From a virus (Duplodnaviria; Caudoviricetes), in the IMG/VR virus record IMGVR_UViG_3300020440_000021, positions 1-49,308 of that record: a DNA stretch of 49,308 nucleotides; one strand, given 5' to 3'. The translations under genes and the position numbers were made by a program. A model generated the notes under the pieces. The model was not told the origin of the DNA and did no database searches. It worked only from the letters and a program-made list of their open reading frames with translations. Below, one piece after another: positions 1 through 49,308 of the stretch. Numbering within the stretch: position 1 is the first letter of the stretch; every line of letters starts with the position of its first letter.

Positions 1-105
1 ATTGGTGAACATCCTGATATTGTTGAAGCAGTTGAAACTCAAGTGACTAAGATTGCAGAAGCTCAAGACAAAATTGATACCATTATAAAACTCAATAACT
101 TATAA
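1..105 (+). CDS. 3' end of a small conserved phage hypothetical protein (partial)
   Basis: Frame 1 is open from base 1 (IGEHPDIVEAVETQVTKIAEAQDKIDTIIKLNNL) to TAA 103-105. The GEHxD motif recalls small proteins of marine T4-like phages. Confidence 0.7.
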   Translation: MGEHPDIVEAVETQVTKIAEAQDKIDTIIKLNNL

Positions 106-108
106 ATA
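101..108 (+). promoter_or_regulatory. T4-type late promoter TATAAATA
   Basis: Exact gp55 late consensus at a gene boundary. Confidence 0.6.
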
Positions 109-112
109 GATA

Positions 113-141
113 TTTACACATTCACATTTTTGTGGTATAAT
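113..141 (+). promoter_or_regulatory. sigma70-type early promoter (TTTACA-N17-TATAAT, extended -10 TGTGG)
   Basis: TTTACA 113-118, 17-nt spacer, TATAAT 136-141. The same architecture recurs four more times in the window. Confidence 0.8.
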
Positions 142-147
142 ATCTAT

Positions 148-759
148 ATGTTAGCGTATCAAGAATATTTAGAAGAAGCAACAGGAAAAGGCTTAACAAT
201 TTTTGACATTGATGATACAATGTTTAAATCAAAAGCCCGTGTTCGTGTAATTGATACAAAAACTCAAAAAGTTAAAAAAATATTAGAGCCTAAAAGCTTT
301 AATAGTTATAAACTCGGTAAAGGCGAAGAGTTTGATTATGGCGAGTTTAAATCTTCAAAACTCTTTTATCAAACTGCAACTCCAATAGCGAGAATGATTA
401 ACAAGGCTAAAGCAATTATTAAAAATGCTACAGCCAAAGGATCTAAAGTAATTATTGTTACTGCTCGAGCAGATATGGATGATAAAGATCTCTTTATTAA
501 AACATTTGAAGCTCATGGTATACCAATGAAAGATGTATACGTCGAAAGAGCTGGTAATATGAGCGGTAAAAATAGTGCTGCAAATAAATCAATTATTTTT
601 AGAAAATATTTAAAAACAGGAAAGTTCAAACGAGTTAGACTTTTCGACGATCATGTTGAGAATTTAAAAGCTTTACTTGATTTAAAACGAGAATTTGCTG
701 ACATTGAATTTTTTGCTTATCACGCAAATGATAAGGGAAGTATAAAGAGGATTAAATAA
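148..759 (+). CDS. HAD-superfamily phosphatase/hydrolase
   Basis: Motif I FDIDDT, motif II VTAR, motif IV FDDH. Start moved from TTG130, which lies inside the promoter, to ATG148. Confidence 0.8.
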   Translation: MLAYQEYLEEATGKGLTIFDIDDTMFKSKARVRVIDTKTQKVKKILEPKSFNSYKLGKGEEFDYGEFKSSKLFYQTATPIARMINKAKAIIKNATAKGSKVIIVTARADMDDKDLFIKTFEAHGIPMKDVYVERAGNMSGKNSAANKSIIFRKYLKTGKFKRVRLFDDHVENLKALLDLKREFADIEFFAYHANDKGSIKRIK

Positions 760-965
760 TGCCAGCTAAATATAAACCAAGCGAAAAGCGAGTAGATCGT
801 GAAACTAAAAAAGTTACAGTAATACATTATTATGCTAAACAATTATCAAATGAAAAATTGTTTGAATTAATTAATGATGATAAAACAAAACCTAAACATA
901 AACAAAAATTTAGAAATATAATACAAGGTAGAGGAACTAAAATTGTCAAAGTGGCACGGGGGTAA
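759..965 (+). CDS. small basic hypothetical protein
   Basis: TAATG stop/start coupling to the upstream gene; 68-aa ORF. Confidence 0.7.
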   Translation: MPAKYKPSEKRVDRETKKVTVIHYYAKQLSNEKLFELINDDKTKPKHKQKFRNIIQGRGTKIVKVARG

Positions 966-1167
966 AGGCAGTAAAAGAAGACCTATGATTCAAACTCAAG
1001 AACAGTTTGAAGCTGCATGGGATAATATTTTTGTGCGTAAAGAAACACCAAAACATGCTGCACAAAAAGTTCATAAAGTCAAAACAAAAGTGATACCTCG
1101 AAAGAAAAAATATAAAGATGAAGGACCAAAATATGAAAGCCCTTGGGGCAAAGACTTAGGCTATTAG
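943..1167 (+). CDS. small basic hypothetical protein (WHGGKGS motif)
   Basis: GAGG RBS before a TTG start; N-terminal GGKGSxxRP motif typical of small phage proteins. Confidence 0.65.
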   Translation: MSKWHGGKGSKRRPMIQTQEQFEAAWDNIFVRKETPKHAAQKVHKVKTKVIPRKKKYKDEGPKYESPWGKDLGY

Positions 1168-1170
1168 TTG

Positions 1171-1178
1171 TATAAATA
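1171..1178 (+). promoter_or_regulatory. T4-type late promoter TATAAATA
   Basis: Intergenic exact consensus ahead of a GAGG RBS and ATG1197. Confidence 0.8.
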
Positions 1179-1196
1179 TAAAGAGAGGTAGTATAA

Positions 1197-1463
1197 ATGT
1201 CAATAGATATAGATAAATTTGATTTTGGATTTACAGTAGTCGATGAAGACGAATTAGAAGTAGTACAAAAGCAAACTCAAAAATTAGAATCAGCTTCAGG
1301 TAAAGCTGAAGAAGTTGAAGAAAAATTAAATAATTTATATAATTCAATATTACCATTACTGAGCAATTTAAAAAGAAATCCAGAAAAAGATTATATTTAC
1401 TGGCCAAAAAGAGTAGAAAAAGTAGAACAATTCGAAGAGCTTATAGCAGGAATTATTAAATAA
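1197..1463 (+). CDS. conserved T4-like phage hypothetical protein
   Basis: FDFGFTxVDEDEL and PLLxNLKxNPEKDYIYWP motifs; good RBS. Confidence 0.75.
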   Translation: MSIDIDKFDFGFTVVDEDELEVVQKQTQKLESASGKAEEVEEKLNNLYNSILPLLSNLKRNPEKDYIYWPKRVEKVEQFEELIAGIIK

Positions 1464-2773
1464 TGTCTGATCATGATCCCATAGAAAATACTAACGTAGG
1501 ATTAGTGGATATTCGTCAGGAATTACAAAGGCGAGGATATTGGCCTACAGGTTCTAATACTAACTTAGGTCTTAGAGCTTTATCTTTAGCAGCTCCTGAA
1601 CGTACCGGATATACGCTACTTAATGACTCTCCTTACAGTATAGGAGAATTTAGAGGTTATTCAGCTTTACCAAATTTTGCTTGGAGTAATCCATTTCAAA
1701 ATGGTATTAAATATTTTACTACTAATACAGCAGCTAATTTTAGTACATCAGATGATAGTGGCACATATACTACGGGACAATTACAATTTCAATGTTATGT
1801 AACTAAGAGTAGTTCAGGAGGAGGAACTGTAGGAGTACGCGTAAGAGAAATTAATGATAATGGTTCAGTTTTAAGTACTTCAGCATATACAACTTTAACA
1901 TTTCTTGGAGAATTAAACTCGCTTAATGCTCGAATGCAATTTGGAAGCATGAGCTTTTTTGCTGATAGAGATGCAGGCACAACTCCTGAAAATTCAATGA
2001 TTATCTGGGGTCATAGTAGCAGTCAAACAGCTGGGCCATCGAATTCAACCGGTTCACAAACTATATACAGTGAAAGTGGTAGTAGCTCAATAACAAGAAC
2101 ATTAAATACAACGACTGGTCCAACACTTACACCATCAATTATTACTGGGACTCGATATTTTAGTTTTAACACTGAATTTAGAGCATATTATCCTTCATCA
2201 TACGAAAATGAAACGCGATTCCAATCAAATTCAACTAGCGATTACATAGGTATTAGATTTATTGCATATGATAATCAAAATAATGGTTACATTGCTTATT
2301 ATAGACTTAGACCATCTACAAGTAGTGGTATAAACATTATAGTCCTCAACTATGATTATCCTGATTATACATGTATACCAGAAAGTATGAAAGTCAAAAA
2401 AGAAAATGGTACACTTATATCAGCAAAGGATGTAAAAATTGGAGATATGATCGAAGTTGAAGATGGAAGTTTTTCTAAAGTTACTGAATATCATGGTCAC
2501 CAAAGAAAAGAAATTGTAAAAATTGGCGAATTAGAAATTACAAACGATCATCCAATTTTAGTAGACGGAGAATGGTTATTACCAACTCAAATTGATGGAG
2601 CAGTTGAAAAAGATATAGATATAACAGCTTACTTTATAGGTACAGAACAAAAAACATTTAAATGTTATGCTCCAGATAAAGTATGGACAATAAGTGGTAG
2701 TTATGAAATACATGAACAAGTTTGGGATCGAGAAGGAATGTACCCCGATCGACATCTTCGTACAGGTACTTAA
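1463..2773 (+). CDS. putative virion fibre-tip/adhesin-like protein with C-terminal Hint (intein-like) domain
   Basis: S/T/G/N-rich beta-type body. From Cys304 (nt 2372) CIPESMKVKKENGTLISAKDVKIGDMI matches Hint block A and ITNDHPILVDGEW matches block B (TxxH). Confidence 0.7.
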   Translation: MSDHDPIENTNVGLVDIRQELQRRGYWPTGSNTNLGLRALSLAAPERTGYTLLNDSPYSIGEFRGYSALPNFAWSNPFQNGIKYFTTNTAANFSTSDDSGTYTTGQLQFQCYVTKSSSGGGTVGVRVREINDNGSVLSTSAYTTLTFLGELNSLNARMQFGSMSFFADRDAGTTPENSMIIWGHSSSQTAGPSNSTGSQTIYSESGSSSITRTLNTTTGPTLTPSIITGTRYFSFNTEFRAYYPSSYENETRFQSNSTSDYIGIRFIAYDNQNNGYIAYYRLRPSTSSGINIIVLNYDYPDYTCIPESMKVKKENGTLISAKDVKIGDMIEVEDGSFSKVTEYHGHQRKEIVKIGELEITNDHPILVDGEWLLPTQIDGAVEKDIDITAYFIGTEQKTFKCYAPDKVWTISGSYEIHEQVWDREGMYPDRHLRTGT

Positions 2774-3209
2774 CGAATATAAGTTACTTGAGAGATTAGA
2801 AGATTATGATGTTTTCCTTTGGGGAAACTATGGTTTAAAACCAACTGGAGATATTGATTTAACTCTTATAGGCGAACCATCAGATGATTTATTTCATATG
2901 ATGAAAGACTTTAGAAGATTTTGTCAATATCATATATGGGAAAATATTGATGTGACTGTTTATAAAACTCATGCAATACTTGACCATATAGACCACTTTA
3001 ATAGTTGTACAGATGATGCTTATTACTATCCGGAAAAGATTGAAAGATATAAATTGCATCCATTAAATAATAATGAAAAGTTTGGAAGAATAGGAGAACG
3101 ACTAAATAACTGGTATAAAATTATTCAAGTGTTTACACTTAAGGATAAACATAAAGATTCTGGTTGGCCAGAAATTAGAGATTTAAGAGAATATGCAACA
3201 AACAGATAA
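2694..3209 (+). CDS. putative Pol-beta-fold minimal nucleotidyltransferase (start uncertain, 2694-2712)
   Basis: VFLWGN...TGDIDLTL (hG-x-DhD) plus a downstream IDV third acidic residue. Confidence 0.55.
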   Translation: MVVMKYMNKFGIEKECTPIDIFVQVLNEYKLLERLEDYDVFLWGNYGLKPTGDIDLTLIGEPSDDLFHMMKDFRRFCQYHIWENIDVTVYKTHAILDHIDHFNSCTDDAYYYPEKIERYKLHPLNNNEKFGRIGERLNNWYKIIQVFTLKDKHKDSGWPEIRDLREYATNR

Positions 3210-3885
3210 AAATTGGATTTCAGAACTTGGAAATGTAAAAGGCCGAGGGTTTGGTCTATACAAAAGTTTTGATATCGATCTATCAAATAAAGTTGTTTTG
3301 GATTATGGTGCTGCACACGGAATACTTAAAAATGAATTACCAGAATCAGCAACATATTTTGGAGTAGATTGTATTGCTGAATATACAAATTATGAAAAGA
3401 ATATTAAGCATTATAATATACAACATCCCACATATAATCCGGAAGGAGTATCTGATTTAGATATTAAAACAGTTTTTCCGGAACAAAAATTTGATGTAAT
3501 TATTGCATCAAGTGTTTTTAATCATCATACTTATGATTCAATGGTTTCATGTATTGATAATTTAAAAACAGTTTTAAACGATGATGGCTTTATACTATTT
3601 TCTATATGGGATAAAGCAGCAATTGTAAAATGGCATACTCAATTAAAAGAAAATAATTCTACTGATATTGATTGGGTAAATGATAATATTATAAATCATG
3701 CGTATTGGTATAAATCAGAAGGTACTCAATACATAGATTACGACAAAGATCTACAAAATACGCCTGATGATAACTTAATGACTTTCTATAATACCGATTG
3801 GTTAATAGGTGAGAAAGGATATTCAATTCACCGAAGTCAACAAGATGGAATTTATAGAAATATTATTTTAAAGGAAACACTATGA
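3193..3885 (+). CDS. class I SAM-dependent methyltransferase
   Basis: VVLDYGAAHG (motif I), YFGVD, KFDVIIASSVFNH, LNDDGFILFS. Confidence 0.85.
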   Translation: MQQTDKNWISELGNVKGRGFGLYKSFDIDLSNKVVLDYGAAHGILKNELPESATYFGVDCIAEYTNYEKNIKHYNIQHPTYNPEGVSDLDIKTVFPEQKFDVIIASSVFNHHTYDSMVSCIDNLKTVLNDDGFILFSIWDKAAIVKWHTQLKENNSTDIDWVNDNIINHAYWYKSEGTQYIDYDKDLQNTPDDNLMTFYNTDWLIGEKGYSIHRSQQDGIYRNIILKETL

Positions 3886-4322
3886 ATATAGAAAAATTAA
3901 AAGAACAACTAAAAATCGATGAAGGAGTAGTATATGAAATATATAATGACCATCTTGGTTATCCTACATTCGGGATTGGTCATCTTGTCATTGAAGGAGA
4001 CTCAGAACATGGGTTACCGGTCGGTACTGCTGTCTCAGAGAGCAGAGTTGATGAATGCTTTGAAAAAGATGTCGTATCAGTAATTGAAGATTGTAAAATC
4101 TTGCATGAAGGCTGGGATGATTATCCTGAAGAAGTTAAACAAATTATTGCAAACATGATGTTTAATATGGGAAGAACTAGACTTAGTAAATTTAAAAAAC
4201 ACAATGCTGCATTAAATATGCATGATTGGAAATTAGCTGCTATAGAAGGAAGAGATTCTAAGTGGTATAAACAAGTTACTAATAGAGCTGAAAGGCTTAT
4301 GTCTAGACTTGAAAATGTATAA
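3882..4322 (+). CDS. T4-type lysozyme (GH24), probable endolysin
   Basis: Catalytic E-x8-D-x5-T pattern in DEGVVYEIYNDHLGYPTFGIGH; NMMFNMG; SKWYKQVTNRAERL. Confidence 0.92.
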   Translation: MNIEKLKEQLKIDEGVVYEIYNDHLGYPTFGIGHLVIEGDSEHGLPVGTAVSESRVDECFEKDVVSVIEDCKILHEGWDDYPEEVKQIIANMMFNMGRTRLSKFKKHNAALNMHDWKLAAIEGRDSKWYKQVTNRAERLMSRLENV

Positions 4323-4325
4323 ATA
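4318..4325 (+). promoter_or_regulatory. T4-type late promoter TATAAATA
   Basis: Overlaps the lysozyme stop codon and precedes the GGAGG RBS of 4347. Confidence 0.75.
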
Positions 4326-4346
4326 TAGATAAATAATGGAGGAATT

Positions 4347-4532
4347 ATGTTTAATTGGATAAAAAATTTATTCTTTGGAGAAGAAGAAGCTTCTGGTGTA
4401 AGAGCTAGAAATAAAAAAGGTCAATATGTTAAAGATGACCCTAACACTCCAGACGTGAATGAAGCCTATGCTGATGGTAAAACACCAGCTAAAAAAAGAG
4501 GCAGACCAAAAGGTTCAAAAAATAAAAAATAG
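4347..4532 (+). CDS. small protein with C-terminal AT-hook-like motif
   Basis: GGAGG RBS; RARNKKGQYVKDDPNTPDVNEAY followed by KKRGRPKGSKNKK. Confidence 0.75.
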   Translation: MFNWIKNLFFGEEEASGVRARNKKGQYVKDDPNTPDVNEAYADGKTPAKKRGRPKGSKNKK

Positions 4533-4540
4533 GTAATTAA

Positions 4541-4786
4541 ATGAAATTAAAACTAAATGGTTCAGAAGGTGACTTAACTTCAGCAAGTAGCGTAAGTTTA
4601 GCTAGACTTGTAAGAGTATATAATTCAGGTGGATCTGATTTATTATTAACTCAAAAAAATTCTAGTGGTAGTACAATTGGTACTGTAACAGTAAAAACTA
4701 AAGAAGTTGTCTTTATTAAAAAAGAAGGATTAGATACTTTAGAAGGCGGAGCAGCTTTAAAAGTAGTAAATATTAACTTTGCGTAA
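4541..4786 (+). CDS. hypothetical protein (possible small virion protein)
   Basis: 81-aa beta-rich ORF, coupled (TAATG) to iscU. Confidence 0.7.
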   Translation: MKLKLNGSEGDLTSASSVSLARLVRVYNSGGSDLLLTQKNSSGSTIGTVTVKTKEVVFIKKEGLDTLEGGAALKVVNINFA

Positions 4787-5214
4787 TGGCTTACTCTCAT
4801 AAAGTAGTTGATCGATTTGAAGATGTATTAAAAAATCCTGCTAAACATGGAGTTGGCAGATTCGATCCAAAAGATCCTAATGTAGTTACTGGATTAGCAG
4901 GCGCACCAGCCTGTGGTGATGTAATGAAATTAGATCTTAAACTTAATCCTGAAACAAATGAAATACTAGATGTTAAATTTAAAACCTATGGATGTGGAAG
5001 CGCAATTGCATCTAGTACAATGTTTGTTGAAATGCTTAAAGGTAAAACCCTTGAAGAAGCAAAACAAATAAAAGATAAAGAAATTGCTGAAGCTCTTGAG
5101 TTACCACCAATCAAATTGCATTGTTCTGTATTAGCAGAAGAAACTATACAAACCGCAATAAAAGATTGGGAAAAGAAAATGGAGCTGAGAAAACACAATG
5201 GACCACCCGATTGA
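4786..5214 (+). CDS. iscU: Fe-S cluster scaffold protein IscU
   Basis: MAYS..V start, GAPACGD, FKTYGCGSAIASS, LPPIKLHC (HscA-binding LPPVK-like motif); all three Cys ligands present. Confidence 0.95.
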   Translation: MAYSHKVVDRFEDVLKNPAKHGVGRFDPKDPNVVTGLAGAPACGDVMKLDLKLNPETNEILDVKFKTYGCGSAIASSTMFVEMLKGKTLEEAKQIKDKEIAEALELPPIKLHCSVLAEETIQTAIKDWEKKMELRKHNGPPD

Positions 5215-5521
5215 GATATCAGATGAAGCTTATCAAAAACTTATTCAAAAAAAAGAAGAAGAACGATTTGATTATATACGGCTTGGAGTCACAGGGGGTG
5301 GTTGCGCTGGTTTTGAGTATATTTTTTCTACTGGTGATTTACAGAATGATGATATCATAATTGATTTTGGACCTATAAAGTTCTTAATTGATAAAATATC
5401 CATACCTTACATCGAAGGCTCAACAATTATATGGGTCAAAGATGGCTTAAACGAATACTTTAAATACGACAATCCCAAAGAAAAGAGTTCATGCGGATGT
5501 GGTGTTTCAGTACAGTTTTAG
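5198..5521 (+). CDS. iscA: A-type Fe-S carrier (IscA/SufA/HesB family)
   Basis: RLGVTGGGCAGFEY and NPKEKSSCGCGVS motifs. Confidence 0.92.
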   Translation: MDHPIEISDEAYQKLIQKKEEERFDYIRLGVTGGGCAGFEYIFSTGDLQNDDIIIDFGPIKFLIDKISIPYIEGSTIIWVKDGLNEYFKYDNPKEKSSCGCGVSVQF

Positions 5522-5529
5522 TATAAATA
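5522..5529 (+). promoter_or_regulatory. T4-type late promoter heading the curli/cyclase cassette
   Basis: Exact TATAAATA in the 17-nt gap before ATG5539. Confidence 0.8.
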
Positions 5530-5538
5530 ACACTATAA

Positions 5539-5835
5539 ATGGAAGATATAATAGTACTCATCGGTGAAGTTGGTTTGCCTATCGCAGGTGCATTGACTGC
5601 TGGATTTTTTATATTTCTAGTATTAAAACAAATATTAGAAGGAATTGTTGATAGCATCGATACATTAACAACCTTTACTAAAGCTCTAGAAAATAGAGCT
5701 CGTACTATGAATAATGAATTGATTAAAATTGATATGTTAGTTTCAAGTGCTTTAGATCTTAAACCAGATATCGAAAGAGTTGCTCGGGCTGAAAATTATG
5801 TTGAGGATGGAAAAATAGATTCTAGGAGAGACTAA
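5539..5835 (+). CDS. small membrane protein (N-terminal TM helix + coiled coil)
   Basis: Hydrophobic segment VGLPIAGALTAGFFIFLVL followed by a heptad-like helix. Confidence 0.8.
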   Translation: MEDIIVLIGEVGLPIAGALTAGFFIFLVLKQILEGIVDSIDTLTTFTKALENRARTMNNELIKIDMLVSSALDLKPDIERVARAENYVEDGKIDSRRD

Positions 5836-6131
5836 TGGAAATAACAAATCCAGACTATACTATAGTTCAACTTATAGCTGAATTTGGATTTGCCATTATT
5901 GCTGTCATAGGCTTAGCTTATTTTATATACTACATCTGGAATTTTATAAGTGAAAGGATCGATCCAAAGATAGAAGAAATGCATATGCAACTTATTAGAG
6001 TTATCGATCAGGTTAGAATGCTCGATCAAGATTTAATTCGTTTACAAGAAAAAGTCAATGTTGTATTAGAATATAAAGAAAATGAAAAGAAAAAAAGAGG
6101 ACATAATGGAAATAATAAAGGAAAAAGCTGA
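5835..6131 (+). CDS. small membrane protein, apparent paralogue of the preceding gene
   Basis: FGFAIIAVIGLAYFIYYIW TM segment; RMLDQDLIRL resembles RTMNNELIKI of the neighbour; TAATG coupling. Confidence 0.8.
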   Translation: MEITNPDYTIVQLIAEFGFAIIAVIGLAYFIYYIWNFISERIDPKIEEMHMQLIRVIDQVRMLDQDLIRLQEKVNVVLEYKENEKKKRGHNGNNKGKS

Positions 6132-6630
6132 GATGTCAGCTTTAATTGTAATATTTTTATTATCACTACTAGGTTTAACTCCTAATGCGTATGCTGATGA
6201 AATTAAACATAAGTTTAAAAATCCATCATTTAGTGGTATTGGTACTGGAGCTCATTATTTAACAATAGAAAACCAAGAGCATTCTCGAAAAAAAGCTATA
6301 GAAGAAGCTTTAGAAGCAGCAAGAAAAGCAGCTGAAAGAGAAGCAGACAATACAACACTTGCAAAATTTATACGTAATTTAGAATCGAGAATATATGCTC
6401 AAATGGCTAAAAATTTAGTTGAGTCTATGTTTTCAAATGATAACCCAGTTCGTTTTGGATCTTTCGTACTTGAAGGTTCCACCATTACTTATGAAGTGAT
6501 TACCAATGAAGATGGTACCGAGTTTATTAGAATGACTATTGTGGATGAAAATGGAACACAAACTGTTATAGAAATACCGATAGGTACTGGAAACTTTGGG
6601 AGTTCAAGTGATGATGGCGGCGACGGCTAA
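6106..6630 (+). CDS. csgF: curli assembly protein CsgF-like
   Basis: Signal peptide ending AYA, then EIKHKFKNPSFSG (CsgF F-x-NP-x-FGG-like) and LAKFIRNLESRIYAQ; adjacent to csgG. Start set at ATG6106 behind GAGG. Confidence 0.85.
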   Translation: MEIIKEKAEMSALIVIFLLSLLGLTPNAYADEIKHKFKNPSFSGIGTGAHYLTIENQEHSRKKAIEEALEAARKAAEREADNTTLAKFIRNLESRIYAQMAKNLVESMFSNDNPVRFGSFVLEGSTITYEVITNEDGTEFIRMTIVDENGTQTVIEIPIGTGNFGSSSDDGGDG

Positions 6631-7510
6631 AACATTATTAGTAATAATACTAACAATACTCATATCGAGCTGTGCTTCTTTTCCTCAATGGAGTGAACAA
6701 CCACAAGATTGTTCTCGATGGGATGAAGGACTTAAAAAAGATGTTTATAGCGCAGTTAAAAAACAACTGTCAAGGAAATACATTTGTGTAGAATATCCAG
6801 AAGTTGTTAAGTTACCTTCATATATTCAGTTATTACAATTACCACCAGCTGAAGAAAAACCAGTTGTTGCTGTTTATAATTTTTTAGATAAAACAGGACA
6901 AAGAAAATCAGTAGAAAATATTGCTTCTTTCAGTACAGCAGTAACTCAAGGTGCTACAGAAATGGTTATAGACGCTTTGAAAACTGCAGGCGGAGGAACA
7001 TGGTTTAGAGTTGTTGAAAGAAATGGTATAGACAATTTAGTCAGAGAAAGACAAATTATTCGAAGCGCACGTAAAGAATTTAACGGCGAAGATGCACAAA
7101 ATTTAAATCCTCTATTATTTGCTGGTATGATAATAGAAGGTGGTATAATAGGTTACGATGCTAATATTAAAACTGGAGGACGGGGCGCACGTACTCTAGG
7201 TATTGGTTTCGCAAGACAATATCGTCAAGATGTTGTCACAGTTAGTATGAGAGCTGTTTCAGTTCTAACAGGTGAAGTTTTATTAAATGTCCAAACTCGA
7301 AAAACTATATTGAGCTATGGCTCTGGAGGAGACGTTTTCCGATTTGTAGAGAGTGGTACTCAACTTGTAGAGATCGAGGATGGAATTGGTAATAATGAAT
7401 CAGTGACTTACGCAGTACGTACGGCTATTGAAGCTGGCGTGCTTGAATTAGTACACCAAGGCCACGATCGTGGTTATTGGAAAATAGAGGGGTATAACGA
7501 AAATGAATAA
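6611..7510 (+). CDS. csgG: curli secretion outer-membrane lipoprotein CsgG
   Basis: Lipobox LISSC; VAVYNFLDKTGQRK, FSTAVTQGA, WFRVVER..IDNLVRERQIIR, IEGGIIGYD, GGRGARTLGIG..RQYRQD, TGEVL motifs. Confidence 0.95.
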   Translation: MMAATAKTLLVIILTILISSCASFPQWSEQPQDCSRWDEGLKKDVYSAVKKQLSRKYICVEYPEVVKLPSYIQLLQLPPAEEKPVVAVYNFLDKTGQRKSVENIASFSTAVTQGATEMVIDALKTAGGGTWFRVVERNGIDNLVRERQIIRSARKEFNGEDAQNLNPLLFAGMIIEGGIIGYDANIKTGGRGARTLGIGFARQYRQDVVTVSMRAVSVLTGEVLLNVQTRKTILSYGSGGDVFRFVESGTQLVEIEDGIGNNESVTYAVRTAIEAGVLELVHQGHDRGYWKIEGYNENE

Positions 7511-8240
7511 ACTTTTAATAAGCTTATTATTTATAATGTCGACATCATTCGTTTTCGCACAAGCCACTGATGATAACGAAATTCTAATTCAACAATCAGG
7601 AGATACTTTAAAGTTATATATTGACCAAGTAGGATTTGGTAATAAAATAGGAGGTGACAACTTTTCAAGTGGTTCATCAAATATGACTATAACTGGTTCT
7701 TCTCTTGAATTTGACTTAGATTTTATCGGTAACTCAAATATTTTGTTTGGTCCAGTTATAGCTGATAGTTCATACTATAAGCTTGACTTTAATGGAGATT
7801 CAAACATAATAGATTGGAATATTGGTTACATTGGTAGCTCAGATAGCTCAAATTATAATTTTGATGTTACAGGAAGTTCTAATACTTTCGATATCGATCA
7901 AGGTTATGCAGTGAGCGCAGAACGTTTAGATGCTGACTTAGTATTAATTGGAAGCAGTAATGTTTTCGATATAGACTTTGAGTCAGATGATAATACATGG
8001 AATTTTGATATTACTGGAGCATCCAATAATATTAATACTTTGCAAAATGATGGTTCACAAACACTTAACTTTACTTTAGTAGGGGACAGTGCTGATGTTG
8101 ATATCAATCAAATATCAGGTACATGCGCATCAGGCGCAGGTTCTGGTTGTGCAACACCAAACGCGAGTATAAATTTAAATGTTACAAGCGATAACTCAAT
8201 CATTCAGATTAATCAGCAAGATTCATCTGGCGATTCTTAG
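7503..8240 (+). CDS. secreted curlin-like beta-solenoid repeat protein
   Basis: Sec signal ending VFA; about 8 imperfect repeats of the type x-h-x-h-x-h-x-G-x-S-N-x-h-x-h-x-(Q); directly downstream of csgG. Confidence 0.75.
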   Translation: MNKLLISLLFIMSTSFVFAQATDDNEILIQQSGDTLKLYIDQVGFGNKIGGDNFSSGSSNMTITGSSLEFDLDFIGNSNILFGPVIADSSYYKLDFNGDSNIIDWNIGYIGSSDSSNYNFDVTGSSNTFDIDQGYAVSAERLDADLVLIGSSNVFDIDFESDDNTWNFDITGASNNINTLQNDGSQTLNFTLVGDSADVDINQISGTCASGAGSGCATPNASINLNVTSDNSIIQINQQDSSGDS

Positions 8241-9333
8241 TTTATGTTTCATCAGTGGGGTTAGTTATGCTGACCCCATTGGCGATATAGTAGAAACTAC
8301 TGGAATTGGCCAAATAGTAAGAAATCAAAATGCTATTTCATCTTCAAATAATTTACCTATTGAATTATACGATACGGCTGAAACAAGCAATGGAAGAATT
8401 CTTATTGAATTCTTGGATAAAGCTGAACTTGCTCTTACTGAACATACACAAGTTTTTATAGACGAAGTCTATTACGATCCAGACCCAAGTAAATCTAAAA
8501 TGGCAATGAGATTTGCTATGGGCACAGCACGATTTGCTTCAGGTAAGAAAGCAATGATTAATAAAGCAAACATAGAACTTACCACACCAACAGCCACGAT
8601 TACAGTACGTGGTACAGATTTTACAACAACAGTCGACGAGCTTGGAAGATCGCTTGTTGTTCTTTTACCAGATGAATTTGGAGATGCTTCAGGAATTATT
8701 ACTGTCTCAAATGAAGCAGGAGAAGTTACTTTAGACCAGGCATATTCAGCAACAATGGTTTCAACTGTATCATCACCACCAACAAGTTCAGTTGTTATAG
8801 GAAATATTACTCCTTCAATGATTGATAATATGTTTATAGTCAATCCACCTACTGAAGTTAAACAAGCAATAGAAGAATCAGCAAGAGATGATGCTAATGA
8901 TGACCAAGGAATATTAGATGTAGATTTCTTAGAATTTAATGAATTAGAAACAGATGCTTTAAAAGATTCAGAAGAAGATTTAGAATTTAGCGAGCTTGAT
9001 ATTGATTTGCTTGATGTAGATTTTTTACAAGATTTATTGGATATTGTTGAGGAACTTGAAAGAACTACAATAAATTTAGCTGCAAGAGATAATGTATCTA
9101 TAGGTTCACTTACATTGCGAGGTGCTTCTGTAGGATTTAATAAAGATAGTCAGTTTAATATATTTGAACAAGATGGTGATATAGTTTTTTATCGTAACGT
9201 AAATGGTGTTATAAATATAATCATCGCCAATGGAAATAGTGGATTCATCGATAGTAGATTAGATGGATACGAAGGAATAATTACTTTTGGCTCGGGAGAA
9301 GGAATTGAAATATATATTAATCAGTCTAATTAG
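8179..9333 (+). CDS. secreted FecR-domain protein with acidic linker
   Basis: Signal peptide ending SYA; DTAETSNGRILIEFLD, GTARFASG, TPTATITVRGTDF, G.ITVSNEAG.VTL are FecR-family motifs. Confidence 0.85.
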   Translation: MLQAITQSFRLISKIHLAILSLCFISGVSYADPIGDIVETTGIGQIVRNQNAISSSNNLPIELYDTAETSNGRILIEFLDKAELALTEHTQVFIDEVYYDPDPSKSKMAMRFAMGTARFASGKKAMINKANIELTTPTATITVRGTDFTTTVDELGRSLVVLLPDEFGDASGIITVSNEAGEVTLDQAYSATMVSTVSSPPTSSVVIGNITPSMIDNMFIVNPPTEVKQAIEESARDDANDDQGILDVDFLEFNELETDALKDSEEDLEFSELDIDLLDVDFLQDLLDIVEELERTTINLAARDNVSIGSLTLRGASVGFNKDSQFNIFEQDGDIVFYRNVNGVINIIIANGNSGFIDSRLDGYEGIITFGSGEGIEIYINQSN

Positions 9334-9841
9334 TTTATTAACACTACCAGTTTTAGCTGATGATGACAATCAAATTAACATAACACAATTAGGTGGTGGA
9401 AATGCTGTTGAATTTAGAATTGATCAGTATGGCTATAAAAATATTTTTGATTTAGATTTAGATGGTCAAAATGCTTATATACGTTTTGTACAAAATGGTG
9501 GCAATAATACAGTTAATGCAAATATTCTAGGTAATAATAATCAAATTATTGGTCAACAATTTGGTGGTGATACTCATACTATTAATATTAATGGTAATAA
9601 TAATTTAGCAGGCACTTGGTACGGAACAAGTCAAAACAATAATATAGAAATTAATTTACTTGGAAATAATAATTTTGGAGCTGTAGAAGCAAGAGGCGTT
9701 GGTGGTCATGACATAACACTTAATCTTTCTAACGGCGGAAATGCACAACTTTGGATTGATATGCTTACACCTGATACTTTTACGTTTAGTCAAGACTGCG
9801 CAGTAACAAGCTGTGGCCAAGTTCGTATGACAAGACAGTGA
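9287..9841 (+). CDS. second secreted curlin-like repeat protein
   Basis: Signal peptide ending VLA; N/G/Q-rich repeats (IDQYGYKN, VQNGGNN, ILGNNN, INGNNN); C-terminal Cys pair. Confidence 0.75.
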   Translation: MAREKELKYILISLISLLTLPVLADDDNQINITQLGGGNAVEFRIDQYGYKNIFDLDLDGQNAYIRFVQNGGNNTVNANILGNNNQIIGQQFGGDTHTININGNNNLAGTWYGTSQNNNIEINLLGNNNFGAVEARGVGGHDITLNLSNGGNAQLWIDMLTPDTFTFSQDCAVTSCGQVRMTRQ

Positions 9842-11679
9842 AATATTTAACTACAATTTGGACAACACTTTTTTTATTAGTAATATTAGTAGGTGTACGA
9901 TTTCAAGACCCTTTTATTGTTGAGCAAATCAGACTCAATACTTTCGATCAATATATAAAATCTTTACCAGAAAAACCATCAAACGATGTTGTATTAATTA
10001 ATATTGGCGAGGAAGCTCTAGAAAAGTACGGCCAGTTTCCTTGGCCAAGACAAGAATATGCTCAAATGATTAATATGTTGAGAAATCATCAAGCGGGTAT
10101 TATTGGATTTACTATAATGTTTCCTGAAGAAGATCGATTTGGTGGTGATGAAACACTCGCATCTTGGATGGAAGGCAATGGAATAATTTTAGCTCAAGAT
10201 GCAGATGAATATGGTAGAAGCAAAAAAGCTCCATATGTTGGTCATGCAGTATTTGGAAAAGGCGATCCGTATGATTGGGCATACAAATATAAAGGACTTG
10301 TAACTAATATTGATATATTAGAAAATAGTGCTTGGGGAGCTGGTCTCACAAATGGAGCTCCAGAAATAGATAATATTACAAGAAGAATACCTTTATTATC
10401 TCAAATTAACAATCAACTCTATCCATCATTTGCATTAGAAACAGTACGAGCTTTTCAAGATAAAAAATCATATACAGTAAAAGTAAACGAAGGTGGTATT
10501 GAAGAAATTATATTACGTCCGTATCAAATTAAAACAGATCCTGATGGAAGTATTTGGTTAAAATGGAATGGTGTATTTGAACAATATGAATATGATAGAA
10601 TGGGAAAGGGTATACCAGAAAATTTAGAAGGTAAAACAGTTATAGTAGGTTTATCAGCTAAAGGATTGGGAGCTCAAATACCTACACCTGGAGGATTATT
10701 ATATCCACATGAATTACAAGCTAACGCATTACAGACAATATATTCTGATAAATCAATATCAAGACCATTATGGGGAGATTCTTTAGAGTTATTAGTTATA
10801 AGTTTAGTTGGCTTGCTGATTATACTTTCTGTTTATTACGCTCCAATCTGGCTGAGCTCTGTATTTTTCTTCTTCGCCGTTGCTGGATCTGCAAGCGGCG
10901 TTTGGTATGTCTGGAACGAATTTCAGATACTCCTCGACTTATCAGCTTCTCTAATAATATATATACTTTTATTCACCTCAGCGAGTTTCAATAATTTCTA
11001 TAAACAATTCGTTTTAAGACAACAAATTAAGAAACAATTTGGTACTTATGTATCACCTGATCTTGTAAAGCAATTACAAAAAGATCCATCACTCTTAAAA
11101 CTTGGTGGAGAAAGAAAAGAAATGACCTTTATGTTTATGGATATATGTGGATTTACTCCAATATCAGAACATTATAAAAATAATAATGACCCAGAAGGAT
11201 TAGTTACTCTTATAAATAATTATTTAGATACAATGACTAAAATCGTTTTAAAGAACGGTGGAACAATAGATAAATTTATGGGTGATTGTATCATGGCTTT
11301 TTGGAACGCACCTTTACCATGTAAAGACCATGCTGATAAAGCTGTACAAACATCACTTGAAATATGCGAGGCAGCAGATGAACTTATACAAGAGCTTGAG
11401 GACCAAGGTTTACCTAGGATTGATATTGGTATTGGCATCAACACCGGTACATGCATCGTTGGAAACATGGGCTCAGAATCTCGATTTGACTATTCCGTTA
11501 TCGGAGATGCCGTCAACCTCGGCGCTCGACTTGAAGGACAAACAAGAAATTATGATGGGATTCGAGTGTTGTTGGGACCAGAAACTTATCGAAGCTGTAA
11601 AGAAAGAGCATTTTCTGAAGTCGATAGAATACAAGTTAAAGGAAAATCCGAGAAAGTCACAATTTACACACCAATTTGA
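9838..11679 (+). CDS. CHASE2-domain class III adenylate/guanylate cyclase (membrane-bound)
   Basis: N-terminal TM, CHASE2 (GQFPWPR, FPEEDR, DNITRRIPL, YPSFALE), 3 TM helices, catalytic FMDICGFT, DKFMGDCIMAFW, GIGINTG, GDAVNLGARLE. Confidence 0.95.
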   Translation: MKYLTTIWTTLFLLVILVGVRFQDPFIVEQIRLNTFDQYIKSLPEKPSNDVVLINIGEEALEKYGQFPWPRQEYAQMINMLRNHQAGIIGFTIMFPEEDRFGGDETLASWMEGNGIILAQDADEYGRSKKAPYVGHAVFGKGDPYDWAYKYKGLVTNIDILENSAWGAGLTNGAPEIDNITRRIPLLSQINNQLYPSFALETVRAFQDKKSYTVKVNEGGIEEIILRPYQIKTDPDGSIWLKWNGVFEQYEYDRMGKGIPENLEGKTVIVGLSAKGLGAQIPTPGGLLYPHELQANALQTIYSDKSISRPLWGDSLELLVISLVGLLIILSVYYAPIWLSSVFFFFAVAGSASGVWYVWNEFQILLDLSASLIIYILLFTSASFNNFYKQFVLRQQIKKQFGTYVSPDLVKQLQKDPSLLKLGGERKEMTFMFMDICGFTPISEHYKNNNDPEGLVTLINNYLDTMTKIVLKNGGTIDKFMGDCIMAFWNAPLPCKDHADKAVQTSLEICEAADELIQELEDQGLPRIDIGIGINTGTCIVGNMGSESRFDYSVIGDAVNLGARLEGQTRNYDGIRVLLGPETYRSCKERAFSEVDRIQVKGKSEKVTIYTPI

Positions 11680-11992
11680 ATTTTATAATCCGCCTACAAA
11701 TAAGGATTGGGCAGCATTCGTTACACTTCAATTATTAGATGTATATACTACATATCGTGGTGTTAAATATGATTGTGTTGAAGAAGCAAATCCTCTATTT
11801 GGAAAAAGACCATCAATAGGAAAAATGTTAGCAGGAAAAGCTTTAATACTTGCTCCCGCAATAAAACTTGATTTAGAAAATGATAAACTTTCAAAAGCAT
11901 CATTACAGTCTACTAATAATTTTACTACAATTATTGTTCTTAATAACTATCATGTATTAAATAATGCAATTCAAAATTGTAATAAGATTTAA
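11378..11992 (+). CDS. hypothetical exported/membrane protein overlapping the cyclase 3' end
   Basis: GAGG 6 nt before ATG11378; signal-peptide-like MNLYKSLRTKVYLGLILVLASTPVHA; C-terminal LD.YTT...G....EEANPL motif. Start position is inferred. Confidence 0.6.
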   Translation: MNLYKSLRTKVYLGLILVLASTPVHASLETWAQNLDLTIPLSEMPSTSALDLKDKQEIMMGFECCWDQKLIEAVKKEHFLKSIEYKLKENPRKSQFTHQFEFYNPPTNKDWAAFVTLQLLDVYTTYRGVKYDCVEEANPLFGKRPSIGKMLAGKALILAPAIKLDLENDKLSKASLQSTNNFTTIIVLNNYHVLNNAIQNCNKI

Positions 11993-12044
11993 TCTTTTTA
12001 TAAAAAAATAATCTAAAAAAAACCCCTTTTTTTTCAAAAAACCG

Positions 12045-12073
12045 TTTACATTTACTCGAAACTGTGGTATAAT
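12045..12073 (+). promoter_or_regulatory. sigma70-type early promoter
   Basis: TTTACA 12045-12050, N17, TATAAT 12068-12073; GAAACTGTGG before the -10; upstream A/T tracts (UP-like). Confidence 0.88.
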
Positions 12074-12099
12074 AGTACTATAAAATGATAAGGAACAAA

Positions 12100-12552
12100 A
12101 TGAAAAACGTAATTTTTGACATCGATGGGACAATTGCAGATTGTAACCATAGAAGACATTTTATTACTGATGGTAATAATGATTGGGATTCATTCAGATC
12201 TCATACAAAATTCGATACACCTATTCAACATGTATGCGATATGGCAAAAATGCACGTTGCTGATGGTGATATTGTTATGTTTGTTTCTGCTAGAAATAAT
12301 TCAGAAAGAGATATTACTACTCAACAAATTCAAGAGTGGATTGGTATTGAAAATCCAGTTTTATTTATGAGACCTGATGGTGATTACAGAGCTGATGATG
12401 TTTTCAAAAAAGATGTTTTAGATATTTTAAGAGAACATATTGGTGGCGATCCAGATGTTGTATACGATGACAGAAATAGAGTTGTCGATATGTGGAAAGC
12501 AAATGGAATTAACGTAGTTCAAGTTGTTCCAAGAGACCAAGGAGATTTTTAA
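12100..12552 (+). CDS. HAD phosphatase resembling the 3'-phosphatase domain of T4 polynucleotide kinase (PseT)
   Basis: IFDIDGT, FVSAR, LFMRPDGDYRADDVFK, YDDRNRVVDMW; no kinase P-loop domain; AAGGA RBS before ATG12100. Confidence 0.85.
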   Translation: MKNVIFDIDGTIADCNHRRHFITDGNNDWDSFRSHTKFDTPIQHVCDMAKMHVADGDIVMFVSARNNSERDITTQQIQEWIGIENPVLFMRPDGDYRADDVFKKDVLDILREHIGGDPDVVYDDRNRVVDMWKANGINVVQVVPRDQGDF

Positions 12553-12692
12553 TGGTAGTAAGACCGGGACTCGTATATCCCTCCGGTAAACCGGCCACAA
12601 TAACAGATTACGACTGTGAAGTGGGAAGCTTACTAACTAGAGAGAGCTGGGAACAGCTGAAGAGTGATGGATCGAAAGCTCTCTCGTCTTTT
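12553..12692 (+). ncRNA. candidate structured RNA (unassigned)
   Basis: GC-rich island with nested pairings forming a four-way junction plus an 8-bp closing stem followed by a U-tract; see findings. Confidence 0.45.
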
Positions 12693-12735
12693 GTTACATT
12701 TATGTTACAGTTGTGTAAAATGTTTGTAAAAAGTG
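12692..12735 (+). repeat. four 11-bp-phased direct repeats (TGTTACA/TGTAAAA)
   Basis: TGTTACA at 12692 and 12703, TGTAAAA at 12714 and 12725, just upstream of a -35 box. Confidence 0.6.
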
Positions 12736-12745
12736 AAAATAATCC

Positions 12746-12774
12746 TTTACAACAGCTTGAAACTGTGGTATAAT
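12746..12774 (+). promoter_or_regulatory. sigma70-type early promoter
   Basis: TTTACA 12746-12751, N17, TATAAT 12769-12774; GAAACTGTGG before the -10. Confidence 0.88.
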
Positions 12775-12804
12775 ATACATATAATTTTTTGATAAGGAGT
12801 TAAA

Positions 12805-13299
12805 ATGCAAAAATTAGTAATTCAAACGCAATATCTCGAAAATTACGGGAGTTCAGAAAATCCATATATGAAGTTCAAAGGTGGTTCAACCTATGTAATG
12901 CATAATTGTGGCGATATTGAACCTAGGTCTAATGAACTAGTAACAGCTGTTGCTCGTGTAAAACCTTTCATTACTACTGATCTTGTTCAGTCAAATGGTG
13001 GTTGTGAAGAATACATCATTGATGTTGATATTGTTCCTCATAATAAAAAAGTTTGCGCAGATTGGGAAACTGTTACTGAATTTTATTTTGATTTAAAAGG
13101 CAATGCTCAATTCATGAAAGTTACAGACAATCGTGAAGATGGTTGGATGAAAAGCGAAATCTTGGAAAAAATTGAAACATGGACAAATGATAACGAAGAT
13201 TATAAAGCCGAGTATCAAATGGAAGACGGCGATTTCTGTGTTGGAGACGCTGAACTTCAAGAGTGGTTTAATAATAAAGGAGATTCTATAGCATGCTAA
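12805..13299 (+). CDS. conserved phage hypothetical protein (early)
   Basis: TAAGGAG RBS; KLVIQTQYLENYG...MKFKGG.TY N-terminal motif. Confidence 0.8.
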   Translation: MQKLVIQTQYLENYGSSENPYMKFKGGSTYVMHNCGDIEPRSNELVTAVARVKPFITTDLVQSNGGCEEYIIDVDIVPHNKKVCADWETVTEFYFDLKGNAQFMKVTDNREDGWMKSEILEKIETWTNDNEDYKAEYQMEDGDFCVGDAELQEWFNNKGDSIAC

Positions 13300-13466
13300 T
13301 AATGAATTTTACAAAACTTGATGGTACACATTATAACGTTAAAATGAATACAATGGCTCAAGTTTTTTGGTTGGCTGGATTCAAACAAAAAGCAATTGAT
13401 AAAGTTTTAAGCGATTATAATCTGTATGAATATGAATTTGAATTTAAAGGAGTGACTAATGGATAA
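13293..13466 (+). CDS. small hypothetical protein (57 aa, not in ORF track)
   Basis: AAGGAG RBS, ATG13293, MLIMNFTKLDGTHYNVK...KGVTNG, TAA 13464-13466; fills the gap between neighbours. Confidence 0.65.
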   Translation: MLIMNFTKLDGTHYNVKMNTMAQVFWLAGFKQKAIDKVLSDYNLYEYEFEFKGVTNG

Positions 13467-13827
13467 ATATTCTATCGAAGTAGAAGACGCACTACATCAA
13501 AGCGTCAACGGGACAAGTCTTAAAGGCTATGTATCAACAACTTACGATAAGCTTGTTGAACTTTTTGGTAAACCATCTCACACAGATGCTGATCCATATG
13601 AAAAAGTAAATATGGAATGGATTCTAAATATTAAAAAATATTTTATAGATGAAGATGGTGAAGAAGATTGGGACTACATATCTGCAACAATTTACAATTG
13701 GAAAACTGGTAGTGTACCAACTGATGAGTATGAATGGCATATTGGTGGTCATAACTATGAAGCAACCGATGCTATACAATATATTATTTCTAACAACATT
13801 AAAGCGGAGTATAACTACAATGACTAA
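13459..13827 (+). CDS. conserved phage hypothetical protein
   Basis: AAGGAG RBS; GTSLKGYV.TTYDKLVELFGKP, ATIYNWK, WHIGG motifs. Confidence 0.8.
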   Translation: MDKYSIEVEDALHQSVNGTSLKGYVSTTYDKLVELFGKPSHTDADPYEKVNMEWILNIKKYFIDEDGEEDWDYISATIYNWKTGSVPTDEYEWHIGGHNYEATDAIQYIISNNIKAEYNYND

Positions 13828-14137
13828 AAAAGTATCAAAGGCGCAGGCCGATAAAAACTTTAAAATGATTATGCAAATTTTGCAAGAAGAAAAGCAAAAA
13901 ATGCAAGAAGAAAAAGAATGGAAAGACACTGTTAAGCGTGTCTATTCTAAACCAAAACCTAATTATAATAAGCTTACAAAGTCTGTTAAAAAGGCTGCCG
14001 AGCATATGCCTGGTTCTGTAGATTTTAACTCTCCAGAAAATATGTACTATTCAGAAAAAAATACTCAAAAGTATTTACAAGGTACTTCATACTATGAAAC
14101 TTATTCAGCAATGAGGAGTCAAGATGACTGGGATTAA
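13820..14137 (+). CDS. hypothetical protein
   Basis: GGAG RBS before ATG13820 (MTKKVSKAQ...); the longer 13649 start overlaps the previous gene. Confidence 0.7.
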   Translation: MTKKVSKAQADKNFKMIMQILQEEKQKMQEEKEWKDTVKRVYSKPKPNYNKLTKSVKKAAEHMPGSVDFNSPENMYYSEKNTQKYLQGTSYYETYSAMRSQDDWD

Positions 14138-14288
14138 AGAACGAAGAGCTGAATCTCTGAGAAAAGCAATCGAAAGAGCAAAAGATCCTGACTTTAAAAT
14201 GTTATGGAGTTTAAAACTTAAAGAATTATATAAAGATACTCCGGAAGTATCTTTCAATCCATCATCTTGGTTAAGGGAGGCAAACTAA
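14124..14288 (+). CDS. small hypothetical protein (54 aa, not in ORF track)
   Basis: GAGGAG RBS, MTGIKERRAESLRKAIERAKDPDFKMLW..., TAATG coupling to the next gene. Confidence 0.7.
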   Translation: MTGIKERRAESLRKAIERAKDPDFKMLWSLKLKELYKDTPEVSFNPSSWLREAN

Positions 14289-14584
14289 TGACTGAATATA
14301 ATAATAAAGTTGATTTACAAAGACGTACACTTGCTGCAGAGGAATATAAAAATTCTATTACTGATATACATACTCATAGGATAAAATCTATGTGGTATGA
14401 AACTGAACAGACTAAAAAGCATACTGATACAAGTTCAGTATGTGATACAACGTATATGGACGGACGCATTGAAAGAGAAGTCTTAAATACTGGAGAAAAA
14501 TTTATTTTAGTTGAAGGTGCTAAGGGCGAAAAACTTGTTGGCATGATTGAAAGACATTTAGCAGATATGGGAAAAAATTTATAA
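14288..14584 (+). CDS. hypothetical protein
   Basis: GGAGG RBS before ATG14288 (MTEYNNKV...). Confidence 0.75.
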   Translation: MTEYNNKVDLQRRTLAAEEYKNSITDIHTHRIKSMWYETEQTKKHTDTSSVCDTTYMDGRIEREVLNTGEKFILVEGAKGEKLVGMIERHLADMGKNL

Positions 14585-14591
14585 AAAACCG

Positions 14592-14620
14592 TTTACATTT
14601 ATCTGAAACTGTGGTATAAT
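14592..14620 (+). promoter_or_regulatory. sigma70-type early promoter
   Basis: TTTACA 14592-14597, N17, TATAAT 14615-14620; near-copy of the 12045 promoter (AAAACCGTTTACATTTA....GAAACTGTGGTATAAT). Confidence 0.88.
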
Positions 14621-14627
14621 ATATAAT

Positions 14628-14759
14628 ATGAATAAAGCTAAAAGACGTCCAGTGAGTACGTTAACTCATACAACAAGAGAAGTTGCTATTGATTTCCTAA
14701 GATGGAGAGAAGAGCAAAAACAAAAGTCAATGATTGGACATAATGGAGGACCTAAATAA
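14628..14759 (+). CDS. small hypothetical protein (43 aa, probably leaderless; ends IGHNGGPK)
   Basis: ATG 7 nt after the -10 box; ORF ends in a TAATG overlap with the next gene. Confidence 0.65.
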   Translation: MNKAKRRPVSTLTHTTREVAIDFLRWREEQKQKSMIGHNGGPK

Positions 14760-15118
14760 TGGGAATGACTAATTTTTATATGGGATCATTACGATATGAT
14801 TACACTGGTAGGAAAAGGAAAAAACATGCAGCTAATCCTGTGCGTAAAAAGAAACCAGAGTTCAAACCTCAAAAACTCAAAGTCACTCCACAACTTCAAT
14901 CTTTAAGACAAGAACAAGCTAAACAATATAAATCTCTTATGGAAGAATATATGGCTAGTGGTACATATCATACAATCGCTGGTGATACAAGTAAAAAAGA
15001 ACCAATGAAATATACAGGAACATTAATTAAAGGTATAGCAACAATGCATAAATCTAATGCTATTCCAGTTATTAATGATGAGCAAGCAAAAGATATTGCA
15101 AGAATGAGGAGAGGTTAA
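14759..15118 (+). CDS. conserved T4-like phage hypothetical protein
   Basis: GGAGG RBS; YTGTLIKGIATMHKSNAIPV...AKDIARMRR C-terminal motif. Confidence 0.8.
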   Translation: MGMTNFYMGSLRYDYTGRKRKKHAANPVRKKKPEFKPQKLKVTPQLQSLRQEQAKQYKSLMEEYMASGTYHTIAGDTSKKEPMKYTGTLIKGIATMHKSNAIPVINDEQAKDIARMRRG

Positions 15119-15309
15119 TGGGAAACGATTATCATAGCACGTATGTTAGCGGCGATCGCCGAGCTGATTTGCTACAGGTCAAAGGAGAATGGGCTGTAGA
15201 TTATTTTGTAAATAATGTTTTTACAAAACAAGAAATTTATAAAGGTCATAGTAGACCATATGCTGAGAGAGCAGCTGAAAATTATGTCGATGGAGTTAAA
15301 GACATATAA
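15118..15309 (+). CDS. small hypothetical protein
   Basis: GAGGAGAGG RBS, TAATG coupling; HS..YAE.AAENYV.G motif. Confidence 0.75.
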   Translation: MGNDYHSTYVSGDRRADLLQVKGEWAVDYFVNNVFTKQEIYKGHSRPYAERAAENYVDGVKDI

Positions 15310-15314
15310 GTTTA

Positions 15315-15365
15315 TGGGGAAGGCACCAACATCAAACTCCTTATCATCGATAGGTGTCTTCCCCA
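15315..15365 (+). ncRNA. 13-bp GC-rich hairpin with 25-nt anti-Shine-Dalgarno loop (candidate antisense regulator)
   Basis: TGGGGAAGGCACC pairs with GGTGTCTTCCCCA. The loop contains AACTCCTTATCAT, the reverse complement of the leaders at 12790-12801 and 12085-12094. Confidence 0.6.
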
Positions 15366-15381
15366 ACCCAATGGAGAAAAA

Positions 15382-16521
15382 ATGGCAAAAGTAAAAAGAC
15401 GAGGACCTACAATTGAAGAAAAATATATAGGTGTTAAACCAGAGTATCATGGTGTTGAATTACCTGATGATGTGTATGAAAGAGAAAAAGAATGGAGAAA
15501 AGGTTCTCAATGGTTCTATTACTATCAAAATAATAAAAAAATGGAACAAACCATTATCGATTATTTAATAGGAGAACTGAATTGGAATAAAACACAAATA
15601 TCTAATCTGAAAAAAGTTCCAGCATGGAAATGGCGTTCAAGAAATTATCAAGGAATATGCATGCTCAATGCTGGTTGGACAGGCGAACCTCTTACTAGTA
15701 TTCTTTCAAAGATAAACGAAAGACTTGTTGAGTTTGAAGTTGAAGGTCAAGCAATTAAACAAGCTGAGCCTAAAGTTGAAAGAAAACCGGTTATTCCACC
15801 AGCAGAACTTACTCGTAGAAAAGTTTTAGAAACTATGTGGGGTGATTGGGATGAGATTATAATTGAAGGTCACTTTGATGAAGATTACACTCAAAAGTTT
15901 AATACTTACAGTAGATTTAAAGGTCATGGTTTAAAAGGTAATGCTATTAAATATTTTGAAGATTTATTAAAACGAGAATATGAAGTAATTAGTGATGCAT
16001 ATAATAAAACATGCGAACAAGCTGTTGAAGCATACTCTCATATTTCAAAAGGTAATAAACGTAAAATAATGAAGCAGTATGAAGATGCATTTGCTGACAT
16101 TGAAAGATTAAGAGATTCGTTTAAAGCTCAAAGAAAGCCAAGAGCGATTAAACCTAAAGCATCTGATAAACAAATTGAAAAACTTCAATATTGTAAAGAA
16201 GATGAAGATGCTAAACTAACATCAATCAATCCTATATTAATACCTAGGAAACATAAACTCTTTGTATATAATCGTAAGAATAAAAAGCTTATTGAATATA
16301 CATGCTCATCAGTAGATGGATTTATTGTTTCTGGTACCTCAATAAAGAATTTTGATGATACAAGTAGGCAGGCTACTTTAAGAAAACCTGATGTTGTTTT
16401 ACCTGATATTCTCAATCGAACTGAAAAACAGATCGATAAGATATGGGAAACATTGACAACAAAAATAGATAAACCCACAGGAAGAATTAATTCTGACTGT
16501 ATTTTAATGAGGACATTTTGA
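15382..16521 (+). CDS. conserved T4-like phage hypothetical protein
   Basis: 379-aa ORF with GGAG RBS; C-terminal SINP..I, LFVYN.K, VSGTSI.NFD, TLRKP, PTGRINSDCIL motifs. Confidence 0.8.
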   Translation: MAKVKRRGPTIEEKYIGVKPEYHGVELPDDVYEREKEWRKGSQWFYYYQNNKKMEQTIIDYLIGELNWNKTQISNLKKVPAWKWRSRNYQGICMLNAGWTGEPLTSILSKINERLVEFEVEGQAIKQAEPKVERKPVIPPAELTRRKVLETMWGDWDEIIIEGHFDEDYTQKFNTYSRFKGHGLKGNAIKYFEDLLKREYEVISDAYNKTCEQAVEAYSHISKGNKRKIMKQYEDAFADIERLRDSFKAQRKPRAIKPKASDKQIEKLQYCKEDEDAKLTSINPILIPRKHKLFVYNRKNKKLIEYTCSSVDGFIVSGTSIKNFDDTSRQATLRKPDVVLPDILNRTEKQIDKIWETLTTKIDKPTGRINSDCILMRTF

Positions 16522-17009
16522 TGAATAATTTGAGAAATATATTTTTCAAAAACTTACCAGATAAATCAATTACAGCATTTGACATTTTTGCAGAAAAAAG
16601 AGTGGTTGTATTTGGATTGCCTGGTGCATTTACCCCAACCTGTTCTTCACAACAAGTCCCTGGATTTGATAAACTCTATAAGAAAATCTGTAAAGAAAAT
16701 GTAGATGAAATTTATTGTATATCAGTGAATGATGGATTTGTGATGAAGGCTTGGTTTGAAAACCTTAAAGTAAAAAATGTTAAATATTTATCTGATGGAA
16801 GTGGAGACTTTACATCATTAATGGGTATGTTAGTTGCTAAAGATAATTTAGGCTTTGGAAAACGTTCATGGAGATATGCGGCTGTTATAAATGATGGCGA
16901 TGTCGAAAAAATGTTTGTAGAAAAAGGTCTTAAAGATAATTGCGAAACAGATCCATATGAAGAGTCAACTCCTGAGATGGTATTAGAATATTTAAAAAAT
17001 AATGACTGA
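16518..17009 (+). CDS. peroxiredoxin (Prx5/PRX5-like redoxin)
   Basis: VVVFGLPGAFTPTCS, CISVNDGFVMKAW, DGSGDFT, GFGKRSWRYA. Confidence 0.93.
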   Translation: MMNNLRNIFFKNLPDKSITAFDIFAEKRVVVFGLPGAFTPTCSSQQVPGFDKLYKKICKENVDEIYCISVNDGFVMKAWFENLKVKNVKYLSDGSGDFTSLMGMLVAKDNLGFGKRSWRYAAVINDGDVEKMFVEKGLKDNCETDPYEESTPEMVLEYLKNND

Positions 17010-17244
17010 TCCATTAGAGCAAAAGATTATGACAAGAAAAAGGTTCTCAGCAGCTGTTGAGAATCTAGTTGCTAATAATAATATGTCATATATCGATGCT
17101 GCTTCTTATGTTGTAGAAAAGAGAGGGCTTGATTATAGAAATATGAAAAAGCTTTTAAGTGATTCTCTTAAACAAAAAATAGAAGAAGAGGCATCAACAT
17201 TACATTTAATAAGAACTAAGAAAGGAAATAAGTTACCAGTATAA
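17002..17244 (+). CDS. gp33: late promoter transcription coactivator gp33
   Basis: F...VE.LV....MSYIDA...........LL..SLK.KI..EA..L pattern; canonical 33-59-32 synteny. Confidence 0.88.
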   Translation: MTDPLEQKIMTRKRFSAAVENLVANNNMSYIDAASYVVEKRGLDYRNMKKLLSDSLKQKIEEEASTLHLIRTKKGNKLPV

Positions 17245-17549
17245 TGGTTAAGTTCAAATATAAACCTTTACCTTCTTGCGTCACTATACGTGAAAGTGGT
17301 ATAGAAGGTTTAGGATTATTTGCAACTGAAATTATACATAAAAACGAAAACTTAGGATTAACGCACGTTGCAGTTAACGATAAAACATTAGTACGAACTC
17401 CACTTGGTGGATTTATAAATCATTCAGATTTTCCTAATTGTACATTGGTATCAAGTTGTAATGATGCAGTAAAAGAATTATTTACATTACGTAAGATTAA
17501 CAAAGACGAAGAATTGGTATTATACTATACATTAGAACAAGATGAGTGA
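17244..17549 (+). CDS. minimal SET-domain protein (putative lysine methyltransferase)
   Basis: S.IEGLGLFATE.I, GGFINHSDFPNC, LRKINKDEELVLYY are SET motifs I, III and IV. Confidence 0.88.
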   Translation: MVKFKYKPLPSCVTIRESGIEGLGLFATEIIHKNENLGLTHVAVNDKTLVRTPLGGFINHSDFPNCTLVSSCNDAVKELFTLRKINKDEELVLYYTLEQDE

Positions 17550-18132
17550 TCCATTTGAAACTTATAAATTATATAATGCTTTAAAATTGCATTTTGAAAC
17601 AGATTATGATGCGCTAAAATATAATTTTAAAACATCAGTAAAACCAACTTCTTTCTTTAAACGTAAAGATAAGTACTTCTTTGCTAAAATTGCTAAGACT
17701 TATGAAAAAGAACTTATTCCATTCTTTGTAGCAAATTTTAAGAATGATGCAAAGTATATCGGTGATATGCTTAATGAAGGTGGGGAACAACATTATCGAA
17801 AGCATAAAAAGATTAATGAAGCTATAACTTATCATTTTCAAAATGATATAAATAAACTTGTTGAACAAGATGATAGTATCGATAAGCTTTTAGTTGCCGA
17901 AGATAATAATCATCCTTTGATTATAAAATTATGGATGCAAGAAGAAATACTCTTAGAGACTATTGTAATCTTGGATTCATTAACCGGGTTTGTAGATAAA
18001 GAAAACGAAAAGATATCTGAAACAATTATTTGGCCAGACATCTATCGTAAGATTAAAAAATACAGCCCATTCGTTAAATTTGATAGAACTAAATGTTTAG
18101 ATTTATTGAAAAAAACGTTTACAAATCCATAG
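17542..18132 (+). CDS. gp59: helicase loader gp59
   Basis: YKLYNALKLHF..DYD..KY, F.KRKDKYFFAK, FFVANF, I.LET.VILD; position before gp32. Confidence 0.9.
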   Translation: MSDPFETYKLYNALKLHFETDYDALKYNFKTSVKPTSFFKRKDKYFFAKIAKTYEKELIPFFVANFKNDAKYIGDMLNEGGEQHYRKHKKINEAITYHFQNDINKLVEQDDSIDKLLVAEDNNHPLIIKLWMQEEILLETIVILDSLTGFVDKENEKISETIIWPDIYRKIKKYSPFVKFDRTKCLDLLKKTFTNP

Positions 18133-18146
18133 AAATATGGTATAAT
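18118..18146 (+). promoter_or_regulatory. sigma70-type promoter for gp32
   Basis: TTTACA 18118-18123, N17, TATAAT 18141-18146 with TGG extension. Confidence 0.82.
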
Positions 18147-18201
18147 ATATGTATTACATTATGAATAAAGTGGATAATTCAGCAAATATACGGAGAAAAA
18201 T

Positions 18202-19092
18202 ATGTCGCTAGAAAACTTAAAGAGCATGCGAGGCTCATCAATTGATAAACTCGTAAAGGCAGCGGAAGCTGTATCCACAGCAAAACCTGAAACAACTTCT
18301 TATGAAGATGACAGATTTTGGAAACCAACCAGAGATAAAGCAGGAAATGGCTATGCCGTTATCAGATTCTTGCCACAAAAAGAAGGTGAAGATCTTCCTT
18401 GGGTAAGATACTGGGATCACGGCTTTAAAGGTCCTACTGGTCTATGGTATATAGAAAACTCTTTAACCTCAATTGGTCAACCCGATCCAGTTTCGGAACA
18501 TAATTCGATTCTTTGGAACTCTGGTAGAGACGAGGATAAAGCTATCGCTAGGGAGCAAAAAAGACGTTTACATTATGTGAGTAATGTATTAGTTATTTCT
18601 GATCCTGATAATCCACAAAATGAAGGAAAAGTTTTCCTTTATAAATTTGGTAAGAAAATCTTTGACAAGATTATGGATGTTATGCAACCACAATTTGCCG
18701 ATGAAACTCCAGTAAATCCTTATGATTTCTGGGAAGGCGCTGATTTTAAATTAAAAATCAGAAAAGTTGAAGGTTGGGTTAACTATGATAAATCAGAGTT
18801 TTCTTCACCAGCATCTCTTTTTGATGGAGACGAATCTAGATTAACTGAAGTTTATGAAAAACTTTATTCACTTCAGGACTTTTTAGATCCAGCTAATTAT
18901 AAAACTTATGATGAGCTTAAAGTCAAACTCAATAGAGTATTAGGAGTTGATGCAGGTGTATCAATGGATGCTCCAGCTCCAGCACAAGTTGCTGAAGCTC
19001 CTGTCATGCAAACAGCAGAGCCAGTTGAAGAACAATCTTCAGATGAAGATGATACTCTCAGCTACTTTGCTAAATTAGCAAAAGAATCTTAA
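18202..19092 (+). CDS. gp32: single-stranded DNA-binding protein gp32
   Basis: DDRFWKPTRDKAGNGYAVIRFLP, WYIENSLT, NEGKVFLYKFGKKIFDKI, NYDKSEF, acidic tail DDTLSYFAKLA. Confidence 0.97.
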   Translation: MSLENLKSMRGSSIDKLVKAAEAVSTAKPETTSYEDDRFWKPTRDKAGNGYAVIRFLPQKEGEDLPWVRYWDHGFKGPTGLWYIENSLTSIGQPDPVSEHNSILWNSGRDEDKAIAREQKRRLHYVSNVLVISDPDNPQNEGKVFLYKFGKKIFDKIMDVMQPQFADETPVNPYDFWEGADFKLKIRKVEGWVNYDKSEFSSPASLFDGDESRLTEVYEKLYSLQDFLDPANYKTYDELKVKLNRVLGVDAGVSMDAPAPAQVAEAPVMQTAEPVEEQSSDEDDTLSYFAKLAKES

Positions 19093-19098
19093 TGATTG

Positions 19099-19179
19099 TA
19101 ACCAGTAGGAACGTATGGTTAAAACAGAGTCGATTGGCGTCCTTCCGCGGGACTTGGGGTAAGCCTACATAAACCCAGT
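19099..19179 (+). ncRNA. candidate structured RNA (three hairpins with possible kissing loop)
   Basis: GC-rich intergenic stretch after the gp32 stop; see findings. Strand uncertain. Confidence 0.4.
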
Positions 19180-19193
19180 AACGTAAATTGCTA

Positions 19194-19221
19194 GAAGAGG
19201 GTCTCTGCAGAGACCCTTTTT
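19194..19221. terminator. bidirectional intrinsic terminator between convergent gp32 and tape-measure-like gene
   Basis: Perfect palindrome AGGGTCTCTGCAGAGACCCT (19198-19217) followed by a T-run and preceded by AGAAG. Confidence 0.85.
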
Positions 19222-19222
19222 C

Positions 19223-20911
19223 TTATCTCGCTGGAACAAATCCTGCTAATAGATTTGATACATCTGACGAATGTCTTTCGATAATATTTGTATTTACAAC
19301 ATTTGCTGTTGAAGGTGAATTTTGCTGTACAACATTAGTGCTTGATTTACTTCCTAAATTTTGTAATTGACTGAGATCAAAATTTTCCATATTAGCTGCT
19401 TGAAGTTCATCACCTGTTGTAGGAAGTGGAGGAACAATTTGAGGTTCTACTTGTTCTTTTATTTCTTGATTTTTCTTATCTAATTCAGCCTGTGCAGCTT
19501 TTTCTTCTAATTCTACTCTTTTTCTTGCAGCATTATCAGTTGACATTTCAGGTATTTCAGGAAGCTCAATTTCAAACCCTAAGAATGAACCAAACTTTTC
19601 GACAATGCCAAGTATAAAATTAACCATACCTCCAATAGAATTTACTAAATGTCCAAATGCATCTTTAAGGTGAGCTAAGCCTAACATAATTACATCAAAT
19701 ATAGATGTAAATCCCATTGCATCTCTTATTTTAGCAAGAGCTACTCCCACTAAAGCAAAAGCTGCTGCAATACCTATAACGATTAATCCTACTGGATTCA
19801 TTAACATTGCCATAAATGAAGACATCATACCAGATAACATAGTAATCATACCTGGTACCCAAGTCAGTGTTACAAAAGATCTCACAGCTTGCGCAACTTT
19901 TACAAGCGCGCTTAAACCTTTAAGCAATGGACCACCGAGTACGAGTATTAAACTACCAAGCAATCCAGCAAATACTCCAAAATTATTTTTAATTGTTTCT
20001 AAAAGATTATCTACTGAACCTTCTTCGCCTCTAAAGACTGATACAATATCTTGTAAAATTTTTGTAATACTTTGTATTGTTTTTGTCATAATCGAAATAA
20101 ATTTTTCAGGATCAAAAAATAACAATGCTAAACCAGCTATTCCAGCTAAAAATCCTGCTCCACCTGCTATATTTCCTGCAAAATTTTCAAAACTATTTGC
20201 CATATTTTCAGTGCCTTTTGCAATTTTCTCTAATGAATCATTTGCTTCTTCTTGAGCCTTTTCAGCTTCTCTACGTTTTTCTTCTGATTCGGCTCCTTCT
20301 TTTACAGCTTGAAGTTGAGCAAGTGCAAGTTGTTGACCTTCTACATTTCCAGATTCAATAGCTTCTTGTAGATTTTTTTGTCCTTCTTCAAAGGCTTCTT
20401 TTAATATCTTAGAGTTTTCAGTTTGAGTTCTACCAAAAAATCCTTGTAGTTTTTCTATACCTTTTTGAGCATCTGTAACAGTTTCCATGCTATCAGTTTG
20501 AGCTTTTAATGATTCATTGAGTTGAGATAAACTATTAACTGTATCATCTCTTGCAATTTGACTTTCTAAAATTCTTTTTTGATCTTCTGCTCTTTCAGCT
20601 GCTCTTTCTAAATTTTGATTTATTGCATCAAGTTCTTCCATACGTTTATTCAACGTATTGATATTCATAGGACCACGTTCTAATGCTTCACGTACTCCAG
20701 TAAGTTGTTCACGAATGGCAGCAGCTCGAGCTTCATCTCCAGCCTGTTCAGCTTCAAAAAGTTTAGTTTCGACTAATTCAGCTTTTACTTGAGCTTTTAA
20801 AAACTGATCTTTACCGATACCAGTATCAGTAGATTCATTGATATCATCTCTTAATTTTTTGATGGTATCTGTTAAACCTTTTGTACCTAACTTATTGTTA
20901 TCTTCTGCCAT
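19223..20911 (-). CDS. putative tail tape-measure/baseplate hub length determinant (gp29-like)
   Basis: 562 aa; long helical coiled-coil N-half plus a G/A-rich hydrophobic region; lies downstream of gp26/gp51 and the tube gene. Confidence 0.65.
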   Translation of the reverse strand: MAEDNNKLGTKGLTDTIKKLRDDINESTDTGIGKDQFLKAQVKAELVETKLFEAEQAGDEARAAAIREQLTGVREALERGPMNINTLNKRMEELDAINQNLERAAERAEDQKRILESQIARDDTVNSLSQLNESLKAQTDSMETVTDAQKGIEKLQGFFGRTQTENSKILKEAFEEGQKNLQEAIESGNVEGQQLALAQLQAVKEGAESEEKRREAEKAQEEANDSLEKIAKGTENMANSFENFAGNIAGGAGFLAGIAGLALLFFDPEKFISIMTKTIQSITKILQDIVSVFRGEEGSVDNLLETIKNNFGVFAGLLGSLILVLGGPLLKGLSALVKVAQAVRSFVTLTWVPGMITMLSGMMSSFMAMLMNPVGLIVIGIAAAFALVGVALAKIRDAMGFTSIFDVIMLGLAHLKDAFGHLVNSIGGMVNFILGIVEKFGSFLGFEIELPEIPEMSTDNAARKRVELEEKAAQAELDKKNQEIKEQVEPQIVPPLPTTGDELQAANMENFDLSQLQNLGSKSSTNVVQQNSPSTANVVNTNIIERHSSDVSNLLAGFVPAR

Positions 20912-20924
20912 TTGTGTTTACCTA

Positions 20925-21299
20925 TTATTTTCCGAATGCTCTTCCAGCTTCTGATATACCAAATGCACCAAGTGTTACAACAACAAATGATGTATAAATT
21001 GTATCAGATATAACTAAATCTTGTCCCATAAATGCTGTGATTAAATCACAAATACCAAAAATTGTCATTAATCCGAATGATATAAAACCAATGATTGCTT
21101 TTTCGTTTACATCATTATCATCTAGGAATATATCCATAAATTTTCTTTTAGGTGGTGCAAGTCTTTTCTTTGCATCTGCTGCTTCAGCTTTCATTTCGGT
21201 AATAGTATCTTCAGCTTTATCTAATTTTTCAATTAGAGCCATATACTTATCTAAGTCAATTTCGACTTCGTTACGACTGTTATCTTGTCCTTCACTCAT
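20925..21299 (-). CDS. small membrane protein (coiled coil + 2 TM)
   Basis: AIIGFISFGLMTIFGI and IYTSFVVVTLGAFGI hydrophobic segments; AGGAG RBS; ATGA overlap with gp51. Confidence 0.75.
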   Translation of the reverse strand: MSEGQDNSRNEVEIDLDKYMALIEKLDKAEDTITEMKAEAADAKKRLAPPKRKFMDIFLDDNDVNEKAIIGFISFGLMTIFGICDLITAFMGQDLVISDTIYTSFVVVTLGAFGISEAGRAFGK

Positions 21300-21493
21300 C
21301 GTTTCATTCTCCTCTGCATTTCTGCCATTTTTTCGTTCTCTTTTTTAATGTGATCCGCAAGTAAGGCTACATATATCTCCCTCTCCCACGGCAACATATT
21401 ATCTAATTCTGTTAAACTATAATTATGTTGTTGCATCATCGCGAAGTTAGTCTTGTAATGGTTTACGAGACTATCGTGCGAGAGGCCTATGTA
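21296..21493 (-). CDS. gp51: gp51-like baseplate hub assembly catalyst (first ATG at 21439; probably also reached by -1 frameshift from gp26)
   Basis: Frame reads YIGLSHDSLVNHYKTNFAMMQQHNYSLTELDNMLPWEREIYVALL...; YSLTELxNMxPWEREIY is the gp51-like motif. Not in the ORF track. Confidence 0.8.
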   Translation of the reverse strand, partial: YIGLSHDSLVNHYKTNFAMMQQHNYSLTELDNMLPWEREIYVALLADHIKKENEKMAEMQRRMKR

Positions 21494-22194
21494 AAAAAAC
21501 TTTGAAGTCCTCTCAATTCTAATTCTTGCGGTTTACCTTCACAATCCCATTTTACTGTATGAGATATTGTAGGCATATCAGCAAACCAATCAGATATCAT
21601 TTTAAATTGAGTTGAACTTAAGCTTTCTAAAAAGCCTACTACATCTTCTCTTTTTTCAGTTTTAGCATCGTATACATTATCTTCATCATATATGGTATCA
21701 ATACAATCAACAATCATTTCAACAGCTCCTTCAAAAGTTTTTAACTTATCTTCAGAGTATTTACTAATATCATCAACTGATGGATACTTTACTGTAACGC
21801 CAACATTATCATTTAATTTAATGATTTTTTCTTTTTCAACTGATTCATCAACTTTAATTTCATCTAAATCAATTTCTACATCAGTAAGAGTTTTACACTC
21901 TTCGTCATTGCATTTTAGTTTTACAATTACTTTTTCACCGACTGATTTTGATCTCAGTTTTAAGAACAACCATTCTAAATCAAATGCTGTAAGTTTGCTT
22001 ACATTAATATTATCATATACACATGCTTTTACAACATCTTTCATAGCACTTACGATTTGTTTTTGGTCTTTCGACTCTAAAGCAATCATAAGAATTTTTT
22101 CTTCTTTAACCAAATACGGTCTATATTCTATATTTTCGCCCGTAGATGGTAGCTGAGTGCTATACTTCGAGCTTTCAAGTTTTGGCAAAGCCAT
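21487..22194 (-). CDS. gp26: gp26-like baseplate hub protein / tail assembly chaperone
   Basis: MALPKL, LPSTG..I.YRPYLVKEEKILMIALES, FDLEWLFLKLRSKSVGE, LRGLQSFF. Confidence 0.88.
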   Translation of the reverse strand: MALPKLESSKYSTQLPSTGENIEYRPYLVKEEKILMIALESKDQKQIVSAMKDVVKACVYDNINVSKLTAFDLEWLFLKLRSKSVGEKVIVKLKCNDEECKTLTDVEIDLDEIKVDESVEKEKIIKLNDNVGVTVKYPSVDDISKYSEDKLKTFEGAVEMIVDCIDTIYDEDNVYDAKTEKREDVVGFLESLSSTQFKMISDWFADMPTISHTVKWDCEGKPQELELRGLQSFFT

Positions 22195-22206
22195 ATTATT
22201 TCTCCA

Positions 22207-22842
22207 TTATCCTAATATATCCAGAGCTGATCTAATAGCAGAACCAGTGCTACTAATTGGACCTTCTGGTTTAAATTTATCATAAGCAAATGTAGCACTC
22301 ATTTTAACTACATCCTGCCCTTCTTGGCTTAATTCAATTGAATCAATATTAATTGGAAAAGCCTTTTGTAATCTCACACCATAAACAGGAATATTTTTCT
22401 CGTTTAGTTGTTGAATTACGACATCAACAGAGTAGTCTTTTTTATAACCTACTCTATATGAATCTGCATCAAAAATGCCTGACATCCAATTGTCAAACAT
22501 TTGTCTCATATAATAATCATTTGTTAATAAAAATGTAAATGTTACATCTTCATCAATAAATGTATATGGAAATTTGTTACTTTGTCGTACATCTTGATGG
22601 TCAAAAGTACTTATATTACGACCTGGTATAGTTACAGATTGACAAAGTATTGATATGTCTCTTGGGTCATTAATTAAATTACCAGCATTAAAATTTCCGG
22701 AAAGAAGTGACCCTATAATCGATTGAGGATTTAAATTAAGTAAAGAAGCACTTGGCGGAGTAAAGATAACATTAAATCGATTTGCTTTTGCTAAACCGCC
22801 TTTTTTAGATATTGTTGCTTTTAAATTGTCTATGCTGCTCAT
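22207..22842 (-). CDS. tail tube-fold protein (gp19/gp54-like, tube initiator)
   Basis: GGLAKANRF.V, LCQSVTIPGR, DVTFTFLL..D..MR..FD.W, L..AFP..I; start at ATG22842 behind AAGGA. Confidence 0.8.
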   Translation of the reverse strand: MSSIDNLKATISKKGGLAKANRFNVIFTPPSASLLNLNPQSIIGSLLSGNFNAGNLINDPRDISILCQSVTIPGRNISTFDHQDVRQSNKFPYTFIDEDVTFTFLLTNDYYMRQMFDNWMSGIFDADSYRVGYKKDYSVDVVIQQLNEKNIPVYGVRLQKAFPINIDSIELSQEGQDVVKMSATFAYDKFKPEGPISSTGSAIRSALDILG

Positions 22843-23432
22843 CGTCCTGAATATTCCTTCCTTGAGTATCTCCAAACTGAAGTTTTTTGTACTTTAACAA
22901 ATTGTTCTACTGGTAAAAATATAGCAATTTGCCAGTCAGTCATAGGTACTCTTGCTATTCTTGATTTAACGTGATTCATTAAATAATGTTTATAACAAGG
23001 CTTAAATTCTTTATACTTTCTTGTACCTTGTAATAGATTATACCTTAATCTTGCAAGCCTTGTAGTATCAGTAACTTTTTTTGGTGCTAATGACATCAGT
23101 TCGTCAAGAAATCTTGCTCTGACTCCTGGTGCTAAGTAATGTAAATTAAGTCCATGGAATCCACCTTTAACAGCATCAACTAAAATAGTCAAAGGAAATC
23201 TGTCATAATAAGGTAATTCGTTTTTATATTTTGGATCGTAAAAATACATCACCATATCGCCAACCTTTGGATTTGTAACTGTTTTAAGAGCAGAGTCTTT
23301 AATAACTGTTCTACGATTGACGTCTCCAAGTTCTTTTACTTTATTTCGAAACCAATTCATAGACTCTTTTGACTGAGGTGAAACTCCAGCTCTTACAGAT
23401 CCTGCTTGTAATTGGTCGAATAAACTTGCCAT
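22839..23432 (-). CDS. gp2: DNA end protector protein gp2
   Basis: G.M.MYFYDPKYK.ELPYYDRFPL, GF.GLNLHYL, FKPCYKHYL..HV.S, W.IAIFLP.EQF. Confidence 0.93.
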   Translation of the reverse strand: MASLFDQLQAGSVRAGVSPQSKESMNWFRNKVKELGDVNRRTVIKDSALKTVTNPKVGDMVMYFYDPKYKNELPYYDRFPLTILVDAVKGGFHGLNLHYLAPGVRARFLDELMSLAPKKVTDTTRLARLRYNLLQGTRKYKEFKPCYKHYLMNHVKSRIARVPMTDWQIAIFLPVEQFVKVQKTSVWRYSRKEYSGR

Positions 23433-23437
23433 AATAC

Positions 23438-23445
23438 TATTTATA
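23438..23445 (-). promoter_or_regulatory. T4-type late promoter (minus strand) for gp2
   Basis: TATTTATA on + equals TATAAATA on -, a few nt upstream of the gp2 ATG. Confidence 0.75.
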
Positions 23446-23451
23446 TAAAAC

Positions 23452-23892
23452 TTATAGTACTTTGATGCCTAGATTTTTTAAAGTATCTTCAGTCCACACT
23501 TGAAATTTCCAACCATTATGCTCGGCAAATTTATTTGCTGCTTCCCATTTATCGTTGTTCTTCGCATATGTCAACATTTCATTGATATACTTTTTAGTTT
23601 TACGTGATCTCTTTTTAGGTGGTATTGTTTGATTTTTAGGTTTAATTTCTACAAGAAAAACTTTTTTATCTTCCATTTGTATCAATAAATCAACATAATA
23701 TCTATGTAGTTTTTTATCTACAGTAGATTTATAAGGTATAACAACCTCTTCACTATTCCATAGCTTGACTTTTGGATTATTTTCGCACCAACGAAATGCA
23801 TTTCTTTCCCATAATGAACGATATACTACGTTTTTTGCATCACCAGCATACTTTTCAGGCTTTTTTAATGTGTATCTTCCACTGTAACTCAT
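23452..23892 (-). CDS. gp4: head completion nuclease gp4 (TnsA-like PD-(D/E)xK fold)
   Basis: YSGRY....PEKY.GD...VVYRSLWER, WNSEE.VIPY, HRYYVD, LVEIKP..QT, N..KW.AA. Confidence 0.93.
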   Translation of the reverse strand: MSYSGRYTLKKPEKYAGDAKNVVYRSLWERNAFRWCENNPKVKLWNSEEVVIPYKSTVDKKLHRYYVDLLIQMEDKKVFLVEIKPKNQTIPPKKRSRKTKKYINEMLTYAKNNDKWEAANKFAEHNGWKFQVWTEDTLKNLGIKVL

Positions 23893-23923
23893 ATAAATAA
23901 CTCTATAGTTTATTTTATTTATA
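23892..23923. promoter_or_regulatory. pair of face-to-face late promoters (TATAAATA + strand 23892-23899; - strand 23916-23923)
   Basis: Two exact consensus sites in the 41-nt gap between divergent gp4 and gp48. Confidence 0.8.
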
Positions 23924-23933
23924 TAGGTTATTT

Positions 23934-24767
23934 ATGTCAGATATTATTACTTTTCCAAACTCTTTAAGAGAAAAAATGGCTAATGATGATACCGGTGGTT
24001 ATCCACATATCGGATTTTCAGCTGGTGATGGACTTGAATTTACAAGAGTTCACTTGTATGTACCTCAAGGTCTTAGCGTTTCAGATGGTGCTAATTACGC
24101 TGGAGTAGATCTTGGTATGGTAAGAGCAGGCAAAGGGTTTATAGATCAGGTCATTGCAAAAGATGAGGCGGGTAACTTAGATAATATGACTTCAACTGAT
24201 GAATCATTTGTAGTTGGTCTTAAAGTTTTAGATAAGCTTGGTGTCGATCAAAGTGCAACTGCAGCTGCTGGAATAGAAAGAGGAGTTGCTTTTAATCCAC
24301 AAACAGCTCTTGCATTTGAATCAGTTAATTTAAGACAATTTTCATTTACTTTTACTCTTGTACCTGAATCATTAGAAGAATCAAGAGATATGAGACGTAT
24401 TGAAAATTTCTTTAGAAAATACTTATATCCAGAAGTAAAAGGATTTGTTGCAAAGTATCCACCAAAATTTAAAATACAATTTTTTGATGGAGGAGCAGAA
24501 AGTCCATATATGCCAATGATTCACGATTGTTATTTAGCTGGGATGGAAGTACAAGTAAATCCAGAAGGCAATAGTTATCATGTAGCTGAAGGAAGTTATT
24601 ATGCTCCAGCATCTATGAATATGACATTAAACTTTTCTGAAGCTCGTATGTTATCACGTCATGATTTATATAAGAAACAAGCAAGTCTTGGGCCAAGGTA
24701 TGATTACAGTCGACCAAATTCGGCTCTTCAAAATCCTTCTCCACAAGGTGAGGGAGGAAACGGATAA
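23934..24767 (+). CDS. gp48: baseplate tail tube cap gp48
   Basis: NP.T.LAFESV.LRQFSFTF.L.PES.EES, YPPKF.I, C.L....V, M.L.F.E; precedes gp53. Confidence 0.85.
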   Translation: MSDIITFPNSLREKMANDDTGGYPHIGFSAGDGLEFTRVHLYVPQGLSVSDGANYAGVDLGMVRAGKGFIDQVIAKDEAGNLDNMTSTDESFVVGLKVLDKLGVDQSATAAAGIERGVAFNPQTALAFESVNLRQFSFTFTLVPESLEESRDMRRIENFFRKYLYPEVKGFVAKYPPKFKIQFFDGGAESPYMPMIHDCYLAGMEVQVNPEGNSYHVAEGSYYAPASMNMTLNFSEARMLSRHDLYKKQASLGPRYDYSRPNSALQNPSPQGEGGNG

Positions 24768-25582
24768 TGGCATTTTTTGAATTATTTCCAAAGGTAGAAT
24801 ATGATTTTAATAGACAAGGTGTTGTCCAAAATATGGTTGACATCTTCAGAGCTGTTAGACCATTACCAACATTTTTAGATAATTTTACTGGTTATAAATT
24901 TTACGAAATAAAAAATGGTGAAAGACCTGATATTGTTTCTCAAAGACTCTACGGAACACCAGATTTTTATTGGACTTTTTTCGTAATCAATGATTTTTTA
25001 CATGATGGTTATCGTTCATGGCCTAAGAGCGCTGAACAATTAGAAGCTTTTATGAATAAACAATATAATGGTATTGTAATCGAAACAAACCCTGACACAA
25101 TTGAAAGAAATTCCGATCAATTAATAACTAATCATCGTGATAGTTTAGCTGGAAGATTTAGTTTAGGCGAAACAATAACTGGAGCAACATCAGGCGCAAC
25201 TGGTAAATTATTTAGAAAAGTTACTGATATGAGTCAGTTAATTTTAATTGATGTAACTGGAACATTTATCGGTAATCCAAAATTAATTAATGATTCTACT
25301 GAATTAGTTACTGGTTCAGTATCAACTGATAGTGTTTCAACATATAGAGTATTTAAATATGCGGATGCTCCTTATTTTTATTTTAAAACAGGAGATGCAA
25401 AGCAGCAACCGGTAACGAATGCAGTACATATTCCAGGTGGATTGCCAGATTCAGATTTAAGTTTTGTAACTAACAGAGCTCATGAATTTGAAAAGAATGA
25501 ACAAAGATCTAAAATACGTTATGTTGACCCAAATTTTATAGAACAATTTGTGGACGAATTTGAAGAGCTTTTAAATGGCTAG
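24767..25582 (+). CDS. gp53: baseplate wedge subunit gp53
   Basis: FF..FP.V.Y, YEIKNGERPDIVS.RLYG...YW.FF..N (LysM-like), E...NE..SKI. Confidence 0.88.
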   Translation: MAFFELFPKVEYDFNRQGVVQNMVDIFRAVRPLPTFLDNFTGYKFYEIKNGERPDIVSQRLYGTPDFYWTFFVINDFLHDGYRSWPKSAEQLEAFMNKQYNGIVIETNPDTIERNSDQLITNHRDSLAGRFSLGETITGATSGATGKLFRKVTDMSQLILIDVTGTFIGNPKLINDSTELVTGSVSTDSVSTYRVFKYADAPYFYFKTGDAKQQPVTNAVHIPGGLPDSDLSFVTNRAHEFEKNEQRSKIRYVDPNFIEQFVDEFEELLNG

Positions 25583-26906
25583 TAATAAAGGAACATCAAG
25601 ACAATTTGCAGGAACGAGTGAATCAGTTACTCCATCCAGTTATACATTAGATTATATTAAAGTAACAACTAATGATGGAAAGATACTTGATATAAAAAAT
25701 CTTGTAAATAAATTTGAAATACAAGAATCAATTAATTCTCCATACTTAGTATGTGTATTGACTATCATTGATGCTACTAATTTTTTAAGTGAACAAACAA
25801 TTTCAGGTAATGAAGAGGTAGAATTTTTAATTAAAAGATCTCCCATTAAAGAAAGCAAACAGAACAAACAAAAATTTAAATTTACAATGCGAATTGCTGA
25901 AGTATCTAATTATGTAAGGCAAGTTCCAAATAAACAATTTTACAAAATACGTCTTGTATCAAAGCATTTATTTAATAATAATACTAAAATTTTACAAAGA
26001 CCATTTGAAAATACTATAGGAAAATTAATTCAAGATATATGTGTAAAAGATTTAGAAGTAGAAAAATATGATATATCAAATAGTTCAAAACAAGTTGTAA
26101 AAGGAATATATCCAACATTAAAGCCTATACAAGCAGCTAATTGGTTATTAAAAAATGCATTTGAAGATGGTACACCATATTATTTTTATGAAACTATAAA
26201 TGGTGGAGTGTATGTACAATCATTAAAAGATATGATTGATTTAAATGATATTTACGAGACTTATGAATTTAGAGGTCAATTTGAATTTGAATTAGGAACT
26301 CCAGAATCATATGATGAAGTACGTAAACGTATTCGTAAAATTGCTGGTCCTTTAGGATTGTCTAAGTTTGGTAATATGAGTAAAGGTGTTTATGGCGGAG
26401 TGTTACATTCTTTAGATATATCAAATAAAAAATTTGAAAAATTTGAATTTAACTATAAAAAAGATATAAAAAAAGTTGGAAATTTAAATGGATTTTTTAA
26501 TTATCCAGAAAATACATTTAAAATAAATGACAGATTATTACATGATATAAAAGAAGCTCGTAATTATTATATATCATATAACGAAAATGCATTTGATGGT
26601 TTAAAAAATTATCATGAACCAACTAAACCGACTGTTTTAAAATCAGATTCTTATTATAATAATTTAAATGATCAGAAACTTGAAATTATTTTACCAGGAG
26701 ATTTTGAACTTTGTGCTGGTAAAGTAATAAAATTAAAAATACAAAAGGCTACAGAATCTGAACATATAGAAAATAGTAGAATGATCGATCCATATTTATC
26801 AGGAAATTATTTAGTTGAGTCAATAACTCACAGTTTTGATACTGAATTTTTACAAAACGTTATAATTAAAAGAAACACTTTAGGGTCAGATATAAATGAG
26901 GAATGA
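25575..26906 (+). CDS. baseplate hub protein (gp27-like)
   Basis: I.ESI.SPY....L.IIDA.N, YYFYET..G, I.LPGDF.L.AG.VI, YLSGNYLV.SI.H; sits between gp53 and gp5. Confidence 0.75.
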   Translation: MASNKGTSRQFAGTSESVTPSSYTLDYIKVTTNDGKILDIKNLVNKFEIQESINSPYLVCVLTIIDATNFLSEQTISGNEEVEFLIKRSPIKESKQNKQKFKFTMRIAEVSNYVRQVPNKQFYKIRLVSKHLFNNNTKILQRPFENTIGKLIQDICVKDLEVEKYDISNSSKQVVKGIYPTLKPIQAANWLLKNAFEDGTPYYFYETINGGVYVQSLKDMIDLNDIYETYEFRGQFEFELGTPESYDEVRKRIRKIAGPLGLSKFGNMSKGVYGGVLHSLDISNKKFEKFEFNYKKDIKKVGNLNGFFNYPENTFKINDRLLHDIKEARNYYISYNENAFDGLKNYHEPTKPTVLKSDSYYNNLNDQKLEIILPGDFELCAGKVIKLKIQKATESEHIENSRMIDPYLSGNYLVESITHSFDTEFLQNVIIKRNTLGSDINEE

Positions 26907-27606
26907 TACTTATATAGACGGTAATTTTGCTTGGTTTACAGGTAAAGTTGAAGACGTCAATGATACAAAATATTTAAATCGTGTTAAGGTGCGATGTTAT
27001 GGTTGGCATACAGATGATACAAGTATAGTGAAAACATCTGATTTGCCTTGGGCTACAGTTATGATGCCATCAACTTCGCCTTCATTAAAAGGGACTGGTT
27101 CTAATCATCATTTAGAAGTTGGTTCATGGGTAGTAGGATTTTTTAGAGATGGACCATCTGCTCAAGACCCTATTGTTATGGGTAGTATAGCAACTCAAGA
27201 AGATGATATACTTGACATCCCCACAGAGGCACAGAAAAGCCCACCTACTAATAAGGTATATAAATCTACTGTTGGTCATTTAATTGAAATTGATAATACA
27301 AGTGGAGATGAAAGAATAAATGTTAAACATAAATCAGGTACAACTGTATTAATAGATAAAGATGGCGGTGTTCATATCGATGCAGTAAATGATATTGTTA
27401 CAATTGATGGCAATACTTCTATTACTGGTACGCTTCATGTCACCGGTGCTCAAACAAATGATTCAACTATTGTGGCAGTAGACAGTATCACTGGTAAAAA
27501 TGTTACTCTTGATACTCATACACATAAACATGCTCCTGGAACTGGTGGTTCATTATCGCCATCACCAGCAATTACAGAAACTCAAGCTCCAACAAGTGGA
27601 ACTTAA
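26896..27606 (+). CDS. gp5: baseplate central spike gp5-like (OB-fold + short beta-helix, no lysozyme domain)
   Basis: WFTGKVEDVND...LNRVKVRCYGWH, LPWA.V..P, GSWVVGFFRDG..AQ.P.VMGS, GHLIEIDNT.G.ERI...H.SGT. Confidence 0.88.
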   Translation: MRNDTYIDGNFAWFTGKVEDVNDTKYLNRVKVRCYGWHTDDTSIVKTSDLPWATVMMPSTSPSLKGTGSNHHLEVGSWVVGFFRDGPSAQDPIVMGSIATQEDDILDIPTEAQKSPPTNKVYKSTVGHLIEIDNTSGDERINVKHKSGTTVLIDKDGGVHIDAVNDIVTIDGNTSITGTLHVTGAQTNDSTIVAVDSITGKNVTLDTHTHKHAPGTGGSLSPSPAITETQAPTSGT

Positions 27607-27608
27607 TG

Positions 27609-27616
27609 TATAAATA
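27609..27616 (+). promoter_or_regulatory. T4-type late promoter
   Basis: Intergenic TATAAATA before gp25. Confidence 0.78.
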
Positions 27617-27621
27617 GATAT

Positions 27622-28068
27622 ATGGCAGTAATACAATCAGATAAAAGAATTAGCGGTGATTTAGAAAAAGCAAGGATTGTTTCTAAGAGTAAGGAATGGC
27701 GCGACTTAGATTTGTCGTTAAAAATTCATCCTATTAGAAAAGATATTATACCTCTGAGAGACGATGCAGCTATAAAAAATGCTTTAAGAAATCTTTTAGT
27801 TAGTAATTTTTATGAAAGACCGTTTAATCCAGCTCTAGGCGCTAATTTAAAAGGATTATTATTTGAACCTGTCGACAATATAACAAAAATTTCATTAAGA
27901 GAAAACATTGAAAGAGTAATTACTCGATTTGAACCAAGAGTAGAAATACTTGATATTGTTATTAATGATATACCAGATAAAAATGCTTACAATATAATAC
28001 TCAAATTTTTAATAAAAGAATATGATTCTACTGAAAGTGTAGAAATAATATTAAGAAGGTTAAGATAA
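27622..28068 (+). CDS. gp25: baseplate wedge subunit gp25
   Basis: DLDL....HP...DI..L.D..AIKN..RNL.....ERPF.P..G, I.RFEPRV. Confidence 0.92.
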   Translation: MAVIQSDKRISGDLEKARIVSKSKEWRDLDLSLKIHPIRKDIIPLRDDAAIKNALRNLLVSNFYERPFNPALGANLKGLLFEPVDNITKISLRENIERVITRFEPRVEILDIVINDIPDKNAYNIILKFLIKEYDSTESVEIILRRLR

Positions 28069-29912
28069 TGGCTACTAATTTAAACGTAACAGAACTAGAT
28101 TTTGATGATATAAAAAATAATCTCAAAAACTTTTTAAAACAACAAAGCGAATTTAATGATTATGATTTTGACGGATCAGGTCTCAGTATATTACTTGATG
28201 TCCTTGCTTATAATACACATTATAATGCAATGAATGCTCATTATTCATTAAATGAGTCATTTTTAGATTCAGCTCAAATTCGTGGTAATGTTGTATCAAG
28301 AGCAAAACTTTTAGGTTATATTCCAAGATCAGTACTTTCTCCAAGAGCAAGAGTTAATTTAGTAGTTGATGTTTCTGCAGTAAGTGGTACTAAACCTACA
28401 ACTCTTGAATTAACAAGAGGAACTAAATTAAATACAATTGTTGATGGAGAAGAATTTCAATATGTTGTTTTAAGTACTCAACAAAGTAATTTAAGTGGAA
28501 ACACATATACATTTAATAATGTTACAATTGCACAAGGCACAATCAGAGAAATAAAATACAGAGTTGATAATGATATTGAAAATCAAAAATTTCAGCTCAG
28601 TGATGTTGATGCCGATACTTCAACATTGCGTGCGCGTATACAAGAAAATCAAGAATCCACAGCATTTGACATTTATACACAGTTTGAAACATTATTAAAT
28701 GTTGATTCAACTTCAAAAGTTTATTATATACAAGAAAACACAAGTGGATTTTATGAAATACATTTTGGTGATGGTGTTACTGGTAAAAAACCTATCAATA
28801 ATAATATTGTTACTTTAGATTATGTAATTACTGATGGTAAAGAGAGTAATGGTGCTAATATATTTACTATGGTAGATAATATTGGTGGATTCAGTAATAT
28901 TACTGTAACTACTGCAGCTGCAGCAGCAGGTGGTGTTGATAAAGAAACAATGGAATCAATAAGATTTAATGCACCACTTACTTTTATATCTCAAAATCGT
29001 GCTGTAACAGCCGATGATTATTCAGCAATTATTAAAAAGAATTTTAGTAATATTGACAGTATATCTACATGGGGTGGAGAAGATAACGATCCGCCAAACT
29101 ATGGACAAATTTATATATCAATTAAACCATTACTTGCTGAAAGTTTAACAACAGCAGAAAAAACGGATATTACTGGAAGTATTTTAAAAGGTAAAAATGT
29201 TGTATCAATTACTCCAGAAATTGTCGATCCTGATTTTACAAGACTCGAACTTGATGTATTTTTTAAATATAATCCGAATTTAACAGATAGAAGTTCAGTA
29301 AATTTACAATCAGTAGTAAGAGATACTATAAGCGATTATAATTTTAATAACCTTAATAAATTTGATGGTGTATTCAGACACTCAGAACTTCTCAGACAAA
29401 TAGATAATAGCGATCCTTCAATATTAAACAGTATTGTACGACCAAGAATGTTTAAAAATATTACACCAAGTAATAATTCAGATAATAATTTTGATTTAAA
29501 TTTTGTTGGACCAATATTTCAATCTGGTGATTCAACAAAATTTGTATTAACATCAACTGCTTTTAAAATTAATAATGTCGATCATTTCTTTGGCGATATA
29601 CCAATTACAGGAAGTTCTAATAGAAAAGTAATTGTTTATAAAGTTGTAAATAATCAAAATGTAACGGTAATAAATGATGCTGGATTAATTGATGTTATTA
29701 AAGGTAAAGTAACATTAAATAATTTTAGACCAGATACAACTACAGCAATTCGTATAACAGTTGTACCTGATAGTTTAGATTTAGCTCCTAAAAGAAATCA
29801 ATTAATTAATATTGAAAATGATCAGGTAGTTATTACACCTGAAATTGATACAATTGCAACTGGTGGTTCTTCAGGTACAATTAATTATACAACAACATCT
29901 AGGTTAAAGTAA
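28068..29912 (+). CDS. gp6: baseplate wedge subunit gp6
   Basis: LDFDDIK.NLK.FL..Q.EF.DYDF.GS.LSILLD.LAYNTHY, ESFLDSAQ.R..VVS.AK.LGY.P.S, FGDG..G, QNRAVT..DY, WGGE. Confidence 0.95.
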   Translation: MATNLNVTELDFDDIKNNLKNFLKQQSEFNDYDFDGSGLSILLDVLAYNTHYNAMNAHYSLNESFLDSAQIRGNVVSRAKLLGYIPRSVLSPRARVNLVVDVSAVSGTKPTTLELTRGTKLNTIVDGEEFQYVVLSTQQSNLSGNTYTFNNVTIAQGTIREIKYRVDNDIENQKFQLSDVDADTSTLRARIQENQESTAFDIYTQFETLLNVDSTSKVYYIQENTSGFYEIHFGDGVTGKKPINNNIVTLDYVITDGKESNGANIFTMVDNIGGFSNITVTTAAAAAGGVDKETMESIRFNAPLTFISQNRAVTADDYSAIIKKNFSNIDSISTWGGEDNDPPNYGQIYISIKPLLAESLTTAEKTDITGSILKGKNVVSITPEIVDPDFTRLELDVFFKYNPNLTDRSSVNLQSVVRDTISDYNFNNLNKFDGVFRHSELLRQIDNSDPSILNSIVRPRMFKNITPSNNSDNNFDLNFVGPIFQSGDSTKFVLTSTAFKINNVDHFFGDIPITGSSNRKVIVYKVVNNQNVTVINDAGLIDVIKGKVTLNNFRPDTTTAIRITVVPDSLDLAPKRNQLINIENDQVVITPEIDTIATGGSSGTINYTTTSRLK

Positions 29913-29913
29913 T

Positions 29914-32484
29914 ATGAGCTCAGTATTTCATAATGCAGCAGCAAAATGCAGGACAACACTTACTCCTGGAGCAATATCATCTGATAATTCAAGTCTTGAT
30001 CAAACAGGAGAAGATTTAAGAATTGATCAGCTTATACCTGCTGAAATACTTGAAGATCAAGATAAATTAAAAGCTTTTTTAGAAGCATATTATACATTTC
30101 AAAATTTAGATGAATTTATTTATCAAGAAACTTTAAGTTTTGAAGACGTAGTATTAAATGGTAATGCAACTTTTAGAATTGCTGATCCAAATAATGAAAA
30201 TAATAAATTTTTTACTGATGATGATGGAGCAAATTCAACTCTTGTAATTACAGATCCTGATGGTACTACAACAAATATCACTTTATCAAATTCAAATGTA
30301 ACAATTTCAAATGGTAATGAATTACCTGGTTCACTTGCAACCTTAACATCAGAAGTTGGTAAAACTTTTACGGTAAGTGGATTATCTGCTCATAATAACA
30401 AAACAGCAAAGCTTACAACTATACAAAAAAATTGGACTGGTCCTGGACCTTCATATGTAATTAATACAATTGAAGAGGCTATGAATATTGACGATAACGA
30501 TACGCAATATTTAGAGTTAATGCAAAAAGAAATAGCTGCAACAGTACCAAGAGATGTAACTGTTAATAAAAGAAACTTATATAAAAGAATAGTTGACTTA
30601 TATAAAGTTAGAGGAAGTTCTGATTCAATAGAAATATTTTTTAGATTACTTTTTAATGATACAGTAGAAGTAGAATTTCCCTTTGATAAAACATTAATAC
30701 CATCAAGTGGAGATTGGGAAGTTGATTCTACATTGCCAAAAGGTGGTATCTATTTAGATAAAAAAGGTTTCTTATCAGATGATATTAAAATTCAAGACAG
30801 TTTAAAATTTCAAAAATTCAGTTACCTTATAAAAACTGGTAAAAATTTAACTGATTGGCAATTTGCATTTAATAAATTAATACATCCAGCAGGATTTAAA
30901 TACTTTGCAGAAATTTTAATTTTTATACAACTTACTCAAGCTGCTCTTGGTAATTTAAAAATATCATATCCTGGTTTATTACACAGTGCAATGCCAAATG
31001 CTCAGCCTGGAGCAATTGGATTAGAAGATATACCAGTACTTGTAGAACTTTTTGCTTCATCATTTTTACCAAGAACATATGCTAAAATACATAGAAGTGG
31101 TACTTTATCGTTATCACTTAAAGGTGGAGTAATTGATTCAACAACAGTTACATCAGGTGGTAGTGGTTATATTTCTGCTCCTACAATTACAACATCTGAT
31201 AGTGGAACACCATCTGGATTTACAACAGCAACTCTTTCAGCTAATATTGCTAATGGATCAGTTACAAGTATAACTCTTACTGATGGTGGTAAAGATTATA
31301 ATGTTCCTGTATTGACTTTTGCTGCTCCAGCTCCAATAGTATTTGATGGAAGCGATGACGAAGTTGCTGGAACAGGTATTATTAATATTACAGACAACAC
31401 AATTAAATTAACTTCAGCTCAAGCAGCAGCATTACCAATAAATTCAAGAGTAACATATAATTCTGGTGGAGGAACATCAATAGGTGGACTTGTATCAGGT
31501 ACTCAATATTTTATTGTATTTAATACTTCAAACGAAGTAAAACTTTCAGCAACGCAAGGTGGTTCTGTAATTGATATTACTGGAGTAGGTAGTGGAACAA
31601 ATCACAGCTTTACAGGTGAAACTGCTACAGGAACTGCTGTTTCAGTAAATGGAGTATTAGATACAATATCAATTGCAAATGAAGGTTATGGTTATGCAAC
31701 AGCTCCATCAATTAATTTTAATAGTACACCAATTAGTGGTTTAACTGCAGTTAATCCATCAGTCACTATTGGCATTGATGTTGATGGAAGACTTGATGTT
31801 GATAATATTGTAATAAATTCAAGAGGTAAAAATCACAGTCAACTTTTTGCAAATCCTGATGGAAATACAAATGCAGGAAAAATTGCATCAGTGTTTGCCA
31901 TAGGTAGAGCAGATAAAAACTATAGTGTAGCACCATCAATTGTTTTTCCAGAGCCCACTTCAGTAGATGCTGATGGTAATCCATTATCAAGTAATATTAC
32001 AGCAACCGCTACATTTACATTAGATGCTAATGGAGAAATTACAGGAACTTCAATAACTAATCCAGGAAATGGATATGTTGACGATCCTGAAGTCAGAATT
32101 GATAGTGCTGTTCAAAATGAAATTAGAACAACAGATAAAGACAGAATACTTGATATATCATGTAACATGAATGATCTTGGAAATGAACAATTAGTAACTT
32201 CAGTAGTTACAAACCCAGTACAAAATACTGGTTCAATTATGACTTCAACTGAAACAGCAGTTAAGTTTTTACCTGCACATACTGTAAAGGTTATAAATAA
32301 TAATTGGAGAACAATACAAAATAATGGATATAATCAACGCAAAGGACCACAAAACTTTTTTAATAGTCCAAGATTATATAATACAAACCAAACAATTGAG
32401 TTTTTAGGCAACAACCAGTTGCAAACTATCGACTCAACTGTTATAAATAAATATAACACAAGAACTTTTATAAATCTTGAATAG
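29914..32484 (+). CDS. gp7: baseplate wedge initiator gp7-like protein
   Basis: FLEAYY, LY...GS..SIEIFFRLLFN, IQDS...Q.FSY.IK, HPAGF..F; G.GY...P repeats; sits between gp6 and gp8. Confidence 0.75.
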   Translation: MSSVFHNAAAKCRTTLTPGAISSDNSSLDQTGEDLRIDQLIPAEILEDQDKLKAFLEAYYTFQNLDEFIYQETLSFEDVVLNGNATFRIADPNNENNKFFTDDDGANSTLVITDPDGTTTNITLSNSNVTISNGNELPGSLATLTSEVGKTFTVSGLSAHNNKTAKLTTIQKNWTGPGPSYVINTIEEAMNIDDNDTQYLELMQKEIAATVPRDVTVNKRNLYKRIVDLYKVRGSSDSIEIFFRLLFNDTVEVEFPFDKTLIPSSGDWEVDSTLPKGGIYLDKKGFLSDDIKIQDSLKFQKFSYLIKTGKNLTDWQFAFNKLIHPAGFKYFAEILIFIQLTQAALGNLKISYPGLLHSAMPNAQPGAIGLEDIPVLVELFASSFLPRTYAKIHRSGTLSLSLKGGVIDSTTVTSGGSGYISAPTITTSDSGTPSGFTTATLSANIANGSVTSITLTDGGKDYNVPVLTFAAPAPIVFDGSDDEVAGTGIINITDNTIKLTSAQAAALPINSRVTYNSGGGTSIGGLVSGTQYFIVFNTSNEVKLSATQGGSVIDITGVGSGTNHSFTGETATGTAVSVNGVLDTISIANEGYGYATAPSINFNSTPISGLTAVNPSVTIGIDVDGRLDVDNIVINSRGKNHSQLFANPDGNTNAGKIASVFAIGRADKNYSVAPSIVFPEPTSVDADGNPLSSNITATATFTLDANGEITGTSITNPGNGYVDDPEVRIDSAVQNEIRTTDKDRILDISCNMNDLGNEQLVTSVVTNPVQNTGSIMTSTETAVKFLPAHTVKVINNNWRTIQNNGYNQRKGPQNFFNSPRLYNTNQTIEFLGNNQLQTIDSTVINKYNTRTFINLE
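32442..32449 (+). promoter_or_regulatory. T4-type late promoter upstream of gp8
   Basis: TATAAATA inside the gp7 3' end, about 45 nt before ATG32494. Confidence 0.55.
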
Positions 32485-32493
32485 GAAGGAATT

Positions 32494-33882
32494 ATGCCAG
32501 CAATAGTAACATCACAATTTAGAGTATTAAACGCTGAGAATTTTAAAGCTGACGTAGCAGCAGACTCAGTATATGTCTCTATAGGTAAATCAGACGTATG
32601 GTCACTGACAACTTCAGACACGACTGACACGACACCATTTACACCAAACGATCATTTGGATGCTTTAGGTGAAGCAAGAGGACAAATGATAGCAATGAAA
32701 AGAATAGCATCTGCGGATATATCACACGTAGTACCAAGACATACATGGACATCAGGAAGAACCTATGTGGCTTGGGATTCTGATGATGCTTCTATTTTTG
32801 ATAAATCATTTTATATTATCACATCAGAGTTTAAGGTTTATAAATGCATCGAAGCTGGTACTGGTGCAAGTTCTATTCAACCTACACAAACTCTTACAGA
32901 TCCTACTGCAGAATCTGATGGATATAAATGGAAATACATGTTTACAATCGGTGTATCAGACGCAGAAAAGTTTTTAACAAATAGTTATATGCCAGTTAAA
33001 ACAGTTTCTCTTAATTTTAATAATGATGCAGCCGCAGAAGCAGCTTTAACAGAAGCAGATTATGCTCAATATTTAAACCAAAAAGCTTCAAGAGATTCTA
33101 CAACTGCTCAAGGTATTGAAAGAATTGAAGTAACTGCTGGTGGAACTAGTTATAGTTCAGATCCTACAGTAACTATTACTGGAGACGGAACTGGAGCAAC
33201 TGCAACTGCAGTACGTACTGGAACAGCAGTTACAAGTATAACAATAAATAATAAAGGTACAAATTATACATTCGCAGATATTACAATTTCTGGCGGTGGA
33301 GGTTCAGATGCGACCGCAAGGGCCGTTATTGCACCAAAAGCTGGACACGGCGTAGACCCAGTATCTGAACTGGGTTCTTTCTTTATTTCATTAAACAGTA
33401 AACTTGATGGTAATGATGGAAGTGATATTACTGTAGGCAATGACTTTAGACAAATTATGTTACTTAAAGATCCAAAAGTATATAACGCCACTCCACTCGC
33501 TGGAGCTGTTGCAACTGCAACTACTCTTAAAGCTATGAAATATTTAGATACAGCAAATACAGCTGATGTTGCAAATTATCAAATAGATGAAGTTATAACT
33601 GGAGCAACATCTGGTGCTAAAGGTTTTGTAGTAGAATTAGATACAACAAACGGTTACATTTATTACTATCAAAATAGTAAAACAGGATATACTGCTTTTA
33701 CTGCAGGAGAAAATATTACAGGTTCCGCAAGTAGTGCAACACATGCATTAGCGAGTTCTGGTCATGTTGGTAATCCTGAAGTTGATAGAGCAAGTGGCCA
33801 AGTTTTATTTTTAGAAAATAGAGATCCTATTAATAGAACAGCAACACAAATTGAAGATATAAAAGTTATTATAGAATTCTAA
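32494..33882 (+). CDS. gp8: baseplate wedge subunit gp8
   Basis: M.AIVT.QFR..NA.NF, VVPR..W.SG..Y, VYKCI, DGY.WKYM.TI, NDFRQI.LL.DP, SG.VLFLENR.PI.R...Q.EDIK.IIEF. Confidence 0.92.
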   Translation: MPAIVTSQFRVLNAENFKADVAADSVYVSIGKSDVWSLTTSDTTDTTPFTPNDHLDALGEARGQMIAMKRIASADISHVVPRHTWTSGRTYVAWDSDDASIFDKSFYIITSEFKVYKCIEAGTGASSIQPTQTLTDPTAESDGYKWKYMFTIGVSDAEKFLTNSYMPVKTVSLNFNNDAAAEAALTEADYAQYLNQKASRDSTTAQGIERIEVTAGGTSYSSDPTVTITGDGTGATATAVRTGTAVTSITINNKGTNYTFADITISGGGGSDATARAVIAPKAGHGVDPVSELGSFFISLNSKLDGNDGSDITVGNDFRQIMLLKDPKVYNATPLAGAVATATTLKAMKYLDTANTADVANYQIDEVITGATSGAKGFVVELDTTNGYIYYYQNSKTGYTAFTAGENITGSASSATHALASSGHVGNPEVDRASGQVLFLENRDPINRTATQIEDIKVIIEF

Positions 33883-33890
33883 TATAAATA
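33883..33890 (+). promoter_or_regulatory. T4-type late promoter
   Basis: Intergenic TATAAATA before ATG33909. Confidence 0.8.
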
Positions 33891-33908
33891 TATTAGGACG
33901 GAAAATTT

Positions 33909-36900
33909 ATGGCAACAACAGTATTAAAAAAATATAGCATAGCTCCTTATTATGATGATTTCGATGAAACAAAGAATTTTCATAGAATTTTATTTAGACC
34001 TGGCCATTCAGTTCAGGCTCGAGAGCTTACTCAATTACAAACAGCATTACAAGCTCAAATAGATCGATATGGTCAATTTGCATTTAAAGATGGATCACGT
34101 GTAGTAAACGGTAAGGTTACTTTAAATATTGAATATGACTTTATCAAAATTGAATCAAGCTTTACTCATTCATCAGCTGGTTCTTTAAATTCAGATAATT
34201 ATTTAGATCAATTTGTAGGTACAACAATTACGGGTGCTACATCTGGTATTACAGCTGAAGTATTACAAGTTGTTGCAGCTGCTGGTTCTGATCCAAATAC
34301 TTTATATGTAAAATATACAAATAGTGGTACAAATAACACTACACAAACTTTTGCAGCTGAAGAAGAATTTAGTTCAAATGGATCGCCAGTAAGATACGGA
34401 AAACTTAAAAATACAGCAAGTACACCAACAGGTAAAGGTTCATCGGTAAATATTGAAGAGGGTGTATACTTTATTTCTGGTACATTTGTATTTGTTCCTG
34501 CTGGTTCATTAATATTAGACAAATATACAAATACACCAAACTACGTAGTTGGTTTAAGAGTCACTGAAGATATAGTGACATCTGATAACGATAATAGTTT
34601 GCTTGATAACGCACAAGGTGTACCAAATACTTCAGCACCTGGTGCAAATAGATATAGAATATCAACTACACTTATTAAAGAGCCACTTAATCTTGCAAGT
34701 CGTAGTGAAGCAAGTTATATTACCTTAATTGTTATCGAAGACGGTAAAGCTGCAGTCGATAAAACAGATAAAAATACTGATACAGAATTAACAGAAAGAC
34801 TTGCTCGTAGAACTTTTGAAGAATCAGGAGACTATGTTGTAGAACCATTTCAATTAAATATTAGAGAATATTTAGATGATGGTACTAATAATGGTTATAA
34901 AACAACAACACAAATTATTGCTGATGGAGATGCAGGTAATACAAGTGCTGCAACTACATTTGGTAAAGCAAGACTTGCGGTAGGTGTTGAACCTTCAGTC
35001 GCTTATGTCAAAGGTTTCCGTGTTCAAAATAATACAACAAGATATATTACTGTAGAAAAGCCTAGAGGTAATAATGCTACAGAAAATATTAATGTAGCGA
35101 CAACAAGTATACAATTAGGTAACTATGTTAAATTAAATGCAAGTACAGTTAAAGGTATGCCAGATGTAAATGATTTTGCTACTATTAATTTGCACAGTGC
35201 TACTGGACAAGGTGGTAGTGTAATTGGTACAGCAAGAGCAAGATCATTAGAATTTGTAAGTAATGAATTAAGATTATTCTTATTTGATATTAAAATGACT
35301 GGCTCAAATACATTCAGTGCAGTAAGATCAGTCGATCAATCTGGCACAACTCAAAACTTTATTGGTGATTTATCTAGTGCTGGTAATTTATTTGATGTAG
35401 GTAAAAATAGTTTAGTATTTAAACTTCCATATGATGCTATTAAAACATTATATACTGCATCAGATCCGTCTGTAGTTGATACAACTTATGTAGTAAAAGA
35501 AAAATTTGAAACAACTGGTAATAATATTACGGTTGCTTCAGGTCAAGGAAGTTTTATTAATGTAAGTAGTGTAACAGCTTCTTTAGGTACTGGTGTAATA
35601 GATACAACTCCAACAATAACAGAAACTGACGGATCACAAACTTTAACATTTACTGATGTAGGTGGAGTTACACCTGGATCTACAACTCTTAAAGTAATGG
35701 CAGATGTACAAAAAAATCTTGTACAAGCTACAAAAACTCGAGCAAATAATCAAACAAAAACTGGCTCGTTATCAGGCGGAAGTCTTTCACTTGATAAAGG
35801 TGATATCATTAGAATAGTTTCTATCACTGATTCAAATAGTACTAACATTACTGATAAATTTGTATTAGATAATGGTCAAAGAGATAATTTTTACGACAAT
35901 GGTAAAGTCACATTAAAATCAGGAGAATCAGTAACAGGAAATATTACAGTTACTTTCGATCATTACACACATGGTTCAGGAGATTATTTTACAGTAGATT
36001 CATATCCAACTGATGATTATGATTCAATACCTGAATTTAATGGATTAAAACTAAGAGATTGCATAGATTTCAGACCAAGAAAAGCTAATGCTGGAGTAGA
36101 TAATTTTACAGGTACAAATGCTACAAGTCCAAGACCTCCAAAACCAAATCATGCTTTAAATGCAGAAATTACTTTCTTCATGCCAAGAATTGATAAACTT
36201 TATATTACAAGACGTGGTGAATTTAAAACTGAAGTTGGTGTTCCATCAGAAACACCTAAAGCTCCAGATACACCAGATGATTCAATGGGTATATATGACT
36301 TAAGATTAAAACCTTATGTCTTTAATAAAGATGATTTAGTGCCAAAAATTCTTGATAATAGAAGATATACTATGCGTGATATTGGTCAATTAGATAAACG
36401 TATTAAAAATTTAGAGTATTATACCTCGCTTTCTTTATTAGAACAAAGTGCTGCTGACGTAGAATTATTTGATGGCTCTGGATTTTCAAGATTAAAGAAT
36501 GGATTTATTGTTGATGGATTTAGATCTCACAACGTTGGTGACGTTAAAAATGTTGATTATCAAGCTTCTATTGACAAAGTAAATGGTTATTTAAGACCAA
36601 TGTTCAATGAACAAAATGCTAACTTAGTACGTAAATCAGGTGATAGTGGTACTGCAGTAAAAAATGGTTCTCTTGTAACAATGCCATTCACAACTACTAA
36701 TTATATTGATCAGCCTTATGCTTCTACTTTTGTAAATGTTAATCCATATAATGTATTTGAATGGGGTGGAGAAGTAGAACTTTCTCCAGATTCAGATGAG
36801 TGGAAAGAAGTAGATGTAAGACCTAACGTTGTTATTGATGATTCATCATCATATAATCAATTTGTTGAAATGGCTGAAGAAACTGGTATTCTTGGTACTC

Positions 36901-39122
36901 AATGGAATGAATGGGAAACAAACTGGACTGGTACAGATATTAGTATAGAAGTTGATGGTGAAGAAGACTTTTTTGAAAGGAATTTTCAAGGAAGAGGCGG
37001 AAGAGTTAGAGGAAGGAGACGAGGAAGAATTGGTGTAACAACAACTACTACAATGACTACTACAGAAAATCAATCTCGAAGTGGAATACGAACAAATGTT
37101 GCTTTTGATACAGTAACACGAAGTGACGGACAAAGAGTTGTTGAAGTTAACTTTGTACCATTTATAAGATCAAGAAAAATATTCTTTAAAGCTCAATTAA
37201 TGAAACCAAATACGAGAATATATGCATTTTTTGATGGAGTAGATATATCAAGCTTTATTAGAGAAGAAACATATCAAGAATTTTCAGATCAATCTGGTGT
37301 TGATACTTTTGAAGGAGTAACATCACATCCAGATTCTGCAGGTAATTTAATTACTGATGCTACTGGACAAGTATCTGGCTCATTTATTATACCAAGAAAT
37401 AACGCACTTAAATTTGCAACAGGTGTAAGAGAATTTAAACTTACTGATAGTAGTACAAATAATAAAACAAATGAAACAACATATGCTGAAACACAGTATC
37501 ATGCTCAAGGTCTTATAGAATCAGTTGAAAGTAGAATTGTATCTACAAAAGTACCAAGACTTGTACAAACTGAATTAAATGAAGACAGAACAATTGTTGA
37601 TTCACAGGTATCAGAAACAACAACATGGGTTGACCCAGTTGCAGAAACTATTTTAATTGATAAAGAAGGTGGAATATTTGCTAAAAGCGTAGATATATTC
37701 TTTAAGTCAGTTGACCCAGCAATACCAGTAAGATTAACTATTAGAACAACTCAAAATGGTATACCAACACAAAGAATAGTACCAGGTGCTGATAAAATAC
37801 TATATCCTGCTGCATCTGGAGACAATATTCAAGTATCAACAGACGCATCAGTAGCAACTAATTTTAATTTTGACTATCCAGTATTTTTAGCTCAAGATAC
37901 AGAGTATGCAATTGTTCTTACTTCACAATCAGATAATTATGAAGTTTATATTGCTGAAATGGGTGGGTTCGATTTAACAACTACAACGCATAGAATATCT
38001 AAGCAACCATATAATGGTGTATTCTTTACATCTCAAAATGCTTCAACATGGACACCAGAACAAAGTAAAGATTTAAAATTTAAATTAAATAGATGTTCAT
38101 TTACTGGCTCATCAGCAGAAATTAATCTTGTTAATGATGTATTACCTACAAGAAGATTACCTGGTAATCCATTTACTACAACATCTGGATCTGGTGTTGT
38201 AACAGTAAATCATAAAAATCATGGTAATCATGATAGTAGTTCAAGAGTAACTATATCGGGAGCAGTTGATACAAATGGAATTTCAGCTGCTAATCTTAAT
38301 GGTACTCATACAATAAGTAATATTACACATGATAGTTATCAGTTTACTGCTGGTGGATCTGATACAGCATCATCAACAGGTGCAGGTGGTGGATCCGCAG
38401 TAAGAGCTTCTGAAAATAGACACATTGATGTTATGTATCCAGTGCTTCAAAATATTCAGGTACCTGGAACTTCATTGAGAACTCATGCTACAATTTATAG
38501 TGGTCAAAGTATAGATGGAACTGAAGCTGCACATCAAGCTGGTACTGAATTTGAAATATTACCTAATAAAAATTATAGATTTGAAGCACCAAGAATGATT
38601 GGTTCTGCAGCAAATGAAACTAATAACATGGGTGGTAATAAATCATTTAATATGAGATGCGTATTATCAACTACTAATGAAGCATTATCTCCTGTTATTG
38701 ATATGAATAGAGCTTCAGTACATACAATACAAAATAGAATTAGTTCATCATCAAGTTTTTCTGAACTCGGAGCAACTGGTGGATCTGAACTTACAAGGTA
38801 TATAACTAAAAAAGTTGAACTCAATGAAGAAGCTGATACAGCAACAATATTTATGAATGTTAATAGACCTGGTGGTTCGAATGTAAGACTCTTTTTTAGA
38901 ACTCTCGAAGGTGGTGATTCAGGAGACATTAATGATGTAGCATTTAGTGAAGCAAGTCCAACTGAATCTATACCAGTAAATGAAACAGAATTTAATGAAG
39001 TAAGATATGATATCGATCCTACTGGTAGTTTTGGTTCAATACAATTTAAGATTGTTATGACTTCAACCGTTTCATCTACTCCTCCAAGAGTAAGTGATTT
39101 TAGAGCAATATGCGCAACATAG
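33909..39122 (+). CDS. large baseplate/tail structural protein (VrlC/DUF4815-like)
   Basis: PYYDDFDE.KNFHRILFRPG..VQARELTQLQ, APGANRY, LARRTFEESGDY, YTMRDIG.L..RI.NLEYYTSLSLLE, RLKNGFIVD.F, W...QS.DLKF.L.R. Confidence 0.88.
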   Translation: MATTVLKKYSIAPYYDDFDETKNFHRILFRPGHSVQARELTQLQTALQAQIDRYGQFAFKDGSRVVNGKVTLNIEYDFIKIESSFTHSSAGSLNSDNYLDQFVGTTITGATSGITAEVLQVVAAAGSDPNTLYVKYTNSGTNNTTQTFAAEEEFSSNGSPVRYGKLKNTASTPTGKGSSVNIEEGVYFISGTFVFVPAGSLILDKYTNTPNYVVGLRVTEDIVTSDNDNSLLDNAQGVPNTSAPGANRYRISTTLIKEPLNLASRSEASYITLIVIEDGKAAVDKTDKNTDTELTERLARRTFEESGDYVVEPFQLNIREYLDDGTNNGYKTTTQIIADGDAGNTSAATTFGKARLAVGVEPSVAYVKGFRVQNNTTRYITVEKPRGNNATENINVATTSIQLGNYVKLNASTVKGMPDVNDFATINLHSATGQGGSVIGTARARSLEFVSNELRLFLFDIKMTGSNTFSAVRSVDQSGTTQNFIGDLSSAGNLFDVGKNSLVFKLPYDAIKTLYTASDPSVVDTTYVVKEKFETTGNNITVASGQGSFINVSSVTASLGTGVIDTTPTITETDGSQTLTFTDVGGVTPGSTTLKVMADVQKNLVQATKTRANNQTKTGSLSGGSLSLDKGDIIRIVSITDSNSTNITDKFVLDNGQRDNFYDNGKVTLKSGESVTGNITVTFDHYTHGSGDYFTVDSYPTDDYDSIPEFNGLKLRDCIDFRPRKANAGVDNFTGTNATSPRPPKPNHALNAEITFFMPRIDKLYITRRGEFKTEVGVPSETPKAPDTPDDSMGIYDLRLKPYVFNKDDLVPKILDNRRYTMRDIGQLDKRIKNLEYYTSLSLLEQSAADVELFDGSGFSRLKNGFIVDGFRSHNVGDVKNVDYQASIDKVNGYLRPMFNEQNANLVRKSGDSGTAVKNGSLVTMPFTTTNYIDQPYASTFVNVNPYNVFEWGGEVELSPDSDEWKEVDVRPNVVIDDSSSYNQFVEMAEETGILGTQWNEWETNWTGTDISIEVDGEEDFFERNFQGRGGRVRGRRRGRIGVTTTTTMTTTENQSRSGIRTNVAFDTVTRSDGQRVVEVNFVPFIRSRKIFFKAQLMKPNTRIYAFFDGVDISSFIREETYQEFSDQSGVDTFEGVTSHPDSAGNLITDATGQVSGSFIIPRNNALKFATGVREFKLTDSSTNNKTNETTYAETQYHAQGLIESVESRIVSTKVPRLVQTELNEDRTIVDSQVSETTTWVDPVAETILIDKEGGIFAKSVDIFFKSVDPAIPVRLTIRTTQNGIPTQRIVPGADKILYPAASGDNIQVSTDASVATNFNFDYPVFLAQDTEYAIVLTSQSDNYEVYIAEMGGFDLTTTTHRISKQPYNGVFFTSQNASTWTPEQSKDLKFKLNRCSFTGSSAEINLVNDVLPTRRLPGNPFTTTSGSGVVTVNHKNHGNHDSSSRVTISGAVDTNGISAANLNGTHTISNITHDSYQFTAGGSDTASSTGAGGGSAVRASENRHIDVMYPVLQNIQVPGTSLRTHATIYSGQSIDGTEAAHQAGTEFEILPNKNYRFEAPRMIGSAANETNNMGGNKSFNMRCVLSTTNEALSPVIDMNRASVHTIQNRISSSSSFSELGATGGSELTRYITKKVELNEEADTATIFMNVNRPGGSNVRLFFRTLEGGDSGDINDVAFSEASPTESIPVNETEFNEVRYDIDPTGSFGSIQFKIVMTSTVSSTPPRVSDFRAICAT

Positions 39123-39130
39123 GATAAGTT

Positions 39131-39331
39131 ATGCCAAGAAAGAAAAAAGTAGAAAATTTACCTGATTATGAAAAAGATACAGCGACGCATGCTGTTATAA
39201 ATAATAATACTACAGCATTCAGTAATCGTAGAGATCAAATTGCTAAATTGCAAGAAAAAGAAGATGTTATAAAATCAATGAAAGACGATATTGAAGAATT
39301 AAAAAAAATAGTAAAAGGGCTGAGTAAATAA
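39131..39331 (+). CDS. small coiled-coil protein conserved after VrlC-like genes
   Basis: KVE......KD..T.AVIN..; C-terminal heptads; AGGA RBS. Confidence 0.75.
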   Translation: MPRKKKVENLPDYEKDTATHAVINNNTTAFSNRRDQIAKLQEKEDVIKSMKDDIEELKKIVKGLSK

Positions 39332-42300
39332 TGGCTATTCGAGACGAAGTAAGAATATTAAAAACTAATACACTGGAAGAGTTCAGACAAAAGTCTAATG
39401 AACTTTCAATACGTAATGTTGGTGATGATAAACTTTTAGATGTTCGACTTGCAGATAAAGAATACAGTTTTACAGCTACAGCAAGTCAAAGATTTTTTGA
39501 AATTAGTAATGGTCGCTTTGAAATTTTACCAGAACAAACAATTGATAGAACAACTGGAGTTGCTGAATCATTTAGAGTAGGAGCTATAAGAGTTACAAGT
39601 CAAGGCACAGAATTAAGTCAAGGCCTTGCTGCTAATAATTTTATCGTATCTAATTATTCATTAAAGGTAACACTTACTGGCTCTCCATCTCTTCCATCAG
39701 AATTTGTAGAAAACGCAGTATTAACTCAGTCTGGTGGATTCTCAGGAACACTATTATCAGCTGATAGTAATACTTTAAGATTTAAATCACATACAGGAGT
39801 ATTTAGTAATAGTCAAAATCTTGGTATACCACACACCGATGCTACAAAAAGAATAATTGCAAGTAATATATCATCAAATGTTTCAGTTGATGCAGGACAT
39901 GGTATTATGATAGAATTAATTACTCCTGCAAGTAATGGTGATGCTATTAAAATTATTTCAACAAGTTTAGTTGATGCTGTAAATGAAATACAAGATGATA
40001 TCGGAGATATATCATTACTTGGTACAACTAATACGCTTGATGTCGTAACAGCAGTAAATGAACTTGAAACTGCAATAAGAGGAAGTGCAAGTGATTTAGT
40101 ATCTAGTGTTATTACCACAACTGCAAACGATTTAGCTGCAGCAATAAATGAACATGATACAGAAATAGGTACAGTAGCAAACCTTGACGATGCTGCTGGA
40201 TATGCAGCTGCTGATTTATCATCAGGTGTTGTCGAAGTACAAGGTGTAATAGGTAATAAAGCAGATTTAACAACTTCAACTACAAGTAATATAGTAGCAG
40301 CAATAAATGAAGTTGATGCAAATGCAGATGCAAGTGTTAAACTTACAAGTAGTTCTACTCAAACAATAAATTCAGATGTTACATTTGCAAGTGGCAAAAC
40401 ACTTGATATGAGATCTGGCTCTTTACTTGTTGGTGGAGGAGCTGGTTCATCTCTTGGATTTGATACAGCTTTCTTAGACTTATCATCAGGTTCTGCAATT
40501 AGAGGTTTATCTTTTGAAAGAAGTAATCATGGTCTTGGTAGTGATGTAGAAATCAGAATAAATCAAGCTCAAGTTACTGCAGGTAAACCTGCTAGACTCT
40601 TTCAAGTTAAAGGATTAAATGATTCATCAAATAGTGAAGTTGCGGATTTAGTAACATTTTATAATGCAAAAGAATTATTTGCAAATAATACTGAAACCGG
40701 TATTAGTGTAGATTGGGATTCAACAAATCAGAATTTTGATATTGTATTAACTCAAGATCCAACAATTACTTTAGGTGGAGATCTTGGTGGTTCATTAACA
40801 ATGACTAATTTGGCTGGTGGAACATTAACAGCAACAATACAAGCTGGATCAGTAGAAAACAGTATGTTAGCTGGTTCTATAGCAGCTTCAAAACTTGCAG
40901 GGTCAATACCAAATAGTAAATTATCAAATTCAAGTATTACAGTAAGTGATGGTTCAAATACATCTCCAATTGCACTTGGAAATACTCTTACATTTAGTGG
41001 AACAGCTGGTGAAGTAACAGTAGTTGAAAATGCAGGTACTGTAACTGTAGGATTACCTGATAACGTAACTGTTACTGGTAATATGACTATTAATGGTAAT
41101 TTAGATGTTAATGGTACACAAACAACTATTAATACCGCAACACTTGAAGTTGATGATACTTTAATATTAACAGGTACATCAACTACTGAACCAACAACTG
41201 GTGGGTTTGGATTTGAAACAAGAAGTTTTTCAGGTATAGGAACACATGCAAATAATGCATCAAATGTTACTGGTTCACATAGTATTGTATATAACTTTGC
41301 AACAGATAGATGGGAAGCTGATGGTTCATTAATATTATCAGAAGCTACATTATCATCTCCAACTGTTGAAGGCGTTTCATTTAGTCCAAGTAAAAACTTA
41401 GATTTTGTTAGTGGATCTGGAATATCAGTAACTTCAGCTCAAAATGGTAATGATATTGATATCACAATTTCAAATACACTTGATGGTTATTCAGGTTGGT
41501 TCTTAACTGTTGATGGAGTTGATAGAGGCAATATTGCTGATGACGAAAGAGTATCATTTGCAGCTGGTACATTTATGGATGTATCATATAATGCAACAAA
41601 TAATGTAATAACATATAGTCATGAAGATACTGGTGGTTCTTTTACAGGATCAGATAATTCTGGTAATACTGTAATTCAAGATATTAGTGTTGATAGCAGA
41701 GGTCATATAAACGGTGTAGGAACAAAAACATTTTCTTATTCTGATTTTGGTAATACTGATTCTATTACAGAAGGTTCAAGTAATTTATTTTTTACTAATG
41801 CAAGAGCAAGAGGTGCTGTAAGCGCAGGAAGTGGTATATCATATAATTCAAGTACAGGTCAAATATCTACATCATTTAGTCAATTTGTTTTACCAACAAA
41901 TAATGTAACTCAAGCATCAGTATCTGGAAATACACTAACACTAAGTAGACAAGGAGCTGGTAATGTTACCTTTACTGCAAACAATTATTCATTCCCATAT
42001 ACAATTACACAAAACAATACTGCTAATACAGTTGTTTTAAGAGATGGAAGTGGCAACTTTAGTGCTGGTACAATTACTGCTACATTAAATGGTAATGCTT
42101 CAACTGCTTCAACCGCAGGTTCTGTAACTAACCAAGCAAACTCGGCAACAATCACTGCTTCTACAACTGCAGGAGCCGGAAATACTATTGTACAAAGAAA
42201 TAGTAGTGGTTATATTTTTACTAATTATCTAAATATGACTGCAAATGATGTAACATCAGGTGTTACACAAATTGCAGTAGAAACAAGTAATGATGGTTAT

Positions 42301-42789
42301 TTAAGATGGGGATCACCTGCGGCTGTTAGGTCATTCTTAAATGTTGCAGATAACGCAAATAACTTTAGTGGTAATACATATTCCAATAATATGAATCAAT
42401 ATGTAAGAACTTCAGATAATGTTACTTTTAGCGCGATTTCATGTGCTTCAGTCTCATCAAGTGGAGAAGTAACAGCTTTTGCTTCAGACGACAGACTAAA
42501 AAATAAAATTGGAACAATAGATAATGCTTTAGATAAAGTATCTTCATTAACAGGATTTTATTATACACATAACGAAAAGGGTGATGAACTTATACCAGAT
42601 TATAAAGATAAAAAACTTGTAGGTTTATCAGCACAAGATATAGAAAAAGTATTACCTGAAGTCGTAAGAGATGCTCCTTTCAAAGGAGATTATAAAACAA
42701 TACAATATGAAAAAGTAGTACCACTACTTGTTGAAGCAATTAAAGAGCTTAAACAAGAGATTGAAGAACTAAAAGGTATAAATAGTTAA
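39331..42789 (+). CDS. tail fibre protein with C-terminal intramolecular chaperone (peptidase S74-like)
   Basis: T.TLEEFRQK.N N-terminus, V.AINE helical repeats, G/S/T-rich beta repeats, autocleavage motif FASDDRLKNKI, GLSAQDIEKVLPEVV, Y.K.VPLLVEAIKEL. Confidence 0.88.
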   Translation: MAIRDEVRILKTNTLEEFRQKSNELSIRNVGDDKLLDVRLADKEYSFTATASQRFFEISNGRFEILPEQTIDRTTGVAESFRVGAIRVTSQGTELSQGLAANNFIVSNYSLKVTLTGSPSLPSEFVENAVLTQSGGFSGTLLSADSNTLRFKSHTGVFSNSQNLGIPHTDATKRIIASNISSNVSVDAGHGIMIELITPASNGDAIKIISTSLVDAVNEIQDDIGDISLLGTTNTLDVVTAVNELETAIRGSASDLVSSVITTTANDLAAAINEHDTEIGTVANLDDAAGYAAADLSSGVVEVQGVIGNKADLTTSTTSNIVAAINEVDANADASVKLTSSSTQTINSDVTFASGKTLDMRSGSLLVGGGAGSSLGFDTAFLDLSSGSAIRGLSFERSNHGLGSDVEIRINQAQVTAGKPARLFQVKGLNDSSNSEVADLVTFYNAKELFANNTETGISVDWDSTNQNFDIVLTQDPTITLGGDLGGSLTMTNLAGGTLTATIQAGSVENSMLAGSIAASKLAGSIPNSKLSNSSITVSDGSNTSPIALGNTLTFSGTAGEVTVVENAGTVTVGLPDNVTVTGNMTINGNLDVNGTQTTINTATLEVDDTLILTGTSTTEPTTGGFGFETRSFSGIGTHANNASNVTGSHSIVYNFATDRWEADGSLILSEATLSSPTVEGVSFSPSKNLDFVSGSGISVTSAQNGNDIDITISNTLDGYSGWFLTVDGVDRGNIADDERVSFAAGTFMDVSYNATNNVITYSHEDTGGSFTGSDNSGNTVIQDISVDSRGHINGVGTKTFSYSDFGNTDSITEGSSNLFFTNARARGAVSAGSGISYNSSTGQISTSFSQFVLPTNNVTQASVSGNTLTLSRQGAGNVTFTANNYSFPYTITQNNTANTVVLRDGSGNFSAGTITATLNGNASTASTAGSVTNQANSATITASTTAGAGNTIVQRNSSGYIFTNYLNMTANDVTSGVTQIAVETSNDGYLRWGSPAAVRSFLNVADNANNFSGNTYSNNMNQYVRTSDNVTFSAISCASVSSSGEVTAFASDDRLKNKIGTIDNALDKVSSLTGFYYTHNEKGDELIPDYKDKKLVGLSAQDIEKVLPEVVRDAPFKGDYKTIQYEKVVPLLVEAIKELKQEIEELKGINS
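42777..42784 (+). promoter_or_regulatory. T4-type late promoter
   Basis: TATAAATA at the fibre gene end, just before ATG42791. Confidence 0.7.
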
Positions 42790-42790
42790 A

Positions 42791-43120
42791 ATGGCTGTAG
42801 TATCTAATATAACTATAGACCAAGGAGCATCATTTAGTGCAAACATTGATGTTACTGATACTGATGGTAATGCATTGAATTTAACTGGTTATTCTGTAGC
42901 TGGTCAAATGAGAAAAACATATTCATCAAGTACAGCAACAAATTTTAGCGCAAGTATTGCAAATGCTGCAAATGGTACAGTACAAATATCATTATCAGCA
43001 ACGCAAACAAATGCATTAAAAGCAGGCCGTTATGTATATGATGTTGAAATAAATAATAGTGGTACAATCACAAGAGTAGTAGAAGGACAAGTAGAAGTAA
43101 CACCAGGAGTTACAAGATAA
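42791..43120 (+). CDS. small Ig-like virion structural protein
   Basis: NITIDQGA.F, LNLTGY....QMRK, G.V.ISL...QT..L..GRYVYDVEI, RVVEG...VTPGVT. Confidence 0.8.
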   Translation: MAVVSNITIDQGASFSANIDVTDTDGNALNLTGYSVAGQMRKTYSSSTATNFSASIANAANGTVQISLSATQTNALKAGRYVYDVEINNSGTITRVVEGQVEVTPGVTR

Positions 43121-43121
43121 C

Positions 43122-43361
43122 ATGGCAATAAAAGCAACAATTAGATCTACACCAAATATTAAAGGTAAAACAAAGCCTGGTAATCAAATTACGGCTCAAT
43201 CTTTAAAAATTGGTACAATTGCATTATCAGATTTAACTGATGTTAATGCATCAGGTCAGGCAGATGGAGCTATGTTAATTTATAATGGAACATCAGGACA
43301 ATATGTTTCAACACCAACTATTCAAAACGCTAATTTAAATATAATCGGAGGCACGTACTAA
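43122..43361 (+). CDS. small tail-fibre-associated protein
   Basis: LSDLTDV.....DG.ML.Y motif; C-terminal GGTY shared with the next gene. Confidence 0.7.
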   Translation: MAIKATIRSTPNIKGKTKPGNQITAQSLKIGTIALSDLTDVNASGQADGAMLIYNGTSGQYVSTPTIQNANLNIIGGTY

Positions 43362-43362
43362 G

Positions 43363-44922
43363 ATGGCGAATTTAACAAGAATTAAGATTCTTACCACGGG
43401 TTCTACAACTACAGCTCCAACTAATCTTAAAACTGGTGAGCTGGCTTATTCATACGTCGCTGGTACTCAAGCTAATAATGGTGATAGGTTATACATCGGC
43501 ACAGGTACTGAAACCGCGGGTGTTGCAGCAGCAGTAGATCTCATAGGTGGTAAGTATTTCACAGGTCTATTAGACCATGTACATGGAACAACAACTGCAA
43601 GTAGCGCACTTATTGTTGACGCAAATAAACATTTAAACGAATTAAATATAGGTAGTCTTGCACTTGAATCTTCAGGAGGTTCAGGTCAAGTAGTAACAAG
43701 CATTGAAACAGCTATGGCTGGTTCTCCAACAGATGCTCAACTTATTACTGCACAAGGTGTAAAAGAATATGTAGACCAACAAGTCACCGCACAAGATTTA
43801 GATGTTTCAGGTGATAGTGGTACAATATCAATTGATTTAGATTCAGAAACAATTACATTTGTTGGTGATACTGGTATTACAACAGTAGCCTCTGGTAATT
43901 CAGTTACATTTGATCTTGATGATACAGCAGTATCTGCAGGGTCTTATGGTAGTACAACTCAAATACCAACATTTACAGTAGATGCACAAGGTCGATTAAC
44001 AGCAGCTGGTACAGTAAACGTTGCAACAACTTTAACAGTAGATGCTGACGGTTCAACAACACAAAATGTTGATTTACTTGCTGATGATTTACAAATCTTA
44101 GGTACAACAAACGAAATTGAGACTACAGTTGCTAAATCAAGTAATGAAGTCACAGTAACACTTGGTCTTCCAAATGATGTAACTATTGGACAAGATTTAT
44201 CAGTAACAAGAGATGCTACTGTAACAAGAAACTTAACTGTTAATGGTAATGTTACTCTTGGTGATTCAACTTCTGATACAGTAACTACCGGCGGTAATTT
44301 AACAGTTGGTGGTGACCTAGTTGTCAATGGTACAACAACATCAGTTAATTCAACAACTATTACATTAGACGATCCAGTACTTGTACTTGCAGATAACAGT
44401 GGTACAAGTGTAGATGGAGTTGATCGTGGTGTTAGATTTAAATATGGCGATGGTTCATCAGTAAAAGAAGGTTTCTTTGGTTACGATCATCAATCAGAAA
44501 GATTTATATTTACTAAAGATGAAGACTTTAGTGGCGGTGAAGATGCCTCAAGTCCATTCCATGATGCTCAATTTGGTGGTGTATTTGCTGGTAATGTTAA
44601 AGTTGGTATTACTGGTGATAATGAAATTGATACTACATCAGGTAACTTAACAATTGATTCAGCTGGTGGTACAGTAACAGTTGATGATGATTTAACAATA
44701 ACAGGAGCTGCTTCAGCAGCAAGCTTAACATTAACAACCGATTTAGCAGTTGCTCATGGTGGTACTGGATTATCATCATTTACTGCTAATGGAGTATTTG
44801 TTTCAAATAGTGCTGGAACTGCTATATCATTTTTAACTAGCTCAGATGCTGGTGATATTGTACAATTTAATGCAAGTGGTGTTCCAGAAGTTTCAAGTGT
44901 CATAGACGGCGGAACCTACTAG
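43363..44922 (+). CDS. tail fibre/structural protein
   Basis: N-terminal AP..L..GELAYS...RLYIG domain, GSYG..TQIPTFTVDAQGRLT, LTVGGDLVVNGTTT.VNST, LAVAHGGTG, C-terminal IDGGTY. Confidence 0.85.
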   Translation: MANLTRIKILTTGSTTTAPTNLKTGELAYSYVAGTQANNGDRLYIGTGTETAGVAAAVDLIGGKYFTGLLDHVHGTTTASSALIVDANKHLNELNIGSLALESSGGSGQVVTSIETAMAGSPTDAQLITAQGVKEYVDQQVTAQDLDVSGDSGTISIDLDSETITFVGDTGITTVASGNSVTFDLDDTAVSAGSYGSTTQIPTFTVDAQGRLTAAGTVNVATTLTVDADGSTTQNVDLLADDLQILGTTNEIETTVAKSSNEVTVTLGLPNDVTIGQDLSVTRDATVTRNLTVNGNVTLGDSTSDTVTTGGNLTVGGDLVVNGTTTSVNSTTITLDDPVLVLADNSGTSVDGVDRGVRFKYGDGSSVKEGFFGYDHQSERFIFTKDEDFSGGEDASSPFHDAQFGGVFAGNVKVGITGDNEIDTTSGNLTIDSAGGTVTVDDDLTITGAASAASLTLTTDLAVAHGGTGLSSFTANGVFVSNSAGTAISFLTSSDAGDIVQFNASGVPEVSSVIDGGTY

Positions 44923-44930
44923 TATAAATA
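44923..44930 (+). promoter_or_regulatory. T4-type late promoter
   Basis: Intergenic TATAAATA. Confidence 0.8.
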
Positions 44931-45001
44931 TAATTGCTTGTATATACAAGTAAAATTTTTTTATAAACTCTATATAGAGATTGAACTAGGAGAAGCCAAA
45001 A

Positions 45002-48000
45002 TTGGCCAGAGAAACTAATATTAAATTAAGGCGTTCTGCCACGCAGGGTGCTATTCCAACAGCAAGTAATTTAGACTTAGGTGAGTTAGCGATTAACACC
45101 TTTGACGGTAAATTATACGTCAAGAAAACAGCTGGGTCAAATACTCGTGTCGTACAAGTTGGAAGTTCAAGTTATTCTTATGGCACACATACAGGAAGTA
45201 CTGAAACTTTAATAGTAAAAGTTGCTTCTTCTCCAGGCGATCATCGATATAATGGAAGTGGTAGTGGTAACAAATATTTTATTAACGATGTTCCTGCTCC
45301 GTATTTAAAATTATTACCAGGTGTTACATATCGATTTGATACATCAGATAGTTCAAACTCAGGACATCCTTTTAGATTTTATTTAGACGCAGCTCGTAAT
45401 AATCTCTATTCTACTGGAGTAACAATTGCCGGTTCTTCAGGTAGTTCAGGCTCATATACAGAAATTACTCCTACAGATTCTACACCTATGGTATTACATT
45501 ATCAATGTAGTGCGCATGCTTATATGGGAAACCAAGCAGCATTTGATACAAGAAATCTATCAGAATTTACAACCGATAATTTAACTGAAGGTTCAAGTAA
45601 TTTATACTTTACAAACGCACGCGCACGTAGCGCAATTAGTGTAAGTGGAGATTTAAGTTATAATAGTGGAACTGGTGTTATATCATTTACTGAAAGAACA
45701 GATGCTCAAGTACGAGCTTTAATTTCAGTTACAGATTCGGGTGGTGATGGTTCTTTATCATATAATAATTCAACTGGTGTTATAACATACACAGGGCCAA
45801 GTCAATCCGAAGTACTTGCACATATAAGCGCTGGAGCAGGTATATCAATATCTGGTTCTGGTGTTATTAGTAATTCACAAACTCAATATAATAATTCAGA
45901 TGCACGTTCAGCAATATCTGTTACTGATGCTGGTGGTGATGGTTCATTAGCATATAATTCAACTACTGGTGTCATAACATACACTGGTCCTTCAGCTGCT
46001 GAAGTAAGAGCGCATATATCAGGTGGTACTGGTGTAACTTTTTCAAGTGGTACTATAAGTATTGGCCAAGCAGTAGCCACAACTGATAATGTAGAATTTA
46101 ATGATTTAGTAGTTGCTGGTAATTTAACAGTTTCTGGAACAACTACAACTGTAAATTCAAATACCGTAAATATTGGCGATGCAATAATTACTTTAAACTC
46201 TGATGAAACCGGTTCACCAACACAAGATGGTGGTATTGAAATTGAACGTGGTACATCAACTAATAAAACTTTTATTTGGGATGAAACAAATGATAGGTGG
46301 ACTCTTGGTAGTGAATCACTTGTTGCTGGAACTTTCATCGGTAATCTTACTGGAAATGTAACAGGTACAGTATCATCATTAAGTAATCAAGATACTGATT
46401 CTCTCAGTGAAGGTTCAAGTAATTTATATTTTACAAATGCTCGTGCTGATGGTCGTATAGCAGCAGCTTCAATTGAAGATTTAAGTAATGTTAATACTGC
46501 TTCTCCATCAGTTGGTCATGTTTTAAAATGGACAGGTACTGAATGGTCTCCATCAGCTGAATCTGGTGGAACTGTTACAGAAACATTTAAAACAATTGCT
46601 GTATCAGGTCAAACTAATGTAGTTGCTGATACTGCTACTGATACTTTAACATTAGTTGAAGGTTCAAATATGACCATAACAACTAATGCCTCTGGTGATA
46701 CTATTACATTTGCGTCTTCTGGTGGAGGAAGTGTTGGTGCAAATGCTGCAGATGTTTTAAAGACATATGAATATACAGCAACTTCAGGACAAACAACATT
46801 CACTGGTTCAGATAATAATAGTCAAACTCTAGCATATACTCCTGGTGCTGTTCAAGTTTTTGTAAATGGTGTATTACAAAAACTTACAACTGATTACACA
46901 ACAAATAATGTTGGAACAACAATTACTCTTGTCAATGGAGCTACAACAAACGATCATGTTGCAATTGTAGCGTTTTTAAGAACAATTGGTATTGGTAATT
47001 CTGTTGTCAATCAATTTACTGGTGATGGCACAACAACTGCTTTTACTCTATCAGCAGATCCTGAAAACGAAAATAATCTTTTAGTATATATTGATGGTGT
47101 ATATCAACAAAAAACAGATTATACAGTTTCTGGTACTACACTTACACTTGATACTGCTCCTGGAAATGGAGCAATTATTGAAACAGTTGCAAGTGTTGGA
47201 GCAATCACTGAACAAAACGCACTTGAACTTGCTGGTAATTTAACATTAACTGGTTTATCAGCTCAAAACAGTGAAGCAACTTCATTAATGATAAATGGTT
47301 CTAATATTGTTGGAACAAGAGAACTTGGAAGTAATGCATTTACATCAAATTTGAGTGCATACGATACTGATAATTTATCCGAAGGTTCAAGTAATTTATA
47401 TTACACAGATGCTCGTGTATCAACAAGAGCAGATACAATTTTAAATCATTCAAATCATACAAATATTACTGTAAGTAAAGTTGGCGCTGAATTAAGATTT
47501 GCAGCTGCTTCTTCATATGGAAATTCCGATGTATCTACATTTTTAGCAGATGCTTCAACAAACGTTACTATTGGTGGTAACCTAACAGTAAATGGTACAA
47601 CAACTACTTTAAATAGTACAACCCTAGATGTAGATGATATTAATATTACCATTGCTTCTGGAGCAGGAAATGCTGCAGCAGCTAATGGAGCAGGATTAAC
47701 AATTGATGGAGCAAATGCGACATTAACATATGTTTCTGCAGATGATGAATTTAATTTTAATAAAGGTATAAAAACAACTGCTGGCAATATTAATATTGGT
47801 GGTTCTAATAATGAACTTAGATTTTATGAAGGGAGTAATTATGTAGGGTTTGAAGCTCCAGCATTATCATCAAATCAGATTTGGGTATTACCAGATTCAG
47901 ATGGAGTTTCAGGTTATGCACTTAAAACTGATGGTAGTGGTAATTTAAGTTGGGGACTTGCTGGTGGAAATGCATTTGAAACAATTTCAGTATCTGGCCA

Positions 48001-49129
48001 AAGTAATGTTGTAGCAGATAGTTCATCAGATACTTTAACACTTGTTGCTGGTACTGGTATGACTATTACTACTAATGCATCAAGTGATGAAATTACTTTT
48101 GCTTCAGCTGGTGGAAATGCATTTGGGAATATTGCAGTATCTGGTCAAACAACTGTAGCTGCAGATCAATCTTCTGATACAGTTACACTTGTAGGAGCTG
48201 GTGGTATTGACATTACTACTGATGCTTCAACTGATACTGTAACTCTTACACAAAATGCTAGCTTTAGTCCATTAGTAACAGATTTATTTACTGCAACATC
48301 AGGACAAACTGCATTTACATTAACACAAACTCCTGCAAGTGAAGATACATTAATTGTTTTTATTGAAGGTATATATCAAAATAAAAATTCATATGCATTA
48401 TCAGGAACAACACTTACACTTGATAGTCCTGGTGCAAATACTGGCCAAGAAGTTGTTGTTCATCAAGTTGGTAAAGGCGTAAGTGGAGTAAGTACAAACT
48501 TTAATACATTTACAGGAGATGGTAGTACAACAAACTTTACATTAAATGCTGAACCATTTAGTGAAAATGATGTATTAATTTTCAGTGATGGTGTATATCA
48601 AGAAAAATCAGAATTTAGTGTAAGTGGTACAACTCTTTCTTTTGGTAGTGCACCAGCAAATGGAGCAAGTTTAGAAGTATTAGTTCCCGTCTTAAATCAA
48701 ATTAATGTACCTGCTACTGGTTCAGTTGTTCCAGCATCGCTTTCAACTGGTGGTCCAGCATGGGATTCAGCAGGTAATGTAACAATTAATACAAATAGTG
48801 TACTTGGAAATACATCAACAAATTATACAGGTGGATCGGGTTCAGCAGTAACACTTGCCACTCACAGTGCAACAACTTATAGAAGTGTTGAGTATATTAT
48901 ATCACTTAAAGAAATATCAACAAGTGATAAGATTTTAACAAAGAAAATTTTAGCTATGCATGATGGTACAGATGTTTATCTTACAGAATATGCAGAGATT
49001 GATAGCGGATTAGATACTAATACATCATTTACTGTTATTTTAAGTGGAGGTAATTTATTATTGCAAGTTACTTCTGGAGCGTCTAATAATTTTGAAGCAA
49101 AAGTTCATCATACGGCAATAAAAGTATAA
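45002..49129 (+). CDS. long modular tail fibre protein (TTG start)
   Basis: IKLRRS..QG..P....L.LGELAINT.DGKLY N-terminus; SGHPFRF...YQC..HAYMG module; multiple internal repeats; AGGAG RBS. Confidence 0.88.
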   Translation: MARETNIKLRRSATQGAIPTASNLDLGELAINTFDGKLYVKKTAGSNTRVVQVGSSSYSYGTHTGSTETLIVKVASSPGDHRYNGSGSGNKYFINDVPAPYLKLLPGVTYRFDTSDSSNSGHPFRFYLDAARNNLYSTGVTIAGSSGSSGSYTEITPTDSTPMVLHYQCSAHAYMGNQAAFDTRNLSEFTTDNLTEGSSNLYFTNARARSAISVSGDLSYNSGTGVISFTERTDAQVRALISVTDSGGDGSLSYNNSTGVITYTGPSQSEVLAHISAGAGISISGSGVISNSQTQYNNSDARSAISVTDAGGDGSLAYNSTTGVITYTGPSAAEVRAHISGGTGVTFSSGTISIGQAVATTDNVEFNDLVVAGNLTVSGTTTTVNSNTVNIGDAIITLNSDETGSPTQDGGIEIERGTSTNKTFIWDETNDRWTLGSESLVAGTFIGNLTGNVTGTVSSLSNQDTDSLSEGSSNLYFTNARADGRIAAASIEDLSNVNTASPSVGHVLKWTGTEWSPSAESGGTVTETFKTIAVSGQTNVVADTATDTLTLVEGSNMTITTNASGDTITFASSGGGSVGANAADVLKTYEYTATSGQTTFTGSDNNSQTLAYTPGAVQVFVNGVLQKLTTDYTTNNVGTTITLVNGATTNDHVAIVAFLRTIGIGNSVVNQFTGDGTTTAFTLSADPENENNLLVYIDGVYQQKTDYTVSGTTLTLDTAPGNGAIIETVASVGAITEQNALELAGNLTLTGLSAQNSEATSLMINGSNIVGTRELGSNAFTSNLSAYDTDNLSEGSSNLYYTDARVSTRADTILNHSNHTNITVSKVGAELRFAAASSYGNSDVSTFLADASTNVTIGGNLTVNGTTTTLNSTTLDVDDINITIASGAGNAAAANGAGLTIDGANATLTYVSADDEFNFNKGIKTTAGNINIGGSNNELRFYEGSNYVGFEAPALSSNQIWVLPDSDGVSGYALKTDGSGNLSWGLAGGNAFETISVSGQSNVVADSSSDTLTLVAGTGMTITTNASSDEITFASAGGNAFGNIAVSGQTTVAADQSSDTVTLVGAGGIDITTDASTDTVTLTQNASFSPLVTDLFTATSGQTAFTLTQTPASEDTLIVFIEGIYQNKNSYALSGTTLTLDSPGANTGQEVVVHQVGKGVSGVSTNFNTFTGDGSTTNFTLNAEPFSENDVLIFSDGVYQEKSEFSVSGTTLSFGSAPANGASLEVLVPVLNQINVPATGSVVPASLSTGGPAWDSAGNVTINTNSVLGNTSTNYTGGSGSAVTLATHSATTYRSVEYIISLKEISTSDKILTKKILAMHDGTDVYLTEYAEIDSGLDTNTSFTVILSGGNLLLQVTSGASNNFEAKVHHTAIKV

Positions 49130-49132
49130 ATA
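49125..49132 (+). promoter_or_regulatory. T4-type late promoter
   Basis: TATAAATA overlapping the stop codon of the fibre gene. Confidence 0.75.
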
Positions 49133-49160
49133 GTATAAACGGTGGAGAGTGAAATCGTAA

Positions 49161-49308
49161 ATGGCTACAAATAATAAAGAATTTAAAGTAAAACATGGAT
49201 TGCTTGTAGAATCAGGCAACGTTGGTATAGGAACTACAAACCCTTTAGCTCCTTTAACTATTTCAAATGGTGGTGGTCCAGGTTTTGAATTTGGCCCAGG
49301 CGTTACTA
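49161..49308 (+). CDS. 5' end of another tail fibre-like protein (partial)
   Basis: MATNNKEFKVKHGLLVESGNVGIGTTNP...; GNVGIGT is a common fibre repeat; open to the window end. Confidence 0.8.
   Translation, partial: MATNNKEFKVKHGLLVESGNVGIGTTNPLAPLTISNGGGPGFEFGPGVT

Follow-up and report, generated by a model that had tools for sequence, protein, structure and literature searches.

The hairpin described here, which is kept by a family of uncultured marine T4-like phages, may bear on how T4-like phages that lack RegB turn down their early genes. In T4, RegB is a protein endoribonuclease that requires S1 (PMC3014915, in the passages available). The DNA that we analysed, a stretch of 49,308 nt referred to below as the window, is part of a T4-like phage genome (G000, about 30% complete), and the sequencing runs containing its DNA are of marine origin. 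A preliminary description had singled out a hairpin whose loop is complementary to the ribosome-binding leaders of two early genes, and had proposed that it is a trans-acting small RNA. Judged by sequence comparison, the hairpin is a real, conserved and uncatalogued phage RNA with a well-supported target class and a predicted regulatory effect; it probably lets the phage turn tagged early genes down by base-pairing. It also makes a compact candidate: the RNA is 51 nt long, the tag measures 8-12 nt, and compensatory variants occur in nature.

Structure and setting of the hairpin

The hairpin lies in the following neighbourhood.

15118..15309, + strand: gene for a 63-aa protein with no assigned function; its stop codon lies 5 nt 5′ of the hairpin stem
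15309..15313, + strand: RNWUU word, A/U-rich, following the upstream stop codon and preceding the stem; a candidate site for RNase E-type processing
15315..15365, + strand: hairpin RNA, 13-bp stem and 25-nt loop
15336..15346, + strand: conserved loop core ACUCCUUAUCA, putative anti-leader seed; columns 90-100% conserved in 91 unique elements
15382..16521, + strand: 379-aa gene (phrog_11903), no assigned function, conserved syntenic neighbour of the hairpin
Order 3′ of the hairpin: 379-aa gene, peroxiredoxin, late transcription regulator (gp33-like), helicase loader, ssDNA-binding protein
Order 5′ of the hairpin: small uncharacterised genes and a PNK-like gene

The stem (15315-27 with 15353-65, 13 bp including one G-U) is present as first described, and the 25-nt loop and the lack of a U-tract in the window agree with the claim that it is not a terminator. 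Its folding energy is -23.6 kcal/mol (z -5.8), a value equalled by none of 200 shuffles. Both complementarities claimed for the loop proved exact: 15335-46 is the reverse complement of 12790-12801, and 15338-47 that of 12085-94. The word TGATAAGGA occurs three times in the window, at the two leaders and the loop, where 0.73 occurrences are expected and 2 of 100 shuffles reach three. The word at 15309..15313 follows the RNase E-type consensus, and its role in processing is putative; among relatives, 64 of 91 elements have RNWTT in the 14 nt that precede the stem, compared with a mean of 39 and a maximum of 52 after shuffling.

The covariance models of Rfam 15, which we take to include those for cuckoo and C4, gave no match at gathering score in the window and none over 15315-65 at E values up to 10. 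Seventeen RNA runs contain part of 11900-19100. The four inspected were all assembled contigs; none of the 32 contig pieces listed covers 15315-65, and two runs have some depth in that bin. Because these runs are assembled contigs whose pieces are only partly listed, they have no bearing on expression either way.

Conservation, co-variation and strand

Relatives were gathered with the 379-aa gene as bait. A hairpin was found within 700 nt 5′ of this gene in 146 of 163 loci (93 unique), and 91 unique elements were left once L149 and L158 had been dropped as spurious hairpin calls. Loci with the element have one motif hairpin each; in L174 it lies about 1 kb upstream. Of the first set, 11 of the 17 loci without one are at contig edges, and 54 of 64 further, more distant loci have it as well. 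The preliminary description had suggested looking in relatives for a co-varying stem around a constant loop, and this expectation was borne out. Left arms occur in 76 different versions among the 91 elements, against 90-100% conservation in 11 loop columns. When 28 elements from related clades were aligned by sequence only (MAFFT, no structure fitting), 99.7% of the stem cells paired and 10 of the 11 pairs varied on both sides; this paired fraction was reached by none of 500 shuffles, and slid controls gave 27-51%. The median loop among relatives is 26 nt, and in some lineages an additional hairpin is inserted 5′ of the loop core, which remains unpaired. A model of the element, R1, scores the window because the window was used to train it.

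The strand can be read from the stem positions that are not Watson-Crick, which on the + strand comprise 125 G-U and 17 C-A; this asymmetry indicates the + strand. The outcome that had been named as damaging to the RNA reading, a ribosome-binding site of a minus-strand gene, was not what we found: an ATG at 4-12 nt behind the Shine-Dalgarno (SD)-like motif is missing from 60 of the 91 elements, and a minus-strand ORF of at least 30 aa is present in just 5. Comparison among relatives shows a hairpin selected as a + strand RNA with a single-stranded ACUCCUUAUCA loop. It has features of a trans-acting, 3′-end-derived small RNA, namely a conserved single-stranded seed, a co-varying structure and complementarity to the initiation regions of several unrelated mRNAs (16 protein families).

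The stem usually starts 0-12 nt 3′ of the stop codon of the upstream gene, and this gene varies among relatives. As a promoter separates the hairpin from the 379-aa gene in 46 of 91 elements, the hairpin is part of the 3′ end of the upstream unit, and we rejected the idea that it is a 5′ UTR of the 379-aa gene. A pseudoknot with the SD of the next gene was also rejected (complement of 4 nt or less in 24 of 36).

No hairpin is found near the 379-aa gene in L185, L186, L156, L162, L145 and L231, of which L185, L156 and L162 still have TGATAAGGA leaders. About 60-120 nt 5′ of this gene in L146 and L148, the stem is kept and the loop is degenerate or carries a 3-nt insertion; both retain a TGATAAGGAA leader despite the altered loop. 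In a further set of loci (L004, L006-L011, L121, L125 and others) a gap of 8-25 nt separates the hairpin from the start of the 379-aa gene, which has no SD. Such starts look like the short leaders of promoter-proximal genes, and cleavage at the 3′ foot of the hairpin would yield a short leader of this kind. By eye, L154 has a tRNA-like sequence between promoter and gene, about 60-130 nt 5′ of the 379-aa gene.

Tagged leaders behind early-type promoters

Sigma70-type promoters of the form TTTACA-N14-TGGTATAAT occur five times in the window, against 0.61 expected. We call them early in keeping with general knowledge of T4-like phages. Those relevant here, with their leaders, are listed below.

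12045..12073, + strand: early-type promoter of the PNK-like gene
12085..12094, + strand: tagged site ATGATAAGGA of the PNK-like gene; ribosome-binding site of the 12100 start, or the start codon itself
12746..12774, + strand: early-type promoter of gene 12805
12790..12801, + strand: tagged leader TGATAAGGAGTT of gene 12805 (164 aa, no assigned function)
14592..14620, + strand: sigma70-type (early-type) promoter, nearest source of a transcript through the hairpin

Both proposed targets do lie 3′ of a promoter of this form. The leader of gene 12805 is the best predicted target, pairing over 12 bp at -17.5 kcal/mol and ranking first of 44 by duplex energy; the 12085..12094 site pairs over 10 bp at -13.3 kcal/mol, and gene 12100 ranks fourth. 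That the latter site belongs to an initiation region stands, whereas its assignment as the ribosome-binding site of gene 12100 is less certain: it may instead be the start codon of the PNK-like ORF (12085-12552), and, bearing on where the PNK-like gene starts, the relatives L113 and L070 have no second ATG in the stretch printed. The shorter match claimed at the 13459 ribosome-binding site turned out to be ordinary, 11th of 44 by duplex energy. Among 78 SD-bearing + strand ATG leaders, only two have perfect complements of at least 10 nt (12 and 10), and the next best has 8. The first gene of the 14592 promoter has a short leader and no SD, which places the promoter of the hairpin itself in the untagged or short-leader class.

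The preliminary description had proposed that the leader motif should be enriched behind early promoters, and the enrichment is strong. Across the 91 loci (960 kb, with regex-based gene and promoter calls), TGATAAGGA stands in 32 of 157 leaders of genes that come first behind an early promoter and in 15 of 1020 others. Counted by protein family, the tag GAUAAGGA is present in 16 of 24 early-first families versus 1 of 115 others, and this lone exception lies behind a promoter-like sequence. Five long records gave the same picture, with 16 of 33 early AGGA leaders tagged versus 3 of 242 others, two of these three also behind promoter-like sequence. By this comparison, GAUAAGGA(G) is a tag nearly restricted to the first genes behind early-type promoters. 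It is positioned about 5-25 nt 3′ of the -10 box and is nearly missing at internal and late genes. Early-first genes stand at the head of their transcript with no ORF before them, so the TGA/TAA within the tag is not a stop codon. The early-promoter leaders fall into a tagged class (40/157) and an untagged class (117/157) that includes very short leaders (33/157 of 12 nt or less). A 43-aa gene family that comes first in the hairpin's own operon in some relatives is tagged in five of six cases.

In nine loci (L033, L035, L036, L047, L048, L051, L056, L065 and L114) TGATAAGGAA also occurs in the spacer of the promoter directly 3′ of the hairpin. The loop might pair with this spacer when both stand on one read-through transcript, so that the precursor would mask itself.

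A second loop copy inside uvsX

In the same clade, a hairpin with the same ACUCCUUAU loop was found within the uvsX reading frame.

L163:8480-8540 (G001): uvsX hairpin
L170:10401-10457 (G002), minus strand: uvsX hairpin
L330:16035-16091 (G006), minus strand: uvsX hairpin

As the copy sits within uvsX, its reading as a second intergenic hairpin was rejected. The loop is encoded by Thr-Pro-Tyr-Leu codons; matches of model R1 in uvsX are weak (E 0.44-0.99), and no second copy was found within the 49,308-nt window. We scored 68 uvsX genes from 80 loci (L247-L326), excluding duplicates and genes containing N. In the 40 genes with ACT CCT TAT, the surrounding 69 nt gave a mean folding z of -3.4 against synonymous shuffles, with 35 of 40 below -2, compared with -0.7 in the 28 genes with other codons and -0.4 in random windows. 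One third-position pair of the hairpin alternates between A-U and G-C. An anti-SD loop is apparently under selection inside uvsX, a core recombination gene, where such words are reportedly avoided. Leaders with both promoter and tag are present in 7 of 15 records with the uvsX loop and 0 of 14 without it, a co-occurrence that may be one clade effect.

Immediately 5′ of uvsX in G001 lies a gene for a phage ribosomal protein S21 (L163:7709-7963), with equivalents in G002, G003, G004 and G006. It is the first gene behind an early-type promoter and its leader is untagged.

Variation of loop and leader

Whether loop and leader change together, another check proposed in advance, received a mixed answer: concerted cases were found in a few lineages, but the contrasts were not significant and counter-cases exist. 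In L140 the loop contains UUACG and goes with three UGUAAGGAGUG leaders, and in its sisters L175 and L177 the loop U is retained and pairs with the same leader G by wobble. A CACUCC loop is paired with GGAGUG leaders in two lineages, the L140/L175/L177 clade and L154. L224 combines a CCUUUUC loop with a AAAAAGGAG leader, and in G006, where the loop reads AUCCUUAUCA, the C opposite the second G is lost and the tagged leaders have GGAA or GGAU. The counter-cases comprise L043, with an altered loop and an unchanged leader; L093 and L106, where a variant loop accompanies a canonical leader; L076, L081 and L206, which have C at -1 without GGAGUG leaders; and several phages in which GGAA leaders opposite a loop C create a mismatch.

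A permutation test on 59 loops and 160 leaders gave an excess of own-loop/own-leader matches at positions -1, 7 and 8, with p values of 0.001, 0.006 and 0.03 that are uncorrected and treat kin which are not independent; p fell below 0.05 at just 3 of 23 positions, none of them in the 3′ flank. Tree contrasts (FastTree, 68 rows) rested on 3, 4 and 8 independent pairs and gave median p values of 0.5-0.6, the pairs being too few for significance. As the CUCCUUA core is a plain anti-SD, part of the loop/leader match is expected.

The 379-aa gene provides a further comparison. Where it starts within 30 nt of the hairpin with no promoter between, at least 7 loop-complementary bases are found in 9 of 36 loci, and where it has its own promoter they are found in 37 of 46. 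Low leader complementarity of the co-transcribed gene fits avoidance of silencing in cis, with the caveat that kin are not independent. G005 (177 kb) has the 379-aa gene, and the hairpin, the uvsX loop and tagged leaders are all absent from it.

Proposed mechanism and alternatives

We regard it as moderately probable that the hairpin is an anti-SD RNA whose level rises through the early phase and which keeps tagged early mRNAs from being translated, acting mainly in trans. Lying at the 3′ end of the early block, the RNA would be made both by transcripts that start at the 14592 promoter and by read-through. Two cuts, one at the A/U-rich site that follows the stop codon and one at the stem's 3′ foot, would trim it to a stable RNA of about 50-60 nt; alternatively, the hairpin may act as the 3′ end of a longer transcript. 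Owing to its stable stem the RNA would accumulate, and its loop would form 9-12 nt of pairing across the SD on tagged early mRNAs, for the most part in trans, blocking 30S binding and probably also hastening mRNA decay. Early genes with a short leader or none, and the gp32 leader, would escape. The predicted outcome is a delayed shut-down of one class of early proteins, which is RegB's task in T4. The uvsX loop copy may contribute to it, and pairing in cis may add to it for the local operon. The 14592 promoter and the target promoters share one class, so any timing would be a delay by accumulation, with no separate middle stage.

The proposal of a trans-acting RNA in the preliminary description is partly upheld, by the conserved loop, the enriched leaders and the lack of a minus-strand ribosome-binding site. 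Many tagged leaders lie far from either hairpin, tens of kb from the intergenic one, and would need action in trans; operons that are distant from the hairpin and have none downstream contain three such leaders in G002, four in G003 and three in G006. A search for the RegB family (PF10715) gave no match in four partial genomes (56-86% complete), with the T4 positive control matched, but G005 is also without a match, so the absence of RegB says little. More tentatively, and with some doubt on our part, a lytic-type phage may run a protein-free RNA circuit of address and silencing, in which a private ribosome-binding tag is met by complementary loops encoded twice, in the 3′-end hairpin and at synonymous sites of uvsX, and early progress shuts the tagged regulon.

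It is unlikely, though still worth weighing, that pairing takes place in cis only, in the manner of icaR, with the hairpin at the 3′ end of a long early transcript folding back onto the SD of the first gene and stopping its translation once the hairpin has been transcribed. Such an arrangement of motif and SD on one mRNA is possible for gene 12805, with no + strand terminator called between 12746 and 15315, and for the largely tagged 43-aa family at the head of the operon, and repression by anti-SD pairing over long distances is described for B. subtilis (PMC12697547) and for icaR of S. aureus (PMC3868564). It is not possible for the distant tagged leaders of G002, G003 and G006; moreover, a hairpin with a U-run at about 12660-12697 may terminate the 12045 transcript, and pairing with the SD of the next gene is not conserved.

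The effect could also run in the reverse direction, with leaders binding the loop and altering the fate of the hairpin RNA (its cleavage, read-through, or uvsX and 379-aa gene expression), or with pairing that stabilises or activates early mRNAs. Direction is not given by sequence alone, a loop copy in the uvsX frame would be an odd source for a free small RNA, and the two hairpins are located within or ahead of genes that belong to the replication and recombination block. We nevertheless consider this improbable: the co-transcribed downstream gene avoids complementarity, and a duplex of 10-12 bp over the whole SD should by itself exclude the 30S subunit.

There is similarly little probability that the loop is a generic anti-SD sponge, mimicking the 3′ end of 16S RNA and dampening host mRNAs and any mRNA with a strong SD, with the phage tag secondary. 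CUCCUUA is the usual anti-SD; the loop core is far more conserved than the leaders, and in some relatives with the loop the available stretch shows few tagged leaders. Against a sponge, the bases by which the conserved core is extended, UCA and A, agree with the phage leaders but not with the usual 16S end, and loop variants track their own leaders in L140, L224 and G006.

A slim chance remains with readings that do without RNA-RNA pairing, in which GATAAGGA is a protein-binding site (an operator or the site of an RNA-binding repressor) or simply an extended SD of high strength, and the hairpin serves separately in RNA processing or stability. The location of the tag close behind the -10 box is operator-like, the tag recurs in the promoter spacer 3′ of the hairpin (one clade, nine contexts), and it survives in phages without the intergenic hairpin. 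These readings leave unexplained why tag and + strand loop are exactly complementary, the change from wobble to Watson-Crick pairing in L140 and the co-occurrence of tag and uvsX loop, and the near absence of the tag from internal and late genes also speaks against them. An ordinary feature, either a large-loop terminator (a T-rich tail of at least 5 T within 8 nt 3′ of the stem is present in 36 of 91 elements) or the ribosome-binding site of a minus-strand ORF (a short ATG ORF lies behind the motif in 26 of 91), is largely refuted as the sole function and very improbable in view of the large loop, the window's missing U-tract, the many elements with no minus-strand ATG, the G-U bias to the + strand and a constant loop that neither would explain, while an added termination role in some relatives is possible.

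Comparison with known systems

With the silencing RNA as our preferred reading, its nearest functional counterpart would be T4 RegB, whose job the hairpin would do; one is a protein nuclease (PMC3014915, in part) and the other a proposed RNA loop with the extended GAUAAGGA tag as its address, an RNA counterpart that we propose from sequence. Among the RNAs, the cuckoo / RSs0680 small RNAs of Alphaproteobacteria resemble it in having variable, co-varying stems and a fixed anti-SD loop (PMC4615179), and single-stranded anti-SD motifs of AbcR1 act on many mRNAs (PMC4152367). As far as the passages available describe, cuckoo RNAs have 2-4 adjacent hairpins with CCUCCUCCC and reside in bacterial genomes, whereas the phage element is one large-loop hairpin with ACUCCUUAUCA, in a lytic-type phage and matched to that phage's own early leaders; neither the CCUCCUCCC loop motif nor 2-4 adjacent hairpins were found in it.

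In icaR of S. aureus a 3′-UTR anti-SD motif pairs with the SD of the 5′ UTR and represses (PMC3868564), and long-range anti-SD folding represses in B. subtilis, with anti-SD words reportedly depleted from coding sequence (PMC12697547). What they share with the phage hairpin is an anti-SD motif that lies within a coding region or 3′ of one and is complementary to an SD. In the parts of these papers available, however, the pairing acts within one mRNA, whereas the phage hairpin would have many and often distant targets, and its uvsX copy is apparently kept. The loops of the P1/P7 C4 antisense RNA prevent translation of a phage mRNA by pairing around its ribosome-binding site (PMC12197685); C4 serves temperate phage immunity and one antirepressor message, while the phage hairpin is matched to many unrelated early genes and has no Rfam match. 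The phage small RNAs covered in the available part of that review come mostly from temperate phages.

The tag is most like the start-associated sequences known from cluster K mycobacteriophages. These form a repeat, specific to the phages, that sits at ribosome-binding sites of non-structural genes and has bases conserved beyond 16S pairing; some genomes have one reversed copy, and the authors left the function open (PMC3203893). Both are repeats at ribosome-binding sites, differing in sequence, phage and host. No partner RNA is proposed in the passages of PMC3203893 available, while the tag has a candidate partner with co-varying structure, which suggests a partner-RNA explanation for such unexplained repeats in other phages.

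The hairpin belongs to none of these systems: it has no Rfam match, a different loop and a single hairpin. A literature search, conducted largely without subscription papers, found no description of the element, and nothing relevant was found in the available parts of PMC5737381 and bioRxiv 10.64898/2026.09.22.753630. The motif was not found in six supplement files of PMC10690425 (10,000 viral RNA candidates); as this supplement was covered in part, files 1, 2 and 4 excepted, the hairpin may be an unnamed candidate there.

Other features of the locus

The 379-aa gene is widespread in T4-like phages (1236 matches), with distant relatives in Pseudomonas, Sinorhizobium, Caulobacter and Stenotrophomonas phages. 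Three MAG contigs, from one Gammaproteobacteria bin and one Rhodobacteraceae bin, also hold it and are probably misbinned phage DNA; the genomes of these bins yielded no usable 16S 3′ end for a host comparison. We examined its product through fold matches as a candidate RNA-binding partner of the hairpin. The model (pLDDT 84, pTM 0.38) had no PDB match at E 0.001 and no match in the Atlas, and matched only uncharacterised or unnamed viral proteins.

By eye, the ORFs at 8179-11679 of the window resemble FecR-type, curlin-like and CHASE2-adenylate cyclase proteins. Between the PNK-like gene and the promoter at 12746 lies a GC-rich, multi-stem intergenic element (12553-12700, + strand) that ends in a large-loop hairpin with a U-run. 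It has no credible Rfam match, and copies 84-92% identical occur in L227, L092, L209 and L134; we regard it as a candidate second non-coding RNA. Finally, the leader of the ssDNA-binding protein gene (18155-18200, + strand) contains a strongly conserved word (ATG..TAAAGTGGATAATTCA), with an early-type promoter 5′ of it in most relatives, and is a candidate autoregulatory site.
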